Origin: Escherichia phage ph0011
Direction: 5' to 3' (one strand)
DNA: 64,000 nucleotides
Sequence record: OP557969.1
In this document: one piece after another, positions 1 to 64,000 of the stretch
Position numbering within the stretch: the stretch's first letter is position 1
Layout: each line of letters begins with the position of its first letter
The notes under the pieces: generated by a model
Database searches by the model: none
What the model saw: only the letters and a program-made list of their open reading frames with translations
Told to the model about the DNA's origin: nothing
Made by a program: the position numbers and the translations under genes

Positions 1-1791
<1,791 letters not shown>

Positions 1792-1853
1792 AAAAACTAA
1801 ATGCTATACATAAATATTTTTTTGATTTTTAATAATAAATAATCAAGAGTGTT

Positions 1854-2444
1854 TTGTATTATGGAGAAGAATATACAATGAACAATTTACTACAAGTATT
1901 TAAAATTGAAGTTGCAGGGACAAATCTAGATAATATTCCATATTATATGTATGGTGATTATGATTCGTCTTCCACTACGACTGCACCGACAGATCAGCAG
2001 ACAATTGATAAGTCAGTTGCATTATTGCGTTACCTACAGCTATCTCGTCTGTTATCTACTTATACTGTACCAGTATACAGTACTGTTGAATTTGAGATCC
2101 CAGGAACTGCAAAAACAATCCCAACTGGTGCGACAATTACTGTTGGTTACATTAGTTACGAGCCATTTCTTAGTACACTAAGTGCCACCGAGCAAGCAGC
2201 ATTAAGTACTGAAGAAATGAAAACAGCAAAAGCCGCTGAGATTATCCAAACACTAATCAATGATTCATTGAAAGGTGATGGCACTAATGCAATGGTAAAT
2301 GAAGAGATCACCGTACAGAAAACTATCAATCGCAGTAAGGACGCACTTAGTACAAGTACTGTTGATTTTATTGAATATGAGAACGTGTATCTAGATGTTC
2401 CGTCTGTTACTGACGCATCGGTAGTATCTTACGTTAAACTATAA
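1854..2444 (+). CDS. hypothetical protein (Ser/Thr-rich)
   Basis: 196-aa ORF; start may be the internal ATG at ~1878 (MNNLLQ); no recognisable motif. Confidence 0.5.
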   Translation: MYYGEEYTMNNLLQVFKIEVAGTNLDNIPYYMYGDYDSSSTTTAPTDQQTIDKSVALLRYLQLSRLLSTYTVPVYSTVEFEIPGTAKTIPTGATITVGYISYEPFLSTLSATEQAALSTEEMKTAKAAEIIQTLINDSLKGDGTNAMVNEEITVQKTINRSKDALSTSTVDFIEYENVYLDVPSVTDASVVSYVKL

Positions 2445-2467
2445 TTTTATAACATGGAGTTCTTGAC

Positions 2468-2662
2468 ATGACTAACAAAACATTTTATGATCGTATTATT
2501 GAAGACAAGGGAGTTTTTGATAAGGTAGTTTATGACTTAGAACTTATGATCAAAGACGCACCGAATCCAAGAGTACGAACCCAAGCAGAGTTTGCAAAAA
2601 CTTATCTTGTTCAAGTACAAGCAATTTGTGAAGCAATCAAAAAACATAATGATAGTGCTTGA
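2468..2662 (+). CDS. hypothetical small protein
   Basis: 64-aa ORF in intergenic slot with upstream GGAG-like RBS. Confidence 0.4.
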   Translation: MTNKTFYDRIIEDKGVFDKVVYDLELMIKDAPNPRVRTQAEFAKTYLVQVQAICEAIKKHNDSA

Positions 2663-2731
2663 CAGAACAAAAGTTCTATCCTATAATTACTATCGAACAA
2701 CACATTAAAATCATATTGGAGTTTTTATTAC

Positions 2732-3794
<1,063 letters not shown>

Positions 3795-3812
3795 AATATA
3801 AACTTAAAAAAA

Positions 3813-5973
<2,161 letters not shown>

Positions 5974-5974
<1 letters not shown>

Positions 5975-6765
5975 TGCCTAGTAAAAGCAAAAGTCAAGCC
6001 AAATTCTTTGCTATCGCAGCACATGATCCAGAATTTGCAAAGAAAGCGGGAATTTCACAAAGTACTGCGAAAGAATGGAATACCGCAGATGAAAAGGAAG
6101 GAAATCTTAAAAAAAGTTCTAAACTTCCTAATAAGGTAAAAGAATCAAGTATGCGTGGTTTGGTAGATATAGTAAAAGATGCAGAACTTGCTGATGATAC
6201 AAAAGAAGAACCATGTGATATAATTGATGAATCTGATGATATTGAAAAGTTGGAAGAAATGCCACAACGATTTGATAGTTTTCAAGGTCAAGACCGAGAT
6301 GAGTTTGTCGATAAAACTGCCAAACTAACTGGTAAACATAACATGGTTAAGTTCGCAGAACATAAAGACTATGATGTGTATATTAATAAAAACGGTTCTG
6401 GATTTATCGCTTATGATAAGTCTGGTAAACAGCTTGCTGTCGTTAGTGGTCATTTATCTAATGATGCAGTTCTTGGTGTACAAAATGTATTTGAGATTGC
6501 AGCCACTGCATCTAAAACTGGCACTAAAGGTATCATCTATAACATCTTTATGGATATGGTTGCCCATGGCATTAAAGTGCTAAGCGATAGTTTACACACA
6601 GATGATGCAATTAAATTCTGGACGCGATTGATTGGCTCACATCAAGTTTATGTTGTTGGTGGTGGAGAAGTTCTTTCAAAGGCGAGTCCAGATAAGATTC
6701 ATAAGTACTGGAGTGATGATGAGTCAAGTCCAAGTGCTGAACTTCAACTTATGTTAGTGAAATAA
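5974..6765 (+). CDS. hypothetical acidic protein
   Basis: 263-aa ORF, start overlaps upstream stop (ATAATG); followed by terminator. Confidence 0.55.
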
Positions 6766-6768
6766 TAC

Positions 6769-6796
6769 ATCGGGGCATTTTGTCCCGATATTTTTT
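6769..6796 (+). terminator. rho-independent terminator
   Basis: ATCGGGGCATTTTGTCCCGAT + TTTTTT. Confidence 0.7.
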
Positions 6797-6858
6797 GAGA
6801 CAATAATCACATTGGTGATACAATGTTTTGTGACAAAGAGACATGATAAGGAATTCAA

Positions 6859-8823
6859 ATGGCTAAGAAAGAAAGTGCTGTCCTACAGGAACATGATGTT
6901 CAACGACTAAACGATTATCAACATGCTCGTTTACGTACTGAGATGTATCTCGGTTCTCGTTCAGTACATGAAAGTCAAGTACTGATTTTTGGTGAATCAG
7001 GATATGAAGTTAAGAACGTAGAATGGGTTCCTGCAATTCTTACTGCTACGCGTGAAATTATTGATAATAGCTTGGATGAATTTAAAAAAGCTGGAACTAA
7101 AGAACCTGTTTTGAAAGTTGATTTCAATGAAGAAGAACTATCATTTGAGATTAGTGATAATGGTCGTGGTATTCCGATTGATTATGTTCCAGAGTATCAA
7201 AAAAACCTATGTACAATGGTAATGACTGAAACAAAAACAGGTCGTAACTTTGACGATTCAAAACGTGATGAAACTATTGGTCAGAATGGTTTGGGTGGTT
7301 CAGTTGCGATGATTGTTAGTTCTAAGGCAGAATTGGAAATTCATCGTCAAGGTCGTCCATATAAAACACAAAGCAGTAATGATGGTTATGATGGGTTTTA
7401 TAAGTTCAATCAGAAGTTCGAAGAAGGAACTATTATGTTCCCTGAACTTCATGTACATGAACCTACAATTAGAAAGGTACAAACCGATAAAACTGGAACA
7501 ACAATTCGTTTTACATTGAGCAAAGAAGTTTTTCCAAATAGAAAATTACCTACTGAATTACTTTACAGTATTCTTAAAGAAATGGCAGCCGCAAACCCGA
7601 CTTATAAAATATTTTTGAATGGTAAACGTATTGTCATTAAAGGTAATACAGAGAAAGCATTGTTCAATGCATCGAAATTAATGCAGTTGCATGTTAAAGA
7701 TGATTCATTCAATTTTAACAGTACTTTTTATATTGTTCCTAATGCAGTATCTAACATGAACACCAACTTTCATATGCATGGTTTGGTTAACAATGCACCT
7801 GCTTTTGATGGCGGTACACATCTTGACACATTTAAAAAATTCTTTTCTTTGGGTGTAGGAGCAGCACTAGAGAAAGAATCCAAGAAACGTAGAATGAAAC
7901 CAAACCGTTCTGACATTGAAGAAGGATTGTTGATTTATAACGTCACGACTATGAAAGCACCTTCATTCAACTCACAGATTAAATCTAAACTAACAAATGA
8001 AAATGTAATTCGTCCTATTCAACAAGCAATGAGTTCTGAGTGGTTTGATGAATTGGTTAAGAAGAATAAAGAGTGGGTTGATGAAATTTTTGAACGCTGT
8101 GCGGCCCGTACTAATAAGAAAGATGCTGAAGAAGATCGCCGTTTGGCTAAAAAGCTTCTAAAAGGTAAGGTTGCAAAATTACTTGATAGTACTGGTACTG
8201 ATCGTTCACAGTGTATTTTATTGATTGCAGAAGGTGACTCTGCTATTTCCAACATGGCAAGTGCTCGTATACCAAGTATTCATGGGATTCTACCATTGCG
8301 TGGAAAGATTATGAACGTCAGTGGTTCTGAAAAGACCAAAGAATTAATGGATTCGATGGCATTGCATGACATAATGGCTAGTATCAATTTAGTACCAGGA
8401 GTTAAAGCTGAACGAGCAGACCTGAACTATGGTAAGCTTTATATTTGTGCAGATGAAGATGAAGATGGTAAGAATATCGGAGCATTAGTGTGTAACTTCC
8501 TGTTCAAATTCTGGCCTGAATTGTTCCAAGATCCAGAAAATCCATTTGTGTACATATTCAAAACTCCATTTATCATTCTAGAGAAAGGTAAGGAAACAAA
8601 ATACTACTATGGTCATGACGTACATGAATACAATCCTGACGATTGGAAAGGTTGGAAAGCAACTCGTGCAAAAGGGCTTGGTACGTTAGAAAAATCAAAC
8701 TTCCGCGACGCATTCACACATAGTGTTGCAGTAGCAATCACGGATGATGGACGTCTTGGTGAAACTCTTGATTTGATTTTCAACAAGAAACGTGCAGATG
8801 ACCGCAAGAACTGGATGGAATAA
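6859..8823 (+). CDS. 39: DNA topoisomerase II large subunit (GyrB-like ATPase + TOPRIM; gp39/gp60 fused)
   Basis: 654 aa; ATPase motif IIDNSLDE, GLGGS, TOPRIM LLIAEGDSA, ICADEDEDG; length consistent with unsplit gp39+gp60. Confidence 0.85.
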   Translation: MAKKESAVLQEHDVQRLNDYQHARLRTEMYLGSRSVHESQVLIFGESGYEVKNVEWVPAILTATREIIDNSLDEFKKAGTKEPVLKVDFNEEELSFEISDNGRGIPIDYVPEYQKNLCTMVMTETKTGRNFDDSKRDETIGQNGLGGSVAMIVSSKAELEIHRQGRPYKTQSSNDGYDGFYKFNQKFEEGTIMFPELHVHEPTIRKVQTDKTGTTIRFTLSKEVFPNRKLPTELLYSILKEMAAANPTYKIFLNGKRIVIKGNTEKALFNASKLMQLHVKDDSFNFNSTFYIVPNAVSNMNTNFHMHGLVNNAPAFDGGTHLDTFKKFFSLGVGAALEKESKKRRMKPNRSDIEEGLLIYNVTTMKAPSFNSQIKSKLTNENVIRPIQQAMSSEWFDELVKKNKEWVDEIFERCAARTNKKDAEEDRRLAKKLLKGKVAKLLDSTGTDRSQCILLIAEGDSAISNMASARIPSIHGILPLRGKIMNVSGSEKTKELMDSMALHDIMASINLVPGVKAERADLNYGKLYICADEDEDGKNIGALVCNFLFKFWPELFQDPENPFVYIFKTPFIILEKGKETKYYYGHDVHEYNPDDWKGWKATRAKGLGTLEKSNFRDAFTHSVAVAITDDGRLGETLDLIFNKKRADDRKNWME

Positions 8824-8834
8824 TATAGGCTAAT

Positions 8835-8858
8835 GGGGGACATTGTGTTCCCCTTTTA
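8835..8858 (+). terminator. rho-independent terminator
   Basis: GGGGGACATTGTGTTCCCC + TTTT. Confidence 0.6.
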
Positions 8859-8873
8859 TAAAGAGACAATGGA

Positions 8874-10286
8874 ATGGCTAAAAGTAAAAAAACAGAAAAT
8901 CATAATATCGATAACCAAACGCTAACTCTACTAGATTATAACAGTTCTGATTATGTGAATACCACATCATTAGAGTATTCAATGTACACACTAGATCGTG
9001 CAATTCCAGGCATTGACGGTCTAAAGAGTTCACAACGAAAAGCAATTTTCACATTATCTAAAATCAGTGGTGAAATTAAAACAGTATCATGTGCTGGTAA
9101 AATGATCAGTGATGGTATCTATCTTCATGGTGACACATCTGCATCAGGAACACTTCAGAACTTAGCATCACCAGTAGCCAATAATTATCCACTAATAGGC
9201 AAACGTGGTGGTTTTGGTACACAAGTAAACAGTACACCAGCATCTGCTCGTTACACATACGTGAAGAAGAATAAGAGTACTGAGATGCTTGTTTTGCGTG
9301 ATGTAGATATTATTCCAATGAAAGAGAACTATGACGGTACAACATACGAACCAGTTCATTTCTTGCCTATCATTCCATTATCATTGTTTGGTAATGATAG
9401 TATGTCAGTTGGTTATAAGAGCACAATTCTACCACATAAAATTGAAGATATTATTGATAACTGTATTCGTGCTATTGATAAAAAACCACTAAAAGAAATG
9501 ACCCCATATTATGTTTCATGTGGTGCAAGTGATGTAGTAACCAAGCTGGATGAAAACAAGTACGAGTTCTATGGTAAAGCACAAGTCATTGATGCAAGTA
9601 CTGTTAAAGTAACAGGATTACCACCTAATTATGGTATTGAGAAGTTCATTGAAAAACTGATCAAAATGAGTGATGATGGGGAAATTCGTGATTATGACAA
9701 TAACAGTACTGATGTAATTGATATTACAATTAAACTTCCACGTGGAACTTCAGCTAAATGGACAGAGATGGATGTTATTGAGTATTTTGGTATTAACAAA
9801 AAAATAACTCAACATTTAACTGTTCTTGGTGAAAATGGTAAAGTAAAAGTTTACGATACTACTATGGATTTGATTAAAGACTTCGTGGATTTTCGTTTCA
9901 AATATTATATCAAGCGTTATGAAAAGAAACTTGATGATTGTGCCGCTGAGGTTCGTTATAAAATTCTAATTAAAGAATGTTTCGATAATGATATGATTGC
10001 GAAAGTAAAAGGATTTGCAAACCGTACCGAAATGGTTAATTTTGTTAAGTCGTTAAATACTGAAATTGAAGCATCTGACGAGAATATCCAAAGTATTGTT
10101 AACTTCCCATCATATCGCTGGACACAAGATAACTACCAATCAGTACTGCAAGATATTCAAGACAATCTAGAATTGATGGATAAGTACAATGAATTACTAT
10201 CCAACCATGATCTGATTTGGGATATTTATAAATCCGAACTTAAAGAACTAAAAAAGATTGATTTCACACCTAAATCTGATAATTGA
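8874..10286 (+). CDS. 52: DNA topoisomerase II medium subunit (GyrA-like, gp52)
   Basis: 470 aa; YSMYTLDRAIPGIDGLKSSQRKAIF resembles GyrA/ParC N-terminal region. Confidence 0.8.
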   Translation: MAKSKKTENHNIDNQTLTLLDYNSSDYVNTTSLEYSMYTLDRAIPGIDGLKSSQRKAIFTLSKISGEIKTVSCAGKMISDGIYLHGDTSASGTLQNLASPVANNYPLIGKRGGFGTQVNSTPASARYTYVKKNKSTEMLVLRDVDIIPMKENYDGTTYEPVHFLPIIPLSLFGNDSMSVGYKSTILPHKIEDIIDNCIRAIDKKPLKEMTPYYVSCGASDVVTKLDENKYEFYGKAQVIDASTVKVTGLPPNYGIEKFIEKLIKMSDDGEIRDYDNNSTDVIDITIKLPRGTSAKWTEMDVIEYFGINKKITQHLTVLGENGKVKVYDTTMDLIKDFVDFRFKYYIKRYEKKLDDCAAEVRYKILIKECFDNDMIAKVKGFANRTEMVNFVKSLNTEIEASDENIQSIVNFPSYRWTQDNYQSVLQDIQDNLELMDKYNELLSNHDLIWDIYKSELKELKKIDFTPKSDN

Positions 10287-10296
10287 TATATTTAAT

Positions 10297-10328
10297 GGAA
10301 GACCCAATGGGTCTTCCTTGTCCTTTAT
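10297..10328 (+). terminator. rho-independent terminator (weak T tract)
   Basis: Perfect palindrome GGAAGACCCAATGGGTCTTCC then TTGTCCTTT. Confidence 0.5.
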
Positions 10329-10346
10329 ATAAATAATCTATAGATA

Positions 10347-12767
10347 ATGGTAGCTTGGCTATGGAGAATTACAATGACAACTTTTACCCCACGTTGGGAT
10401 ATAAAAGCCGATGCTCGATATATACAAGAAGGACAAGACATTCTTTTGCGTTTGAGTATCAACAAAAATAGCACAACAGATGCTAGTTATGTATTAAATG
10501 AAGATGAATACTTAGAGATGATTCTTACAATACAATGCTTGGATAGTTCAGGTGCAGTATTTGAGCCAGAATCACATTATACTTTTTTTGTGGGTAATGA
10601 TGAAAACAGTTTTATACCCATTTCTGAAGGAACTACTGGAAATAAATTGGTAAATGGGAAACATAAATGTAAAATTAGTAAAACACAATTTAACTTATCA
10701 GGCAGTACTAATAGTGAAGATATATATTTTATAAAAATTCATTGTAAAAATAACGGAACATTCAACAATACCGAAATTATCAATTTTTATTTACAGGCAG
10801 TAAATGTGATGTATTTTGGTAATATTGCACCTAGTGGTGTGTTGGGAACAACTGACGCATCAGTAACATATGATAGCCAGGAAGTTTGGGTTACACCTGG
10901 TGTAGAGATTGGTGATGATAAAAAACCATACTGCATCGGGGATGTTGATTATGGTTCTAACAGTACATTGTTTGTACAAGGATTTGGAAGAAGACGACCT
11001 TTTATATTTGGGACTGACACTACTCTTGATTTCACCCCACGAGTATTCTACCCAGCTTATAGATTGCTTGATATGGATATATCGGAAGTTCCACAGAATC
11101 ACATCACAAAGGATTATGCCGTTTTTAAACCAGCACAAACTGTATGGCCTATTTCGGGTATAAACAAAGAAGTTAAAGTTAACATTCAAAACAAAAACGG
11201 AAGCACAATTGATACTGGAATGATTTTCAACCCAAATGGTCAATTACTTCAAACATTTTTATACGAATCTGAAGCATGTGACGCATATTTTAAGGTTGAG
11301 ATTGTAGACATTTTAAGTACTTATGTAGATGATAGTGAGAGATTTGCAATAAATCAACGTTACAAAGCATATCAAATGTGGGTATGTCCAGAAGACATAG
11401 ACACTATATATTCAATCTCTGATAAACCATTACCAAATCATTTGTACCAATTAAAAGATAATATAGTTTATCCATATGTAATTAGTGGTGAGTATGACGA
11501 TGGCACACTTAAGCCTGTATATGATAGTAGTGATTGGATAGATTTAGGTTATTACGATCCAACTCTTGGTGAAAATATCATTGGAATGCAAAAAATATTC
11601 AGGGTATTAGTTAATGCAGAAGAAGGGAATAACATAAACTTCATAACTGAGAGTGACTTAGGAACCATTCATGTTGGTGAATACTTTGGGAATAGCGTCT
11701 ATCCTAAGATAGAAACTGATAGTACAAGTCAGGTTTCTTATATATTAGATGGTGGTGATGATATTAGAAAATATGGAATGGACTTAACACCAGATGGTTA
11801 TCTAGTAGGAACTGCATTTGCTAAAAGTGTGGATTTTAGTGCTAATGATGATATTAAACTTTCATTTTACGTTAAAGCATTCAGTTCTGAAGGTGGTGAG
11901 GCAAGAAAATTATTTAATCTTAAAATCATAAGAGGTTTTGGGCAAAATTATTTAAGTGCACATGTTCTACCATCTGTTTCTTTTGAAAGAGATTGGTTTA
12001 AATGTATTAGTACTTCATCATTTACTAACCAATTATTTTTCCGTCAATCCGATGATAGATATGGTCTTCAAAAAGTACCAAAAATGCTATTGAAAGAAAA
12101 TTTTCTAAGTCAAACGTACCCATACACCAATCTTTCTGATATTAAGAAAGTATTACGAAAGAGTATTGTTGATACAAACGGAACCACTATTCCGAATGGT
12201 AAATTTAAAATGGTAATGGGTAATTATAAATTGTTATCAGCACTTGACAATCAAGGAAATTTACAATATGATTTATTGTATCGTGAAGTTTTACCTGAAG
12301 GTTCGTTGGTGTCAGTGTCTAAAAATCCACGCCAGTACACACAAATTGACAATGGCCTACTGGGTGAACTGTTTGGTTTACGACAAAACATATTCAAAGC
12401 AATTGGTGAAGATACAACCAACTTGGTCAAAGATCCTACAGATTTACAAAACCGTGGTATGTATGTTGATGCTATACCTAGTGTTAGTGATGAGATGCTT
12501 GATACTGTTCCTAGGTTTATGAATCATCCCTATATTGAAAATAACCTACAGAAAAAATTCATGCCTATAATTCCAGTTGCATATTGTCTGCCAGGCAAAG
12601 GTGAAGCATTTTTCAACACTTTACTACAGAATAATGAACATGGTACAATGGTCGGTCTAGAATTTGAAATTACATCGGTGGAGTTTGGGTATTTTTCACA
12701 TGAATCAGATAATTATGTACCTGATACATTTGTAATTACATTACCAAACAATAACATAGGAGTTTAA
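10347..12767 (+). CDS. hypothetical large protein
   Basis: 806-aa uninterrupted ORF; start may be ~10374 (MTTFTPRW); no motif recognised. Confidence 0.55.
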   Translation: MVAWLWRITMTTFTPRWDIKADARYIQEGQDILLRLSINKNSTTDASYVLNEDEYLEMILTIQCLDSSGAVFEPESHYTFFVGNDENSFIPISEGTTGNKLVNGKHKCKISKTQFNLSGSTNSEDIYFIKIHCKNNGTFNNTEIINFYLQAVNVMYFGNIAPSGVLGTTDASVTYDSQEVWVTPGVEIGDDKKPYCIGDVDYGSNSTLFVQGFGRRRPFIFGTDTTLDFTPRVFYPAYRLLDMDISEVPQNHITKDYAVFKPAQTVWPISGINKEVKVNIQNKNGSTIDTGMIFNPNGQLLQTFLYESEACDAYFKVEIVDILSTYVDDSERFAINQRYKAYQMWVCPEDIDTIYSISDKPLPNHLYQLKDNIVYPYVISGEYDDGTLKPVYDSSDWIDLGYYDPTLGENIIGMQKIFRVLVNAEEGNNINFITESDLGTIHVGEYFGNSVYPKIETDSTSQVSYILDGGDDIRKYGMDLTPDGYLVGTAFAKSVDFSANDDIKLSFYVKAFSSEGGEARKLFNLKIIRGFGQNYLSAHVLPSVSFERDWFKCISTSSFTNQLFFRQSDDRYGLQKVPKMLLKENFLSQTYPYTNLSDIKKVLRKSIVDTNGTTIPNGKFKMVMGNYKLLSALDNQGNLQYDLLYREVLPEGSLVSVSKNPRQYTQIDNGLLGELFGLRQNIFKAIGEDTTNLVKDPTDLQNRGMYVDAIPSVSDEMLDTVPRFMNHPYIENNLQKKFMPIIPVAYCLPGKGEAFFNTLLQNNEHGTMVGLEFEITSVEFGYFSHESDNYVPDTFVITLPNNNIGV

Positions 12768-12768
12768 T

Positions 12769-13080
12769 ATGTTTAATCCATTTTTTGACCCGTCTGGGAT
12801 GACGGATAAAGAATTACAGTTAAAAATCAACGAGCAATCATTACGTTTGACATCTGCACGTGCGGCTGGTATGAGTGATATGATTATTGGTAATATGCAA
12901 ATGGTGCTAAATCAATGTTATGCTGAACTAGAACTTCGCCAGGGACATAAAGAGAAAAATGTTTATGATGAAGAAGACCCGTGTATCTTCGACATGGACT
13001 CGTATCTAACTGACAACGAAGAGGCTCAGAAGAAGAAAAATGAAAGTACAAGGAAACAGATTTATAAGTCCCAATGGTGA
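12769..13080 (+). CDS. hypothetical protein
   Basis: 103-aa ORF directly abutting upstream stop. Confidence 0.45.
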   Translation: MFNPFFDPSGMTDKELQLKINEQSLRLTSARAAGMSDMIIGNMQMVLNQCYAELELRQGHKEKNVYDEEDPCIFDMDSYLTDNEEAQKKKNESTRKQIYKSQW

Positions 13081-13558
13081 TGTGAAATGTAATCTTAATG
13101 CAGTTGTTTATGCAATCAACTGTGGTGCAGATATCCAGTACTTACAATTACAGGAAATCGATGAACCTGAAAGGTTAAAATTCAATGATAACTGTAAAAA
13201 ATTTGGTTTAGAGCAACGTATGCTGGATTATACCATTGAACATGATAAAAATCATGAACTTTGGCGTTATGATCCAGTATATGATAATATAAATCTACGT
13301 GACTTTTTTTTACAAAAGTGTACATCTGATGAAGCACGAACACGTGTTGAGTATGAGCTTGAATTATATGAATATTATAATATGACAAAACTATTAAGAT
13401 GTATGATCTGGCTCGTTGATTACATGGAAGAACATGAAATCTTTTGGGGTCTGGGGCGTGGAAGCTCTGTTGCATCATATTGCTTATACTTGATTGGACT
13501 ACATATGGTAGATTCATTGAAGTATGACCTTGATGTGAACGAATTTTTGAAATGGTAG
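13040..13558 (+). CDS. hypothetical protein
   Basis: 172-aa ORF; track start overlaps previous gene by 41 nt, true start probably downstream. Confidence 0.45.
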   Translation: MKVQGNRFISPNGDVKCNLNAVVYAINCGADIQYLQLQEIDEPERLKFNDNCKKFGLEQRMLDYTIEHDKNHELWRYDPVYDNINLRDFFLQKCTSDEARTRVEYELELYEYYNMTKLLRCMIWLVDYMEEHEIFWGLGRGSSVASYCLYLIGLHMVDSLKYDLDVNEFLKW

Positions 13559-13565
13559 ATAAACA

Positions 13566-13576
13566 TGTGATATAAT
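13566..13576 (+). promoter_or_regulatory. extended -10 promoter TGTGATATAAT inside an inverted repeat
   Basis: TGTGATATAATG followed by ...TTATATCACACA; 45 nt upstream of CDS 13623. Confidence 0.45.
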
Positions 13577-13622
13577 GTGTATTGTAGTTATTATATCACA
13601 CATAAAATAAAAGGATTTTGAT

Positions 13623-13967
13623 ATGTCTAAACATACAACTTATCGTGGTACAACAATTGACATGGATATGCTCAAGTACCAAAATCAACACCAGGTAGCA
13701 TTGGGTAATGCAAATCTAAATGCACGTGGTGATAAAATTGGCTCAGGTGGAACAATTATCAAAACTCGTGAAGAGTTACTTCAAGAAAAAGAACGTGAAA
13801 TGCAAATTCCTGATTTTATTCCTGAACATCAACTTCATAGTACTGAACATAGTACTGAAGAAGTATGGGATGATGAAAGCTTTGAAGTTATGCCCGAAGT
13901 AAAAGAAGCTGAGGTTTCTGAAGAAAAGAAAGCCCCACGTCGAGCAAGAACTAAAGAACAGGAGTGA
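13623..13967 (+). CDS. hypothetical protein
   Basis: 114-aa ORF downstream of TGTGATATAAT promoter; acidic C-terminus. Confidence 0.5.
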   Translation: MSKHTTYRGTTIDMDMLKYQNQHQVALGNANLNARGDKIGSGGTIIKTREELLQEKEREMQIPDFIPEHQLHSTEHSTEEVWDDESFEVMPEVKEAEVSEEKKAPRRARTKEQE

Positions 13968-14302
13968 TGTGTCAAATGACTAATAAAGTAATGACTGCAT
14001 GTAAAGGTAAAGTTCTAGTAACTGATCTGGAACATGGTGAACGTAAAACAGCAGGTGGGATCGTTTTAACGAACGATGATGGCAAAATCAGGGGCATTCG
14101 TTCTCGCTGGGCAAAAGTCTATTCGGTCGGTGAAGACATTACTGATATTAAAGAAGGACAATGGATTTTAATCGATCACGGTCGATGGTCAAGAACTATT
14201 GAAGTTGATGGCATTGAATTGAACTTGGTTGATTACCCTGCTGCTGTTAGTTTAGTATCAGATGAAGATCCAAGAACAAAAATGCTAACCTTTGGACGTT
14301 AA
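13964..14302 (+). CDS. 31: GroES-like co-chaperonin (gp31-like)
   Basis: 112 aa; KVLV...ERKTAGGIVL... matches GroES fold signature; T4 gp31 is a GroES analog. Confidence 0.65.
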   Translation: MMCQMTNKVMTACKGKVLVTDLEHGERKTAGGIVLTNDDGKIRGIRSRWAKVYSVGEDITDIKEGQWILIDHGRWSRTIEVDGIELNLVDYPAAVSLVSDEDPRTKMLTFGR

Positions 14303-14316
14303 CAAAAAATCAATTG

Positions 14317-14346
14317 AAGCTCGGATAGAAATCTGGGCTTTTTATT
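14317..14346 (+). terminator. possible terminator
   Basis: AAGCTC...GGGCTT stem (one G-U) + TTTTTAT. Confidence 0.4.
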
Positions 14347-14359
14347 TGGACAAAAAATA

Positions 14360-14629
14360 ATGATAACTGATGATGGTAAATTTAGTTTCAAAGATGTAAC
14401 ATTAGTGTCAAAGAATGGAAGATTCATGTTTGAGGATAGAAAAAATACCAAATATGTATATGAAGTTTCACATGATATGTTTAAAGTTTTATTAGTTGCT
14501 TCAGCACAAGCTGAAAGTACTGGAATTAAAAATAAGGCAAATTCTTTTAATTTTTTATTAAATCAACTTGAGATGACAGAAGAACTTTTCACGGCTTTAT
14601 TATATGATTCAGCCGATTGGATTCTATAA
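14360..14629 (+). CDS. hypothetical protein
   Basis: 89-aa ORF. Confidence 0.4.
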   Translation: MITDDGKFSFKDVTLVSKNGRFMFEDRKNTKYVYEVSHDMFKVLLVASAQAESTGIKNKANSFNFLLNQLEMTEELFTALLYDSADWIL

Positions 14630-15606
14630 CACGTACACAGAAGGAAATACACATGACCACACTATGGACTGAAAAATATCGCCCACAAACAATGGAAGAT
14701 TATGTATCAAAAAATGATGCTCTACGTCAGAAAATGGAAGAATGGATTAAAACTGGCGACATTCCACATATTGGTTTTTTTGGCCCAGCAGGAACTGGTA
14801 AAACATCTGCAATTAAAGTACTTATTAATGGTTTGGTTCAGAACGGACACCTCGACCCAAGTGACGTAACCACACTTAATATGTCAGATGAAGGTATTGA
14901 TGCTGTGCGTGATAAAATTGATGCCGCAGCAAAACTATCATGCTTTGGACGATATCGTATTTTTGTTCTTGAAGAAATGGAACAAATGAACCATAAAGCA
15001 CAAGGTAGCTTGAAGCGTGTCATGGAAGACTATCATGAAAATGCTCGCTTTATTTTAACAAGTAATGAACCACATAAAATTCAAAAACCTATTATCTCTC
15101 GCGTTCAAGTCATTACAATTGAAAAACATGACATGGAACAGTTCATGACAAGAATTTATAATATCCTTCTCGCTGAAGGTGTTGATCTGAGTAGTGATGA
15201 TAGTGTTGAACAAGTTCAAAAGTACATCAATGCTTCATATCCAGATTTTCGTAAAACGCTAAACGTATTGCAAAGTTCAGTTGTTGATGGTAAACTAGTC
15301 AAACTTGAGGATAGTATTGAAAATTCTGCCGGATATCGCACTGCAATCATTGATGCGTTGAAGGCAGGAAATATCCGTCAAATGCGAGAGCAAATTGTTC
15401 AATCTATCCCTGATGATGAAATGGATGCATTTTTTTCGTACTTGTACCGAAATGCGGAAATGTTCAGTACTGACGAAATCACACTGATGAAGATTAAAGT
15501 TAAAATTCGTGATGCTGTTGTTAAGCAAGCAACAGTATCCGACCGTGAAATGAATCTTAGTGCATTGTTGTGTGAGATTGATCTAATTTGTTCGGGGAAC
15601 ATGTAA
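14617..15606 (+). CDS. 44: clamp loader large subunit (gp44-like, RFC-type AAA+)
   Basis: WTEKYRPQT...PHIGFFGPAGTGKTS (Walker A), FVLEEME (Walker B), SRVQVI sensor; likely start ~14653. Confidence 0.8.
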   Translation: MDSITRTQKEIHMTTLWTEKYRPQTMEDYVSKNDALRQKMEEWIKTGDIPHIGFFGPAGTGKTSAIKVLINGLVQNGHLDPSDVTTLNMSDEGIDAVRDKIDAAAKLSCFGRYRIFVLEEMEQMNHKAQGSLKRVMEDYHENARFILTSNEPHKIQKPIISRVQVITIEKHDMEQFMTRIYNILLAEGVDLSSDDSVEQVQKYINASYPDFRKTLNVLQSSVVDGKLVKLEDSIENSAGYRTAIIDALKAGNIRQMREQIVQSIPDDEMDAFFSYLYRNAEMFSTDEITLMKIKVKIRDAVVKQATVSDREMNLSALLCEIDLICSGNM

Positions 15607-16232
15607 TGAAGCCACGTTGTATTGTTTTTGATTGTGACGAAGTTCTATTAGACCACATCGGTATGCTTTCAGAGTATGTTAAACAAACTTATAACATAAC
15701 CCCATCAACACCATATCCAACAGAATATGACCTATCAGATTGGTTGGGTGTTCCTCAAACTGAAGTTAAAAAAATTCTTGAACGTTTCAATCAACAATCG
15801 TATTTGTTTGGATTGTTAAAACCTGTTGAACCAAATACTGTTGATATTGTTCAAGAATTACGTGACCGTTTTTATAAAGAAAAGTTTGTGGTTCTGACAA
15901 AATGTGGTAAGAAAGGATATGGTGAAGTTTTGCGTAATGTGAATCTCATGCGAGAATTTGGTGAAAATTGTTTTGATGAGATCATCATCATTGAAATGGA
16001 TGAAACAAAGAAAAAGGCATTGGAGGATTTACAAGAGAAGTACGATGTGAAATTGATGATTGATGATTATATCAACAACATTGAAACTGCATTGGAGCTT
16101 GGTATTCCTTCAGTTATGATGGGATGCTCACATAATACTGCATACAGGAACAGTCGTGATTTTGAATATATCGAGAACTGGACCGAGCTTAGACTGAAAA
16201 TTTATTCAGTTCTGGGTAAATATTATAAATAA
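15588..16232 (+). CDS. HAD-superfamily hydrolase (possible 5'(3')-deoxyribonucleotidase)
   Basis: 214 aa; N-terminal VFDCDEVLLD fits HAD motif I (DxDx[TV]); occupies the slot where T4 has gene 62. Confidence 0.45.
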   Translation: MFGEHVMKPRCIVFDCDEVLLDHIGMLSEYVKQTYNITPSTPYPTEYDLSDWLGVPQTEVKKILERFNQQSYLFGLLKPVEPNTVDIVQELRDRFYKEKFVVLTKCGKKGYGEVLRNVNLMREFGENCFDEIIIIEMDETKKKALEDLQEKYDVKLMIDDYINNIETALELGIPSVMMGCSHNTAYRNSRDFEYIENWTELRLKIYSVLGKYYK

Positions 16233-16245
16233 TACTTTTTAAATT

Positions 16246-16272
16246 AAGGGGTTTGTTTCAAACCCCTTTTGT
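16246..16272 (+). terminator. rho-independent terminator
   Basis: AAGGGGTTTGTTTCAAACCCCTTTTG. Confidence 0.7.
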
Positions 16273-16331
16273 TGTATTTTAAAAGTAGTAAATAGTATTA
16301 TATGTGCTAGTTTTTGAGGATAATATAAAAT

Positions 16332-16898
16332 ATGGAAGATTTAGATTATACAGATAATGCTATTCAGCAGTTGTATGATAATAGTGGTATGTTAGATATA
16401 CTTCTTGCTGTTGAGAAATACTTCGATGATAATGATTTATACGCTTATAAAGGTATCATCGAGGGTGAATTAGTTGAGGGACCAATTGTAAGTAAATATT
16501 GGTGTACAGTTACATTTAAATATTATCGTGAAAACTTTCCCGATCCTACAGCGTTCTCAATATTGGAGAAACATGGCACTAAAGTATACGTCAAAGCGGA
16601 TTATGAAATAACACCAATTGAAGAACCAAATCGACAAGCAGATATGAAAAGTATTGCAACACAGACTGGTTCTGTGCGTATACCAAAAAATGAACGAATT
16701 CCGGTTCTATTGGTTAGAGTTCAAATACCACGAAATTTAATTAATCCAGAAAGTTTTGATGAATATAAACTTATGGCATCTGAATTTAATAGTAACCCAA
16801 TGAATTCTCCTGAAAATATTGAAGAACCCGTTACTGGGGATGATGTTGACTTAGATGTTGATGTAACTGACAATACACAAGAAGGTGGAATGCAATGA
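16332..16898 (+). CDS. hypothetical protein
   Basis: 188-aa ORF after terminator. Confidence 0.5.
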   Translation: MEDLDYTDNAIQQLYDNSGMLDILLAVEKYFDDNDLYAYKGIIEGELVEGPIVSKYWCTVTFKYYRENFPDPTAFSILEKHGTKVYVKADYEITPIEEPNRQADMKSIATQTGSVRIPKNERIPVLLVRVQIPRNLINPESFDEYKLMASEFNSNPMNSPENIEEPVTGDDVDLDVDVTDNTQEGGMQ

Positions 16899-17575
16899 AA
16901 ACTAAATTAAATGAGCAAGGATTACGTCCCCAGGTTCTTAAAGATTTGATTCATCCTATTATTAGTGTTGATGAATATACTCCTAAAATTGAAGATAGTA
17001 ATATTGTAATTATGTTTCAGGTTCTGAATAATTTCGATGCTGCATATGATTTATCTTCTTTCATCGAAAAATCACCGATTGATGCGATTGACACTGAGGC
17101 GGCAGAAACTCCTAATTTGGATGGTCGCTATCAAGTTTATGTGGAAATGGAACGAAATGCGGAGTTTCCTGAAAAACTTTTACGTTTAATTAAAACTATC
17201 GAAAATATTTGTCCTGATCCTGGTTGGAAAATCCAACTATATGGTGTCAATGATCCAATTGATGTTGATTTCGATGAAATACAACAAAGAATTGACTTGG
17301 GTATCCCAAGTTCAATTAGTGAGTTTCTTGACTATGCTGGTGTTTCGGTGATTAAAGAAGGTAATATGTTGACATTGAAAACTGCATATGGTAAATTGCA
17401 TTATAGTTCAGGGAGTGGTTTTGTTTCTGAATCATATGTTAAGAAACTATTAAAAAATGATACACAGTTGGATACATCACGTCTTAGTTCTATCTTGGGT
17501 GAAAGCTATACAGTACTACGCAGTGGTGATCAATACGTGATTGGAAGAAATGGGAAATATTTGGTGTTACGATGA
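16895..17575 (+). CDS. hypothetical protein
   Basis: 226-aa ORF, ATGA overlap with upstream gene. Confidence 0.5.
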   Translation: MKTKLNEQGLRPQVLKDLIHPIISVDEYTPKIEDSNIVIMFQVLNNFDAAYDLSSFIEKSPIDAIDTEAAETPNLDGRYQVYVEMERNAEFPEKLLRLIKTIENICPDPGWKIQLYGVNDPIDVDFDEIQQRIDLGIPSSISEFLDYAGVSVIKEGNMLTLKTAYGKLHYSSGSGFVSESYVKKLLKNDTQLDTSRLSSILGESYTVLRSGDQYVIGRNGKYLVLR

Positions 17576-18390
17576 GAATTTTAAATATGCTTAAATCTCT
17601 TCACGAAACGACGAAATTGGTTCAGGATGAAAAATATCGTCGAAGTATTACAAAAGATTTAGCATGTCGAATGTATATGCGTAGATTCGAAATTTCTCGA
17701 ATTGGTAAAAAATGGGATAATATAAATCGTGAAGACATTGACCCAGATGCTATTTTTAAAGCATACATGGCAAGAAAAGTTTTCATAAATGAAAAAACTT
17801 TTTATATAGATAGTGATAGAGTTCTAGAAGATAAATTCACTAAAGGTTTATGGAATATATGGTGTATTGAAATATTTGGAGAAGTTCTCCCTGAACCACC
17901 TGTTCCTAAAACGTATAAAGAATTAAAAAATATTTTTGATAATGAACACATACATTCAAACTTCTCATTATATGACACTGTATCAGAAGCTGTATTTTAT
18001 GGTGAGTTGCATGGTCATAACAAATATTTTGATAGTATGGTTAGTTTTGATTTGTTTTGCCACTTACCAGGTGTGTCTAGCTGGACCAGTGATCAACACC
18101 GAGCTAGTAAGGTTGATAAACGTAAATTCTCTGCTCAAAGATTTATGCAAGTTGCAATGAGTATGTATAAACTTGATTATCTTGGTTGTCCAGAACCATA
18201 TACTCATTTCTGGAAAGAAAAAGCACAAAAATGCTTAAACTACTGTATAGTTCGTTTGATGGACACATACATTCTTAAGTTTAGGAATGCAACAGTATAT
18301 GACATGCCAGAACCACCAGAGAATGAAAAGTATCCACCAGTCAAAACATTTGTATGGTACAGGGATAAAAGTAACAAAAGGATGCACTAA
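17572..18390 (+). CDS. hypothetical protein
   Basis: 272-aa ORF, ATGA overlap; followed by terminator. Confidence 0.5.
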   Translation: MRILNMLKSLHETTKLVQDEKYRRSITKDLACRMYMRRFEISRIGKKWDNINREDIDPDAIFKAYMARKVFINEKTFYIDSDRVLEDKFTKGLWNIWCIEIFGEVLPEPPVPKTYKELKNIFDNEHIHSNFSLYDTVSEAVFYGELHGHNKYFDSMVSFDLFCHLPGVSSWTSDQHRASKVDKRKFSAQRFMQVAMSMYKLDYLGCPEPYTHFWKEKAQKCLNYCIVRLMDTYILKFRNATVYDMPEPPENEKYPPVKTFVWYRDKSNKRMH

Positions 18391-18406
18391 TGTGTATCCT
18401 TTTTTC
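18379..18406 (+). terminator. rho-independent terminator
   Basis: GGATGCACTAATGTGTATCC + TTTTTT. Confidence 0.65.
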
Positions 18407-18486
18407 GTTTCATGTATTGACATATGGTGTACCAGTATGTATAATACCCACGTTATTTAAATTTTAATTGATTACGAGGTTTTATA

Positions 18487-19614
18487 ATGAAAGGTAAATA
18501 TTTTTTTGTTGAAAATGGGAAAGAAGTCGAAATTCAAGAATTCAACTATAATTATGTACTGAACTCTTTATTAAAACAATATGACCGTTCATCAAACAAA
18601 AAATACATTTACAATGTGATTGTACGCCGTACTTATGATTCGTTAGGTAATCCATCATTCGATGTAAAATCATTGTCATTGGATGAAATCTATTTTGATA
18701 ATAGACGCTTAAATGTATTTGATTTAATGAAAGATAAAATTCATTTTAGTAATGTTAGAATTGACCCTAACATGCCAGTACCACCATTGGAGCGTGAGTA
18801 TCGTGAATGGAAAGAAGGTCGTGCAAAACCGCGTCTGGATTTGGTAAAAACATCACCCGACGTTCCTGCACCTATTGTTCTTAAGAAAAAACCAATCAGC
18901 CCAGACGATACCCGAATTAAGGATATTGAATGTGTTGTTGAATTCCCAGATACTATTGAAAAGAACCCAGTCAAAGTGTTAGATTGGTTTATCAACTTAC
19001 CAGTTTGTGCACAAGAAATTGGAACTAAGATTCAACAAGTTTCAGAACGACAACTGGAACTCAGTTCTGCATTACAACAGCATAGTGATTATATCAGAAT
19101 GCTCATGGATAACTTAACAGTAGCTTTGGAAACCTTGTTCCCACTGAAACCGACATTCACCCAGAAATTATTTGGTAAAACTGATATCAAAGTACAACCG
19201 TCTGATTTACCAAAAGTGATGAAAAAACTCAATGAAGCTGTAAAGTATGATACCAACAAGTTTAGTGGTTTAAATTCTATGTTTTCTGAAATCAGAAAAG
19301 AAGTTAACGAAATCAAAAATGAACTTGAATATGGTAAGTTGGGCTGTGAATACGCACTATGCAGTGTGGATGATGCATTTGAATATGAATTAACATTAGA
19401 ACGTATTATGAAAATGAGCATTACCACGTCTATGACAGAAACAAGTATTATTGCTACAAACAAACAATATCAAGTTGATATGAATCGTATGATTGACATT
19501 CAAACTATCACTATTCCTTTGATTATCAATCGTTTACAGTCACAGGTAGGTAAGGCAGTAGATACAAGTACTGTTGAGATTATTCGCAACCTTGCATATG
19601 GTAACAAAGAATAA
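18487..19614 (+). CDS. hypothetical protein
   Basis: 375-aa ORF. Confidence 0.5.
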   Translation: MKGKYFFVENGKEVEIQEFNYNYVLNSLLKQYDRSSNKKYIYNVIVRRTYDSLGNPSFDVKSLSLDEIYFDNRRLNVFDLMKDKIHFSNVRIDPNMPVPPLEREYREWKEGRAKPRLDLVKTSPDVPAPIVLKKKPISPDDTRIKDIECVVEFPDTIEKNPVKVLDWFINLPVCAQEIGTKIQQVSERQLELSSALQQHSDYIRMLMDNLTVALETLFPLKPTFTQKLFGKTDIKVQPSDLPKVMKKLNEAVKYDTNKFSGLNSMFSEIRKEVNEIKNELEYGKLGCEYALCSVDDAFEYELTLERIMKMSITTSMTETSIIATNKQYQVDMNRMIDIQTITIPLIINRLQSQVGKAVDTSTVEIIRNLAYGNKE

Positions 19615-19623
19615 AAAAAACAC

Positions 19624-19651
19624 TTGACTTGGATATGTGCTGAACGTATAA
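19624..19651 (+). promoter_or_regulatory. sigma-70-like promoter (TTGACT-16-TATAAT)
   Basis: CACTTGACTTGG...CGTATAATG upstream of CDS 19701; flanked by inverted repeat TGTGCTGA/TCAGCACA. Confidence 0.5.
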
Positions 19652-19700
19652 TGTTTATCACTGAGCAGCACATCATATTAACTTAAACGAGGAACTCTCA

Positions 19701-20837
19701 ATGGCAGAGAAAGAAATCAATCCAAAAAAATCGTCAACAGTCACTAAAAACACCAAACGTTCTTCCAAAACTGCGACGAAGGGTCACACAATTGATGCAA
19801 GTGATATTTTCAACCAAACAACAAAGTCACTCCCAGTTCTAAAAGATGTAAAGGGTAATACCATGTCACTAACAGTTCAAAACATCAACACTGTTGGTAC
19901 AACTGCTGGTGCGGCGGTTGGTCGTTTGGCTGATGAAATTATGTCTAAGGTTAACGTAACCGATGACAATACCGAGTTTGGTAAATCAATCACTACAATT
20001 CTCACATTGACCCGTGCGGTTGATATTGATAGTCTTCAGGAAGATAAATCAATTGTTGGTCGCATTAAGAAATTCTTTGTTAATGCCCAACAGAAAGTTG
20101 GCGATCAATACAAAAATAGTAAAGAACAAATTGATGAAATTATGAAAACTCTACAAACTGGCATCAATCGCCAACATGGAGAGTGTGAGTGGCTTGATAA
20201 AGCATATAATGAAAACAAAGAATATTTGTTCGAATTACGTGATACATTAGTTGGTTTAGAAGAAGTAACTAAAGCACAAGATGCAGTACTGGCAGAAATG
20301 CAAGCAAACAAAGATGTGGACTCTTTTGCTATTCAAGAACAAAAGATGATTTGTGAAGCACTTTCTAAGCAAGAAGACAAGATTCGCCGACTTATCATGA
20401 TGTGTGAACTGAGTGGTCCACGATTGATGAGTATGAAAAAAGTAAACTTAAACACTGTTTCTAAGTTTGAAGATTTGAAATCAGTAGTAATTCCCGCATG
20501 GAAATCGCAATTGGCTGAACAGCTAATCTCTGAGCGTCAACGTAAGGATAATGAATTGGGAAATCTAATTGACAATGAAACAAATCGTTTATTAGAGACT
20601 AACTCTAAGATGGTTGCAGCTAATATGCTGGATGCTGCAAAGGCAAACAATCGTGGTATTGTGGATATTAAAACCTTGCGTAATGTACATAAAACAATGA
20701 TTGACAGCATTGAAGCTGTTATTGAAGAAGAGAAAAAAGGTAAAATGGAACGTGAACGTGCGAAACAAGAAATCGCACAACTTTCACACGAACTCGAAGA
20801 CACACTTCGTGAAATTGCAGAAAAAGCTAACAAGTAA
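19701..20837 (+). CDS. hypothetical protein (predicted coiled-coil C-terminus)
   Basis: 378-aa ORF downstream of TTGACT/TATAAT promoter; heptad-like K/E-rich C-terminal half. Confidence 0.5.
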   Translation: MAEKEINPKKSSTVTKNTKRSSKTATKGHTIDASDIFNQTTKSLPVLKDVKGNTMSLTVQNINTVGTTAGAAVGRLADEIMSKVNVTDDNTEFGKSITTILTLTRAVDIDSLQEDKSIVGRIKKFFVNAQQKVGDQYKNSKEQIDEIMKTLQTGINRQHGECEWLDKAYNENKEYLFELRDTLVGLEEVTKAQDAVLAEMQANKDVDSFAIQEQKMICEALSKQEDKIRRLIMMCELSGPRLMSMKKVNLNTVSKFEDLKSVVIPAWKSQLAEQLISERQRKDNELGNLIDNETNRLLETNSKMVAANMLDAAKANNRGIVDIKTLRNVHKTMIDSIEAVIEEEKKGKMERERAKQEIAQLSHELEDTLREIAEKANK

Positions 20838-20851
20838 TAGTTGACACATGG

Positions 20852-20896
20852 GTGCGTTTTTCAATATAATATTATTATTGAAAACGCACTCTTTTT
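20852..20896 (+). terminator. terminator-like long hairpin overlapping a TATAAT
   Basis: GTGCGTTTTTCAA-TATAATATTATTA-TTGAAAACGCAC + TCTTTTT. Confidence 0.5.
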
Positions 20897-20922
20897 AATA
20901 TACAGATAAGGAACAAATATAT

Positions 20923-21612
20923 ATGAAGCGTAGGCATATTAGTGTTGATATTGAGTCTCTTGGTACTCCTGAAAATTCAGGATATGATATTATTATTCCA
21001 AATTACGCAGCAGTTGTTGTTCCAAATAAACCTGAAAATGATATCAGGAATTTTATATATGTTAAGTTGCCATACCAAGCACAAGTTAACGCTGGACTGA
21101 AATCAGATTCAGGTGCAATGGATTTCTGGATGAATACGTGTCAGAAAGAATATCCTAATGCATATGCAGAAGTTGCCAGTACTATGACTCTTCGTGCACC
21201 AGAATTGTACGGACCTAATGGTAAATCCAAACAAATCTTTACATCTAATAGTATTGTCGATTTCTGGAAAGATATCCGTTATGATATCTATGGTAAAGAG
21301 GTTGAACATTCAATTTGGGGAAATGGTTGTAACTTCGACTGTAGTATTTTACAAGCTAATCACTTAAAACTATTGAATGTTGGTGATTTATGGAAATATG
21401 ATGCACCAGAAAATGCACGAACATTAAAACGTTTATTGAATGAAGATGCTCGTACCGAAATGGATGAGATTGTGTCAGTGCAGTTAGCTAAATTCGTGAA
21501 GTATGCAGAACAATGTGGTATTAATGGTTTGGAATTACATCACCCTCTGTATGATGCAGCACGTGAAGCTATCCAAATCTCCTACTGTCTCAATAAACTT
21601 AAACTGGACTAA
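20923..21612 (+). CDS. dexA: DexA-like DEDD 3'-5' exonuclease
   Basis: 229 aa; ISVDIESLGT (Exo I D-x-E) and HHPLYDAA (Exo III H..D) motifs. Confidence 0.6.
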   Translation: MKRRHISVDIESLGTPENSGYDIIIPNYAAVVVPNKPENDIRNFIYVKLPYQAQVNAGLKSDSGAMDFWMNTCQKEYPNAYAEVASTMTLRAPELYGPNGKSKQIFTSNSIVDFWKDIRYDIYGKEVEHSIWGNGCNFDCSILQANHLKLLNVGDLWKYDAPENARTLKRLLNEDARTEMDEIVSVQLAKFVKYAEQCGINGLELHHPLYDAAREAIQISYCLNKLKLD

Positions 21613-21615
21613 TAC

Positions 21616-22710
21616 ATGAATTTTATTATTCTGTTGATTCCTTCACTTATCGTTGTATTTGTTATGAAATACATGTATGATAAGCATATCAGTACTAAAG
21701 AACTGTTGATTCATATTGGTTGTTGTATAGTTGGGGCTGCTCTTGTGCTTGGTATCTCATATGCAATCAACTACAGCCAATTGTACGATGTAGAGATTCT
21801 AAATGGGCAGGTAACATCCAAATATAATCACAAGGAGTTTTGTACACAATCAAGCTCATGTAAGCATTACACGTGGCACGAGAAATGCAGAACTCGTTAT
21901 GATAGTAAGGGGAAATCCCATCGTGAATGTGAGTCCTATAAGGTATTTGATTATTCATACGAAGTTGACTGGTATGTAAAAAGTACTGTAGGGAAGTTTG
22001 AGATTGAGCGAGTAAACCGTCAGGGTACAATGACCCCTCCACGCTGGCAACAGGTTAACATTGGGGATTATGCTGCCGCAGAAAGTTCTTATATTAACTA
22101 TCTGTTCGCTGATAAAAACTCATTGTTTAGTCCTGATGAATTACATGAAATGTATGATGAGAAATATCTTAGTTCTTTACCAGAATATCCAAGTATTAAT
22201 GATTATTACATAACACATCATGTTATTAACAAAACAAATTATAATGTATATGGATATGAAGAATATTTACGTAACGTTTTGAAAACTATGGGTTCACGTA
22301 AAGAAGTCAATATCTTAGTTATTGTATACAATTATAAAGACAGTGATTTTGTTGATGCTACCTTAGCAAAGTGGCGTGGTGGTAAGAAGAATGATGTTAT
22401 TATGTTCTTTGGTATTGATGGTGATGGTAATATTATTAAATTTAACAGCACATCATTTGCCCAGGGAATGAAAAATGAAGGATTACATGCAAAGATGCGT
22501 ATGGACGCATTAAATGAAAAATTAACGATTGACTTATTAGCAATAGAAGTGCATAATATTGATACACAGTTCGTGAGACTCTCTAATAAAGAGTTTGAGT
22601 ACTTGTCTATTAAAATGGAACCACGCAAAGATGTTCTCATCGGTGCTTCTATTTTATTACTAATTATTTCTATTTTTATTGGCCTTTATATGAGGGATAA
22701 CGAATTATGA
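21616..22710 (+). CDS. membrane protein (N- and C-terminal TM segments)
   Basis: 364 aa; hydrophobic N-terminus and C-terminus (LIGASILLLIISIFIGLY). Confidence 0.5.
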   Translation: MNFIILLIPSLIVVFVMKYMYDKHISTKELLIHIGCCIVGAALVLGISYAINYSQLYDVEILNGQVTSKYNHKEFCTQSSSCKHYTWHEKCRTRYDSKGKSHRECESYKVFDYSYEVDWYVKSTVGKFEIERVNRQGTMTPPRWQQVNIGDYAAAESSYINYLFADKNSLFSPDELHEMYDEKYLSSLPEYPSINDYYITHHVINKTNYNVYGYEEYLRNVLKTMGSRKEVNILVIVYNYKDSDFVDATLAKWRGGKKNDVIMFFGIDGDGNIIKFNSTSFAQGMKNEGLHAKMRMDALNEKLTIDLLAIEVHNIDTQFVRLSNKEFEYLSIKMEPRKDVLIGASILLLIISIFIGLYMRDNEL

Positions 22711-23261
22711 ATGGTAAAGTTTTTGCATTAATTGGTATTATTGTTGTATTTGGTCTTATGGTAATTGGGTCTATTAGCATGTATGTAGGAACATATGATC
22801 GTGCGGTGGAATTTGAAGGTAATATTCAAAAGTATTACGATGCTTCAGAAAGTCAATTAAGTACTTATACCCTTACAATCCAAGAAAAGGTTCAAGTATC
22901 AGATAAGTATAAAGATGCATTGAAAGAAACAATTGAATCGTATTTCAAAGGACGTGAAGGTGTTGACCAGAAATTTGTAATGTCACAGATTCAACAGCAG
23001 GTTCCAAATCTTGATCCTAAAATTTACCAGGAGCTTATGGTAACAATTGAATCAGGACGTACAAAGTTCAACAATCTTCAAAAAATGAAAATCGACCAAT
23101 GTACAGAATATTCCAAATTCCGCAAAGGATTCTGGAATTCCAAAATTCTTGATGTTAACACGTTTCCAAGTGAAAATATTGCACATCTTTGCACGGTAGT
23201 ATCAGATACCCGCACAAAGAAAGCAATGGATACTGGTATTCAAGAAGTAATTAAACTATAA
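22707..23261 (+). CDS. LemA-like membrane-anchored protein (tentative)
   Basis: 184 aa; N-terminal TM helix then soluble domain, size and topology like LemA family. Confidence 0.35.
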   Translation: MNGKVFALIGIIVVFGLMVIGSISMYVGTYDRAVEFEGNIQKYYDASESQLSTYTLTIQEKVQVSDKYKDALKETIESYFKGREGVDQKFVMSQIQQQVPNLDPKIYQELMVTIESGRTKFNNLQKMKIDQCTEYSKFRKGFWNSKILDVNTFPSENIAHLCTVVSDTRTKKAMDTGIQEVIKL

Positions 23262-23270
23262 TCTAAATCT

Positions 23271-23298
23271 GGGAGTACAAAACGTACTCCCATTTTCT
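23271..23298 (+). terminator. rho-independent terminator
   Basis: GGGAGTACAAAACGTACTCCC + ATTTTCT. Confidence 0.7.
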
Positions 23299-23310
23299 AT
23301 AGGGTTTATT

Positions 23311-23883
23311 ATGTTTTTAAAAAATACTTATGAATTAATTAAAATGCTTCAAAATATGAATTCTGGTGGTCTATTTCCGTATCATTCAGAGGATAAAACA
23401 CATCGTTTAGTTTTGAAATTGGATGAAACTGGACGTATTGCATCACTAAGAACGGTTATTCCCAATATGGAGCAAGTAATCACACAAACAACTCCGAAGT
23501 CAGGCACTGCTGTTAATACACCACAAACATATAATCCACAGATATATACTATTAGTTCTCCACCTATTACACGAGTTGCCTGTATTGTGAATATAAAAGT
23601 ATCTAAGGACTATCGTGACTTAATATCAGTTGAATGGTCAGAAATAACATCATCATTGGTAGCAAATGGGTTTGTAGTAACAAATACAGGTCTAGCACAA
23701 AATGTGAAAGAAGGACAGCAGATCATGAGTGCATTGTATATTAGTAATGGTTGTGTTATCATCAATGGCAAGTTGTATAGAGATACTGAACCTGATGCAT
23801 TCACTGAAGATTTGGTTGGTGAAAAAGAATACAGCATTCTGGAAATTATGAATTTGAAAAAGGTATATGAAAACGGTGTTTAG
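23311..23883 (+). CDS. hypothetical protein
   Basis: 190-aa ORF after terminator. Confidence 0.5.
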   Translation: MFLKNTYELIKMLQNMNSGGLFPYHSEDKTHRLVLKLDETGRIASLRTVIPNMEQVITQTTPKSGTAVNTPQTYNPQIYTISSPPITRVACIVNIKVSKDYRDLISVEWSEITSSLVANGFVVTNTGLAQNVKEGQQIMSALYISNGCVIINGKLYRDTEPDAFTEDLVGEKEYSILEIMNLKKVYENGV

Positions 23884-24448
23884 ATTTCATCAAGATGATT
23901 TACCATTTATCCAAGAACTTGAGGAACTGGTAATAAGTACTATGGATGAAATTAGTACTTGGGATATAACCGTTTTTCGAAATGTATATGATAAAGTGGT
24001 GAATTTTAAAAATGTTAATATTGAAGTAAAGCATAATAATTTTTACTTAACGAAGCAATTCATTCTAACTCGTCCAGGACACAAACCTGTTAAGCGTAAT
24101 TTGTCATTCGGACACATCATTGGTACTGAAAAGGTATATGATGAATGGGTTGATTCAATCTATTCGTATACAAAAGAACTTATTCCAGATATTGAGAAAA
24201 GATATTATCTAAGTATCACATTAGATGAAAACGGAAATCTTAATGCGTATTCAATAAATTCTTCATCAAATGTTCCATTACATTCGGTGACGATTGGTGA
24301 TAAAAAATTACTAATAAATTCTGAAACATGGTATAATAGAGAAAATTTCGCAGCAGAAACATTTCAGTACTCTGTATCAGAACCAAAGTCACCTTTTGAC
24401 TTAGTTTTTGTTAATAATATTATTATACGTTATGGCGTAGGAGTGTAA
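23867..24448 (+). CDS. hypothetical protein
   Basis: 193-aa ORF. Confidence 0.5.
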   Translation: MKTVFRFHQDDLPFIQELEELVISTMDEISTWDITVFRNVYDKVVNFKNVNIEVKHNNFYLTKQFILTRPGHKPVKRNLSFGHIIGTEKVYDEWVDSIYSYTKELIPDIEKRYYLSITLDENGNLNAYSINSSSNVPLHSVTIGDKKLLINSETWYNRENFAAETFQYSVSEPKSPFDLVFVNNIIIRYGVGV

Positions 24449-24450
24449 TT

Positions 24451-24801
24451 ATGCTAATATATTTAAGTGTGCTTGTTTTTTCGTTACTGTTGTCACTGAT
24501 TATTTTAAAAATTATTGCTATTGTTCGAAGTAAGATTGATTGTTCTGAAACTGGTTCAGTTATTGACTTGGTTCTTGATTATCCAAAGCGATGTGGTGTT
24601 ATTGTGTTAATTGTTCTCCTTATGAATACATACATCGTCAGAGAACATTTATATAATATGTATGATTGTAGTGTTCGTTCATTTTCACAAGGTGTGGACA
24701 CGGACTATAGTTGGTACTATAAGAAATGTCGATTTAAAAACCAACACGGTATTTGGGTTGATTTTGATAAATTACGTGGAACCCCTACTGGAGAAGAATA
24801 A
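24451..24801 (+). CDS. hypothetical membrane protein
   Basis: 116 aa; two hydrophobic segments at N-terminus. Confidence 0.45.
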   Translation: MLIYLSVLVFSLLLSLIILKIIAIVRSKIDCSETGSVIDLVLDYPKRCGVIVLIVLLMNTYIVREHLYNMYDCSVRSFSQGVDTDYSWYYKKCRFKNQHGIWVDFDKLRGTPTGEE

Positions 24802-24803
24802 TT

Positions 24804-25295
24804 ATGTTTGTCTTCCCTGAAGAGTCATTTAATTTCATTGATCCTACAGATGATGGGTATAGACATATTAACATTTATAGTAAAGCCAGAACTAAGCTAG
24901 GTAGAGATCTATCTAATTTTTCTTCGTATAGCTTCACACTGGAACCATATGGGTGGTTCCCATCAGTTGAAACGTTTTACTTTTGGTTTTTAACTGGTCA
25001 AAAACATGATGATCTTAGAAAAGTATCTGGTGCAGCAGCAAAGGCTGCTGCTAACAAATATATGCATGATAGAATTATAATGACTGATGATTGTATCTCT
25101 ATTATTCAAGATGCAATTTGTGCTAAGATAATTCAAAACCCAGAGTTATCTGAAAGATTAAGAAAAAGCAAATTACCATTTTACCATTACTATGTTTATG
25201 GTGGGAAGGTTGTTGATGTATCTGATGAGCATGACTGGTTTGTTAAAACATTCGAAGATATAAGAATTGTTTTAAAGGAGAATCACAATGACTAA
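24804..25295 (+). CDS. hypothetical protein
   Basis: 163-aa ORF. Confidence 0.5.
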   Translation: MFVFPEESFNFIDPTDDGYRHINIYSKARTKLGRDLSNFSSYSFTLEPYGWFPSVETFYFWFLTGQKHDDLRKVSGAAAKAAANKYMHDRIIMTDDCISIIQDAICAKIIQNPELSERLRKSKLPFYHYYVYGGKVVDVSDEHDWFVKTFEDIRIVLKENHND

Positions 25296-25566
25296 ATGTT
25301 GGGTATGTTGTAAGCATTTCGATGAAGAATATGATATTTCTTTGGATGTATACCATCAGCAATACATGATATCATCGGGAAAATATAAACTAGATACCTT
25401 CCCAACTCCTAAGTATATGGGGATTTGTCCATTGTGTAATGGGAATGGTGTATTAGACATTGTTATTGAATTCACAAATACACAAACTACTGATTGTGTT
25501 GCCGCATATATAAGAGATAATCTTGATTTTTTCACTAGGAGATTATATGAACGAGAAAATATTTAA
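25288..25566 (+). CDS. hypothetical Cys-rich protein (possible zinc-binding)
   Basis: 92 aa; CWVCC...CPLCNG cysteine pairs. Confidence 0.45.
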   Translation: MTKCWVCCKHFDEEYDISLDVYHQQYMISSGKYKLDTFPTPKYMGICPLCNGNGVLDIVIEFTNTQTTDCVAAYIRDNLDFFTRRLYERENI

Positions 25567-25783
25567 TTCATATAATATGGAAGATTTACTAATACCATCC
25601 GAGAACAGTACTGTTAAGATGCAAATGTATTGGTTAGTAAAAGATGGTAAAGTATTTCAACACAAAGTTACAAAAGTATGGCAATGTAACAAAAACAAGT
25701 CAATAGTTGATACACTAGCAACTGCATTTCCAGGGGTGGAGGTTGTATTTTTACCAGTTGCTTATATTAAGGAAATAAAATGA
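25523..25783 (+). CDS. hypothetical protein
   Basis: 86-aa ORF; start probably ~25549 (MNEKIF). Confidence 0.4.
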   Translation: MIFSLGDYMNEKIFNSYNMEDLLIPSENSTVKMQMYWLVKDGKVFQHKVTKVWQCNKNKSIVDTLATAFPGVEVVFLPVAYIKEIK

Positions 25784-25947
25784 AAAAAACATGGACAATA
25801 TTCGTAATACCTATTATAATGTTGTTATTGGTAATCACGGTTCCACAAGTATACGTTGTTGCTTTGAATGTGGTGGAAATTATTCTTCTTGTAATTCATT
25901 GCCTTGTGTGTTATTACTACGTAAAATGGGATGATAAAAAAATATGA
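25780..25947 (+). CDS. small hydrophobic membrane peptide (55 aa)
   Basis: Own reading: ATG overlapping upstream stop (ATGA), MKKTWTIFVIPIIMLLLVITVPQ..., ends in ATGA overlap with next gene; below the track's 60-aa cutoff. Confidence 0.4.
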   Translation: MKKTWTIFVIPIIMLLLVITVPQVYVVALNVVEIILLVIHCLVCYYYVKWDDKKI

Positions 25948-26366
25948 AGTACTATCGAATTCGAGTTGGTGTAAGCTCAGGTTTTAGTAATTGGGTATAT
26001 TATGATTTGCCTGATAGCTATACCGTAGAAGATGTAATTAACTTATATTATGAAGAAGAGACATGGGTACTCAGTACTGAAACACATAGTGTAGTGTGTG
26101 AAGAGCTATGTGCCGAAGATTACAAGCACTGTGTCCAAGCAATGAAGTATTACAGTAAAGAAGTGAAGATGTTATCTGAAAACATTTTTCCGGTAAAAGA
26201 ATGGGCAATTTTACTTGCAAATCCTAACAAACCTGTTAGAATTGGTTATCCAAACAATCATATGGTTTATCGAATGAATAACAAACGTGAGCTAAGTTAT
26301 CAGTATGATTACAGTGCTTCTAAGTTTGGAGTTCTACCACAATTTAAAAAGGCTTATCCAGTATGA
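25944..26366 (+). CDS. hypothetical protein
   Basis: 140-aa ORF. Confidence 0.5.
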   Translation: MKYYRIRVGVSSGFSNWVYYDLPDSYTVEDVINLYYEEETWVLSTETHSVVCEELCAEDYKHCVQAMKYYSKEVKMLSENIFPVKEWAILLANPNKPVRIGYPNNHMVYRMNNKRELSYQYDYSASKFGVLPQFKKAYPV

Positions 26367-26698
26367 GCAATGACAGCAAAGAATTTATAGTACGTTGTAG
26401 TTGTGGTGATAATACTGAACATTGTATTCACATTGCACAATATGACTTGACACAAGAAGATGGAGATGGTAAACTTGGTCAATGTTTGGTGAGTATGCGT
26501 TTGAATCCTTTCTTAAAATGGCACAAACGTATATTGGTTGGGTTGAAGTATATTTTCGGTGTAAACGATTTTCAATACAAAGAAGCAATGATTGATGTTG
26601 ACATTCTGAAAGAAGTTGTGTTACAATTAGAAGACACCCGTCCCGATGAGGTAAAGAAAGAAGAAAGAGATAAACGTAGTGATGTGAAGGTTTTATGA
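26363..26698 (+). CDS. hypothetical protein
   Basis: 111-aa ORF, ATGA overlap. Confidence 0.5.
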   Translation: MSNDSKEFIVRCSCGDNTEHCIHIAQYDLTQEDGDGKLGQCLVSMRLNPFLKWHKRILVGLKYIFGVNDFQYKEAMIDVDILKEVVLQLEDTRPDEVKKEERDKRSDVKVL

Positions 26699-26889
26699 GT
26701 ACTGAACTTTATGAAAAAAAGTACTGTACAAATTGCTCAACTGAGTATACAATACAAGGTATGTTAATTTGTACAATATGTAAGTCAAAAGAATCAGCTA
26801 CATTCATAGTTGATGATAGATTTAGTGATTTAAAACAGTTTAAAGCAAACCGCAATCTTCGTATTTTTAGCAATCTAAATAAGGAATAA
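26695..26889 (+). CDS. small zinc-ribbon-like protein
   Basis: 64 aa; CTNC...CTIC cysteine pairs. Confidence 0.4.
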   Translation: MSTELYEKKYCTNCSTEYTIQGMLICTICKSKESATFIVDDRFSDLKQFKANRNLRIFSNLNKE

Positions 26890-26895
26890 CATTTT

Positions 26896-27324
26896 ATGAA
26901 TATCGAACAAATCATCCGTAATCATTCTTTCTTCGCCCCAGAGACTGGTCGTGTAATTGAGAATGTCAAAATCGAAGAACTTATGGTGAATGTTAAATAC
27001 AAAGAACCAAATGATGAGATTAGTAGCACTTTTTGTGCACTTCGTGCACCATTCCGCAATGAAAAAGCAAAAAAACCAGCATATGTTCTTGCAATTGCTT
27101 TAGGATGTGTTGTTAAACTTGCAGTTGATGAAAATATTATTAATATCAAAGTCGCCCCTACCAATGACGAAGAAAACATTGATTTGAACTTTGATGGTAA
27201 TCTCGACGAAGATGTATTTTTTCAACAGTCACTTGTTTATGACTTCCGTACCGTGACATATTCACATATTAACTTCGTCAATGAAATGGTTGATATTGTA
27301 GCCAAATATGAAGAATCTCTATAA
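26896..27324 (+). CDS. FQ-motif family paralog
   Basis: 142 aa; C-terminal DEDVFFQQSLVYDFRTVTY; followed by terminator. Confidence 0.55.
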   Translation: MNIEQIIRNHSFFAPETGRVIENVKIEELMVNVKYKEPNDEISSTFCALRAPFRNEKAKKPAYVLAIALGCVVKLAVDENIINIKVAPTNDEENIDLNFDGNLDEDVFFQQSLVYDFRTVTYSHINFVNEMVDIVAKYEESL

Positions 27325-27334
27325 TTAAATCATA

Positions 27335-27360
27335 AAAGCCTCCATGTTGGAGGCTTTTCT
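27335..27360 (+). terminator. rho-independent terminator
   Basis: AAGCCTCCATGTTGGAGGCTT + TTCT. Confidence 0.7.
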
Positions 27361-27381
27361 CACATAAGGAAATGAAGAAAT

Positions 27382-27933
27382 ATGATTGAACAAATTAATA
27401 TTCTCACACAACAAATTACCGACTTTCTCTCAGATAAAGAAGGTTTCAAAACTGAAGTGAAAATGCACGGCGTTAGTCTTGATGTAATTTCACCAGATGG
27501 AAATGTTACAAATTATGATATGTACGAATTGTTTCTTTACACTTTAGCAGTACGTAAACTAGGAAGTGACATTGAACTAAACATTAACACTGATAGTGAT
27601 GGAAATAAAATTTTTGCAATCAATACAAGTGCTAAGTATGATGTTAGTGCAGAAATTAAAAAAATTAACGATAGCTTTGTTGGTTTCACCCATGATTCAA
27701 TTCAAGGTGTTTTTGTAGGTAAACAAACTTCATCAAGTCAATGTCCATTTTGTATTATGACTTTATATAAAAATGGTGATTGGATGCGACAAGACTTGGT
27801 ATATGCTGAAATGTTGTATGCATTTACACATGGTCTAGAAATTGAATTAGATGATAGTGCTTTTTGCTTTAAGAAAATCCGAAAACTCACAAATGATATT
27901 CAAAAGCAACTTAAAGAATTAAATGATAAATAA
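27382..27933 (+). CDS. hypothetical protein
   Basis: 183-aa ORF. Confidence 0.5.
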   Translation: MIEQINILTQQITDFLSDKEGFKTEVKMHGVSLDVISPDGNVTNYDMYELFLYTLAVRKLGSDIELNINTDSDGNKIFAINTSAKYDVSAEIKKINDSFVGFTHDSIQGVFVGKQTSSSQCPFCIMTLYKNGDWMRQDLVYAEMLYAFTHGLEIELDDSAFCFKKIRKLTNDIQKQLKELNDK

Positions 27934-28044
27934 ATGTACCAGAAGTGGTTAACATATCATGTTATTTTCCTCCCTTACATAATAATGATGCGTTATTAGA
28001 TTTTCATTTTATTATTTCTTTTTTGTACAAAATCATATTAGTAC

Positions 28045-28070
28045 TGCCCCGTATATCGGGGCATTTTATT
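28045..28070 (+). terminator. rho-independent terminator
   Basis: TGCCCCGTATATCGGGGCA + TTTTATT. Confidence 0.65.
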
Positions 28071-28233
28071 ATCTAAAATATGGTGATTTTATGAAAAACA
28101 TTGGCTCTTCTATACAAAAAGACCTTTCATTTTACCTTAATAAATTCAGAAGTATAAATGGTAATAAATTTAATAGTATCTATCAGTTCACACATAAAGA
28201 ATATATTACTATTGATCCCTTTTCAAAAAACTG

Positions 28234-28482
28234 ATGTATGTTAATGATAATAATTATAGTGTTAAATTATCATTCGATATTGTGTTGGATAAATTAACAT
28301 TTACGGAATACACTACCAATAAAACTTCATTTTTACACAAGTATAATAGAAAGGTATATAATCATATTTCTAGTTATTTAAATGAAGAATATTACTTTCA
28401 ACAATCTACAATAGAAAAAGTATTATTCAGTACTGAAGAATTAAAAGAATTATATTATTGGTATGAGAAATTTACATCTTGA
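28234..28482 (+). CDS. FQ-motif family paralog (short, possibly truncated)
   Basis: 82 aa; NEEYYFQQSTIEKV motif; an upstream ~47-codon ORF in another frame may be its displaced N-terminus. Confidence 0.4.
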   Translation: MYVNDNNYSVKLSFDIVLDKLTFTEYTTNKTSFLHKYNRKVYNHISSYLNEEYYFQQSTIEKVLFSTEELKELYYWYEKFTS

Positions 28483-28537
28483 CATTATGGTGGTTTCATC
28501 TTACAATACAAGATAATGATGCGTTGAGGACAAATTC

Positions 28538-28948
28538 ATGAGTATAGATTTACACAATGAACTACAATATTTTTTTGATTTGGATATATCACGTTTGAAC
28601 AGACATGTCAATCATATATCCAGAACTATATGGTGGTCTGATGAGGCTGATGAACCAAGGATTCAGATTTGTGATAATTTGTCAGTTTTAAGATTGTATG
28701 TTCTTGATACCGAAATGAATATTATGATAACATACGTACCACCCACAAACAAACTTCTAATCAACACACTAAACCCAGATACAGTACTGAAAATTTTTGA
28801 TTTGGATACGATACAGTCAAGCGAAACACTATTCCAACGTTCATTGGTTGATGATCTAGGGGGTATTTCTTTTGACGATATATTAAAATTGAAGAAGATG
28901 TATAATGAATTATTAGAGATTAAAAATACCGTTCTAATGGGGATTTAA
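28538..28948 (+). CDS. FQ-motif family paralog
   Basis: 136 aa; SETLFQRSLVDDLGGISFDDI. Confidence 0.55.
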   Translation: MSIDLHNELQYFFDLDISRLNRHVNHISRTIWWSDEADEPRIQICDNLSVLRLYVLDTEMNIMITYVPPTNKLLINTLNPDTVLKIFDLDTIQSSETLFQRSLVDDLGGISFDDILKLKKMYNELLEIKNTVLMGI

Positions 28949-28949
28949 T

Positions 28950-29354
28950 ATGGTAAGTTTATTAGATATTGATAATACTAGTCTGGTTCTGGTGAAAAAA
29001 GGATTAATTCCAAATTCTAACAAGATTGATTATGCTGTTATTGAAACAAATATTGGGAATATCTGGTACGACTCTGAAAGAGACATTGTGTTTAGCTGTG
29101 TAGATAGTGATCGTTCTGAGTGCTGTAGGGTTGGGCATGACGGACAATTTATTTTCGAATTTCGTTTCTGGAAAGATTCCAGATTTCACCAGGAGCATGT
29201 TTCAATTACAAATGTAAATTGTAATGAAGAATCATTCTTCATGGAAAGTACTATTAATGATTTTGGCTCAGTTACTTTTGAGTACTATAAAAAAGTATAT
29301 AACTTGTACAGAGAAGTAATTCGAATCATAAGAACCTCTGAGGGTCAAGATTAA
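28950..29354 (+). CDS. FQ-motif family paralog
   Basis: 134 aa; NEESFFMESTINDFGSVTFEY. Confidence 0.55.
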   Translation: MVSLLDIDNTSLVLVKKGLIPNSNKIDYAVIETNIGNIWYDSERDIVFSCVDSDRSECCRVGHDGQFIFEFRFWKDSRFHQEHVSITNVNCNEESFFMESTINDFGSVTFEYYKKVYNLYREVIRIIRTSEGQD

Positions 29355-29355
29355 T

Positions 29356-29733
29356 ATGACTACTACCATATATAATATTTTAGGTAACTTGAATAAAAAC
29401 ATAGATAATGATTTTGTTATAGTTGAAAACACTAAAAATATAATTCATCTACCATTGGGTACACCAGATAGGTTAATTTTTAACATATACGCTAACACAC
29501 TGACATACATACACGATGGTATGGTTATCGTTGTGCTTGATATTAAAGAAAATACAATACGATATGCATATGACTTTAACGTTTATTGGTCAAGAACTCA
29601 TAGTATTGATATTGAGGAAGATGAACTTTTTCAATTATCGTTAATTGAGAAAAATGTAATAGGAGTTACCGAGATTGGTATTGTTAAAAAAGCTTTGGAA
29701 TATGCAAATAAAAAAATAAATGGCGAACTATGA
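29356..29733 (+). CDS. FQ-motif family paralog
   Basis: 125 aa; EEDELFQLSLIEKNVIGVTEI. Confidence 0.55.
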   Translation: MTTTIYNILGNLNKNIDNDFVIVENTKNIIHLPLGTPDRLIFNIYANTLTYIHDGMVIVVLDIKENTIRYAYDFNVYWSRTHSIDIEEDELFQLSLIEKNVIGVTEIGIVKKALEYANKKINGEL

Positions 29734-30194
29734 TGAACATTGAGGAAATAAAAAATCATTTTGAAATTGCATTGTCTTGTGATTTTGATAGTTGTTATGT
29801 TACTGAACCAGAAGATATAATTAGAATTTCCACATCGTTTTCAGAAGAATACAATATACTCATTGAGAAATCATATGACAGAACCGAACTCTCATTTTAC
29901 AATAAGGATTTACGAACAACATCATTTATATTATTATATAACACAACATCGGATATAATAGAGATTATAACAAGTAAAACAGGTAAAACAAGTAAAGATG
30001 TACATTATGAGACTATACCAAATGTAAGTTATTGTTCAACAGAAGAAGGATACTTCCAGGAATCACTTATTAAAAATTTATCAGTTAGCTATTCTGATTT
30101 AAGCATTATAGTCAATTATGTGGAAAAGTTAAATGATTTCGTTCTATCGATGTTTGATATCACTGAGCAAAAACCAAAGGAAATCAAATGTTAA
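29730..30194 (+). CDS. FQ-motif family paralog
   Basis: 154 aa; TEEGYFQESLIKNLSVSYSDL. Confidence 0.55.
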   Translation: MMNIEEIKNHFEIALSCDFDSCYVTEPEDIIRISTSFSEEYNILIEKSYDRTELSFYNKDLRTTSFILLYNTTSDIIEIITSKTGKTSKDVHYETIPNVSYCSTEEGYFQESLIKNLSVSYSDLSIIVNYVEKLNDFVLSMFDITEQKPKEIKC

Positions 30195-30643
30195 ATCCTG
30201 GACATTTTTTTCATTTACTGGACATTACACCTATACCCGATTTGATCAGCGAGACTAATCATTATCGTGATATTGGAATTGTATCAATGGAATATGATTC
30301 ACCTGACTTTAAATGTTACGTAACATACGATCAGGTGGCTTATGAGTCAGAGCCTGAGATTAAAAAACCATCATATATTTTTGTGTTCATATATAATGAT
30401 TATAGTGGTGATGTACTGAATGATGTTCATATTGACACATTTGAAATATGTGGTAATATTATATCAGATGATTCAGCATCCACATTTGATTTGGAATTAA
30501 ACAGTACTGAAGAGTCACTTTTTCAGTTGAGTACTATATGTGATACTATATTAACTCTAGATGACATTGAGAAATTTAAAGAACAGCTTGACGCAGTTCG
30601 TGAGATGTTCTATAATCATTATCCAGAAGTAGAGTTCAATTAA
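30188..30643 (+). CDS. FQ-motif family paralog
   Basis: 151 aa; TEESLFQLSTICDTILTLDDI. Confidence 0.55.
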   Translation: MLNPGHFFHLLDITPIPDLISETNHYRDIGIVSMEYDSPDFKCYVTYDQVAYESEPEIKKPSYIFVFIYNDYSGDVLNDVHIDTFEICGNIISDDSASTFDLELNSTEESLFQLSTICDTILTLDDIEKFKEQLDAVREMFYNHYPEVEFN

Positions 30644-30657
30644 CTAAAGGTAATAAA

Positions 30658-30918
30658 ATGACAAAAGTAGTTCGTAAACGCCACATGATGAATATGGATG
30701 AATTTCGTACATTTGACAAATATCGTACTATGTTTCGTATGCTGTCACAGGGTCGCCCAATCGTCATTGTAACAGAGAATTACATGTCACCTGAGATTAT
30801 GTTTGGTAATTACGAAAAGGTCTTCATGTTGTACGTGAAGCGTGGATTGCTTACAATCAAGACATTAGCTGAAGCAACTGATGATGATATGGATGGAGAT
30901 AATACCTTTACCATGTGA
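30658..30918 (+). CDS. hypothetical protein
   Basis: 86-aa ORF. Confidence 0.45.
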   Translation: MTKVVRKRHMMNMDEFRTFDKYRTMFRMLSQGRPIVIVTENYMSPEIMFGNYEKVFMLYVKRGLLTIKTLAEATDDDMDGDNTFTM

Positions 30919-30957
30919 GGAAATATATGTCTGAAAAACCAAAAGAACCTTTAGATC

Positions 30958-31248
30958 GTGATGATGATTTTTATGACGAACGATATGGAGATGATAATGA
31001 GTAAAAATAGTGCGGTGCTTAAAAAGATTTTAAAGGAAATTGATGGTGAATTTAATGTCACAGAAGAAGAATATCAGCATTGGAAGAAAGATTTCGAACA
31101 ACTAACCGAGTATGATAAAGTGTTCAATATGATTGGCGTAATTAGCCAGTACTTACTTGGTGGAGGACGTGCAAGTGCTTCAATTCTGGCATCTGCAATC
31201 ATCTGCACATCACGATGGTGTGATGAAAAAAGTTTGGAAGATTTCTAA
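30958..31248 (+). CDS. hypothetical protein
   Basis: 96-aa ORF; real start probably ~30997 (MSKNSAVL). Confidence 0.4.
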   Translation: MMMIFMTNDMEMIMSKNSAVLKKILKEIDGEFNVTEEEYQHWKKDFEQLTEYDKVFNMIGVISQYLLGGGRASASILASAIICTSRWCDEKSLEDF

Positions 31249-31254
31249 ATAAGA

Positions 31255-31263
31255 TGCTATAAT
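31255..31263 (+). promoter_or_regulatory. extended -10 element (TGcTATAAT) upstream of MTase gene
   Basis: GATGCTATAATAT about 40 nt before ATG 31301. Confidence 0.35.
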
Positions 31264-31300
31264 ATATCAGAGTACCTTAACAATATAAAAAGGATTTTAT

Positions 31301-33181
31301 ATGAAACCTATCCGAGTACTATCTCTTTTTAATGGAATGAGTGTAGGATACATGGCATTAAAAGATGCTGGTATCCCTGTTGAAAAATATTATTCATCCG
31401 AAATTGACAAATTTGCTATAGCTGAATCCCAAGCTAACTTCCCCGATATAATCCAATTGGGTGATGTAACTAAGTGGAGAGAATGGGATATTGAATGGGA
31501 CAAGATAGATCTACTGATGGGTGGTTTTCCATGCTTCCCAGCAGGAACTATGATAATGACAAATAAAGGTCATAAAGATATAAAAGATATAAAAATTGGT
31601 GATATGGTTCTTACACACACTGGACAGTACCAAAAAGTATTGAGTACTGGTGTTAAAAAGGCTCCCACTCGTATTATTACGGGTCAAGGTCACCTTCCAA
31701 TTGAATGTACCGATAATCATCCATTTTGGAGTAGGGAACGTCTAGCCAATAAATGGAATAATCAACGCCGAAGATATGATTCTGTGTTTTCTGAACCGCA
31801 ATGGGTAAATGCTATAGATCTTACTAAACAAAGTTATATTTGTAATGTTAAAAATATTACACATAATACTGTAAGTGATAAAGATGAAAAATATTGGTAT
31901 TTTGTTGGTCGTTTTATGGGTGATGGATGTGCTAGTGTATCTAATAACAAATACAGTATTACTATTGTAGATTCATTAGATAAAGTTGATGAATTGAAAA
32001 AATGCTTTGATGATTTTGGATACAAATACACATTAGCTATTAAAGATAATCATGTAAGATGTGATATATATAGCAAAAAGCTTTATGATGAATTAATATG
32101 TATTGGGCATAAATCACAAAACAAATGTTTACCACCTGAAATATTCAATGAAACTATCAATAACAAAGAAGCATTTATTAAAGGATACATGGATGCAGAT
32201 GGTTGTGAGGATAAACACAATAAAAAATACAAATTTACCACCACAAGTTATAAAATAGTTCTTGGTATGCAACAGTTAATCTTAGATACTTATCAAAGTC
32301 ATTGTACTATTAGCCAAACTGTTCCAAAAACAAAAAAATATATAAAAAATAAGTTGGTTAATCAGCTTCCGTATTGGAATGTTCATTTTAGCTATAATAA
32401 AATTAAAAGAGATGATGTAATATATGATGAAATTTATATATGGAATCGTGGTGTAAAAAGTAATGTACCAACCGGAGAATGGAAAACCGTTTACAATATT
32501 GAAGTTGCAGTAGATAACACATATACAGCGAACAATATTGTAGTTCATAACTGCCAAGCGTGGTCAGTTGCAGGTAAACAGGGTGGAATAAATGATCCTC
32601 GTGGTATGTTATTCCATACAATGGTTGATATTTACCAGCACATAAAAAGTCTCAATCCAGACTTGAAAGTACTGTTCGAGAATGTTAAAATGAAAGAAGA
32701 TTTCAAGCAATACATTAATAGTGTTCTTGAGATGACACCAGTACTGATAAATTCCCAGCATTATACGCCTCACTTCAGGCAGCGATATTACTGGTACAGT
32801 ACTGATAAACTTTTTATACCACCTGCATTATCCAATGCACCTAAACTTCAAGATATTATTGAAGATGGTTGGTACACTGACAGAACCGCTTCGTACTGTA
32901 TAGATGCTAACTATTTTAAGGGTGGTGATTGTAACCAGTACTTTAATAAATCAAGAAGACAAATTGTTTTCAAAGAACCTGATATCGATAGGGATTTCCT
33001 TCTTGAACATGGTAAGCGAAATGTGGACTATCGTCATTTAACAGTACAAGAGTGTTGCATGTTGCAAGGAATTGATGTAAACTACTTCAAAGTTAGTAGT
33101 TCAACACAAGCATACAAAATGCTTGGGAATGGATGGACTATGCCAGTTATATCACACTTACTACGAGATATATTCTTTTGA
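31301..33181 (+). CDS. DNA (cytosine-5)-methyltransferase interrupted in-frame by an intein
   Basis: 626-aa ORF; exteins carry C5-MTase motifs I (LFNGMSVG), IV (GGFP-C...QAWSVAG), VI (FENV), X (LGNGWTMPV); 340-aa insert between them. Confidence 0.8.
   Translation: MKPIRVLSLFNGMSVGYMALKDAGIPVEKYYSSEIDKFAIAESQANFPDIIQLGDVTKWREWDIEWDKIDLLMGGFPCFPAGTMIMTNKGHKDIKDIKIGDMVLTHTGQYQKVLSTGVKKAPTRIITGQGHLPIECTDNHPFWSRERLANKWNNQRRRYDSVFSEPQWVNAIDLTKQSYICNVKNITHNTVSDKDEKYWYFVGRFMGDGCASVSNNKYSITIVDSLDKVDELKKCFDDFGYKYTLAIKDNHVRCDIYSKKLYDELICIGHKSQNKCLPPEIFNETINNKEAFIKGYMDADGCEDKHNKKYKFTTTSYKIVLGMQQLILDTYQSHCTISQTVPKTKKYIKNKLVNQLPYWNVHFSYNKIKRDDVIYDEIYIWNRGVKSNVPTGEWKTVYNIEVAVDNTYTANNIVVHNCQAWSVAGKQGGINDPRGMLFHTMVDIYQHIKSLNPDLKVLFENVKMKEDFKQYINSVLEMTPVLINSQHYTPHFRQRYYWYSTDKLFIPPALSNAPKLQDIIEDGWYTDRTASYCIDANYFKGGDCNQYFNKSRRQIVFKEPDIDRDFLLEHGKRNVDYRHLTVQECCMLQGIDVNYFKVSSSTQAYKMLGNGWTMPVISHLLRDIFF
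31532..32551 (+). mobile_element. Intein with LAGLIDADG homing-endonuclease domain inside the C5-MTase gene
   Basis: Begins CFPAGTMIM (block A Cys1), two LAGLIDADG-type motifs (FVGRFMGDGC, FIKGYMDADGC), ends VVHN followed by extein Cys (PCQ catalytic Cys as +1 residue). Confidence 0.75.
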
Positions 33182-33183
33182 AC

Positions 33184-33663
33184 ATGAACAACTACCCCAC
33201 TTATACAGAACGTGCAATGGAATTTAAACGTCAGTTAGCCAAGGATGAATTAGAATTTAATTTGTATTATCCTAATATTGGTGATGAGGTATTGTATAGT
33301 TCTCATGCTAAGAATGGAACTTTACTTCATTCCGGTAAAGGTATTGTTGTGGATATGATTAGTACGTTTAAAGGAAAACTTAATGTAATGTACAAAGTAC
33401 AAGATTCAAGTACTAAGTGTATTCATGAAGTGATGCATAATATACCTACATACCCAAAAGATTTTGTTGAGCTAATATCTCGAAGGGAGAAACCTATGTT
33501 CTATTGTGGTTACGACAAATTAACCAAACAAATTATTCCTAATACTATGGGAAAATTTAAAAGTGATGTAAAATCTGAACTTAATAAGAAATTAGGTTCT
33601 TCATGGGAAACTGAAAACGAGTTTATCGAAATTCGTTTAATTGAAGTTACTATTCTTGATTAA
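33184..33663 (+). CDS. hypothetical protein
   Basis: Track ORF 33133-33663 overlaps MTase; likely start at ATG 33184 (MNNYPTYTERAME). Confidence 0.5.
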   Translation: MNNYPTYTERAMEFKRQLAKDELEFNLYYPNIGDEVLYSSHAKNGTLLHSGKGIVVDMISTFKGKLNVMYKVQDSSTKCIHEVMHNIPTYPKDFVELISRREKPMFYCGYDKLTKQIIPNTMGKFKSDVKSELNKKLGSSWETENEFIEIRLIEVTILD

Positions 33664-34222
33664 TTATAAATCCACGCATTGCGTGGATTTTTTCATAGGT
33701 GCATATATGACAGTTCCGTATGTTAAAATTATTAACAATATCCTTGATTTATGGGAAGATGTTATTACCGGTAAAAAGAATCCAATACCAGTACACGTAC
33801 TAACTGGAAGACTACAATTCAGAATGTCTAACAAAACTGAAACGTTTAATAATCATGATATTTGTATTACATTAAAAACACCTGTTAGTATTGTAATTAA
33901 AAAAAATAAAGATGATGAATTGTCATTATCTATTGGTCGTGATAAAATTATTTTAAGTAATTTGTCTGAAGAAGAATTCTTTCAAAGAAGTACTATCATC
34001 GACATGAAAGATTTCACATATGAATCATTAGTAGAACTCAATACACGTTTTGATGATATTCAGGAACGATTGCGACCAATACTCCGTAGAGAAGAAGAAG
34101 CCTGGATTGAAAGTATGAAGAAGATGCAAGAAATGTTAAAAGAAAATATTAACAATCTTGGTAAAACAACAATGGAAATTGGTAAAACTTTAAAACTCAA
34201 CTTTTCAAAGGATCGTAAATGA
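33641..34222 (+). CDS. FQ-motif family paralog
   Basis: C-terminal SEEEFFQRSTIIDMKDFTYESL; likely start ~33707 (MTVPYVKI) after terminator. Confidence 0.5.
   Translation: MKLLFLINYKSTHCVDFFIGAYMTVPYVKIINNILDLWEDVITGKKNPIPVHVLTGRLQFRMSNKTETFNNHDICITLKTPVSIVIKKNKDDELSLSIGRDKIILSNLSEEEFFQRSTIIDMKDFTYESLVELNTRFDDIQERLRPILRREEEAWIESMKKMQEMLKENINNLGKTTMEIGKTLKLNFSKDRK
33669..33695 (+). terminator. rho-independent terminator
   Basis: AATCCACGCATTGCGTGGATT + TTTTC. Confidence 0.7.
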
Positions 34223-34671
34223 AAATCGATGAACTGATTTATATTTTAGGTAACTTGCACAAAATATTGTTACATCGCAACGAGATGAATAAACTAGGGT
34301 ATAATATAACTAATTTAAATGAAACATCATTTAAATATAACTCAATCACTGGTGGAAATTATAATATTGTGTATTGTCATGAAACTGACCCTGACTGCTA
34401 TCAACTTACGTTATACTTTTATCCAACAAACCCTACCATTGTTCAAGACATATCATCAATATCACTTGACCCAGATGGTGAAATGAGTATAGAATATAGC
34501 TATGATTCTAAAAAAGAATGTTACGTTGAAGATATGAAAAATATGTTTAACGATGCATATGTGTTCCAGCTAAGTACTGTACATGATGTTGGAAGTACTA
34601 ATGGGCAATTTTGGAATACATGCTATTATCATATGATTGGAATTTGTAAATTACTAAAAGGCGATGATTAA
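34219..34671 (+). CDS. FQ-motif family paralog (divergent)
   Basis: 150 aa; DAYVFQLSTVHDVGSTNGQF. Confidence 0.5.
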   Translation: MKIDELIYILGNLHKILLHRNEMNKLGYNITNLNETSFKYNSITGGNYNIVYCHETDPDCYQLTLYFYPTNPTIVQDISSISLDPDGEMSIEYSYDSKKECYVEDMKNMFNDAYVFQLSTVHDVGSTNGQFWNTCYYHMIGICKLLKGDD

Positions 34672-35054
34672 TGAAATACAGCATTGAAGTACATTACACT
34701 ACTGGTGATACTGAAAATCAATATAACATAGTTAAGACCATTGATGTTCAATGGGATACTAAAGAGGAAGCAGTTGCTGCTTTACAGTGTCTAAAAGAGC
34801 ATTGGGTGTTTTATATGAAGCAAGATAATTGCCATACAAAAGAACGCGAAACTATCGTTAAAAATGCTAAACAAAAAGAGTGGTTTGACCCAATTTCACC
34901 AGAATATTCATTTTTGGTTAAAGTTGGTGGCGTGACAGTACCCTTACGAACACCGTGGAACGGCTACTTTGAAACTCTTCATAATGCACGAGTTGTCGCT
35001 GTTGACAATCCTGAACAAATCGATTTTGATTCATTGGACTGGAAAAAATTATGA
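34671..35054 (+). CDS. hypothetical protein
   Basis: 127-aa ORF. Confidence 0.5.
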   Translation: MKYSIEVHYTTGDTENQYNIVKTIDVQWDTKEEAVAALQCLKEHWVFYMKQDNCHTKERETIVKNAKQKEWFDPISPEYSFLVKVGGVTVPLRTPWNGYFETLHNARVVAVDNPEQIDFDSLDWKKL

Positions 35055-35494
35055 CAGTACTGCACCAATTGAAGAAGGTTAAGCATCCAGTTGTATATGA
35101 GGACTGGAAACGTCAGAAGCTGATGGGTGACTTTTATTACCCAAAATCTAAAGTTCTTGCGAATTCAAGATGTACATATATCAAACATAACGATAAAGAT
35201 ACAGTATTTGTTGAAATGGGGTTCAATCCATCAAATACAATGTTCAGTACTAACCAAACATTTTACAAATTTCATATCCAAAAAGATGTATTTTCTATTA
35301 AAATTATAAAACATTTAGTTGAAGATCTGGTATACAGTGAAGAAAGAGTTCCTTTATCATTAGTGGATATTCCTTATAATAATTTAGAGGAAATGTACTT
35401 CCAACAGTTGACAGTACAAGAAAACTTTGGTATGATAGGACTTCAAGAGTTAGAGATGATTAAGCAAATTCGTGATATCTACTTTAAGGGGTAA
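35051..35494 (+). CDS. FQ-motif family paralog
   Basis: 147 aa; NLEEMYFQQLTVQENFGMIGLQEL. Confidence 0.5.
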   Translation: MTVLHQLKKVKHPVVYEDWKRQKLMGDFYYPKSKVLANSRCTYIKHNDKDTVFVEMGFNPSNTMFSTNQTFYKFHIQKDVFSIKIIKHLVEDLVYSEERVPLSLVDIPYNNLEEMYFQQLTVQENFGMIGLQELEMIKQIRDIYFKG

Positions 35495-35496
35495 CT

Positions 35497-35640
35497 ATGC
35501 CAGTACGTAACAGTACTTCACGCTTTACGCTTCAACAGAAAGCAGATCTTTTGAATATGGCAAACAAAGATTCTAATTATTACTATCTAGTACTCGGTGG
35601 TTCAGTTGAAAAGATTGACCTACGTGCGTGTATGAAATAA
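35497..35640 (+). CDS. small hypothetical protein (47 aa)
   Basis: Own reading: ATG 35497 (MPVRNSTSRFTLQQ...), below track cutoff. Confidence 0.3.
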   Translation: MPVRNSTSRFTLQQKADLLNMANKDSNYYYLVLGGSVEKIDLRACMK

Positions 35641-35653
35641 CAAAGGGGATAAA

Positions 35654-35824
35654 ATGAGCTTACGTGAATCATGGGAACAATTTAAAGAAGAGATTGGTTA
35701 TCGTGGTGTTAAGATTGAACAAATCAATCGTACTGAAAGCATCAAAGCTAGTACTAATGGAACTACCTATGATCGTTATGATGAAAAGTATGGTTTACAT
35801 TCTAAACCAAAGGATACTGAATAA
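35654..35824 (+). CDS. small hypothetical protein (56 aa)
   Basis: Own reading: ATG 35654 (MSLRESWEQFKEE...), AGGGGA RBS upstream. Confidence 0.35.
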   Translation: MSLRESWEQFKEEIGYRGVKIEQINRTESIKASTNGTTYDRYDEKYGLHSKPKDTE

Positions 35825-35967
35825 TGGTGTATACTAACATTTTTACTGGTATTATGCGTAAGTTTGTTAATGGTATTGGATATGTATCCAATGACAACGG
35901 TAGTACATGGGTAAAAAATAATACGTCCGAATCTTTAGTGAAAAGTCTTCCGTATTATAAAGCTTGA
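35824..35967 (+). CDS. small hypothetical protein (47 aa)
   Basis: Own reading: ATG overlapping upstream stop (MVYTNIFTGIMRKF...). Confidence 0.3.
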   Translation: MVYTNIFTGIMRKFVNGIGYVSNDNGSTWVKNNTSESLVKSLPYYKA

Positions 35968-35992
35968 CACATGAAAATGGAGTATGTATAAT
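35964..35992 (+). promoter_or_regulatory. sigma-70-like promoter (TTGACA-17-TATAAT), -10 within inverted repeat
   Basis: CTTGACACATG...TGGAGTATGTATAATACTCCA; IR GGAGTAT/ATACTCC spans the -10. Confidence 0.5.
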
Positions 35993-36009
35993 ACTCCAAT
36001 ATTAATCAA

Positions 36010-36597
36010 ATGAGGATATGCGAAATGGCTGGTGTTGATAAAATTTGTGAATTCAGTGGCGATTATGAAGGTTACGAAATGTACAAGTCCAAGCGTAATC
36101 ACATTCAAGTACTGTCAAAATATCGAAAACATTTTCGTGGACATAAAGCAACATTGTATATTTTTGAGAATGGATATTCTGAAGTTTTCACAAGTGGTGG
36201 GTACAGTACAGCTAATATGGCACATATCAACCCAAACCCAACTGAAGATGATTGGAATAGTGGTAATGCTTTTCGTATTTCAATTTTGAATAAAATGAAT
36301 CGATACGACCGTTATTGTACATTCTTTGAAAATATTTCAGAATACAAGCAAGCATTAAAGAAATATAATCAACGCTTACTAATGAATTATGATTACATTC
36401 TTCATGTACCTACTGTTCCAGGTCAGGTTAATGGTCTGTACACGAACAGTACACATGATTTAACTGCGGTGAAGCGTCGTCTTAAACGTATGTTGGGTCA
36501 TGGAAAACTAACTATCAAGATTATGCGTAATGAATCTATGTATAACTTTTTAAATGTTCTTCATTACACATTAAAGGATAAAAATGGAAGCGATTAA
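36010..36597 (+). CDS. hypothetical protein
   Basis: 195-aa ORF downstream of promoter at ~35964; start may be ~36025. Confidence 0.5.
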   Translation: MRICEMAGVDKICEFSGDYEGYEMYKSKRNHIQVLSKYRKHFRGHKATLYIFENGYSEVFTSGGYSTANMAHINPNPTEDDWNSGNAFRISILNKMNRYDRYCTFFENISEYKQALKKYNQRLLMNYDYILHVPTVPGQVNGLYTNSTHDLTAVKRRLKRMLGHGKLTIKIMRNESMYNFLNVLHYTLKDKNGSD

Positions 36598-36781
36598 GTT
36601 TATTTTTGAGGTACTTATTGCATTCATCGTATGTACTGTATCTATTGCTATTTCTTTAATCCCAGTCATCATTTACCAAGTCTATGGTGGCACAGACCAA
36701 ACAATTGATATGCTTCTTCGTTGTTTTGGTTTCTGTATATGGTTGATTATGTTTATGTACTATATGCATATTGAGGACTGA
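36584..36781 (+). CDS. small membrane protein
   Basis: 65 aa, two hydrophobic helices. Confidence 0.45.
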   Translation: MEAIKFIFEVLIAFIVCTVSIAISLIPVIIYQVYGGTDQTIDMLLRCFGFCIWLIMFMYYMHIED

Positions 36782-36783
36782 TT

Positions 36784-37614
36784 ATGTCATTGGAAAAATT
36801 AATCATTTCCGAATTCCGAAAGTACATCATGGATTGTGATAGAGATATCCAGCGTAAATTCAATGAGTATCTTGACAAATATCCATATTTGATGTTTAAT
36901 CCATTTGAAACTCAAACCGATGTTAAACTTGGATTTTACATTGGGTTTACTCAACGAATTCTACAACAATATGAGATGAAACAGGCAGAGGTTTGGGTAG
37001 AAACTGATTCGAATGAGACGAATGTTTTTTACCTGTACTCTTATTATGCGGAAATTGTTAGTTCAATGACACTAGAAGGGTATCTATTCGTCAAAACATC
37101 TGATATTGAAAAAATATACATAGAACCTGTATCTTTGGATATGGTTGCCCAGCTTCCGACTATCCAGCAAATGGATGCGAATGAATTGACATATTCAGTA
37201 TTTGAGTACCTTAATAGAGATGATTTAACTCAAGAAATTGAGAATATGGTTGCATCATATACTTCAACTCTTATATCTAATGGTTCACTTAGAATAGAAC
37301 TGATTTACGACGATACTAGTACTAATGCAGTACGAGGTACTCGAATTGGAAAAGTTACTATACGTGTTGTCCACAATGATGTAGTACTTGGTTATATTTC
37401 GAAACGTGGTCATGACTTGTGTATGATTAACGCATATGTTATTGACCGAAAAGAATGGAACGATTTAATGCAAAAAATCGTAGACGGAAGTGGAATTCGT
37501 GATATAATGAGTAATGAAACAGTGATAATTAATCCTGATATTGACTGTGATGTATATTTTCCAGTTCCTGGATTTACACTACGTAATTTTGGTAAATTAA
37601 AGGATACAAAATGA
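36784..37614 (+). CDS. hypothetical protein
   Basis: 276-aa ORF. Confidence 0.5.
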   Translation: MSLEKLIISEFRKYIMDCDRDIQRKFNEYLDKYPYLMFNPFETQTDVKLGFYIGFTQRILQQYEMKQAEVWVETDSNETNVFYLYSYYAEIVSSMTLEGYLFVKTSDIEKIYIEPVSLDMVAQLPTIQQMDANELTYSVFEYLNRDDLTQEIENMVASYTSTLISNGSLRIELIYDDTSTNAVRGTRIGKVTIRVVHNDVVLGYISKRGHDLCMINAYVIDRKEWNDLMQKIVDGSGIRDIMSNETVIINPDIDCDVYFPVPGFTLRNFGKLKDTK

Positions 37615-37901
37615 AAATTTTAGAAGTTTTACTTGAAAAAGATGCATCTGGTACTCTTTATGTTGGTAATGATTTCAGTCCTGATCCAATTGATATGATA
37701 CAGCGTATTCAATCACTGACCCAATCAATTTCAGTTAAACAACCTTTCCTAAAAGAATTGGAAATTCATTGCGATAAAGACATGGAGCAGCATGATAATG
37801 TTATTTCTGATATCAAAAATCTGTTGACAAAGAATGGATATGTGGAGTATAATCCTCCTATCGTAATCGTTATCCCTGACTTCATGAGAGGAACATTGTA
37901 A
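37611..37901 (+). CDS. hypothetical protein
   Basis: 96-aa ORF, ATGA overlap. Confidence 0.5.
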   Translation: MKILEVLLEKDASGTLYVGNDFSPDPIDMIQRIQSLTQSISVKQPFLKELEIHCDKDMEQHDNVISDIKNLLTKNGYVEYNPPIVIVIPDFMRGTL

Positions 37902-38170
37902 TGACGAAAGAAGAAATGAAATCTCGCTTAAGCGAACTGAAGAAAGAACGCAAACTAGTCCGTTTGGACTGGGACATTCTTAACAAAAAAGATGAGCAAT
38001 CATATGCTAACTGGAGTTCTGATAAAGTTCGCAATGAACGTAGTAAAGAAGACAACAAACAGTTTATGGCACTGTCCAAGCGTTTATCTTCATTGAACAG
38101 TGAGATTACTGGTCTTCAAAAGGAAATTATTTCAATTCTTCGAGCGGAAATTAACTCACTATATGAATAA
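37901..38170 (+). CDS. hypothetical protein (coiled-coil-like)
   Basis: 89-aa ORF, K/E-rich. Confidence 0.45.
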   Translation: MTKEEMKSRLSELKKERKLVRLDWDILNKKDEQSYANWSSDKVRNERSKEDNKQFMALSKRLSSLNSEITGLQKEIISILRAEINSLYE

Positions 38171-38459
38171 ACATGAAGTATTAGTATTAGATAATAAATT
38201 CTATGTACCAAATGATGATAGTACTGAAACATATTATCTAATTAATAAAATTATGACTGAAACTAATACTTGTTGTCGTCAAATCCCAGGAAAATATGAG
38301 TTCAGTCAGTCTATTGGCTATTATCGTTATAATCCATTGGAATCATTTACAATTGACGTGTTGAAAATCATTGACATTCTTGTACAGAATGGGTATAATG
38401 AAAAACATGTAAATAACTCAGAGTTACCAGTTTCAAAAATCGTTATTTCTAATAATTAG
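38163..38459 (+). CDS. hypothetical protein
   Basis: Track ORF 38100-38459 trimmed to ATG 38163 (MNKHEVLVLDN) overlapping upstream stop. Confidence 0.45.
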   Translation: MNKHEVLVLDNKFYVPNDDSTETYYLINKIMTETNTCCRQIPGKYEFSQSIGYYRYNPLESFTIDVLKIIDILVQNGYNEKHVNNSELPVSKIVISNN

Positions 38460-38479
38460 AATTGGATAATAACAGATGA

Positions 38480-38490
38480 TGTGATATAAT
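38480..38490 (+). promoter_or_regulatory. extended -10 promoter TGTGATATAAT
   Basis: Same 11-mer as at 13566 and 43615; followed about 35 nt later by a terminator-like hairpin. Confidence 0.45.
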
Positions 38491-38524
38491 GTTTTTATCG
38501 GCAGATGTTAAAATGCAAACCATT

Positions 38525-38546
38525 CCTCAATGATGAGGGTTTTTTC
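38525..38546 (+). terminator. terminator-like hairpin after TGTGATATAAT promoter
   Basis: CCTCAATGATGAGGG + TTTTTTC. Confidence 0.5.
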
Positions 38547-38573
38547 ATTAAAAAGAAATAAAAGGGTATTAAA

Positions 38574-38783
38574 ATGGCTAAAGAAATTCACGCACAAGTA
38601 CTAGATATCACCGACTTCGACCGCACTGTGAACTACATTCAATTCCAGATTCATCAAGCTGAAGAAGCTCTTGCTGCATTCCATGGTACTGGTGCAAGGC
38701 CAATCCGTTTTGCTCACCTAGTTGCATGGAAGAAAAGTCTACAAGAAGAACTGTCTGAAATGCGTAAAGCAAATCGTAAGTAA
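38574..38783 (+). CDS. hypothetical protein
   Basis: 69-aa ORF with AAAGGG RBS, followed by terminator. Confidence 0.5.
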   Translation: MAKEIHAQVLDITDFDRTVNYIQFQIHQAEEALAAFHGTGARPIRFAHLVAWKKSLQEELSEMRKANRK

Positions 38784-38792
38784 TCTGTTTTC

Positions 38793-38820
38793 GCCCCATC
38801 AATTTTGGTGGGGCATTTTA
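38793..38820 (+). terminator. rho-independent terminator
   Basis: GCCCCATCAATTTTGGTGGGGC + ATTTTA. Confidence 0.6.
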
Positions 38821-38846
38821 ATCACATAAATCAAGAGGATTAACAC

Positions 38847-39353
38847 ATGAGTATCGAGTATTGGTTTTTGTTTGTGTGTATTGGAACACTTGCATTAATT
38901 ACAATTGGATTAATTTTTAATACAATGATTACTGGAAGTAAGTACTTTAAAACATTCCAGCTTTTAATGTCAGCTATGCCATATAGTGCAGAAGCCGAAA
39001 AAACAATTTCTCTAATTTTAGATAAGTTCGATGCAAATCTGTTAGTTGCGAAAATTTCGGATTGTAATACAAATATGGTATTTTATTCTACCGTCGATGA
39101 ATCAGGTACAAAATATGACAAATGTACATCTCCTATAGTTGCTGAAATTTTTATTGGTTCAAAATATTATGCTTACGGGTATGTAAGAAAATATTATTCT
39201 GAAGCAAAAGCTGAGTTAACGAAGAAACGCCCATCGGTAAAAACATTAAAACGTATCATTGCGTTGGAAAATAAACTTCGTGGCGAAATTAATACAAATG
39301 AACCACCATCAGTAATTAAATCAAAAAATAATATTGTCGTGGAGTTAGAATGA
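38847..39353 (+). CDS. membrane-anchored hypothetical protein
   Basis: 168 aa; N-terminal TM (WFLFVCIGTLALITIGLIF). Confidence 0.5.
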   Translation: MSIEYWFLFVCIGTLALITIGLIFNTMITGSKYFKTFQLLMSAMPYSAEAEKTISLILDKFDANLLVAKISDCNTNMVFYSTVDESGTKYDKCTSPIVAEIFIGSKYYAYGYVRKYYSEAKAELTKKRPSVKTLKRIIALENKLRGEINTNEPPSVIKSKNNIVVELE

Positions 39354-39354
39354 G

Positions 39355-39642
39355 ATGCACCCTGAAAAATCAAAACAAATCCTTATTGATGTACAAGCTA
39401 AATTATTAGATGTTATGAAAATCATCGATGAGTTACCACAGGGTTATAAGTACAAAGTTCGTGAGATGTTATCGTGTGCCGAAACTGTTGTTTCTATGTA
39501 TGATGATGTACAGAACGGAATTATTCCTGATATTTTAAACGATGATGTTAATAATACCGAAGTGAAAGAGACTATCACAGAAACAGAAAATGTATCTAAT
39601 AAAAAAGTTCTTGATATTAGTGGTATAAAAATTAATATCTAA
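39355..39642 (+). CDS. hypothetical protein
   Basis: 95-aa ORF. Confidence 0.45.
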   Translation: MHPEKSKQILIDVQAKLLDVMKIIDELPQGYKYKVREMLSCAETVVSMYDDVQNGIIPDILNDDVNNTEVKETITETENVSNKKVLDISGIKINI

Positions 39643-39732
39643 AATATTCAATAAGAGAATTAATGAATTATTAAATAGTTAGATATCAAAACACATACAT
39701 TCGTAGTTACGTCCAAAAAATCACTTTATGTT

Positions 39733-39759
39733 ACCCAGTCATGTACTGGGTATTTTTTT
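39733..39759 (+). terminator. rho-independent terminator
   Basis: ACCCAGTCATGTACTGGGT + ATTTTTTT. Confidence 0.7.
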
Positions 39760-39770
39760 AAGGAAATAAA

Positions 39771-40163
39771 ATGACTGAATCAGAACTACATGAAATGATA
39801 GATTTCATTTATGAAATGATACAAGATAAAAATATCATTAATACAATTACTTCTGGTCCAAGACAAATTGGTAATCAAATGACATATTCTTTATCTTTAT
39901 GGATAAACCAGAACTACAAAGTTGATTGTTTGTATTTCCGTCCTGATATTGATGCTTATTATTTTGTCAATCATGATGCATTAATGAAACCACATAAGCG
40001 TCCAGTTGATGATAACTTTGTGACACACCCATTTTACCTTGCTGAATCAGAGGAAGATGAGTTTCAAAAGAACACAACGTTAAGCCCAGGTGAAATTTGC
40101 ATCCCTTACACACTAAAAGATAAAATGATTTACATCACAGAAGTTATGAAAACATGCTGGTAA
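39771..40163 (+). CDS. FQ-motif family paralog (divergent)
   Basis: 130 aa; SEEDEFQKNTTLSPGEI. Confidence 0.45.
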   Translation: MTESELHEMIDFIYEMIQDKNIINTITSGPRQIGNQMTYSLSLWINQNYKVDCLYFRPDIDAYYFVNHDALMKPHKRPVDDNFVTHPFYLAESEEDEFQKNTTLSPGEICIPYTLKDKMIYITEVMKTCW

Positions 40164-40210
40164 GTGCAATGAAACTCAGATATAATACTATGACTTACTA
40201 AGGAGAACAT

Positions 40211-40780
40211 ATGAACTTTATTAAATTCAACACATCTGAGTCAGAAGCATACTTTAATACAAATAATAAATTTAATATTATTCTTAAAGACGGAACGGTT
40301 GTTATCGGAGTATCATTGCTTTCATTTGATGGCGAAAAACTCGAAACTGTTTATAAATTCACCAATCTTGATGGTGATTATTGGGATACATCAGATGTAT
40401 CTAAAATTTGCACACATTATGTATTTGAATCTATTGAAGTTGGTGATGGCTGGGCATTGACCTGCAATGGTAATAAAGTATTTTCTGGTAACATATTTGG
40501 GGTAATTTCCAGTAAAGAAATAGTAGACCATCATCTTCATGTTCTCAATAATAACGCCAACACTTATACACCTGATAATATCAAAATTCACGATATTGTA
40601 ACATATATTGATTATAATGGTTTCAGACATAAAGCAATTGTAACTGAAATTAAAAAACCAAAAAATTATTTCGATCACGGTTTGATTGAAGTATATATGG
40701 TAGGTGGCGAAAAACAATACTTTGAACATTTCACTTATACTGGTTGGGATAGATTCCTAACCGTTATTGAGGAATACTAA
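40211..40780 (+). CDS. hypothetical protein
   Basis: 189-aa ORF. Confidence 0.5.
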   Translation: MNFIKFNTSESEAYFNTNNKFNIILKDGTVVIGVSLLSFDGEKLETVYKFTNLDGDYWDTSDVSKICTHYVFESIEVGDGWALTCNGNKVFSGNIFGVISSKEIVDHHLHVLNNNANTYTPDNIKIHDIVTYIDYNGFRHKAIVTEIKKPKNYFDHGLIEVYMVGGEKQYFEHFTYTGWDRFLTVIEEY

Positions 40781-41270
40781 CATGCCGATTCGTGGTGTAC
40801 CAGACCCAATACGTGAAATTCTTAAGCACATTCGCATTGAAACACTAGAAGTTAACATGCGTCGTTATAATATATATTACTTTAAAACTTCCGAAATGAG
40901 TTCTGTACAGATTGTCATTGGTACATCTATTAAGATTACTCGTGTACTTGATGGCAGTACTGACTTTGTTGAATACAACGTACTTACTAATAAAGTAACA
41001 CATACATATAAATGGAGTGGATATAAAACTATTAAATATGAGTTTGACTTAGCTAGAACCGAAGAAGAACGATTCATGTTGAGTACTATAAATCCAGAAA
41101 ACTATCCTGACATTGATACATTTTTGCTAATTTTAAAATTGTATAATAAAGCAAATGAGAAAGCTAAAGAGTACAATAGAATCATGTATGAACGCAAAAA
41201 AGAACGTGTACAAAAAAGTTATGATCTGTATGATAACCCATACGTGAAATATAGTAAGGGAAAGAAATGA
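40767..41270 (+). CDS. FQ-motif family paralog (divergent)
   Basis: 167 aa; TEEERFMLSTINPENYPDIDTF; start may be ~40782. Confidence 0.45.
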   Translation: MRNTNMPIRGVPDPIREILKHIRIETLEVNMRRYNIYYFKTSEMSSVQIVIGTSIKITRVLDGSTDFVEYNVLTNKVTHTYKWSGYKTIKYEFDLARTEEERFMLSTINPENYPDIDTFLLILKLYNKANEKAKEYNRIMYERKKERVQKSYDLYDNPYVKYSKGKK

Positions 41271-41671
41271 ATAATGAAGTTCAAATTATCATTACTCCAC
41301 CTATACAAAGTCTGGATGTAACCATTAGCGATTTTTTGGAAAAATACTATGAATGGTTTAATGAAGATTCAGTCATTTATAACCATTCATTAACGGATGG
41401 TTTTGTTGAGCTTATTGAATTAAATTCCAAATCGCTATATTTCTGTGTCGAATACAATGATTATATGACCGATGAAGCATATCGCTTTCGTTGTACATTA
41501 TATCCTAACCATTTTTCTATTGGTTATAAAGACTATCAGTACTGTACCACTAACTATAGTGAAGAGGAAGAATTTCAGTACAATTTACTTTATCCAGATT
41601 TGGATTATACTATCGCAGTACTGTTGTCTAAAATCATGGATTTTTATAAAGGTAAATGTAATGCAACCTAA
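41267..41671 (+). CDS. FQ-motif family paralog
   Basis: 134 aa; SEEEEFQYNLLYPDLDYTIAVL. Confidence 0.5.
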   Translation: MNNEVQIIITPPIQSLDVTISDFLEKYYEWFNEDSVIYNHSLTDGFVELIELNSKSLYFCVEYNDYMTDEAYRFRCTLYPNHFSIGYKDYQYCTTNYSEEEEFQYNLLYPDLDYTIAVLLSKIMDFYKGKCNAT

Positions 41672-41846
41672 AACATTCGATGAGTGGTATCAAATACATT
41701 ACAATATAAATGCAGCAGATATATACTATTTTAAGCTTGAATTGTATATATCATTGCGTGACCCAGTTGAGTACTATAACAACATTATCAATTGTGATGA
41801 TTTTGGTACATATTTTAGCATTGCAGTTATGGATAAAATAAGATGA
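41661..41846 (+). CDS. small hypothetical protein (61 aa), possibly related to MTHEEW family
   Basis: Track ORF 41472-41846 trimmed to ATG 41661 (MQPKTFDEWYQIHY...). Confidence 0.35.
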   Translation: MQPKTFDEWYQIHYNINAADIYYFKLELYISLRDPVEYYNNIINCDDFGTYFSIAVMDKIR

Positions 41847-42025
41847 CACACAAAGAATGGTTAGATGAACTAAAGTTCAAACATGATCATTTTGGTCTTG
41901 GTATACGCCAGGGTCATTATGATGTGTTAAAAGATAAACAACTTTTCAAATCATTTGTACTTGATGAGGATAGTAATCACTGGTACATCTATGAGCTTGC
42001 GGTTAGAGACAAAAAAATTGACTAG
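41843..42025 (+). CDS. MTHEEW-family mini-protein
   Basis: 60 aa; MTHKEWLDELKFKHDHFGLGIRQGHYDVL...WYIYELAVRD. Confidence 0.5.
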   Translation: MTHKEWLDELKFKHDHFGLGIRQGHYDVLKDKQLFKSFVLDEDSNHWYIYELAVRDKKID

Positions 42026-42070
42026 TACTGATATATATGCTATTGTTTTGTTTTAAACAGGAGAACAATA

Positions 42071-42574
42071 ATGCTCATTACGCATGTACCGGAAAGTATT
42101 ACTGAGATTTTAAGTAAAATTAATGTTAATGAATTTGAACGAACAGTTCGAAAACAAGGTACTTATCACTATAAGCACAAAGATGGTGAACATCAAATAA
42201 GCTTAGATCAGAATTATCAAACTCTAACAATTAAAATGGTTACTCGCTGGAATTTTATTCGTAAAGATACTATTATCTGTGATTTTGGTAAAAGACTACT
42301 TAGAAAATGTTTCTCTGAAACAAATGGTATCTATCCAAACCCGAATAGAATTTTCACATATAAATACATCACAGATGAAGATGTACATTTTCAAGAGAGT
42401 TTGGTATGTGATAATAAGTACTTTCCCGCATTTTCAGATAATTTGAAGTTAAAAGAACTATATAACTATTTCTTAAACGACAATATTCAGTGGGATGAAG
42501 AATTAAAACAACGACAGATAGAACGTGAAAAGAAAAAAGTCTGGACTGGTTCACATTGGATGCAACGTAAATGA
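42071..42574 (+). CDS. FQ-motif family paralog
   Basis: 167 aa; DEDVHFQESLVCDNKYFPAFSD. Confidence 0.5.
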   Translation: MLITHVPESITEILSKINVNEFERTVRKQGTYHYKHKDGEHQISLDQNYQTLTIKMVTRWNFIRKDTIICDFGKRLLRKCFSETNGIYPNPNRIFTYKYITDEDVHFQESLVCDNKYFPAFSDNLKLKELYNYFLNDNIQWDEELKQRQIEREKKKVWTGSHWMQRK

Positions 42575-42741
42575 CACATGAAGAATGGATGTCTATTATG
42601 AAAGAACGATATGATCTGTTTGGGAATGGATTTCGTGATGGTCATTACGATATTTTACGAGACAAACAACAGTTCGATTTATATGTACTAGATGAGGATG
42701 GAAATCGATGGTTCATATATGAGCTTGCATTTAGGGAATAG
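42571..42741 (+). CDS. MTHEEW-family mini-protein
   Basis: Own reading: 56 aa MTHEEWMSIMKERYDLFGNGFRDGHYDIL...WFIYELAFRE; ATGA overlap with upstream gene. Confidence 0.45.
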   Translation: MTHEEWMSIMKERYDLFGNGFRDGHYDILRDKQQFDLYVLDEDGNRWFIYELAFRE

Positions 42742-42751
42742 AAGATATATT

Positions 42752-43045
<294 letters not shown>

Positions 43046-43052
43046 TTTTCAT

Positions 43053-43079
43053 TGACAACCTCAGTATATTTGCTATAAT
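43053..43079 (+). promoter_or_regulatory. sigma-70-like promoter (TTGACA-15-TATAAT)
   Basis: ATTGACAACCTCAGTATATTTGCTATAATC upstream of CDS 43088. Confidence 0.45.
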
Positions 43080-43087
43080 CACTTCAG

Positions 43088-43315
43088 ATGAATAAATCCA
43101 CGAGGTATCCAAAAATGACCAAAGCAGAACTTGTTGCATTATTGGAATCATACCCTGATGATGCATGTATTGAAGTTGTACATACTGCACGACATTTTGA
43201 CATTGAAGATGTAGTACGTTATAATGATAAAGGTGTACCAATAATGGAACTGTGTATTGGTGAAGTGAAAACTGTACCTGAATCGGAAAAACGTAAAAAA
43301 ATTAATCAGGAGTAA
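43088..43315 (+). CDS. hypothetical protein
   Basis: 75-aa ORF downstream of TTGACA/TATAAT promoter; start may be ~43115. Confidence 0.45.
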   Translation: MNKSTRYPKMTKAELVALLESYPDDACIEVVHTARHFDIEDVVRYNDKGVPIMELCIGEVKTVPESEKRKKINQE

Positions 43316-43319
43316 TATT

Positions 43320-43592
43320 ATGCATTTTGAAAAATTCAACACAAGTCGTGACACACGCATTGATGCTCTTTATGAAACCCAAGACTCAATTAGTATTCGT
43401 ACATGTAGTGGTGATGTATATCATGACTGTACTATTGGTTGGGAACAGGGAAGAACACGTAGTGCAGAATTCGATAACTATCGCTTCTACCAAGGGGACA
43501 CCACAATCTGGCCTGAAGACGTAGAAGATATTGCAATTGAAGATGAACATAAAGATGAATTTATCAAATTTAATCCCGAAACCGAATCATAA
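43320..43592 (+). CDS. hypothetical protein
   Basis: 90-aa ORF. Confidence 0.45.
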   Translation: MHFEKFNTSRDTRIDALYETQDSISIRTCSGDVYHDCTIGWEQGRTRSAEFDNYRFYQGDTTIWPEDVEDIAIEDEHKDEFIKFNPETES

Positions 43593-43606
43593 ATAACGGG
43601 ACAACA

Positions 43607-43722
<116 letters not shown>

Positions 43723-43729
43723 CAAAAGA

Positions 43730-43803
43730 CGGGGTATAGCACAATTGGATAGTGCAAGAGAATTCTAATCTCTAGGTTGGGGGTTCAAGTCCCTCTACCT
43801 CGG
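43730..43803 (+). tRNA. tRNA-Arg(TCT): tRNA-Arg (anticodon TCT)
   Basis: Acceptor CGGGGTA/TACCTCG (one G-U), D-arm GCAC..GTGC, anticodon stem AGAGA/TCTCT with loop ATTCTAA, T-loop TTCAAGT. Confidence 0.7.
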
Positions 43804-43827
43804 CCTACTTTAATTAAAGGTTAAACC

Positions 43828-43992
43828 ATGACGCATGAAGAATGGATGAATGACATTAATTTTAGATATGCAGGTATCGGTAACTGGAGAAAGTATCATT
43901 GGGAAATCATATCAGACCCAGCAGAATACGATAAACTTATGAATCATGAAGTGTATCCGTGGTTCTTTATTGAAATAATGGTACGATTATGA
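43828..43992 (+). CDS. MTHEEW-family mini-protein
   Basis: Own reading: 54 aa MTHEEWMNDINFRYAGIGNWRKYHWEII...; below track cutoff. Confidence 0.45.
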   Translation: MTHEEWMNDINFRYAGIGNWRKYHWEIISDPAEYDKLMNHEVYPWFFIEIMVRL

Positions 43993-44149
43993 CACATGAA
44001 GAATGGATGAATGACATTAATTTTAGATATTCGGGTATCGGTAAATGGCTAAAGTATCATTGGGAATTCATTTCAGAGCCACATCTGTATGATAAACTTA
44101 TCAACGATTCTGCATATAAAATGTACTTAATTGAACTACTGGTACGAAT

Positions 44150-44153
<4 letters not shown>
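43989..44153 (+). CDS. MTHEEW-family mini-protein
   Basis: Own reading: 54 aa MTHEEWMNDINFRYSGIGKWLKYHWEFI...; ATGA overlap. Confidence 0.45.
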
Positions 44154-44322
<169 letters not shown>

Positions 44323-44325
44323 AAG

Positions 44326-45038
<713 letters not shown>

Positions 45039-45044
45039 GATAAA

Positions 45045-45078
<34 letters not shown>

Positions 45079-45084
45079 GAATTC

Positions 45085-45440
45085 CACAATCAGACGTATA
45101 TGGTGTAAGTTACGTCGATGCAATCCAGAACAAGATCTCTGGTACTCTAGGAAGTGGTTAATGTTAACCTAGACGGGTTTGATAATTGGACGATAGGCAA
45201 TTATTACTTGACTAGCAGGTTTAAACTAGAGGTGACTATCCTTCACCAAACTGGAAAACCGGATGGACTTTTATTTAAAAGGGTAAGGCGTGGAAATATG
45301 TTTACAGTAGTTGCTTTTAGTAGCCTGTACGCCCCACGTCAAGGTAGCCGAAAGGCAAGTTAAAACGGGTGGTTATAAAGCTGAATTAACAGCGGCGTTT
45401 AAAAGCGTCACCATCCATTTTTTTTAATTAAAGTTGGTGA
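45085..45440 (+). ncRNA. candidate non-coding (stable RNA?) transcript downstream of repeat promoter copy 3
   Basis: ~355 nt with no convincing ORF, higher GC than surroundings, directly after a promoter and ending near a T-run (CACCATCCATTTTTTTT). Confidence 0.3.
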
Positions 45441-45441
45441 T

Positions 45442-46080
<639 letters not shown>

Positions 46081-46099
46081 CTTTTTAATTTAAAAGTAC

Positions 46100-46127
46100 T
46101 TTACTGTAGTGTTTAGTACCGTATAAT
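46100..46127 (+). promoter_or_regulatory. possible promoter (TTTACT-16-TATAAT) upstream of HNH gene
   Basis: AGTACTTTACTGTAGTGTTTAGTACCGTATAATG; weaker -35. Confidence 0.35.
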
Positions 46128-46153
46128 GTAAACAAAAGGATAAAATAAAACTC

Positions 46154-46678
<525 letters not shown>

Positions 46679-46700
46679 TTAAAAAATCAGTACTTTATTA

Positions 46701-46914
<214 letters not shown>

Positions 46915-46937
46915 TCATTGCACTCTTCTCTTGTAAT

Positions 46938-47085
<148 letters not shown>

Positions 47086-47106
47086 TTCACATGATATAGG
47101 GTACAC

Positions 47107-47364
<258 letters not shown>

Positions 47365-47380
47365 ATAAAAAGAACGAAAA

Positions 47381-47422
<42 letters not shown>

Positions 47423-47432
47423 GATTCCCGAT

Positions 47433-47559
<127 letters not shown>

Positions 47560-47578
47560 AGAGGTACTTCGAGTATGC

Positions 47579-47634
<56 letters not shown>

Positions 47635-47653
47635 AACTACTTTTTAATTGACG

Positions 47654-47704
<51 letters not shown>

Positions 47705-47721
47705 TACAACCGACAATGACT

Positions 47722-47788
<67 letters not shown>

Positions 47789-47963
47789 GAAGAAACTGCT
47801 AAACAGCTTGAAGAACTTTGTAGTGCTGCACCGATGCCGACTCTTGGCTTAATCAAGTTGATGCGTCGAAATAAGAAAAATTTAAAATAATACAGTAAGA
47901 TGGCCTCCCCTCCATATCATGAGAGTATAGAGACTTGTTGGTTATCTTACTTTTAAACAAACT

Positions 47964-48037
47964 GCCTCAATAGCAAAATTGGTAATGCACACGTTTTGTA
48001 AGCGTGAGATTTTTCCGTTCGAGTCGGAATTGGGGCA
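47964..48037 (+). tRNA. tRNA-Thr(TGT): tRNA-Thr (anticodon TGT)
   Basis: Acceptor GCCTCAA/TTGGGGC (one G-U), D-arm GCA..TGC, anticodon stem CACGT/GCGTG loop TTTGTAA, T-arm TTCCG-TTCGAGT-CGGAA. Confidence 0.65.
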
Positions 48038-48054
48038 CAAAATAAAGGCACACT

Positions 48055-48471
48055 ATGACATACAATATTGTTAAAATGGTGAACTATGTATTAAAAAACA
48101 ACTCATGGTCACTGCATGATGTACAATTAGAAGATATTGGTGAAGTTAGAGTATTTTGCTATGATGAAGAATTGAATGAAACCACTGATTTGAATAAATG
48201 TTTTAATATTTTTCTTGGTTATGAAATCAATGATCATTTTTATTCATTTGATGTGTATTTTGAAAAAGTTAAAATCAGAATTTCTAATGTAAATAGTGAT
48301 TATTTTGACACTAGAATTGAATTGAATTTTGACGATATTGATACTGAAGAAAAATTCTTTCAGTACTGCCTCGTAAACGACCTAAATGGCTTGACATTTG
48401 AGGACATTAGTGCTATACTTAAAGTTCAAAGATTGATTCCAGAAGAGGTTTCAAATCCGTTTAATGACTAG
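48055..48471 (+). CDS. FQ-motif family paralog
   Basis: 138 aa; TEEKFFQYCLVNDLNGLTFEDI. Confidence 0.55.
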   Translation: MTYNIVKMVNYVLKNNSWSLHDVQLEDIGEVRVFCYDEELNETTDLNKCFNIFLGYEINDHFYSFDVYFEKVKIRISNVNSDYFDTRIELNFDDIDTEEKFFQYCLVNDLNGLTFEDISAILKVQRLIPEEVSNPFND

Positions 48472-48829
48472 TTTAATAACTCGTATAATGCAAGATGTTC
48501 ATAGGAATCTTTATACTGGTAATTTTGATGATCCTAACATAAAAATATTATGTTATGATGGGTTCACACTAGTACACCCATTAGAATCTAATAATATATA
48601 CATAGCATATAATTCACCTAATCTTTTGTATCAATTTGATTTATATAGTACATTAGCGAAAGTAATCTTAGATGTTTCTAAGGAGCCATTTTTTATTGCA
48701 GTACGTGATTTTGAGTACACAGAAGAATCATTATTCCAGTACTCGATGATAAATGATATTGGTGACTTGACATTAGAAGAAATAAATGCAATAGTTGGTG
48801 TGTGTCGTTTGATTAATACCCACAATTAG
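48464..48829 (+). CDS. FQ-motif family paralog
   Basis: 121 aa; TEESLFQYSMINDIGDLTLEEI. Confidence 0.55.
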   Translation: MTSLITRIMQDVHRNLYTGNFDDPNIKILCYDGFTLVHPLESNNIYIAYNSPNLLYQFDLYSTLAKVILDVSKEPFFIAVRDFEYTEESLFQYSMINDIGDLTLEEINAIVGVCRLINTHN

Positions 48830-48838
48830 GAGATTCAT

Positions 48839-49030
48839 ATGTTCTGGAATTTATTATGCTTGTTTGGTCGTACATTAGTTCTTGCAATTATTCATACACC
48901 TGGCATTCGTAATTATGTTTCTTATGAATTTAAGAAAAATTATCACAACAATACTGAAGATCGTGCAACTAAGATGTGCAAAGACTTCAATGTAGATGTT
49001 CCACCATTCAAGAAGTACGAGGATGAATAA
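48839..49030 (+). CDS. hypothetical protein
   Basis: 63-aa ORF, hydrophobic N-terminus. Confidence 0.4.
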   Translation: MFWNLLCLFGRTLVLAIIHTPGIRNYVSYEFKKNYHNNTEDRATKMCKDFNVDVPPFKKYEDE

Positions 49031-49314
49031 TGGAATTTATTGTTGCACCTGATGAACTAAAAACATTCACGTTCCGAGACAATAACAATTATCCTTATAC
49101 AAATCATTCATTGAATTCATTACATGTTATTTCAATCATTGCATCTGAATACAGAGACAATCCATGTATTGATTTTAAAACCACTGATGGTGAATATACA
49201 TGGGTGATCCCAAAAGATAAATATAGTTATCAAGGGGCAGTAGAAATTCGCGACTCGATTCTACAGCAAATTGAAGATGGACATACTCATCCTAAACTAA
49301 ACATTCAGTACTGA
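49030..49314 (+). CDS. hypothetical protein
   Basis: 94-aa ORF. Confidence 0.45.
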   Translation: MEFIVAPDELKTFTFRDNNNYPYTNHSLNSLHVISIIASEYRDNPCIDFKTTDGEYTWVIPKDKYSYQGAVEIRDSILQQIEDGHTHPKLNIQY

Positions 49315-49398
49315 AATCGCTTATCAGAATAACTTCTAATAATAATTATTTTTCTCTACTATCTAACAGTATTTTACAAGAATTCTGTATTTTTGAAG

Positions 49399-49428
49399 TT
49401 GATTTTTGAACTTCTTATATGTTATACT
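49399..49428 (+). promoter_or_regulatory. possible promoter (TTGATT-18-TATACT)
   Basis: GTTGATTTTTGAACTTCTTATATGTTATACT; immediately followed by terminator-like hairpin. Confidence 0.35.
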
Positions 49429-49431
49429 TAC

Positions 49432-49462
49432 GGCTGATTCAATTATGAATCAGCCTTTTTTC
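49432..49462 (+). terminator. rho-independent terminator-like hairpin
   Basis: GGCTGATTCAATTATGAATCAGCC + TTTTTTC. Confidence 0.65.
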
Positions 49463-49464
49463 TT

Positions 49465-49896
49465 ATGAGGATTAATATAATGAATAGAGAAGTTATTAGT
49501 TTAATGGATGAGTATATAAACCAAACGCATCGTTTGATATTTTTAAATGAATTCGAGTCCAGAACAACGTATTATTCTGGAGAATATGAGATAACGACTG
49601 GTTCATTTCTGAACGGATATATGGAGTTTTTTGAACAAAGCGATAATGTTTTTATTTCCATATCTGAAAAACATGGTGATGGTTGTGTTATTGATGTATG
49701 GCCCAATAAAGTAGAGATTGATACTTCACACAAAATTGTAATTGATGTAGACGAATCATTATATGATTTAACTGAAGATATGTATATGCAGCTAAATTTT
49801 GTATATGACCTAACTAATATAAGTTATTGTAATTTAAGTAAATTATTTTATATTTGTGGCGTATTACATAATAATACACAACAAAATAAAGGATAA
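49465..49896 (+). CDS. FQ-motif family paralog (divergent)
   Basis: 143 aa; TEDMYMQLNFVYDLTNISYCNL; start may be ~49480. Confidence 0.45.
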   Translation: MRINIMNREVISLMDEYINQTHRLIFLNEFESRTTYYSGEYEITTGSFLNGYMEFFEQSDNVFISISEKHGDGCVIDVWPNKVEIDTSHKIVIDVDESLYDLTEDMYMQLNFVYDLTNISYCNLSKLFYICGVLHNNTQQNKG

Positions 49897-49904
49897 ACAT
49901 TTAA

Positions 49905-50309
49905 ATGTTGAAAATTCCACAACAGGCATTATCTATACTAATTGAAAATGGTGTAATATTTTCTGAAGGATGTAGTTCATTCTATACATGTGATGTGGAC
50001 CAGTACACATTTGAATACCGTTCATTTAAAAATACATTGAGTGTTTCATGTGAAGCTTCTGACAACATTGTACTTGTCGTTTCTTTCTATGGTGTACCAA
50101 AATTCTTCATTGATATATATTATGATTCTTTTAAGATACAAACATACGACCATTTTCTTGGTGAAGTGCTCTTGCAAATGCCAATTGAACATGTTACTAT
50201 AAATGAAGATATGTTCTTTCAGCTATCTACTGTATATGATATGTGTGGTTTGACATTTGACAACATTAATGGTATTTTTGAAATTGCCAGAACCCTACGA
50301 GGAAGATGA
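49905..50309 (+). CDS. FQ-motif family paralog
   Basis: 134 aa; NEDMFFQLSTVYDMCGLTFDNI. Confidence 0.55.
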   Translation: MLKIPQQALSILIENGVIFSEGCSSFYTCDVDQYTFEYRSFKNTLSVSCEASDNIVLVVSFYGVPKFFIDIYYDSFKIQTYDHFLGEVLLQMPIEHVTINEDMFFQLSTVYDMCGLTFDNINGIFEIARTLRGR

Positions 50310-50718
50310 TATGGTCAAAATTTTAAGTGACAATACAGTTGATATTGTTATTGATGTACTTGAAAACAGTAATACATTTGAGAAGAAACACAGTACTGTA
50401 TACTTCGGTAAAGATTGTTGGCTGAACTATACATCTGATAGTTCATTTATAATTCATGTTGAAAAGGGTGATATTGGATTAACGATACATGCTTCCTATA
50501 ATAAAACAATCACTGTTATTGCCAACAAGCCAAGTACTTCTGATTTCTGGGATATAATTGATGATTGTGATCATTTCATGTCAACATTCTATAAAACAGA
50601 AGAAGAACATTTCATGGATAGTACTGTTCGAGAATTACAAATTCCATTTAAATTAATGAAAGCGGTAAGGGATTTTATTTCAAAATACAAAAAAACAGGA
50701 GTATGTGATGCAATTTAA
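50257..50718 (+). CDS. FQ-motif family paralog (divergent)
   Basis: TEEEHFMDSTVRELQIPFKLM; track start overlaps upstream gene, likely start ~50311 (MVKILSDN). Confidence 0.45.
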   Translation: MTTLMVFLKLPEPYEEDDMVKILSDNTVDIVIDVLENSNTFEKKHSTVYFGKDCWLNYTSDSSFIIHVEKGDIGLTIHASYNKTITVIANKPSTSDFWDIIDDCDHFMSTFYKTEEEHFMDSTVRELQIPFKLMKAVRDFISKYKKTGVCDAI

Positions 50719-51169
50719 TGGTAATGTTTCTAAAGTTGCTTTAGTATTTGAAAATTGTGAGTGTGTGTATATTGATGTAAAAGATGTTTTATGGATGCAT
50801 ATTGGTGATGAGAAGACACTTTGTAGTCGTTTTTCGAATGGGCTGACAATTAGTACTGGTATTGGTGAGTTTGGTATTGCGTTGCGTAGTAATACCCCAG
50901 CGGATTTCATGGACAACACCACACTGTTGGAACGTTTAAAAATGCGTGACGTTACACATGTTTATCTATATGATAATCAAGACGTAGAACGTCATTATGT
51001 TGTTGAATGGTCAGATTATAACATGAATGGGCAATATTCAGTAAACCAGCGTGTACAAATTACGCCAGGTGGTAATATTGTATTTGTTAGTACAACAGGT
51101 AAATTAATCAACGTAGATGATAAAAATATCGATCTATTTACATCATACGATAGTTATAATTTGAGGTGA
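50705..51169 (+). CDS. hypothetical protein
   Basis: 154-aa ORF. Confidence 0.5.
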   Translation: MMQFNGNVSKVALVFENCECVYIDVKDVLWMHIGDEKTLCSRFSNGLTISTGIGEFGIALRSNTPADFMDNTTLLERLKMRDVTHVYLYDNQDVERHYVVEWSDYNMNGQYSVNQRVQITPGGNIVFVSTTGKLINVDDKNIDLFTSYDSYNLR

Positions 51170-51173
51170 TATT

Positions 51174-51536
51174 ATGAACTTGTGGATATTTACACTTATT
51201 TGTTGTATTACTATTGTACTTTGTCGTCTAATTCATGTATACTCATATCATAAAGCGTTACGTATTGAGCAAGAGACTTACTTAAAAAAACAGCCACCGA
51301 AGAAGTTACCATCACCGTATGGGTTGAAACGTGAAATGCACTCCAAAAGCAAAGAGTGGGGATATGCAATCACAAAAAATGGGTATATTTACACAGCGAG
51401 TAATGGTTATTTTCAAATTCACCACAAATTAGAGGTAGCAGTTAAGATTTTGTGGGAAATGGAGGATATTGGTGGTTATGAGCGTACTAAGTTTGAATAC
51501 ATATCAGATGATCCAGGAACTTCACGAGAAACATGA
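51174..51536 (+). CDS. membrane-anchored hypothetical protein
   Basis: 120 aa; N-terminal TM (LWIFTLICCITIVLCRLI). Confidence 0.5.
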   Translation: MNLWIFTLICCITIVLCRLIHVYSYHKALRIEQETYLKKQPPKKLPSPYGLKREMHSKSKEWGYAITKNGYIYTASNGYFQIHHKLEVAVKILWEMEDIGGYERTKFEYISDDPGTSRET

Positions 51537-51570
51537 TATAATTATCGATGTTAAGAAGAAGGAAGTTGTT

Positions 51571-51681
51571 ATGAAAAAACAAGAATATCGCATATTAGAT
51601 CACTTCCATCTAAAAGCATTTATAATGAAGTTCTGTACAGATGAACATCTTACTGGACGAGTAATACGTAAGGAGTTGTAA
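51571..51681 (+). CDS. small hypothetical protein (36 aa)
   Basis: Internal ATG of track ORF 51469-51681 with GAAGGAAG RBS (MKKQEYRILDHF...). Confidence 0.3.
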   Translation: MKKQEYRILDHFHLKAFIMKFCTDEHLTGRVIRKEL

Positions 51682-51683
51682 AA

Positions 51684-52025
51684 ATGAACTTAAGTTCAAC
51701 AATTCAGTTTTTGAGCAATAACTTTGATAGGATCATATCTCGCGGTGGGATGATTGTACATCCTGATACAGACGAAATGTACATCATTGGATTTGATAAA
51801 AATTCTTATGATCAAGTGCTTGTAATTTCAAAGTTAGAAAGTTATAATGAAGTCGTTCAGTTTTGTTGTACCGAATTTGGTATATACATTAAAGATGCTG
51901 AAACAAATACGATTTCACATTATTTTTATCACACACTGATGGGTACTAAAGACTTCGGATTAAAGTTTGATGATTTAGTACAATGTCATTATATGTTTAA
52001 AACCTTCCCTGTTAGTGGTCACTAA
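51684..52025 (+). CDS. hypothetical protein
   Basis: 113-aa ORF. Confidence 0.45.
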   Translation: MNLSSTIQFLSNNFDRIISRGGMIVHPDTDEMYIIGFDKNSYDQVLVISKLESYNEVVQFCCTEFGIYIKDAETNTISHYFYHTLMGTKDFGLKFDDLVQCHYMFKTFPVSGH

Positions 52026-52039
52026 GGAGTGTATCAAAT

Positions 52040-52825
52040 ATGAACAACATTTTCTTCAAAACTATTTCTTTCAAAAAAGAATCTTACTCATATTCCTATG
52101 TTGATGGTAATGTGCTTAATATTGTTCTGAATGGGGTAGATGTTCCTGTGAAATTCGACTCACATGAAGAAGCAGTCGATGGGGCAAAAGAATTGAATTC
52201 AATTCTCAATGGTGAAGATAGTCAAAAACAAAAGGTAAAATCAGATTTAGATGCACTTTTGGAAAAAATCAAAAGTGGTGAAGTTCTTGAAATTTTAGAA
52301 AACTGTAATGAAAAACTACGTAAAGTAGTCAATGATGTTCATGACCAGATTCAAGAAAAAGCACTAGACCAAGCCTTTAAGCATGTATCTAAAAAAGCTG
52401 AATCACGTATTGATAATATGGTCAAAAACATTGATGATGTACTTTCACATCTCTTTACCAAAGAATACGAATGTGACACAGACGAGCCAGTTACTGAATC
52501 TAAAAAAGAAAAACGCAACTTTGGTTCAAGTGATGATGTATTTGGTTTTTCTAATGTACGAACAAGTGCAGATGAACCAAAGGAAATCAGTGAGATGCTC
52601 ATTGGTGACATGACAACAAAGCAACTTCGTAATGAAATTGACAAGTTTGTTACTACATCTATCAAATCTGAACGTGCACAAAATATGTTCAAAAGTATCA
52701 GTGCTAATTTTGGTACTGAAGCCACCGAACAAGCACTAAATGCATTTAAAGAATTGATTTATAATGTTGCCATTCGCAATCCAGAAAAAACACTCGAAGA
52801 AGTCCTACGAGAAAATTTCAAATAA
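52040..52825 (+). CDS. hypothetical acidic protein
   Basis: 261-aa ORF; followed by strong terminator. Confidence 0.5.
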   Translation: MNNIFFKTISFKKESYSYSYVDGNVLNIVLNGVDVPVKFDSHEEAVDGAKELNSILNGEDSQKQKVKSDLDALLEKIKSGEVLEILENCNEKLRKVVNDVHDQIQEKALDQAFKHVSKKAESRIDNMVKNIDDVLSHLFTKEYECDTDEPVTESKKEKRNFGSSDDVFGFSNVRTSADEPKEISEMLIGDMTTKQLRNEIDKFVTTSIKSERAQNMFKSISANFGTEATEQALNAFKELIYNVAIRNPEKTLEEVLRENFK

Positions 52826-52839
52826 TTAGATAAAAGTAA

Positions 52840-52867
52840 AGCCACTACACTGTAGTGGCTTTTTTTA
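52840..52867 (+). terminator. rho-independent terminator
   Basis: AGCCACTACACTGTAGTGGCT + TTTTTTT. Confidence 0.75.
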
Positions 52868-53035
52868 TTATTCGTTGTAACCATCAAATACAGGTGAAAT
52901 AATATTATCTATATCATAAACGATAATACTACATCCACTAAGCTTATATCTTCCCCCGATATAATTGTTCTTGACATTTATTCCACCATTGGTATAATTA
53001 TTATAACATATTTATTAGGTATAACAAAAAAGTGC

Positions 53036-53064
53036 TTGACTGGTGCATGACAAAATGCTACTAT
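53036..53064 (+). promoter_or_regulatory. sigma-70-like promoter (TTGACT-17-TACTAT)
   Basis: GCTTGACTGGTGCATGACAAAATGCTACTATAT upstream of CDS 53080. Confidence 0.45.
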
Positions 53065-53079
53065 ATAGTGAATGAATAA

Positions 53080-53679
53080 ATGAGGTGTTTTTTTATGAAT
53101 GTTATTGACGATAGACTAGTACTGAAAAATGGAAAAATGACTGTTAAGTTATATAAAGACGAAGCTGATTCATTCATGGCAAAAGCTATTGAAAAATCAG
53201 AACGATATAAATTATTAGCACCTGCTAGTAAATCACCGTATGGTTTTAATCATGCCCATAGTCATTTTGTAGGAATGGTTTGTGAACATGCATCTTTAGT
53301 TCTTTTTAATGAAATTGAAAATAATACTGGTATTAAACTTAATATTGATCCTGCATTTCAAAATGATGCACGCGATGGGGAGTGTGATATTAAGGTAAAC
53401 AACCTTCGTATCGAAGTCAAAGGTATTAAGTATAAATCATGGACCGACTTTGGACCATGTGTCAGTACTCGACAGTTGAAAAATATCCAAAAAAAAGCTG
53501 ACGTAATATTATGGGTATTGTATAATGAGAAAAAACAAGAGTTCACTTTTGAGGGTTTCAACTATGTGAAAGATATTAGTTCTATCCCAGTTGTACTCAC
53601 GGGTGTCCCAGGCAGACCAATGATTGAAAATCATCCAGTACTGAGTATTATCAAACCACTTCAGGAGTTACCGTTATGA
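53080..53679 (+). CDS. hypothetical protein, possible PD-(D/E)xK nuclease
   Basis: 199 aa; GECDIKVNNLRIEVKG resembles D...(E/D)xK core; start may be ~53095. Confidence 0.4.
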   Translation: MRCFFMNVIDDRLVLKNGKMTVKLYKDEADSFMAKAIEKSERYKLLAPASKSPYGFNHAHSHFVGMVCEHASLVLFNEIENNTGIKLNIDPAFQNDARDGECDIKVNNLRIEVKGIKYKSWTDFGPCVSTRQLKNIQKKADVILWVLYNEKKQEFTFEGFNYVKDISSIPVVLTGVPGRPMIENHPVLSIIKPLQELPL

Positions 53680-53903
53680 TTACAGCCACTGTATACCAAG
53701 ATATCAATGAAAAGTTTAATTCCAAAATTGCATTTTTACAATTCCCAGTTATCCCACCAGTTGGGGCAACATTAAATCTAACCATTTGTGGGTTTGAAAA
53801 ATATTACGAAATTCTAGATATTGAGTACTGTGCTGATGTGTATTCATGTAATAGTGAATTTGCCATTCCGGTATCAATCGATATTATCGTTAAAGAGGTT
53901 TAA
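53676..53903 (+). CDS. hypothetical protein
   Basis: 75-aa ORF, ATGA overlap. Confidence 0.45.
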   Translation: MITATVYQDINEKFNSKIAFLQFPVIPPVGATLNLTICGFEKYYEILDIEYCADVYSCNSEFAIPVSIDIIVKEV

Positions 53904-53906
53904 AAT

Positions 53907-54362
53907 ATGTTTAAAAATTTTATTGTTATTGTAGCAGTACTGTTTGGTGCATCATGTTTTATTACACCAGTACATGCAGAAGAACAACGTCAAACTATTA
54001 AAACTATTGGTACTGGTAAAACACCACCTAAACGTACTGCGGAAGAATACATGCCGGAAATCCGTGAGCGTTATCGTCAGACATACAGGGAAAAACATGC
54101 AAATGACAAACCAATCAAAAAGCACAAATGGGAAGTAGTTAAATCCCCTTCATTTTGTGCTGGTTATGCAAAGGTAAAGGTTGAACAACACAACAACCAG
54201 TACTATAAGGATATGTATTACTTCTATGACTCCAGAATTTCTGACACTGATTTGATGGCAGGGAAGGTTGATAAAGAAGAATTTCTTCAAGGTTATGATA
54301 TGATGGATGATGCTAAGATCATGGAATGTGTAGATGTGTATGAAAAATATAGAGGGTTCTAA
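53907..54362 (+). CDS. secreted/periplasmic hypothetical protein
   Basis: 151 aa; N-terminal signal-peptide-like MFKNFIVIVAVLFGASCFITPVHA. Confidence 0.5.
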   Translation: MFKNFIVIVAVLFGASCFITPVHAEEQRQTIKTIGTGKTPPKRTAEEYMPEIRERYRQTYREKHANDKPIKKHKWEVVKSPSFCAGYAKVKVEQHNNQYYKDMYYFYDSRISDTDLMAGKVDKEEFLQGYDMMDDAKIMECVDVYEKYRGF

Positions 54363-54823
54363 TGATACTACTAGTATTATTATCAAGCCCGTTTGCTTAT
54401 TTTATTCTGTATAATATTTTTAGTAATGCTCATCATTTTAAATACGCACAAACAATTGCAAAACATGAAGGATGGTGGCATTATTTTCCAGCACTACTGT
54501 GTTCATATATGTTCAATGAACGCTATTTTATTTTTCCAGAATATACAAAGCACTATTATGATACTAAAATAAATGGCATAATTGAGTACTGTCTACGTAA
54601 TTATCTGAATAATACAGATAATGTTAAAGTGAATTTATTAAATGGAAATTCACCAAGAATAGTCTGTACGTCTTACATAGAAGACCCCATTTACTTATAT
54701 CTATATGATCATAGTATTTCGGTTCGTTGTTCTATGCGTAGTAGTTGTGAGTACTTTATCTTACCACCTACACAAATAAGATTAATAGAAAAATACTTGA
54801 AATTGATTGACAAAAAAGATTAG
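54362..54823 (+). CDS. hypothetical protein
   Basis: 153-aa ORF. Confidence 0.45.
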   Translation: MILLVLLSSPFAYFILYNIFSNAHHFKYAQTIAKHEGWWHYFPALLCSYMFNERYFIFPEYTKHYYDTKINGIIEYCLRNYLNNTDNVKVNLLNGNSPRIVCTSYIEDPIYLYLYDHSISVRCSMRSSCEYFILPPTQIRLIEKYLKLIDKKD

Positions 54824-54835
54824 TAGTGTTATAAT
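54808..54835 (+). promoter_or_regulatory. sigma-70-like promoter with extended -10 (TTGACA-16-TGtTATAAT)
   Basis: ATTGACAAAAAAGATTAGTAGTGTTATAATCAC upstream of CDS 54868. Confidence 0.5.
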
Positions 54836-54867
54836 CACAAGACCAACCGATAAAAGAGGAACTGAAA

Positions 54868-55326
54868 ATGGACGTATTGGCTACCAATTTCAAACGTAAC
54901 ACAGAAGAGCGTGAAGGATACCTTAGTATTAGTGATGTAGTTGCTGATAACTTCAAACAATACATTTTTAATAGTGCGATTAAGTTAAAATGCACAAAGG
55001 ATGCTCCAGACCGTAGTTTTACTAAATGGATTGCATATTGGGAAGATTCACCAATTGCAATTGAAATGACAGTTATTACAACAGTTCTGGAAACGGGATA
55101 TATCAAAGCTATTGTAGTTGATAAGAAAGTCAGATCTCTTGATGAAATTAACCCATATCCAGCCCGAAATTCTAAAGTTTTTGGGTTTTTGGTTGAAGGT
55201 AAGTTTATGATTGAAAAAGATGCAAAAGAATATGTAATTAATATGCTACAAACACCAACCGAGAAAAAAAAGGTCGTTGACCAGAATGCTATTGATTCAA
55301 TCAAGAAAGCATGGGGACTTAAGTAA
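54868..55326 (+). CDS. hypothetical protein
   Basis: 152-aa ORF downstream of extended -10 promoter. Confidence 0.5.
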   Translation: MDVLATNFKRNTEEREGYLSISDVVADNFKQYIFNSAIKLKCTKDAPDRSFTKWIAYWEDSPIAIEMTVITTVLETGYIKAIVVDKKVRSLDEINPYPARNSKVFGFLVEGKFMIEKDAKEYVINMLQTPTEKKKVVDQNAIDSIKKAWGLK

Positions 55327-55750
55327 CATGTTCACACTAAGTAATACAAAATATCTTTTTCTTATTAGTATTATTGGTTGGGTTATGGCTCCAGTGCTTA
55401 ATGCACTGGGGATTCCAGAGGGACACAAACTTGTCAATATTTCAGGTTTAATCCAAGCTATTTCGTGGTATTCATTAATCATATTTTTTGTGTGTATTAA
55501 CACATTTGCACGCGAGTATCGACGCTTACTTTATTTTAAAGTTTTCGGAACTACATACTATAGTTTTCTTTATACATTTATTTTAGTTCCATGTGTAGTA
55601 TATGCCTTTGTTTATGATTACTATACATATATGTGGGTGTGTAGTACAATGTTTGTTATGTTAGAATATACAAGAACTGTTCAAAACTCATATGCAGAAG
55701 AGTTTCATGATCAAGAAGTTAAACGCAAATTAACGGAGCTAAACAAATGA
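55277..55750 (+). CDS. polytopic membrane protein
   Basis: Several hydrophobic helices; likely start ~55328 (MFTLSNTKY). Confidence 0.45.
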   Translation: MTRMLLIQSRKHGDLSNMFTLSNTKYLFLISIIGWVMAPVLNALGIPEGHKLVNISGLIQAISWYSLIIFFVCINTFAREYRRLLYFKVFGTTYYSFLYTFILVPCVVYAFVYDYYTYMWVCSTMFVMLEYTRTVQNSYAEEFHDQEVKRKLTELNK

Positions 55751-56172
55751 GAGTATATAATAAAATTTGTATTTTTGTATTTTTAGTTTGTGCGTTCAAT
55801 TCCTTTGGTTATTACTGCAACGAAAACAATATTTCATATGGATTAAATCCTTTGTGGTTTTCAATTTCAAATGTAGTTCAAATTGGTATTGCTATTATGT
55901 CTGCCCTTATGTTCTGTCCAATTGTCACAATGGATACTGATCATGAAAGGCTTGGATTTATCCGTGATACTGGTGACGAACCTTACAGTAGATTGATTGT
56001 GTTGTATCCATTTGTTGTTATATTAGGTACTAATATCCAACTTGGGTCTTTATCTAATAGTATTACTTCAGCAGCCATTACCATCTTTGCATTCACATTT
56101 TTTATTGTACACAAATCAGTACTTAAATGGTATATCACCCAATTGGCAGAGAAGGGTACGGAAATCAGTTGA
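55747..56172 (+). CDS. polytopic membrane protein
   Basis: 141 aa, 3-4 hydrophobic segments. Confidence 0.45.
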   Translation: MRVYNKICIFVFLVCAFNSFGYYCNENNISYGLNPLWFSISNVVQIGIAIMSALMFCPIVTMDTDHERLGFIRDTGDEPYSRLIVLYPFVVILGTNIQLGSLSNSITSAAITIFAFTFFIVHKSVLKWYITQLAEKGTEIS

Positions 56173-56231
56173 CGTGATGTATCGAGTCATATATAATTAT
56201 TACATCAAAACGATCAAATGGTAAGGAACTT

Positions 56232-56483
56232 ATGAACATTGATAAGGTCAAAGAACTTAGTGCAGCACTAATTAAGAACGAAGAAGTATGTGAAGAACTT
56301 CGCAGTACTATCAAAGTGGAGTATGCACGTCTTCAAGCTATGCTTCAGGAGTCAGAATGGGTTGTAACAAAATCTATCGAATCCATCTATAAGGATATCG
56401 AATCTCTTTTCAACAAGAAAAGTAAAATCGAATCTGATTCATATAACAAACGCAAAGAATTAAATTCAGTACTTGGAATCTAA
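56232..56483 (+). CDS. hypothetical protein
   Basis: 83-aa ORF. Confidence 0.45.
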   Translation: MNIDKVKELSAALIKNEEVCEELRSTIKVEYARLQAMLQESEWVVTKSIESIYKDIESLFNKKSKIESDSYNKRKELNSVLGI

Positions 56484-56492
56484 AAAAAGTAG

Positions 56493-56521
56493 TTGACATA
56501 AAACAAAATATGGAGTACAGT
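56493..56521 (+). promoter_or_regulatory. possible promoter (TTGACA, weak -10) with adjacent hairpin
   Basis: AGTTGACATAAAACAAAATATGGAGTACAGTGTGCTCCAT; IR ATGGAG/CTCCAT. Confidence 0.3.
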
Positions 56522-56559
56522 GTGCTCCATAATTAATTATAAGATAAAAGGAAACCGTT

Positions 56560-56820
56560 ATGAAATCTATTCTCGTTGCAGTTAACCAGATTGCTTCTCC
56601 ATCTTTCAACTTCAAACAAGCTGTTGCTGATAAATTGAAGAAAATCTGCCCCAACGCTGAATTAACGTTCTGTGTGTTTGATTCTGAAAAAGTATCAACG
56701 GTTGATCTAAACTATATCATCAACGACATTAAAAGCATTTCAGGTGAAAGTAATTTAAACTTACTAAATGAGATTGCTGATGATTATGATCATACACTAG
56801 TAATTTCGGAGAAATATTAA
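56560..56820 (+). CDS. hypothetical protein
   Basis: 86-aa ORF. Confidence 0.45.
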   Translation: MKSILVAVNQIASPSFNFKQAVADKLKKICPNAELTFCVFDSEKVSTVDLNYIINDIKSISGESNLNLLNEIADDYDHTLVISEKY

Positions 56821-56825
56821 ATTAA

Positions 56826-57245
56826 ATGATTAGATTAATTCAGTACTTAATCATTAAATTTTTTGGCTGTCATACAATTGAAGGAAAAGCTTCACTTGCA
56901 CATAAAATTTTTGTAGCATTGTGTACAGGTGATTATGACGTATTGAATAAGTACTGTAAATCTCAAGCATGTATTGATATAATGGCACTTCGTATCTATG
57001 AGTGTCAATTCAATAGATATAATTTTTACCAGTACAGATATGATAAACAAGAATTTGATAGTTTTGAAATGTTAAAAAATTTATGCAACAATAAAAAGAA
57101 TATGCATATATCTGAATTTGTTGCTTTGTATTTTTATTTAAAAAGTTCATTGTTCATAACCACGAGTCAACTTTTTGATACTAGATTTAATGCATTCAAA
57201 GGTAAAGAATTTTACATATATGATAAATTCTTAGATAAGGTTTAA
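56826..57245 (+). CDS. hypothetical protein
   Basis: 139-aa ORF. Confidence 0.45.
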   Translation: MIRLIQYLIIKFFGCHTIEGKASLAHKIFVALCTGDYDVLNKYCKSQACIDIMALRIYECQFNRYNFYQYRYDKQEFDSFEMLKNLCNNKKNMHISEFVALYFYLKSSLFITTSQLFDTRFNAFKGKEFYIYDKFLDKV

Positions 57246-57246
57246 T

Positions 57247-57744
57247 ATGACAACAGTTTACATTGATAAACGATTAAATTTATTGATTACTGATTCTAGA
57301 GTTACATTAACCATACCACGAAACTTATTTGGTATTTTCCCACTAAAACCAAAATATCAATATGGAGTTGTTAATCAAAAAACTTTATATGTACATGACC
57401 GTTTATTCAGTGCTAGTGGGGCAATAAGTGAAATTGATAAAGTACTGAATTGGTTAATTAACAAAGAACCTGTTATACCGCATAAAAAACTAGGTTGTCA
57501 TTGTGTTCTACTATCCAAAGATTATATCATTCACATGAATATATCTAATGGTAAGTTCACTAAGAAACTTCAATATCTTCATAAAGACTATACTTTCTTT
57601 ATGGGAAGTGGTGGAGAGTATATGGTAGATGCAGCAATACATGAAGACACTACGACTTTATGTAATAAAGTTTTTAGTACATTCATGGACGTTCATAACC
57701 ATGATTCTTTTACCGATAGCAATATTAATGTGTATAAATTTTAA
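57247..57744 (+). CDS. hypothetical protein
   Basis: 165-aa ORF. Confidence 0.45.
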   Translation: MTTVYIDKRLNLLITDSRVTLTIPRNLFGIFPLKPKYQYGVVNQKTLYVHDRLFSASGAISEIDKVLNWLINKEPVIPHKKLGCHCVLLSKDYIIHMNISNGKFTKKLQYLHKDYTFFMGSGGEYMVDAAIHEDTTTLCNKVFSTFMDVHNHDSFTDSNINVYKF

Positions 57745-57765
57745 TTTCGTCAATAGGAGAAGTAG

Positions 57766-58731
57766 GTGAAAAAACTTGATTTGAATACAATTGCAGATGA
57801 AGTTCTGGATGAATGCTTTGGTAATGAAGAAGTGAATACGCTGGATGCGTTAGAACCAGTTCAAGAAAAAGATAACATTGACGAGAAAAATAATGGTAAT
57901 TTCAAGTTTAATATTAGTCTTAAGCGACCAGCAAATGTAACAAATGAAGATATTATTCGTGATATTCAAGCAGGTATTAACGTAAAGAAAAATACTGAAC
58001 TATTAGTTCGTTATAATTACGGCTTGATTATTGATGTTGCAAGTAAATGCACGTGTTATATTCCATTTGAAGATAAGATTTCATATGGTATCGAGGGATT
58101 CATGCGAGCATTAAAAACATTTGACCTTAGTAAGAATGTAAAGTTCGCTACGTATGCATCGTCAAGTATCTATATGACTGTATACAATGAAAGTTCAGAT
58201 GCTAATCATCTGGTCCATTTCCCTCGTTACATGAGTGTTAATAAGATACAAGTGAAACGCTTCTGTCATAATTATGAGCGTCAGCATGGTTGCCGTCCTA
58301 CACCAGAAATTATTTCTGAAGAGACTGGTATTGAAATCCAGCACGTTAAGAATTGTTTATTATTCCAAAGTGAATATACTTCACTGGATGCACCATTGGA
58401 TGGTGTTTCTGATGGGACGATGAGTGATATTCTGCATTCATCTGAAGGTGATTATAATCTTAATGTTGACAGTATTCGTGCACCGTTGCGTTATACCATC
58501 AACGAACTAACTAATGAGTTGAGTGCTAAGGAATGTGAGATTATTCAACGTGTTCATGGGTTAGGTGAATTTAATCCTGAAACACTACGTGAAATTGCTG
58601 ATAGTGGTTTTATCGATGACAACGGTAAGTGTGTAAAATCCAGATCTTCGGTTCATCGTAAATACAGTGATGCTCTTAAGAAACTCAAGAAATTAGTGCT
58701 TGCTAAAGGGTACGAATACGAAGATTTCTAA
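57766..58731 (+). CDS. sigma-70 family RNA polymerase sigma factor
   Basis: 321 aa; GTG start with AGGAGA RBS; region-2-like YGLIIDVA...ISYGIEGFMRALKTFD...KFATYASSSI and C-terminal HTH-like region; followed by terminator. Confidence 0.65.
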   Translation: MKKLDLNTIADEVLDECFGNEEVNTLDALEPVQEKDNIDEKNNGNFKFNISLKRPANVTNEDIIRDIQAGINVKKNTELLVRYNYGLIIDVASKCTCYIPFEDKISYGIEGFMRALKTFDLSKNVKFATYASSSIYMTVYNESSDANHLVHFPRYMSVNKIQVKRFCHNYERQHGCRPTPEIISEETGIEIQHVKNCLLFQSEYTSLDAPLDGVSDGTMSDILHSSEGDYNLNVDSIRAPLRYTINELTNELSAKECEIIQRVHGLGEFNPETLREIADSGFIDDNGKCVKSRSSVHRKYSDALKKLKKLVLAKGYEYEDF

Positions 58732-58738
58732 ATTGTAA

Positions 58739-58765
58739 AGGTTGGCATATGCCAACCTTTTTTAT
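58739..58765 (+). terminator. rho-independent terminator
   Basis: AGGTTGGCATATGCCAACCT + TTTTTA after sigma-factor gene. Confidence 0.75.
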
Positions 58766-58769
58766 TGGG

Positions 58770-59410
58770 ACAAAGCATAAATATATGATATAATAATTAT
58801 GTACAATCCTGTTGAATGCAGAAATGCATATAAATTAGAACCTGATCCTATCGAAAACGTAGATGGCAGATGAGCAGTTCAGCAGTGCGATGAGCAGAAG
58901 AAACCCGTCAGAAGTGGGCATAGTTTGAACCCCTCACGGCAATGCGGCTCAATAAAGAACTCCGATAAGCATACAGAGAGTTCCTAGATAGACATATAAG
59001 GAATCACACCTTACCAGATTTGCTAAGGGAGTCTTGAAATAAGACAGCTTGAACTTTGATTGTATAGAGTTTCAAGTGAGTGCTGGGATGAAAAGACCAG
59101 TGACCGTTGCATATGACCGTGATAGGGAGAAACAGAGCAACCCGCTTCCGTTTGTGATTGATCATTTTTACAATATAGATCCGTCCAAAATTCACGATAC
59201 AATAATATCCGATGCCATCAGCGTCAAGAAGAGACTTAATTGTCTCTTTTTTATTACTTTCATTCCCCTGTGGGGGATGAAATAGTCCTCAACAAATCCC
59301 GTCAAGTATTAAAAGTCCTAGACAGTTATGAAACATTCGCGTATAATACGTAGTATTAGAAGCGAACAGACATCTCGAAGAGATGGATGATTAACTATTA
59401 AGGAATATCC
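58770..59410 (+). ncRNA. GC-rich non-coding island, candidate structured RNA
   Basis: ~640 nt without a convincing ORF (track ORFs on both strands conflict, TTG start); locally GC-rich by eye; several stable hairpins. Confidence 0.3.
59229..59253 (+). terminator. terminator-like hairpin within non-coding island
   Basis: AGAGACTTAATTGTCTCT + TTTTTATT; followed by second hairpin TTCATTCCCCTGTGGGGGATGAA. Confidence 0.5.
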
Positions 59411-59411
59411 A

Positions 59412-59621
59412 ATGAATTCAATCATATTTTTAGTAGTAGCTTTTTCTGTTAATTCCGGTGTACAAATAACCCCAATGAATTCCATGAATCAATGTATAGC
59501 AGTTCGTGATAGTACATACGAACAAGTAAACAAAAATATTAGAATGACAGTTAGTAAAGAACAAATGTGGTGTTACAATAGTAATACTAACGCAAAGCTT
59601 ATTGTAGGACAAACTCAATGA
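59412..59621 (+). CDS. small secreted hypothetical protein
   Basis: 69 aa; N-terminal hydrophobic signal-like segment. Confidence 0.4.
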   Translation: MNSIIFLVVAFSVNSGVQITPMNSMNQCIAVRDSTYEQVNKNIRMTVSKEQMWCYNSNTNAKLIVGQTQ

Positions 59622-59848
59622 GTTATGGTGTTCGTTTTGAGATTCGCTCTATTGTTATTAATGATAATAAGAAAGCATCGTTAGATAGTGACATACGTGA
59701 AATTTATCTATCATGTATCCGTGCAAAATCTGAAGCAGATGCATTAGCACAAATGTATATTTTTAACTTTTCAAACGGATTTAATTTGGAACGAGTTATT
59801 GAAGTGAAAAAAGTACTTATAGGTTGTAGCATAGAAGGAATCGTGTAA
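59618..59848 (+). CDS. hypothetical protein
   Basis: 76-aa ORF, ATGA overlap. Confidence 0.4.
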   Translation: MSYGVRFEIRSIVINDNKKASLDSDIREIYLSCIRAKSEADALAQMYIFNFSNGFNLERVIEVKKVLIGCSIEGIV

Positions 59849-59849
59849 A

Positions 59850-60638
59850 ATGTGCACTATAGATGAATTAATTAGACGGAATTCAAAATACTACAAACCA
59901 TCAGAAATTGTAGGCAACATTACTAAATCAGAGTTCGGACCAAATACACGAAAACTCATTCATGTAATGTTACGTGATGGCTTTAAATGTGATTGTTGTG
60001 GTGAATCCAATGTGGTATTCACTTTACATAAGCACAGTACTAAAGAACGTTATAAATTCAGACCTTATGTACTTAAAGGGAAACGCCTTGTACGCATGAC
60101 GTTAGACCATAATGTACTGGACTGTCTTCAGGGTGGTAATGACAAAGAAAACATGACTGCACTGTGTGAGGATTGCAATGCATTACGCCAGCATAAATTT
60201 GCTGAGTACAGTGAGTTTAAGTTCTGGTATCATAACGCAGATCGTTCCATTGAACCTGACGTTAACTACTGCTTTATTGAGTACATTAAGAATGCAAAAG
60301 ATACATACATTCTTAAATCAATGTCACCTATTACAGTGTTTCCTGAGAATCTATTCACTACATTAAAGAATAGTTTTATGGTAGGTGATATTGATGCATT
60401 CAAGTATTTTGACAAAGGTGCAAAACATTTTGAAGTTCAATGTCTTAGTACTGCACTATGTGAACTTATTAAAATTTACATAAAAGATTATTTGGGTATT
60501 GACAATGTACGCGTACCAGAGTATACTTTTTCTATTGATTTCGATTGTGAATCAATCAAAGAGTTTGGGATTCTTTTCAATAAACAAATAGAACTTGCAA
60601 TTCAAAACGAAATCAAGTACTATAATACTAACATTTAA
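59850..60638 (+). CDS. HNH-family endonuclease
   Basis: 262 aa; CDCCG...H...LDHNVLDCLQGGNDKENMTALCEDCNALRQH (HNH motif with Cys pairs). Confidence 0.6.
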   Translation: MCTIDELIRRNSKYYKPSEIVGNITKSEFGPNTRKLIHVMLRDGFKCDCCGESNVVFTLHKHSTKERYKFRPYVLKGKRLVRMTLDHNVLDCLQGGNDKENMTALCEDCNALRQHKFAEYSEFKFWYHNADRSIEPDVNYCFIEYIKNAKDTYILKSMSPITVFPENLFTTLKNSFMVGDIDAFKYFDKGAKHFEVQCLSTALCELIKIYIKDYLGIDNVRVPEYTFSIDFDCESIKEFGILFNKQIELAIQNEIKYYNTNI

Positions 60639-60653
60639 TCAGAGGAAATTATT

Positions 60654-60836
60654 ATGCAAATCATCATTCTTATCGTAGGTATCATTCTTGGTGTATATGG
60701 TCACTCCTGGATGAACGAGAAGTTCCCTAATACCCGTCCTGAGTATTGCAGTACGAATGTATACCAGAATGGTGAGAAACCAAAGGAAAGTATTGGTAAA
60801 AAGCTGGACAAAGTACTTGACGTTATCAACGAATAA
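60654..60836 (+). CDS. small membrane protein
   Basis: 60 aa; N-terminal TM. Confidence 0.4.
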   Translation: MQIIILIVGIILGVYGHSWMNEKFPNTRPEYCSTNVYQNGEKPKESIGKKLDKVLDVINE

Positions 60837-60845
60837 GGGTAAAGT

Positions 60846-61046
60846 ATGTTTAAATCAAATACAAATGTTGGTAAGAAGGTTCAATTACTTGAGGATGTAT
60901 CCACCTTGAGTGGAATTTTCCCAAGAGGTCACATCATGACTATTATTGCCGAAACATCCCGTGGCTGGGATTTGGAAGATGCTGATGGTAATCGCATCCT
61001 TGAGGCTGGATTCTATGGTCATCGTGAATATAAAATCATTGATTAA
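60846..61046 (+). CDS. hypothetical protein
   Basis: 66-aa ORF. Confidence 0.4.
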   Translation: MFKSNTNVGKKVQLLEDVSTLSGIFPRGHIMTIIAETSRGWDLEDADGNRILEAGFYGHREYKIID

Positions 61047-61142
61047 GGATGCAACATGACTTTAGAAATTGTCTTTGGTATTCTTAGCTTAGTAGTCTGT
61101 GTGGGTTGGTTTGGGTATCTGATGATTTTTGGTGATTAATAC

Positions 61143-61170
61143 TTGACACAAGATATCAGTACTGTATAAT
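61143..61170 (+). promoter_or_regulatory. repeat-type promoter (copy 6, TTGACA variant)
   Basis: ACTTGACACAAGATATCAGTACTGTATAATGTTTATATC; shares TCAGTACTGTATAATGTTT core. Confidence 0.55.
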
Positions 61171-61263
61171 GTTTATATCAAAGGGAATGCAGTGAAAGGA
61201 AAGACAGCATAATCGTACTCGTCACTGTGTTCCTGTACTTTTAAATTAAATGAGGAATTAACT

Positions 61264-61572
61264 ATGTTTCAAACTAACACTCAAGGTTTTGTAATCATTG
61301 ATTTGAATCAAAACAGCGGTAATTGGATGAAACCTACTGACGCATGTATGCAGTTTGATTTCTTAGGTTACAGAATTAGTGTAAGTACTGGTGCTTCTGT
61401 ACTGAGTGGTGGTTGTATCGTCGAACATCTGGTAACTGATCCAGAAGGTCGTGAGTATGAAATTGCAGGTTCAGTACAAGATGCCATTATGTTTGTATGT
61501 CAGCGTGAAATGAATGGTTCGAATTCAAATGCACTGACTTATGCTCTTTCTCAAGAAGTGGAGATTCGTTAA
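61264..61572 (+). CDS. hypothetical protein
   Basis: 102-aa ORF downstream of repeat promoter. Confidence 0.5.
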   Translation: MFQTNTQGFVIIDLNQNSGNWMKPTDACMQFDFLGYRISVSTGASVLSGGCIVEHLVTDPEGREYEIAGSVQDAIMFVCQREMNGSNSNALTYALSQEVEIR

Positions 61573-61823
61573 TGAAATACATTGTAGCAGTACTCGTCGC
61601 ATTTTTACTCACTGCATGTGATGCTTCAACCAAAGAACGCACAAGTGATTTTATTCTCCCGACTGAATTAAAAGAAGCCGGATGTAAGATTTATCGTATG
61701 CAAAAGGACGGTGCTGATGTAACCTTGTATACAGTCTATTGCCCTAATGCAAATACCAGTACTGGATACACTAGCGGTAAAACACGAGTCAATACTTCAG
61801 TGATTAATGGAGCACAACAATGA
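61572..61823 (+). CDS. putative lipoprotein
   Basis: 83 aa; signal peptide plus lipobox LTAC. Confidence 0.5.
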   Translation: MKYIVAVLVAFLLTACDASTKERTSDFILPTELKEAGCKIYRMQKDGADVTLYTVYCPNANTSTGYTSGKTRVNTSVINGAQQ

Positions 61824-62188
61824 GCCTTGATACAACCCGTACATCAGATTTATTAACTCGTCTGAATGATGAAGAATATCTTGCTGAAATAAAGTACAAG
61901 CTTGATAAACTGGTTCGAAGTGCTGAAGTAATTGAAGTTGAAGGTCACTTACCAATGGATCAATTCCATACGTTCAACGAAGATATGGTTTATTATCCTA
62001 ATGAAATTTGGATTGAGTGGCAACATTGGACTGGTAAAACACTACGTATTGAAGGGTATTGTGTGAAGTATGAACGTGATCCTGGTTATGTGACAAAAAC
62101 TTTGTCAATTTGGTGTACAAAAACACATGAACTCGTTGAGGTGAATTTGAATTATATGAATGGCTTCCGTTGGGGTGATGTTCAATGA
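61820..62188 (+). CDS. hypothetical protein
   Basis: 122-aa ORF. Confidence 0.45.
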   Translation: MSLDTTRTSDLLTRLNDEEYLAEIKYKLDKLVRSAEVIEVEGHLPMDQFHTFNEDMVYYPNEIWIEWQHWTGKTLRIEGYCVKYERDPGYVTKTLSIWCTKTHELVEVNLNYMNGFRWGDVQ

Positions 62189-62460
62189 TTAAAAAACTAT
62201 TGACAGTTGTCTTTGTATTCTGTACAATGATTCTTACAGCATGTAATGATGACGGCAGGTTTAGTGCAAAAGACTTAGTTCGTCAGGATTGTACATTCAC
62301 AGGTAAGTCTTTTATTAACGAGTATGAAATATGTACACAATCAGGTCGTATCTGTGGTGGTTGGGAAAAACGTCAGGAGCGATTGTATGTATATGAATGC
62401 CCTGGACATCACAACAAAGTACTAAGCACACACAAACTTGTTTATGATAAGGTTGAATAA
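62185..62460 (+). CDS. putative lipoprotein
   Basis: 91 aa; signal peptide plus lipobox LTAC. Confidence 0.5.
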   Translation: MIKKLLTVVFVFCTMILTACNDDGRFSAKDLVRQDCTFTGKSFINEYEICTQSGRICGGWEKRQERLYVYECPGHHNKVLSTHKLVYDKVE

Positions 62461-62675
62461 TGACTACCAATGAAATGATGCAGGTTATTTGGGATAAAGG
62501 TTGTGATATTAAAATCACTAGTACTGATGTTCGTGTATTCAAAACTGAATATATGGAATACTTGGACCTTGATACTTATAATAATATTGTATCAATTGAA
62601 CACAAAGGTGCAGTACTTGAAACTATTGATGTGGTTCTGAAGAAAGCAACAGACCTATTAGGTGCGTCAGTGTGA
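62460..62675 (+). CDS. hypothetical protein
   Basis: 71-aa ORF. Confidence 0.4.
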   Translation: MTTNEMMQVIWDKGCDIKITSTDVRVFKTEYMEYLDLDTYNNIVSIEHKGAVLETIDVVLKKATDLLGASV

Positions 62676-62826
62676 ATAATAAAGAGTGGGAAGAATACCG
62701 AAAAAAATGCCGAGAGTTTGATAAAGAACTAACTGGTACTATTAATGCAGTAATGGGTGTATCTGTTTTTATTTCAGTTGTGTCATTATTTGCTGTTATT
62801 ATTAATAAATTTTTATAGGAAATCCC

Positions 62827-63024
62827 ATGTTTACTTTATATCTCGCAGTGGTTCTTACTAATGGTGAAATCACTCGTACTATTGGTGAAGGTGTATATAA
62901 AACGCCTGAGCAATGTTACTCTGCTACACATTGGCCTCGTGATAGTGATGATACTCGTACCGAATTCAAATGCATGAAAGTAAAAGGTGATTTTGTTAAC
63001 CTTAAAGTTATTGAGGCTAAATGA
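62827..63024 (+). CDS. hypothetical protein
   Basis: 65-aa ORF. Confidence 0.4.
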   Translation: MFTLYLAVVLTNGEITRTIGEGVYKTPEQCYSATHWPRDSDDTRTEFKCMKVKGDFVNLKVIEAK

Positions 63025-63539
63025 TGAATATTAATGAGTTGTTAATATTATTGTTTAATCGTGGAAATGATGTAAGACGTACTATATATCAAGACAAAAT
63101 ACACATTGAAACTGATAAATGCTATGGTAAAACAACTCATGAGATTTTAAAACCAAACGGTAAGCGATATGCCGACGTATGTTTTCATGAACGTAGTGAT
63201 GGTAGTGACATAATCAGTACTGATATTGTGTTTTATGCTAGGTCATCGGCAGAATCTTATGAAATCGAACTTGTATATTGCCCTAGTTCAAAAGCACACA
63301 ATAAGCGTCAGATATTATATGATGTTTATTCACCACCAGGTGTAGCTGAACATTTTGTTATCGATTACAGTACTGAAGAAAGTGTGTTTCAACAGAGTTT
63401 GATTCATAACTTCCAGTTGAACGATCCAAATGTACCAAAGATGTTCAATCTACTCGATGCAATTGATGTTGATTTTGAATTTGTTATGTGCATCAGAACT
63501 TCTTTAATCGATGAATTTATGGAACTACTTAATATATGA
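63021..63539 (+). CDS. FQ-motif family paralog (outlying copy)
   Basis: 172 aa; TEESVFQQSLIHNFQLNDPNVP. Confidence 0.5.
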   Translation: MMNINELLILLFNRGNDVRRTIYQDKIHIETDKCYGKTTHEILKPNGKRYADVCFHERSDGSDIISTDIVFYARSSAESYEIELVYCPSSKAHNKRQILYDVYSPPGVAEHFVIDYSTEESVFQQSLIHNFQLNDPNVPKMFNLLDAIDVDFEFVMCIRTSLIDEFMELLNI

Positions 63540-63757
63540 ATCGTTACTACATTGTTTATGAGCATGTATCTGAGTTTAATAATATACGTGGATATAAGAA
63601 AGAAGTTCAGAAGATTGATGTATTTGTACGTGCTTTAAATCCTACTCATGCACTAATGAAACTTTTTGATGAAGTAACTAAGTACAACACACCGAAAACA
63701 CAACGCTATGTTGAAACTGTACATTGTGTAATGCTTACTGAATATGATGGAGAATGA
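63536..63757 (+). CDS. hypothetical protein
   Basis: 73-aa ORF. Confidence 0.4.
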   Translation: MNRYYIVYEHVSEFNNIRGYKKEVQKIDVFVRALNPTHALMKLFDEVTKYNTPKTQRYVETVHCVMLTEYDGE

Positions 63758-63760
63758 CAA

Positions 63761-63979
63761 ATGAATTTATATCTTGTTGAAGGGTCAGTGCAAGTGTACA
63801 CCGTAGATGGTGAAGGTTATCGCTTTTCACATGTAGAAGATTTTAAGTACGTTGTACAAGCGGAAGGTCAGTATGACGCAGAAATTCAGGTTAAAGAATC
63901 ATTCCGTAATAAGAATGCAATTGGAAAATTCAAATACCAGAACTTACAATTCATTGTATGGCCCAGCATTAATGACTAA
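63761..63979 (+). CDS. hypothetical protein
   Basis: 72-aa ORF. Confidence 0.4.
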   Translation: MNLYLVEGSVQVYTVDGEGYRFSHVEDFKYVVQAEGQYDAEIQVKESFRNKNAIGKFKYQNLQFIVWPSIND

Positions 63980-64000
63980 GATGTGGTGGTGTCATGGTGT

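Follow-up and report, generated by a model that had tools for sequence, protein, structure and literature searches.

The window, a stretch of 64,000 nucleotides from Escherichia phage ph0011 (OP557969.1), encodes a sigma-70-family sigma factor that has domains 2, 3 and 4 and is without region 1.1 or the non-conserved region. The genomes of this phage and its relatives have two sigma-70-like promoter classes, newly described here, and the -35 box of the second (class II) changes between genera together with the recognition helix of the sigma factor. From these comparisons of sequence we put at about 60% the probability that the phage sigma directs host core RNA polymerase to class II, in a three-step sigma cascade. 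The protein is already deposited and named, and its family is a known hallmark of the RaK2/121Q-type jumbo phages. The sigma gene alone thus adds nothing new; a testable promoter model could matter.

The sigma gene and its genome context

The gene and the signals on either side of it are as follows.

57755-57760, plus strand: ribosome-binding site AGGAGA, 5 nt 5' of the GTG, read from the sequence
57766-58731, plus strand: sigma-70-family sigma factor gene, orthologue of 121Q gp167, 321 amino acids with a GTG start (from the open reading frame list and the sequence)
58737-58766, plus strand: intrinsic terminator closing the sigma operon, a 12-bp perfect stem followed by a T-run

The GTG start and AGGAGA site proposed in the first-pass annotation are both present. 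The start is supported by the alignment of 27 of 27 clade homologues from the same N-terminus (MKKLDLN..EVLDECF), and a ribosome-binding site is annotated at the equivalent position in the UE-S1 record. Both peptides quoted in that annotation occur in the translation, which contains ISYGIEGFMRALKTFDLSKNVKFATYASSSIYMTV and ECEIIQRVHGLGEFNPETLREIADSG. The strong terminator that it placed at the gene end is a perfect 12+12 nt inverted repeat (58737-58760) followed by TTTTTTATT, and is conserved in UE-S1, 121Q and fEgEco12.

The window belongs to a RaK2/121Q-type (121Q/UE-S1-like) jumbo myovirus that is only distantly T4-like, and the phage has a somewhat diverged Asteriusvirus-like genome, about 87% identical in nucleotides to the best record. 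The T4-like context first ascribed to the gene therefore stands for the replication genes, which include a Dda helicase, topoisomerase II and a gp44-like clamp loader; it does not stand for the phage, a distant RaK2-like jumbo relative and no T4-type phage proper. An intein lies within a DNA methylase. The sigma protein is 100% identical to one on deposit as "RNA polymerase sigma factor", 88% identical to that of UE-S1 and 83% identical to 121Q gp167. Every related Asteriusvirus record carries the gene, which is annotated in about 40 GenBank records (in some of them as RpoD) and discussed in reviews; the papers that we found annotate it and presume its function. Ecwhy_1 is said to lack the gene (PMC13070987), which would argue that it is dispensable. 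We reject this exception, as the gene is present at the start of the Ecwhy_1 record with 99.1% nucleotide identity.

The suggestion that such a protein would form a further layer of transcription control beside gp55 fits the gene content of these phages. In the close relative 121Q, gp167 is the counterpart of the sigma and another gene, gp591, encodes a gp55-like "sigma factor for late transcription"; 121Q also has a second, non-TTGACA promoter class (described below). The gp55-like protein of CBB is likewise a separate gene, CBB_244.

Sigma-70 family membership

The assignment to the sigma-70 family made at first pass was borne out by the domain search proposed for checking it, in which regions 2 and 3 exceeded the Pfam thresholds: Sigma70_r2 (PF04542) matched residues 80-141 with 25.7 bits against a cut-off of 24, and Sigma70_r3 (PF04539) matched residues 162-228 with 40.3 bits against 25.3. 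Sigma70_r4 (PF04545) reached 16.5 bits, under its cut-off of 24.1, and covered residues 251-279 only, because an insertion of eight amino acids breaks the profile. The claim of a region 4-like C-terminus thus fails by the Pfam threshold and holds by fold. The AlphaFold2 model (mean pLDDT 83; domain 2, 89-98; domain 4, 93-97) has the region 4 helices at residues 241-249, 254-264, 274-280 and 293-313, all at pLDDT 93-97; the alignments to the NCBIfam RpoS models extend as far as residues 316-319, and that to Thermus SigA reaches residue 300. The top 50 Foldseek matches in the PDB are all sigma or sigma-holoenzyme entries (sigma-S, sigma-A, sigma-70), with probability 1.0 wherever one was printed and sigma chains aligned over 240-290 columns. 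By sequence, 59 solved sigma chains match, the best being RpoD (7.9e-16), and most of these alignments end at residues 278-281.

Within the family, the protein is most like the sigma factors of other jumbo phages. It matches PHROG 351, "RNA polymerase sigma factor", at 3e-53 across residues 1-317, and shares with this RaK2-like clade its full-length similarity, an N-terminal motif and a hairpin in the helix-turn-helix (HTH) of region 4.2. The clade is distinct: the scores of 18 representative proteins are 117 bits or higher, those of the next matches, which are cellular sigmas, at most 89. Regions 1.1 and 1.2, which a group 1 (RpoD) sigma would have, gave no Pfam match in the 321 residues, and the scores fall short of every equivalog or curated family cut-off by a wide margin, at 85 against 354 for TIGR02393 (RpoD_Cterm) and 59.5 against 555 for PRK05658; the RpoS profile gave 70 bits. 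Nor does the protein reach the level of the group 3 profiles (FliA/WhiG, SigB/F/G), with 54.8 against 189.6 for TIGR02479 and 51.2 against 234 for TIGR02980. The presence of domains 3 and 4 sets it apart from the T4 gp55 type, which is small, related to region 2 only, and acts with gp33 and the sliding clamp.

Domains and DNA-reading residues

The following parts were recognized in the protein.

57766-57825, plus strand: clade-specific N-terminal motif MKKLDLNxIxxEVLDECF (amino acids 1-20), conserved in 28 clade sequences
57940-58206, plus strand: sigma domain 2 (amino acids ~59-147), from the Pfam region 2 match, an ungapped alignment with cellular sigmas and the confident model
58225-58449, plus strand: sigma domain 3 (amino acids ~154-228), from the Pfam region 3 match and alignments
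58486-58704, plus strand: sigma domain 4 (amino acids ~241-313), from the AlphaFold2 secondary structure and the RpoS-model alignment
58606-58638, plus strand: insertion of eight amino acids (GFIDDNGKCVK), which forms a beta-hairpin in the HTH turn of region 4.2, from alignments and AlphaFold2

The N-terminal motif, in which the model has a short helix at residues 11-18 with low confidence, is followed by a variable acidic linker to about residue 55. Domain 2 keeps the core-binding and A-11 pocket residues D403, F419, F427, T429 and Y430, in what we take to be the numbering of E. coli sigma-70, used throughout. D403 never varies among the aligned cellular sigmas, in which F427 and Y430 are each conserved in at least 90%. 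The phage clade shows full conservation of D103 and F127 and almost full conservation of T129 and Y130. The residues with which RpoD melts DNA and reads -12 are not kept, W433 and W434 both being aligned with serine, Q437 with methionine and T440 with tyrosine. In region 3.0, H455 is replaced by tyrosine and E458 by valine.

Domain 4 consists of two region 4.1 helices, the HTH helix at 274-280 and the recognition helix at 293-313 (KSRSSVHRKYSDALKKL). In sigma-70, R584 contacts -31, R588 contacts -33, and E585 and Q589 contact -34 and -35. Of these -35-reading residues, E585, R588 and Q589 are changed in the phage protein to serine, histidine and arginine. The hairpin in the HTH turn, G[FY]xDxxGK, occurs in 28 of 28 clade sequences and is absent from cellular sigmas; its strands are modelled at residues 282-283 and 289-290 with pLDDT 96. 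Both this insert and the loss of W433/W434 extend throughout the clade, in which identity across genera is 27-45% and all three DNA-reading domains have been kept under selection. Between the 121Q and fEgEco12 types the sigma is, at 59% identity, the most diverged gene of its neighbourhood. The neighbouring genes are 75-94% identical, except for one short open reading frame (g+1) at 49%, a value that is probably an artefact of a shorter annotation in 121Q.

Two promoter classes

Class I promoters read TTGACA-N16-18-TAnAAT and occur in the early region, where the sigma gene also lies. Class II promoters read G[AG]GACA-N16-(TGn)TATAAT and stand before replication genes and the late-sigma gene; in the 121Q/window group the full form is t-G[AG]GACA-a, exactly 16 nt, and (TGn)TATAAT. 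The following sites in the window are relevant here.

6797-6824, plus strand: class II promoter GAGACA-N16-(TGa)TACAAT, before the gene for the large subunit of topoisomerase II; the orthologous site in 121Q is at 38013
43598-43625, plus strand: class II promoter GGGACA-N16-(TGa)TATAAT, 10 nt 5' of tRNA-Ser/tRNA-Arg, from a sequence scan
54807-54835, plus strand: class I site, from the consensus scan
56169-56197, plus strand: class I promoter TTGACG-17-TATAAT, heading the operon whose last gene is that of the sigma, from the consensus scan
56493-56521, plus strand: class I site, from the consensus scan
58767-58794, plus strand: class II promoter GGGACA-N16-(TGa)TATAAT, directly 3' of the sigma terminator, from a sequence scan

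The promoter at 56169 would serve the sigma gene. Sites of the form TTGACA-N16-18-TAnnnT number 25 on the plus strand of the window and 2 on the minus strand. 121Q has 44 exact class I sites, all on the plus strand and most of them within 50-155 kb, a span that includes the sigma gene (89 kb).

For class II, 121Q has 17 sites of the form G[AG]GACA-N16-TAnAAT, all on the plus strand, against 0.83 expected on both strands, and 14 of the 17 carry TGn. They precede the genes for SSB (two sites), primase, exonuclease and topoisomerase II and the DNA-polymerase region, and one, at 321900, stands ahead of gp591, the gene for the late sigma, whose start is at 321985. The same arrangement is found for the gp55-like gene of CBB (PMC5259590). 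The promoter at 58767 recurs in relatives as GGGACA in UE-S1, GGGACA-N16-TACAAT in fEgEco12 and GGGATG in 121Q.

A search of upstream regions for a promoter consensus other than that of sigma-70, also suggested at first pass, thus yielded a second class with a non-TTGACA -35. We recognized it by reading the regions upstream of replication genes and not by k-mer enrichment, which, applied to 139 upstream regions of 121Q that lack a good sigma-70 match, returned only the late-type (T)ATAAATA and one duplicated cassette. The cassette, TATAGTAT/GCCAGTAC, was rejected as a promoter motif, being the duplicated spacer of an array of RCC1-like paralogues.

The hexamer AGTACT is present in roughly ninefold excess throughout the clade. 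It was rejected as a promoter element of the sigma: it is palindromic, is not enriched between genes (18 of 138 intergenic) and occurs in no class II promoter. The idea that AGTACT mimics the SlmA site of E. coli, GTGAGTACTCAC, is weakened by the equally strong excess in the Xanthomonas phage XaC1.

Another element adjoins the sigma gene.

58801-59018, plus strand: candidate conserved structured RNA, with its 5' end at the transcription start predicted for the 58767 promoter

The candidate is structured and covarying. In Rfam, the non-coding stretch 3' of the sigma gene gave no match at the gathering threshold and no 6S-like match, and in a search by E-value the terminator hairpin alone matched (STnc390, 28.6 bits against a gathering threshold of 50). 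Both the AGTACT excess and the structured RNA are seemingly unreported in the searchable literature and may be more novel than the sigma.

Covariation of the -35 box with the recognition helix

We compared the boxes at orthologous positions, with the same N16 spacing throughout, in 41-50 kb each of RaK2, CBB and XaC1; counting the fEgEco12 group and GAP32 as well, the stretches covered were 7-50 kb per genome. In 121Q, the window and fEgEco12 the box is GrGACA and the helix reads [SA]RSS[VIL]HRKY. RaK2 has the box GAAC[AG][AG] (5 sites on the plus strand and 1 on the minus, 0.27 expected) and the helix VRGTLHYKF. The box of CBB is TGAAAC[GTA] (8 on the plus strand, 0 on the minus, 0.33 expected), with the helix SKATLSRRY. 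That of XaC1, TGAAAC[AG] (7 on the plus strand, 0 on the minus, 0.07 expected), was predicted from its helix, SKPTLSRRY, before its promoters were inspected. None of these phages has sites of another phage's box type. The CBB motif TGAAACG was tried in the window and rejected, since it occurs five times on each strand and without a -10 partner.

The hosts of these phages differ, Xanthomonas for XaC1 and Pectobacterium for CBB, so the class II box follows the phage sigma and not the host. The covariation is based on four lineages, and another co-evolving DNA-binding protein of the phage would yield the same pattern. The box shared by CBB and XaC1 could reflect their phylogenetic relatedness.

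Proposed mechanism and alternatives

The sigma gene, the last of an operon in the early region, would be transcribed early by the host sigma-70 holoenzyme; early synthesis is probable because that region is full of host-type TTGACA/TATAAT promoters. The conserved core-binding residues suggest that the phage sigma binds host core RNA polymerase. The resulting polymerase would go to class II, that is, to the genes for SSB, primase, exonuclease, topoisomerase and DNA polymerase, the tRNA cluster and the gene for the gp55-like late sigma. The -10 of this class would have stayed TATAAT-like because the A-11 pocket of domain 2 is kept, and its -35 would differ from TTGACA because the region 4.2 helix is rebuilt and the HTH turn holds the beta-hairpin. 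The cascade would thus run from host sigma-70 (early) to the phage sigma (middle) to the gp55-like sigma (late, at TATAAATA promoters), the phage sigma taking the role that MotA/AsiA have in T4. A fuller version is more tentative, and we would not quite give it even odds. In it a dedicated middle sigma, by means of its hairpin-bearing domain 4 and rebuilt helix, reads a genus-specific box (GrGACA, GAACaa or TGAAAC) at a fixed 16 nt from an unchanged TATAAT, replaces the MotA/AsiA mechanism and switches on the gp55-like late sigma.

One feature is awkward for this model. H455 and E458, the residues that read TG in sigma-70, are replaced in the phage sigma, while TGn is strongly conserved in class II. 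Moreover, host sigma-70 alone might use class II, at least in E. coli, because the -10 is near-perfect and usually extended by TG, and xxGACA gives four of the six positions of TTGACA. The phage protein could then be a functional sigma with another regulon, and host sigma-70 would read class II as extended -10 promoters, possibly with a MotA-like phage activator on the box. The canonical TGnTATAAT of the 14 sites in 121Q is usable by sigma-70 without a good -35, CBB has an HTH regulator (HTH_37) two genes upstream of its sigma, and a weak or degenerate motif of another regulon may have escaped the k-mer search. We nevertheless consider this explanation unlikely, though the most serious of the alternatives. 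The box has precisely the position and spacing at which DNA is read by sigma domain 4, and it tracks the sigma helix across very different hosts; the XaC1 sites, despite agreeing with TTGACA at just 2-3 of 6 positions and lacking a TG directly before the hexamer, are strictly conserved. As for an activator, phmmer (E up to 10) detected no AsiA or MotA homologue among all six-frame open reading frames of at least 40 amino acids in the window and 121Q, a search that remote homologues may escape, and the ten open reading frames flanking the sigma gene gave no Pfam match, to a DNA-binding domain or otherwise.

Two further alternatives concern the role of the phage sigma itself. It could be a general stand-in for host sigma-70, serving classes I and II alike without a temporal switch once the host sigma is inactivated or outcompeted. 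Its best profile matches are to primary and stationary-phase sigmas (RpoD_Cterm, RpoS), some records call it RpoD, and the TATAAT -10 is common to both classes. The RpoD_Cterm score is, however, less than a quarter of the equivalog cut-off, and the -35 readers, W433/W434 and Q437/T440 are changed and the HTH carries an insertion; one would not expect its helix to vary from genus to genus in step with the box if it read the universal TTGACA. We regard this role as improbable. Still less probable, to the point of being hard to credit, is a decoy or inhibitor that occupies host core or another partner through its acidic N-terminus, shutting off the host and initiating little itself. The conserved, unexplained N-terminal motif with its acidic linker would suit such a protein, as would the loss of the tryptophan pair implicated in promoter melting, and its standing as the most diverged gene of its neighbourhood could fit an arms race. 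Against it, the three DNA-reading domains, the A-11 pocket and a complete recognition helix have been kept under selection across genera, and group 3 and 4 sigmas also are without the tryptophan pair and are still active.

If class II is indeed assigned correctly to the phage sigma, the assignment would give the temporal programme of a large, therapeutically used group of phages (121Q, PBECO4, RaK2, CBB). It would also provide natural orthogonal sigma/promoter pairs on enterobacterial core polymerase, a natural series of sigma/-35 specificity switches, and, for structural study, a sigma domain 4 made unusual by the hairpin in its HTH turn.

Comparison with known systems

The "RpoD-like" sigma of the RaK2-like or group 2 jumbo phages (121Q gp167, CBB_513, GAP32, RaK2 ORF244; PHROG 351) is the same gene. 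In 121Q-type relatives it has the same position in the early region, with the terminator and an HNH endonuclease downstream. Nothing essential sets the gene of the window apart from it; what we propose in addition is that the sigma is linked to a promoter class that differs by genus. Cellular group 2 and 3 sigmas (RpoS, FliA/SigF type) have the same set of domains 2, 3 and 4 without region 1.1 and give the best profile and fold matches, but are without the HTH-turn hairpin and the N-terminal motif, and the phage sigma misses their family cut-offs.

Phage sigma-70-family proteins that bind host core and drive non-early genes are known from phiEco32 (gp36) and 7-11 (PMC8948821). These Kuravirus-type podophages of E. 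coli and Salmonella are likewise enterobacterial phages. Their sigmas belong to a different, smaller lineage with a different promoter architecture, and were absent from the matches to the sigma of the window.

In SPO1, an early-made phage sigma takes the place of the host primary sigma and activates the middle genes, among them those for the late factor. The proposed cascade has the same outline as that of SPO1 gp28 and gp33/gp34 (PMC13401047), an early phage sigma on host core leading to middle genes that include a late specificity factor. There is no close sequence relation; SPO1 middle promoters depart from host promoters in both elements, class II promoters in the -35 box alone, and the late factor of the jumbo phages resembles gp55 of T4.

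With T4 the late stage has in common the TATAAATA promoters and a gp55-like factor (gp55/gp33/gp45 in T4). The middle stage of T4, with MotA and AsiA, follows the same logic, in that a host-like and often extended -10 is combined with a phage box in place of the -35, before replication genes. In T4 the box is read by an activator docked on remodelled host sigma-70, whereas here, in our proposal, it would be read by a complete phage sigma.

Sigma gene and its product

The sigma gene was identified as an ORF of 321 amino acids with GTG as its first codon, and the signals around it are those described in the first-pass annotation:

57755-57760, + strand: AGGAGA ribosome-binding site, 5 nt before the GTG
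57766-58731, + strand: sigma ORF
58737-58760, + strand: predicted terminator, a perfect 12+12 nt inverted repeat followed by a T-run

The GTG start is correct because the clade homologues all share the aligned N-terminus MKKLDLN..EVLDECF. Both peptides quoted earlier for this protein are present in its translation.

The ORF encodes a sigma-70-family protein carrying domains 2, 3, and 4. In Pfam, Sigma70_r3 (40.3 bits, cut-off 25.3) and Sigma70_r2 (25.7 bits, cut-off 24) passed, but Sigma70_r4 stayed below threshold (16.5 bits, cut-off 24.1) and covered residues 251-279 only. The whole protein matches PHROG 351, "RNA polymerase sigma factor" (3e-53), and by sequence it matches 59 distinct sigma chains of solved structure, with RpoD at the top (7.9e-16); the majority of these alignments end at residues 278-281. 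An alignment of 113 sequences gave an AlphaFold2 model with a mean pLDDT of 83 (domain 2, 89-98; domain 4, 93-97). The top 50 Foldseek matches to this model in the PDB were all sigma or sigma-holoenzyme entries (sigma-S, sigma-A, sigma-70), with a probability of 1.0 wherever one was printed. The top NCBIfam matches were RpoD_Cterm (85 bits) and RpoS (70 bits), and no curated NCBIfam cut-off was reached. Given the wide margin by which these were missed, we rejected assignment as a primary sigma; a gp55-type factor was rejected because domains 2, 3, and 4 are all present.

Departures from cellular sigma factors

In an exhaustive search, the phage sigmas formed a clade of 18 representatives scoring at least 117 bits, whereas cellular sigmas scored at most 89 bits. 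Three marks are clade-wide. The first is at the N-terminus, where a conserved motif precedes a variable acidic linker. The second lies in region 2.3/2.4, where, in E. coli numbering, the W433/W434 pair is replaced by small residues and Q437 and T440 are altered; D403, F419, F427, T429, and Y430 of region 2 are retained. The third is an insertion of eight amino acids, G[FY]xDxxGK, within the turn of the region 4.2 helix-turn-helix, modelled as a beta-hairpin (pLDDT 96). This insertion explains both why Pfam r4 stayed below threshold and why the PDB alignments end early. The recognition helix is SRSSVHRKY in the phage sigma and TRERIRQIE in sigma-70, and, in region 3.0, residues that read TG in sigma-70 are changed (H455 to Y, E458 to V).

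Between 121Q-type and fEgEco12-type phages, the sigma proteins are 59% identical and the other flanking genes 75-94%. Sigma is thus the most diverged protein of its neighbourhood (window 56232-60638, 121Q against fEgEco12), apart from the short ORF g+1 (49% identity), which has a shorter annotation in 121Q. Despite this divergence of the sigma, the residues of its recognition helix are kept.

Promoter classes

Our promoter survey covered the complete 121Q genome and the window. 121Q contains 44 exact class I sites (TTGACA-N16-18-TAnAAT), on the + strand only, the majority within 50-155 kb among small early ORFs that include the sigma gene. The window has 25 such sites on the + strand and two on the - strand. 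Class II (G[AG]GACA-N16-TAnAAT) has 17 sites in 121Q, all on the + strand, and 14 of these have the canonical TGn. They precede SSB (twice), primase, exonuclease, topoisomerase II, the DNA-polymerase region, and the late sigma gene. This second class, with its non-TTGACA -35 box, has three sites in the window. The late genes of 121Q bear TATAAATA, found before capsid and baseplate genes.

54807, 56169, 56493, + strand: class I sites ahead of the sigma operon, consensus match
6797, 43598, 58767, + strand: class II sites
10328-10335, + strand: T4-type late promoter TATAAATA, after a terminator; the gene at 10347 for an 806-aa virion structural protein follows 12 nt later

The reader of class II promoters

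We compared class II boxes at orthologous positions and equal spacing, using 41-50 kb each of RaK2, CBB, and XaC1.

Class II -35 boxes and sigma recognition helices (sites on +/- strand; expected number)
121Q, window, fEgEco12; host E. coli; GrGACA; 17/0 in 121Q, expected 0.83; [SA]RSS[VIL]HRKY
RaK2; host Klebsiella; (tt)GAAC[AG][AG]; 5/1, expected 0.27; VRGTLHYKF
CBB; host Pectobacterium; TGAAAC[GTA]; 8/0, expected 0.33; SKATLSRRY
XaC1; host Xanthomonas; TGAAAC[AG], -10 TATACT; 7/0, expected 0.07; SKPTLSRRY

None of these phages contained a class II box of another type, and the XaC1 box was forecast from the recognition helix before the DNA was inspected and then matched. Host sigma-70 could treat class II sites as extended -10 promoters, a possibility favored by the absence from the phage sigma of the TG-reading residues of sigma-70. 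Region 4.2 of sigma-70 is essentially identical among enterobacterial hosts. The phages of these hosts nonetheless differ in their class II box, and a Pectobacterium phage and a Xanthomonas phage, with very different hosts, share the same one. This distribution points to a phage-encoded reader that co-evolves with the box. Domain 4 of the phage sigma is the obvious candidate for this reader, since the box is located exactly where domain 4 binds; phmmer detected no AsiA or MotA homologue at E up to 10 among six-frame ORFs of at least 40 aa from 121Q and the window, and Pfam detected no DNA-binding domain in the ten ORFs flanking the sigma gene.

With the phage sigma as the putative class II reader, transcription would pass from host sigma-70 to the phage sigma and then to the gp55-like sigma, a three-step cascade that these comparisons support, short of proof. 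The earlier interpretation of the sigma factor as an extra transcription layer gains support from the second promoter class and from the separate gp55-like gp591 of 121Q, whose gene adjoins SbcCD. The covariation of promoter box and recognition helix is a new and directly testable hypothesis.

Region downstream of the sigma gene

A non-coding gap of about 660 nt (58767-59411) opens with the 58767 class II promoter, directly 3' of the sigma terminator. It contains a structured RNA candidate (about 58801-59018, +) whose 5' end is the predicted start site of that promoter. This segment is more conserved than the surrounding coding DNA, with a near-invariant core in the window, UE-S1, 121Q, and fEgEco12. 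The fold predicted from four sequences has 56 pairs (98.6% paired), arranged as a four-way junction that resembles a cloverleaf. Compensatory changes affect 15 pairs, compared with 5.9 +/- 1.6 in shuffles (0/500) and 0-1 in slid controls. Rfam had no match to the segment. Alternatively, the segment may be a T4-style origin, with a middle promoter and a purine-rich transcript. A free-standing 262-aa ORF (59850-60638, +) follows the sigma gene at a distance of 1.1 kb; it is annotated as an HNH endonuclease in relatives and is 95% identical to 121Q gp170, and Pfam gave no match at E up to 0.01.

AGTACT excess

There are 138 copies of the hexamer AGTACT in the window (14.2 +/- 4.0 expected; for example at 44342, 45065, 46716, 47397, 47518, and 49307) and 903 in 121Q (about 100 expected). 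The comparison loci in 121Q, RaK2, CBB, and XaC1 were L002-L008, L010, L013, and L014. AGTACT heads the list of over-represented hexamers for the window, 121Q, RaK2, and XaC1, and in CBB it ranks second by ratio, behind CAGCAG; the excess in RaK2, CBB, and XaC1 is 7- to 11-fold, and PA5oct has none (3 sites, 11.4 expected). The palindrome extends to the consensus TTCAGTACTGAA. Sites occur in every reading frame, most commonly as AGT-ACT (Ser-Thr; 62 of 120 coding sites), with no intergenic enrichment in the window. In 121Q, 77% of the window sites are intact, compared with 46-47% for control hexamers. AGTACT adjoins the -10 element in 13/44 class I and 0/17 class II promoters.

A strong predicted promoter cassette, (AAAGTAC)TTGACTAAATAGTTCAGTACTGATATAAT, is repeated nearly identically four times in the tRNA region (44327, 45050, 45809, 46701, +). 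Its AGTACT sites, ~21 bp apart, flank the -35 and abut the -10 element, which gives the cassette an operator-like layout. ARAGORN and Rfam both called a 92-nt tRNA-Ser at 46740-46831 (+) with anticodon ACT (reading AGT/AGC), which is annotated in 121Q too; any tie to the hexamer is speculative. As guesses, AGTACT might be bound by a dimeric phage DNA-binding protein, be a target for modification, or serve in priming. No earlier report of the excess was found within the literature searched.

Other features

An intein that comprises a Hint domain and a LAGLIDADG homing endonuclease (aa ~77-428) interrupts the C5-cytosine DNA methyltransferase gene (31301-33181, +); in 121Q, the orthologue gp91 has just 286 aa and no intein. 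The minus strand of 121Q at 117-131 kb (L004) carries an array of about 12 RCC1-like paralogues with a duplicated spacer, each copy consisting of a terminator, GCCAGTACttgaTACTGGC plus T-run, and then GTATTAAATATAGTATAATG. A TATAGTAT/GCCAGTAC k-mer signal in 121Q was traced to this duplication and set aside.

Relationship to known phages

The window is from a jumbo phage of the 121Q/PBECO4/UE-S1 type (Asteriusvirus), with a top DNA match of 86.9% identity. Its sigma shares 88% identity with the UE-S1 protein and 83% with 121Q gp167, and a 100% identical protein, from a 350-kb contig, is publicly deposited as "RNA polymerase sigma factor". The gene is annotated across most related records, so the feature itself is already known; our literature search found no experimental study of it. 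The published claim that the relative Ecwhy_1 has no sigma gene is wrong, as the gene is present with 99.1% nucleotide identity. The T4-like context proposed in the first-pass annotation holds for Dda helicase, topoisomerase II, a gp44-like clamp loader, and the late promoter, but the likeness to T4 is only distant. The late promoter TATAAATA, which is of the T4 type, is common to the window and 121Q.

Follow-up and report, generated by a model that had tools for sequence, protein, structure and literature searches.

Large RNAs of phages and bacteria with elaborate, covariation-supported folds are rare. Those that are known are ribozymes, the cores of ribonucleoprotein particles or, like OLE, ROOL and GOLLD, RNAs that proved to have surprising structures. 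GOLLD is not known to form a multi-copy family within a single genome. Precedents for RNA-primed replication are ColE1 RNA II, whose folded transcript measures ~550 nt, and oriF and oriG of T4, origins at which a middle promoter is combined with an R-loop. ROOL is abundant and of unknown function, and GOLLD consists of two domains, with a 3′ region that is conserved universally and a 5′ region that is less well conserved (PMC12286853). In the jumbo phage PA5oct, which is related to RaK2 and 121Q, RNA-seq defined four ncRNAs of 236-619 nt (ncRNA001-004), two of them highly expressed (PMC7318152).

We analysed a 64,000-nt stretch (the window; + strand coordinates throughout) of Escherichia phage ph0011 (OP557969.1), a jumbo coliphage of the Asteriusvirus-like type (121Q/PBECO4). 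It contains a member of a previously undescribed RNA family that is present in 3-5 diverged copies in RaK2-like jumbo phages. By its size, fold and setting this element appears closest in kind to ROOL and GOLLD, a likeness of kind and not of homology: it occurs in phage, prophage and island contexts, spans ~500 nt and has four pseudoknot or tertiary helices. Like ROOL, it falls in the range of ~500-600 nt, contains several pseudoknots, is encoded by phages and prophages in GC-rich intergenic islands and has no known protein partner. In contrast, the ROOL model matches no copy of the element even at E values up to 5-10, and helices and motifs differ. ROOL comes chiefly from Firmicutes and from rumen phages, in the vicinity of tRNA islands (see also PMC12286853), whereas the element belongs to enterobacterial jumbo phages, at a distance of ~11 kb from the tRNA cluster; the cage that ROOL assembles into is an octamer. 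With GOLLD the element shares two domains, a better conserved 3′ part and an origin in phages and prophages, but GOLLD is larger (often >800 nt), sometimes embeds tRNAs and gave no Rfam match to the element. A search of the element for covarying palindromic (kissing) loops found none, so nothing points to symmetric multimers of the ROOL/GOLLD type. The length of 350-500 nt, the pseudoknotted conserved core and a GC content above that of the genome are also features of the housekeeping stable RNAs tmRNA and RNase P RNA, and the element has its promoter class in common with tRNA genes; unlike RNase P RNA, it has no P4-type pairing and no model match. PA5oct ncRNA004 ends in a hairpin resembling P14 of the element (Table 1), but none of the four PA5oct ncRNAs gave a significant match with nhmmer --max or with a covariance model of the 3′ domain and, unlike for the element, neither a structure nor repetition is documented for them.

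The element fills most of a gap between a sigma-factor gene and the next conserved ORF, which begins at 59412. A sequence-only reading of the window had described 58770-59410 as a GC-rich island without a convincing ORF and a candidate for either a structured RNA or a foreign insertion. We found no conserved ORF in 58732-59411, and the strong terminator that had been placed after the sigma-factor gene is indeed present (stem 58737-58760, then a T-run), forming the upstream boundary outside the RNA gene. The GC content is raised as described, at 41.6% in 58803-59304 compared with 33.1% window-wide; among all 500-nt segments (sd 2.9%) just 0.09% reach the value of the core, and the sole other equally GC-rich region in the window is the tRNA cluster near 46.7 kb. 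Both stable hairpins that had been pointed out are real, the first (59230-59247, with a T-run) being an internal terminator and the second P14. The proposed extent covers the RNA gene but is slightly too wide on the 3′ side, where it includes the promoter of the next operon. The TATAAT reported at about 59340 does belong to a good sigma-70-type promoter match; the site is situated downstream of the element and is most likely the promoter of the small genes from 59412 onward. The ORFs downstream of the gap match PHROGs (1.4e-31 and 1.2e-44).

A family profile (nhmmer) matches 58803-59304 with E = 4e-121. Immediately upstream lies a promoter of the form TGGGACA-N13-TGATATAAT, with a -35-like TGGGACA at 58766-58772 and an extended -10 at 58786-58794, from which transcription is expected to start near 58801-58803. 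This promoter had not been listed in the sequence-only reading. The extended -10 is found upstream of 42 of 46 copies of the element, and six members of the promoter class occur in the window where 0.24 would be expected, including one immediately upstream of tRNA-Ser. The same -35 variant (TGAAACG) has been described in phages CBB and GAP32, where it marks a second class of promoters, and in CBB it is enriched upstream of DNA-synthesis genes (PMC5259590). Each copy would then constitute its own transcription unit, in which the extended -10 should let E. coli RNA polymerase work without a good -35; the phage-typical -35 variant (TGGGACA/TGAAACG) would define a promoter class that also drives the phage tRNA cluster. 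The internal terminator is an optional insert in the conserved element, present in 32 of 49 copies and absent from the other 17, and 5 of its 6 hairpin pairs show compensatory changes. Transcripts may stop at this terminator or read on into the conserved tail, which predicts an RNA of ~450 nt if it ended at ~59252 and of ~505 nt if it continued through the repeat R2. P14 and R2 lie beyond the internal terminator and are conserved in every copy, so that an RNA ending at the terminator fits poorly.

Table 1. Features of the RNA gene and its surroundings in the ph0011 window.
Feature	Position	Strand	Basis or remark
Sigma-factor gene	57766-58731		Directly upstream of the gap
Intrinsic terminator of the sigma-factor gene	58737-58765	+	Terminator scan, sequence
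Promoter of the RNA gene	58766-58794	+	Promoter scan
RNA gene, full conserved extent	58801-59306	+	Family profile match, alignment conservation
P2, variable hairpin	58817-58828	+	UGCA/UGCA in the ph0011 copy
P3 hairpin	58841-58869	+	Conserved loop CGAAAACGUAGA
P4 hairpin	58874-58888	+	Conserved GAUGAG 5′ of the hairpin
P5	58891-58951	+	UGAGC 58891-58895 / GCUCA 58947-58951; encloses P6 and a variable inner hairpin
P6	Inside P5	+	CCGU 58905-58908 / ACGG 58936-58939
T1 tertiary helix	58942-58995	+	AUG 58942-58944 / CAU 58993-58995; crosses P5
P7 hairpin	58957-58983	+	GAACU/AGUUC
PKa pseudoknot	58968-59024	+	P7 loop AGC 58968-58970 / GCU 59022-59024
P8 hairpin	58997-59013	+	UAAG/CUUA; conserved GAUAGACAUA before it
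P9, 12-bp hairpin	59047-59076	+	Loop AUUGUA 59059-59064
PKb pseudoknot	59059-59203	+	P9 loop AUUGUA 59059-59064 / UACAAU 59198-59203
P10 hairpin	59081-59102	+	UGCUG/CAGUG
PKc pseudoknot	59106-59141	+	GUUGC 59106-59110 / GCAAC 59137-59141 in the P12 loop
P11	59118-59196	+	CGUGA 59118-59122 / UCACG 59192-59196; closes P12 and P13
P12 hairpin	59125-59149	+	GGGAG/CUUCC; near-invariant 15-nt loop AAACAGAGCAACCCG
P13	59151-59189	+	UUUG/CAAA; optional hairpin module GAUUGAUCAUUUUUACAAUAUAGAUCCGU (59156-59184)
P15 hairpin	59211-59228	+	GAUGC 59211-59215 / GCGUC 59221-59225; contains R1
Repeat R1	59217-59228	+	AUCAGCGUCAAG; within P15
Internal intrinsic-terminator hairpin	59230-59252	+	AGAGAC-UUAAUU-GUCUCU and U-run; terminator scan
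P14, G/C-rich hairpin	59259-59281	+	UUCAUUCCCC-UGU-GGGGGAUGAA
Conserved unpaired 3′ tail	59282-59306	+	AUAGUCCUCAACAAAUCCCGUCAAG; unpaired in per-sequence folds
Repeat R2	59295-59306	+	AAUCCCGUCAAG; end of the 3′ tail
Sigma-70-type promoter	59319-59347	+	TAGACA-17-TATAAT; promoter scan, 11/12

The case for a conserved RNA fold begins with the single-sequence fold, which scores z = -4.29 against 100 dinucleotide shuffles. RNAalifold on 35 copies gave 70 pairs, 44 of them with compensatory changes, and a curated structure of 99 pairs in 19 helices was then evaluated on 49 distinct copies. In this structure 93.3% of cells are paired, compared with 36.8-45.1% when the partners are slid by 1-3 columns; double changes occur in 74 pairs (28-39 with slid partners), and the covariation score is 0.486 (0.065-0.096 with slid partners). 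None of 500 shuffles equalled the curated structure on any of these measures. Invariant and frequent G-U pairs identify the + strand as the RNA strand. The alignment shows an RNA of two domains, P2-P8 and P9-P13, with at least 15 nested helices and four helices (T1, PKa, PKb and PKc) that are pseudoknots or tertiary helices, followed by a tail in which two small hairpins and a duplicated motif are found. Mutual information revealed the pseudoknots, whose covariation is fully complementary.

In the 5′ domain, all four pairs of P2 show compensatory changes, although just 75% of its cells are paired because the alignment is poor there. P3 has double changes in 7 of 8 pairs (92.5% paired), and in P4, which is 96% paired, one pair is UA in 21 copies, CG in 17 and AU in 11. 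P5 is paired in 100% of cells, with 3 of 5 pairs compensatory, and its inner helix P6 in 99.5%. T1 was detected by mutual information and is 98.6% paired, one pair being GC in 31 copies and AU in 17. All five pairs of P7 are compensatory, and one of them takes four forms (GC:18, CG:11, UA:10, AU:7). The P7 loop contributes to PKa, whose pairs vary as CG:34/AU:13 and GC:32/UA:8/AU:6 and whose 3′ strand directly precedes the invariant UAAGGGAG. P8 completes the domain (3 of 4 pairs compensatory, 96% paired).

The 3′ domain opens with P9, in which 10 of 12 pairs are compensatory, and the P9 loop forms PKb, with compensatory changes at all six pairs and 98% pairing. P10 is 98% paired (one pair UA:29, CG:9, GC:6, AU:5) and P11 98.8% (one pair CG:21, UA:16, AU:10), and PKc shows double changes in all five pairs with 100% of cells paired. 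P12 is likewise 100% paired, with one invariant G-U pair; together with its loop it is the most conserved segment of the family and served as the pattern in the search for further copies. All four pairs of P13 are compensatory, and its optional hairpin module varies in location among the other copies: some have it at the P13 site, some at a second one that follows UAAGGGAG, some at both, and some lack it. A held-out check was provided by divergent metagenomic T4-like copies, in which only the 3′ domain is retained at the sequence level: these keep P9, P10, P11, PKb and PKc with other sequences, PKb for instance as CUCAUAU/AUAUGAG or UUUACGU/ACGUAAA, and with them aligned 95.4% of cells are paired, compared with 37-50% for slid partners.

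In the tail, P15 folds in individual sequences as GACGA/UCGUC, GAUGC/GCGUC or GAAGA/UCUUC. P14 is present in all copies with a loop of 3-4 nt, folds at -10 to -22 kcal/mol and has a 3′ strand, GGGGGGAUGA, that is conserved in sequence. R2 varies together with R1 in independent lineages (at least four). For a candidate helix P1, in which the 5′ end (UUGRC) would pair with R2 to close the structure, support is limited to certain paralog types (mean z = -0.64).

The element was found in all RaK2-like jumbo phages searched, with matches in 69-72 phage records at 277-298 places in the genera Asteriusvirus, Mimasvirus, Eneladusvirus and Alcyoneusvirus. Beyond these, a small number of T4-like contigs from metagenomes contain it, and it is seen at the margins of rare islands integrated in Serratia, E. 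coli (LR-29-1 among them) and an Enterobacteriaceae MAG. Most of the matching places are unannotated, and some are covered by short hypothetical proteins. 121Q has four copies, at roughly 90, 193, 247 and 327 kb, which all occupy the same strand. Copies within a genome are 64-75% identical and orthologous copies across genera 82-87%; judged by these identities the copies are old, maintained paralogs. The copy adjoining the endonuclease VII gene is syntenic in UE-S1 and Salmonella phage 7t3. Flanking genes vary from copy to copy; the HNH endonuclease gene near the window's copy (59850-60638), considered as a linked partner, does not recur at other copies. Comparison of four bacterial islands revealed no protein common among the islands or shared with the phage loci. 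The foreign-insertion half of the sequence-only proposal is not supported as it was put, since the locus is filled in all Asteriusvirus relatives and the family is old in RaK2-like phages, with the qualifications that the ph0011 copy has here been replaced by the sequence type usually adjoining the endonuclease VII gene and that the RNA gene has moved into a few bacterial islands. Searches with a relaxed pattern, GAGAAACNGNNCAACCCGC, gave new matches that were due to chance and mostly in coding sequence, except for two further jumbo-phage copies. Matches of the search pattern in Devosia and Saccharibacteria were chance resemblances too, the former being made of REP-like palindromes between two converging ORFs that we take to be mdh and sucC.

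No described family accounts for the element. None of the 4227 models of Rfam 15, which include ROOL, GOLLD, OLE and HEARO as well as tmRNA, RNase P, 6S, group I/II introns, hammerhead and riboswitches, matches any copy tested; at gathering thresholds the 64-kb window yields 7 tRNAs only, and 58500-59700 shows nothing beyond sub-threshold terminator look-alikes. Permissive Rfam scans of 16 homologous loci (RaK2, islands and divergent copies) gave no consistent match, and ARAGORN found tRNAs only in the window and no tRNA or tmRNA in the element. A tmRNA was rejected for want of a tRNA-like end, a tag reading frame and a model match, the P14 loop not being a T-loop. A group I/II intron was rejected on the intergenic position, the element's own upstream promoter and the absence of an intron model match. 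Mimicry of 16S rRNA, considered on account of the common motifs GGGGAUGA, CGUCAAG and GAGCGCAACCC, was discarded: there is no collinear similarity, nhmmer --max at E up to 100 found nothing against E. coli rrnH 16S, 23S and 5S, and the 8-mers common to element and rRNA are scattered along the rRNA. We regard two further resemblances as due to chance, namely a hammerhead-like CAGAUGAG...GAAAC, whose pairing pattern does not fit and which has no model match, and an RNase P CR-V-like ACAGAGCAACCCGCUU, a segment that forms P12 and PKc. In a literature search covering repeats of jumbo phages, ncRNAs and large RNAs we came upon no account of the element. As no described RNA family matches, the element seems to represent a new class of large RNA in phages.

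Coding capacity was assessed for the two overlapping ORFs cited in the sequence-only reading, which are present as described at 59004-59195 (-, 63 aa) and 59049-59285 (+, TTG start, 78 aa). Neither has a Pfam or PHROG match, unlike the neighbouring small ORFs, and the 59049-59285 frame is hit by stops and frameshifts in all other copies inspected, the closest included. The longest ORFs of 47 copies are on different strands, at different places and of different lengths, and a test for codon periodicity was negative (chi-square p = 0.22-0.98). With very strong covariation, no 3-nt periodicity and no protein match, the structured-RNA half of the earlier proposal is strongly supported.

Taking the comparative evidence together, we consider that 58801-59306 (+) probably encodes an independently transcribed, stable, trans-acting large structured RNA. 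The product would be abundant and act in trans, with several gene copies providing dosage. No linked protein gene accompanies the element between phage and island contexts, and the RNA would act through its compact tertiary fold, either as an RNA-only assembly or by binding a component common to enterobacterial hosts. The concerted change of R1 and R2 is a point against a trans-acting RNA, which does not account for it. More tentatively, the element could be the founding member of a new large ornate RNA class and the first to be kept as a multi-gene family in one phage genome; it would then be a ribozyme or a machine, made of RNA only or an RNP, that targets a conserved process of the host, for instance translation or RNA metabolism, and R1 and R2 would be the sites at which docking or strand swapping takes place, either in self-assembly or with a partner specific to the lineage.

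The copies might instead be RNA-primed replication origins, at which the promoter fires and DNA synthesis is primed by a persistent RNA-DNA hybrid that the structured transcript makes near its 3′ tail, the bacterial islands then being satellites or integrative elements that borrow replication. Like ColE1 RNA II, the element would yield a promoter-driven folded transcript of ~500 nt, close to RNA II in length, and like the T4 origins it occurs in several dispersed copies per genome, here 4-5 co-oriented copies per ~350 kb, each equipped with a promoter of phage type. The 3′ end has an invariant G-run and a conserved unpaired tail, the R1/R2 direct repeats vary with phage lineage in the manner of iterons, and the Serratia fonticola island has genes for a recombinase and for two ParB/RepB-like proteins but none for a replicase. 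The occurrence of the -35 variant class upstream of CBB DNA-synthesis genes fits as well, but because the promoter class also drives tRNA genes it is not a specific pointer to replication. We nevertheless regard origins as unlikely: the element has no sequence relation to the ColE1 and T4 primers and a far more elaborate fold, its four covarying pseudoknots and many invariant unpaired nucleotides over 450 nt exceed known primer-RNA needs, a terminator precedes the tail in most copies, no copy was found in 72,556 plasmids, and the cumulative GC skew shows no change at the element.

A selfish or mobile element that encodes an RNA, or an RNA template that uses R1 and R2 in template switching or in site-specific cleavage and joining, would account for several copies and for spread into islands. 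It would also suit the concerted evolution of R1 and R2, the replacement of the ph0011 copy by another paralog type, the alternative sites of the optional module and the presence of the element in phages, a prophage-like element and small islands that have no proteins in common. This is nonetheless highly improbable given the synteny of copy positions between genera and the age of the paralogs; in addition, the copies have no consistent linkage to a reverse transcriptase, transposase or homing endonuclease, and no inverted repeats of at least 40 nt occur anywhere in the window. The lack of such repeats, the synteny and the age of the paralogs also speak against a transposable element or MITE, although the internal direct repeat R1/R2 and the move into islands would be compatible with one.

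We give very little credence to a cis-acting leader, riboswitch or processive antiterminator for the genes downstream of each copy. A terminator within a conserved structured element with conserved sequence beyond it would be in keeping with such a role, the element is always co-oriented with downstream genes, and R1 and R2 could conceivably alternate in pairing with the P15 5′ strand. Against this, downstream genes vary between copies and genomes, the island copies adjoin unrelated genes, the downstream genes in the window have their own strong promoter, more than a third of the copies (17/49) have no terminator to regulate, and 450 nt with four pseudoknots far exceeds known leaders. A small protein gene, suggested by the 78-aa and 63-aa ORFs of the ph0011 copy and by short hypothetical proteins that some depositors annotated over homologous copies, or merely repeated non-functional DNA, has next to no probability, as the first is refuted by the ORF, periodicity and protein-match tests above and the second by compensatory base-pair changes, which reflect selection on an RNA fold.

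A large structured RNA in this phage group corrects the annotation of ~70 genome records, which leave these places blank or under spurious ‘hypothetical proteins’. Phages that carry the element infect E. coli, Salmonella and Klebsiella, and with isolated phages in hand (121Q, PBECO4, phAPEC6, RaK2 and GAP32) genetics, RNA-seq and cryo-EM are directly feasible. If the copies were origins after all, the replication origins of this phage group would have been located. The multi-copy, paralog-preserving layout, the tRNA-gene promoter class and the move into bacterial islands suggest a high-dosage or diversified function in jumbo-phage infection.

The sequence-only reading had singled out a GC-rich gap after the terminator of the sigma-factor gene, and this observation is real. 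G+C content is 41.6% over 58803-59304 against a window average of 33.1%; among 500-nt windows (standard deviation 2.9%) just 0.09% match this value, the tRNA cluster near 46.7 kb being the only comparable region. Using the gap alone as query in a sensitive blastn search, we found that about 510 nt (58803-59313) matched 277-298 places in 69-72 phage records, with 3-5 places per phage genome. The matching phages are the RaK2-like group (Asteriusvirus, Mimasvirus, Eneladusvirus and Alcyoneusvirus), with the host names Escherichia, Salmonella, Klebsiella, Cronobacter, Erwinia, Pectobacterium, Serratia, Yersinia and 'Xanthomonas'. The 64-kb window is approximately 86-88% identical to Asteriusvirus jumbo coliphages such as UE-S1, 121Q and PBECO4 (all ~350 kb) and holds a single copy of the element; 121Q has four, on one common strand (~90.3, 192.8, 247.5 and 326.9 kb). 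Copies in deposited records are either not annotated or have short hypothetical proteins placed over them, and in the UE-S1 record the first 158 nt are labelled 'repeat_region' at two loci. Many Mimasvirus and Eneladusvirus copies (comparison loci L004, L005, L016, L023, L025 and L035) are followed, ~60-160 nt after the RNA, by a conserved ~100-nt stretch containing ATTCTTTGACATTCGAAGAATGGCAAATC, with TTGACA within an inverted repeat, and repeated GTACA.AACGAA motifs, which may be a regulated promoter repeated along with the RNA gene.

The suggestion of a structured RNA in this gap proved right: the element has a conserved, compact, pseudoknotted fold in its + strand RNA, and is non-coding, repeated and equipped with promoter- and terminator-like signals. 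To gather copies, we took those in annotated phage records, scanned the viral, genome and metagenome collections for the pattern TAGNGAGAAACNGNNNNNNCCGCTTNCG, and searched with an nhmmer profile. RNAalifold produced 70 pairs from 35 copies, 44 of them with compensatory changes, and mutual information with APC in a 49-copy alignment gave four non-nested helices with complementary covariation, namely the tertiary helix T1 and the pseudoknots PKa, PKb and PKc. In the curated structure of 19 helices and 99 pairs, 93.3% of cells are paired, 74 pairs show double changes and the covariation score is 0.486, compared with 36.8-45.1%, 28-39 and 0.065-0.096, respectively, when partners were slid by 1-3 columns; none of 500 shuffles equalled it on any measure. 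The single-sequence fold has a z of -4.29, and invariant G-U pairs identify the + strand as the RNA.

Five divergent metagenomic copies that were left out when the structure was built, one on a contig encoding a T4-type portal and a baseplate protein, served as an independent check. P9, P10, P11, PKb and PKc are kept with other sequences in four of the five (PKb reads CUCAUAU/AUAUGAG, UUUGUGU/ACACAAA or UUUACGU/ACGUAAA). In the fifth, L078 (OEQO01000615.1, 692-853), PKb no longer matches, the P9 loop UUUGCGU facing the partner AUAUGAG; its 5′ part is like that of comparison locus L061 and its 3′ part like that of L064, and it may represent a chimeric assembly, a recombinant or a pseudogene. 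Divergent copies are similar in sequence to the family in the 3′ domain only, where an alignment of 31 sequences, including three of them, is 95.4% paired versus 37-50% when slid; in the 5′ domain, which is larger than that of the family and unlike it, they share a few motifs. An optional hairpin module of ~40 nt occurs at either of two sites, and only some paralog types lend support to a closing helix that joins the 5′ end to R2.

No ORF is conserved among 47 distinct full-length copies, the longest being 28-90 aa and differing from copy to copy in strand, place and extent. Even the copies nearest to that of the window have stops and frameshifts in the frame of the 78-aa ORF (59049-59285), variable sites are not biased towards any codon position at three comparison depths (p = 0.49, 0.22 and 0.98), and neither this ORF nor the overlapping one on the other strand (59004-59195) matches Pfam or PHROGs; small ORFs just downstream match PHROGs at 1.4e-31 and 1.2e-44. 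A protein-coding reading is thus out, in agreement with the initial impression that the gap lacks a convincing ORF.

Features of the RNA locus and of promoters of its class in the window
Feature	Position	Sequence or partners	Remark
Sigma-factor gene	57766-58731		
Strong terminator of sigma-factor gene	58737-58760 (stem)	stem + T-run	terminator scan
Promoter of RNA gene	58766-58794	TGGGACA-N13-TGATATAAT	overlooked in the sequence-only reading
T1	58942-58944 with 58993-58995		mutual information
PKa		P7 loop with GC before UAAGGGAG	mutual information
PKb	59198-59203 (UACAAU)	P9 loop AUUGUA with UACAAU	mutual information
PKc		GUUGC with GCAAC inside near-invariant P12 loop AAACAGAGCAACCCG	mutual information
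R1	59217-59228	AUCAGCGUCAAG	
R2	59295-59306	AAUCCCGUCAAG	
Next conserved ORF downstream of RNA gene	59412 (start)		
Promoter of the same class	43597-43625	CGGGACA-N13-TGATATAAT	10 nt upstream of tRNA-Ser (43636), first tRNA gene
Further matches to the class	81, 6796, 31235, 38462		

Judged by its sequence signals, each copy is probably a transcription unit. An extended -10 (TGnTAYAMT) precedes 42 of the 46 copies with upstream sequence, most copies have a -35-like TGGGACA, TGGAACA or TGAAACG, and the conserved sequence starts 7-9 nt past the -10. Because promoters with an extended -10 can do without a good -35, we infer independent transcription by the host polymerase. The TGAAACG variant has been described as a second, 'divergent RpoD-like' promoter class of phages CBB and GAP32, enriched upstream of DNA-synthesis genes (PMC5259590). 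Six matches to the promoter class of the RNA gene occur in the window, where 0.24 would be expected. Within the conserved element, an intrinsic terminator is present in 32 of the 49 copies (59230-59252 in the window copy), and in some copies a hairpin and U-run lie between promoter and RNA. Of the hairpins quoted in the sequence-only reading, both of which are present, one occupies 59230-59247, ahead of a T-run, and the other 59259-59281. The TATAAT noted near 59340 does belong to a good sigma-70 match (TAGACA-17-TATAAT, 59319-59347), but lies outside the conserved element, past its end.

The cluster of seven tRNA genes (43636-48038) includes, according to ARAGORN, an unusual tRNA-Ser with anticodon ACT (46740-46831). 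Scattered among these genes is a promoter-like repeat of 42-45 nt, CTTGACTAAATAGTTCAGTACTGTATAATG, with a nearly identical spacer (44316, 44738, 45039, 45798 and 46690; variant at 61142), and a 161-nt unit is tandemly duplicated with 76% identity just after tRNA-Arg (43809-44130).

The direct repeats R1 and R2 change in concert across independent lineages, each variant being found twice: CUUCAAG in RaK2, CGACAA in Serratia sp., ACGAAG in the divergent group and CGUCAG in Mimasvirus and Eneladusvirus. R1 is the 3′ strand of the small hairpin P15, which has compensatory variants, and R2 lies within the unpaired tail, so the P15 5′ strand could pair with either repeat, intramolecularly or intermolecularly. 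Alternatively, one lineage-specific factor could be bound by both.

Copies inside one genome are 64-75% identical, whereas orthologous copies of different genera share 82-87%, so the paralogs arose long ago and have each been maintained as a type. In a comparison with loci L014, L018, L001 and L002, the sigma-adjacent window copy (58803-59304) is 88-91% identical to the endonuclease VII-adjacent copies of 121Q and UE-S1, but shares no more than 69-75% with the copies beside their sigma genes. It is thus of the type that usually adjoins the endonuclease VII gene, one paralog having replaced another at this locus via recombination; phage TH47 has the same replacement. An HNH endonuclease ORF (262 aa, 59850-60638) lies ~550 nt downstream of the RNA, and its counterparts near other copies are only same-locus orthologs and a weak 32% match upstream of the RaK2 copy.

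Four bacterial genomes also carry full copies, each at the edge of an integrated element. The copy in the Serratia fonticola chromosome adjoins a large serine recombinase and two ParB/RepB-like genes, beside duplicated rof; that of Serratia sp. 2723 adjoins a serine recombinase, that of an Enterobacteriaceae MAG lies between a thiM riboswitch and a CI-like repressor, and that of E. coli (2 of 5426 complete genomes) is in an island adjoining ffs. No two of these elements have a protein in common, none shares one with the phage loci, and none of 72,556 plasmids carries a copy. The near-identical S. fonticola rof genes (4775-5038 and 5227-5490 of the fetched locus L043) flank the RNA-bearing island end, and look like an attachment region duplicated through integration. 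At ffs in E. coli LR-29-1 (locus L092), an unannotated 1.4-kb stretch (14829-16258) contains the RNA gene (15001-15539) and then ~700 nt more non-coding DNA; the island also encodes DUF4326, DUF488, a dual-OB protein and a resolvase.

The element represents a new family of genes for large structured RNAs. At permissive thresholds no copy matches any family in Rfam 15, ARAGORN detects no tmRNA at the locus, and no description was found in the literature on jumbo-phage repeats, ncRNAs and large RNAs. An rRNA mimic was tested and rejected. Closest in kind are the large, pseudoknotted ROOL and GOLLD, phage- or prophage-encoded RNAs of unknown function (PMC12286853), and GOLLD likewise pairs a conserved 3′ region with a variable 5′ region (PMC12286853); the element belongs to neither family. 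No homology to the RNA is detectable in the ncRNAs that RNA-seq defined in the related phage PA5oct. At the 3′ end of PA5oct ncRNA004 (record L109, ~860-930), a hairpin UUUCCUUCCC-AAAC-GGGGAGGAAA and nearby AUAGAUUCCGU resemble the G/C-rich hairpin P14 and the optional module, but neither nhmmer nor a covariance model supports homology.

We consider it probable that this is a stable trans-acting RNA, with several gene copies giving dosage, that acts via its tertiary structure on a component of the enterobacterial host. The host polymerase would transcribe each copy independently from the extended -10, with phage-specific control added by the -35 variant of a promoter class that it shares with the tRNA genes, and the target would be common to enterobacterial hosts because nothing else travels with the RNA gene. 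The main rival, in which the copies are RNA-primed replication origins, would accommodate their number and dispersal, promoter class, transcript length, G-run and lineage-specific direct repeats, but the fold is elaborate, a terminator lies within the element, plasmids lack it and the skew is flat, all of which speak against this reading, and we regard it as unlikely. A mobile or template RNA element seems to us decidedly improbable, a cis-regulatory leader slightly more so, and coding or junk DNA scarcely credible. The RNA family can be studied experimentally in E. coli phages.
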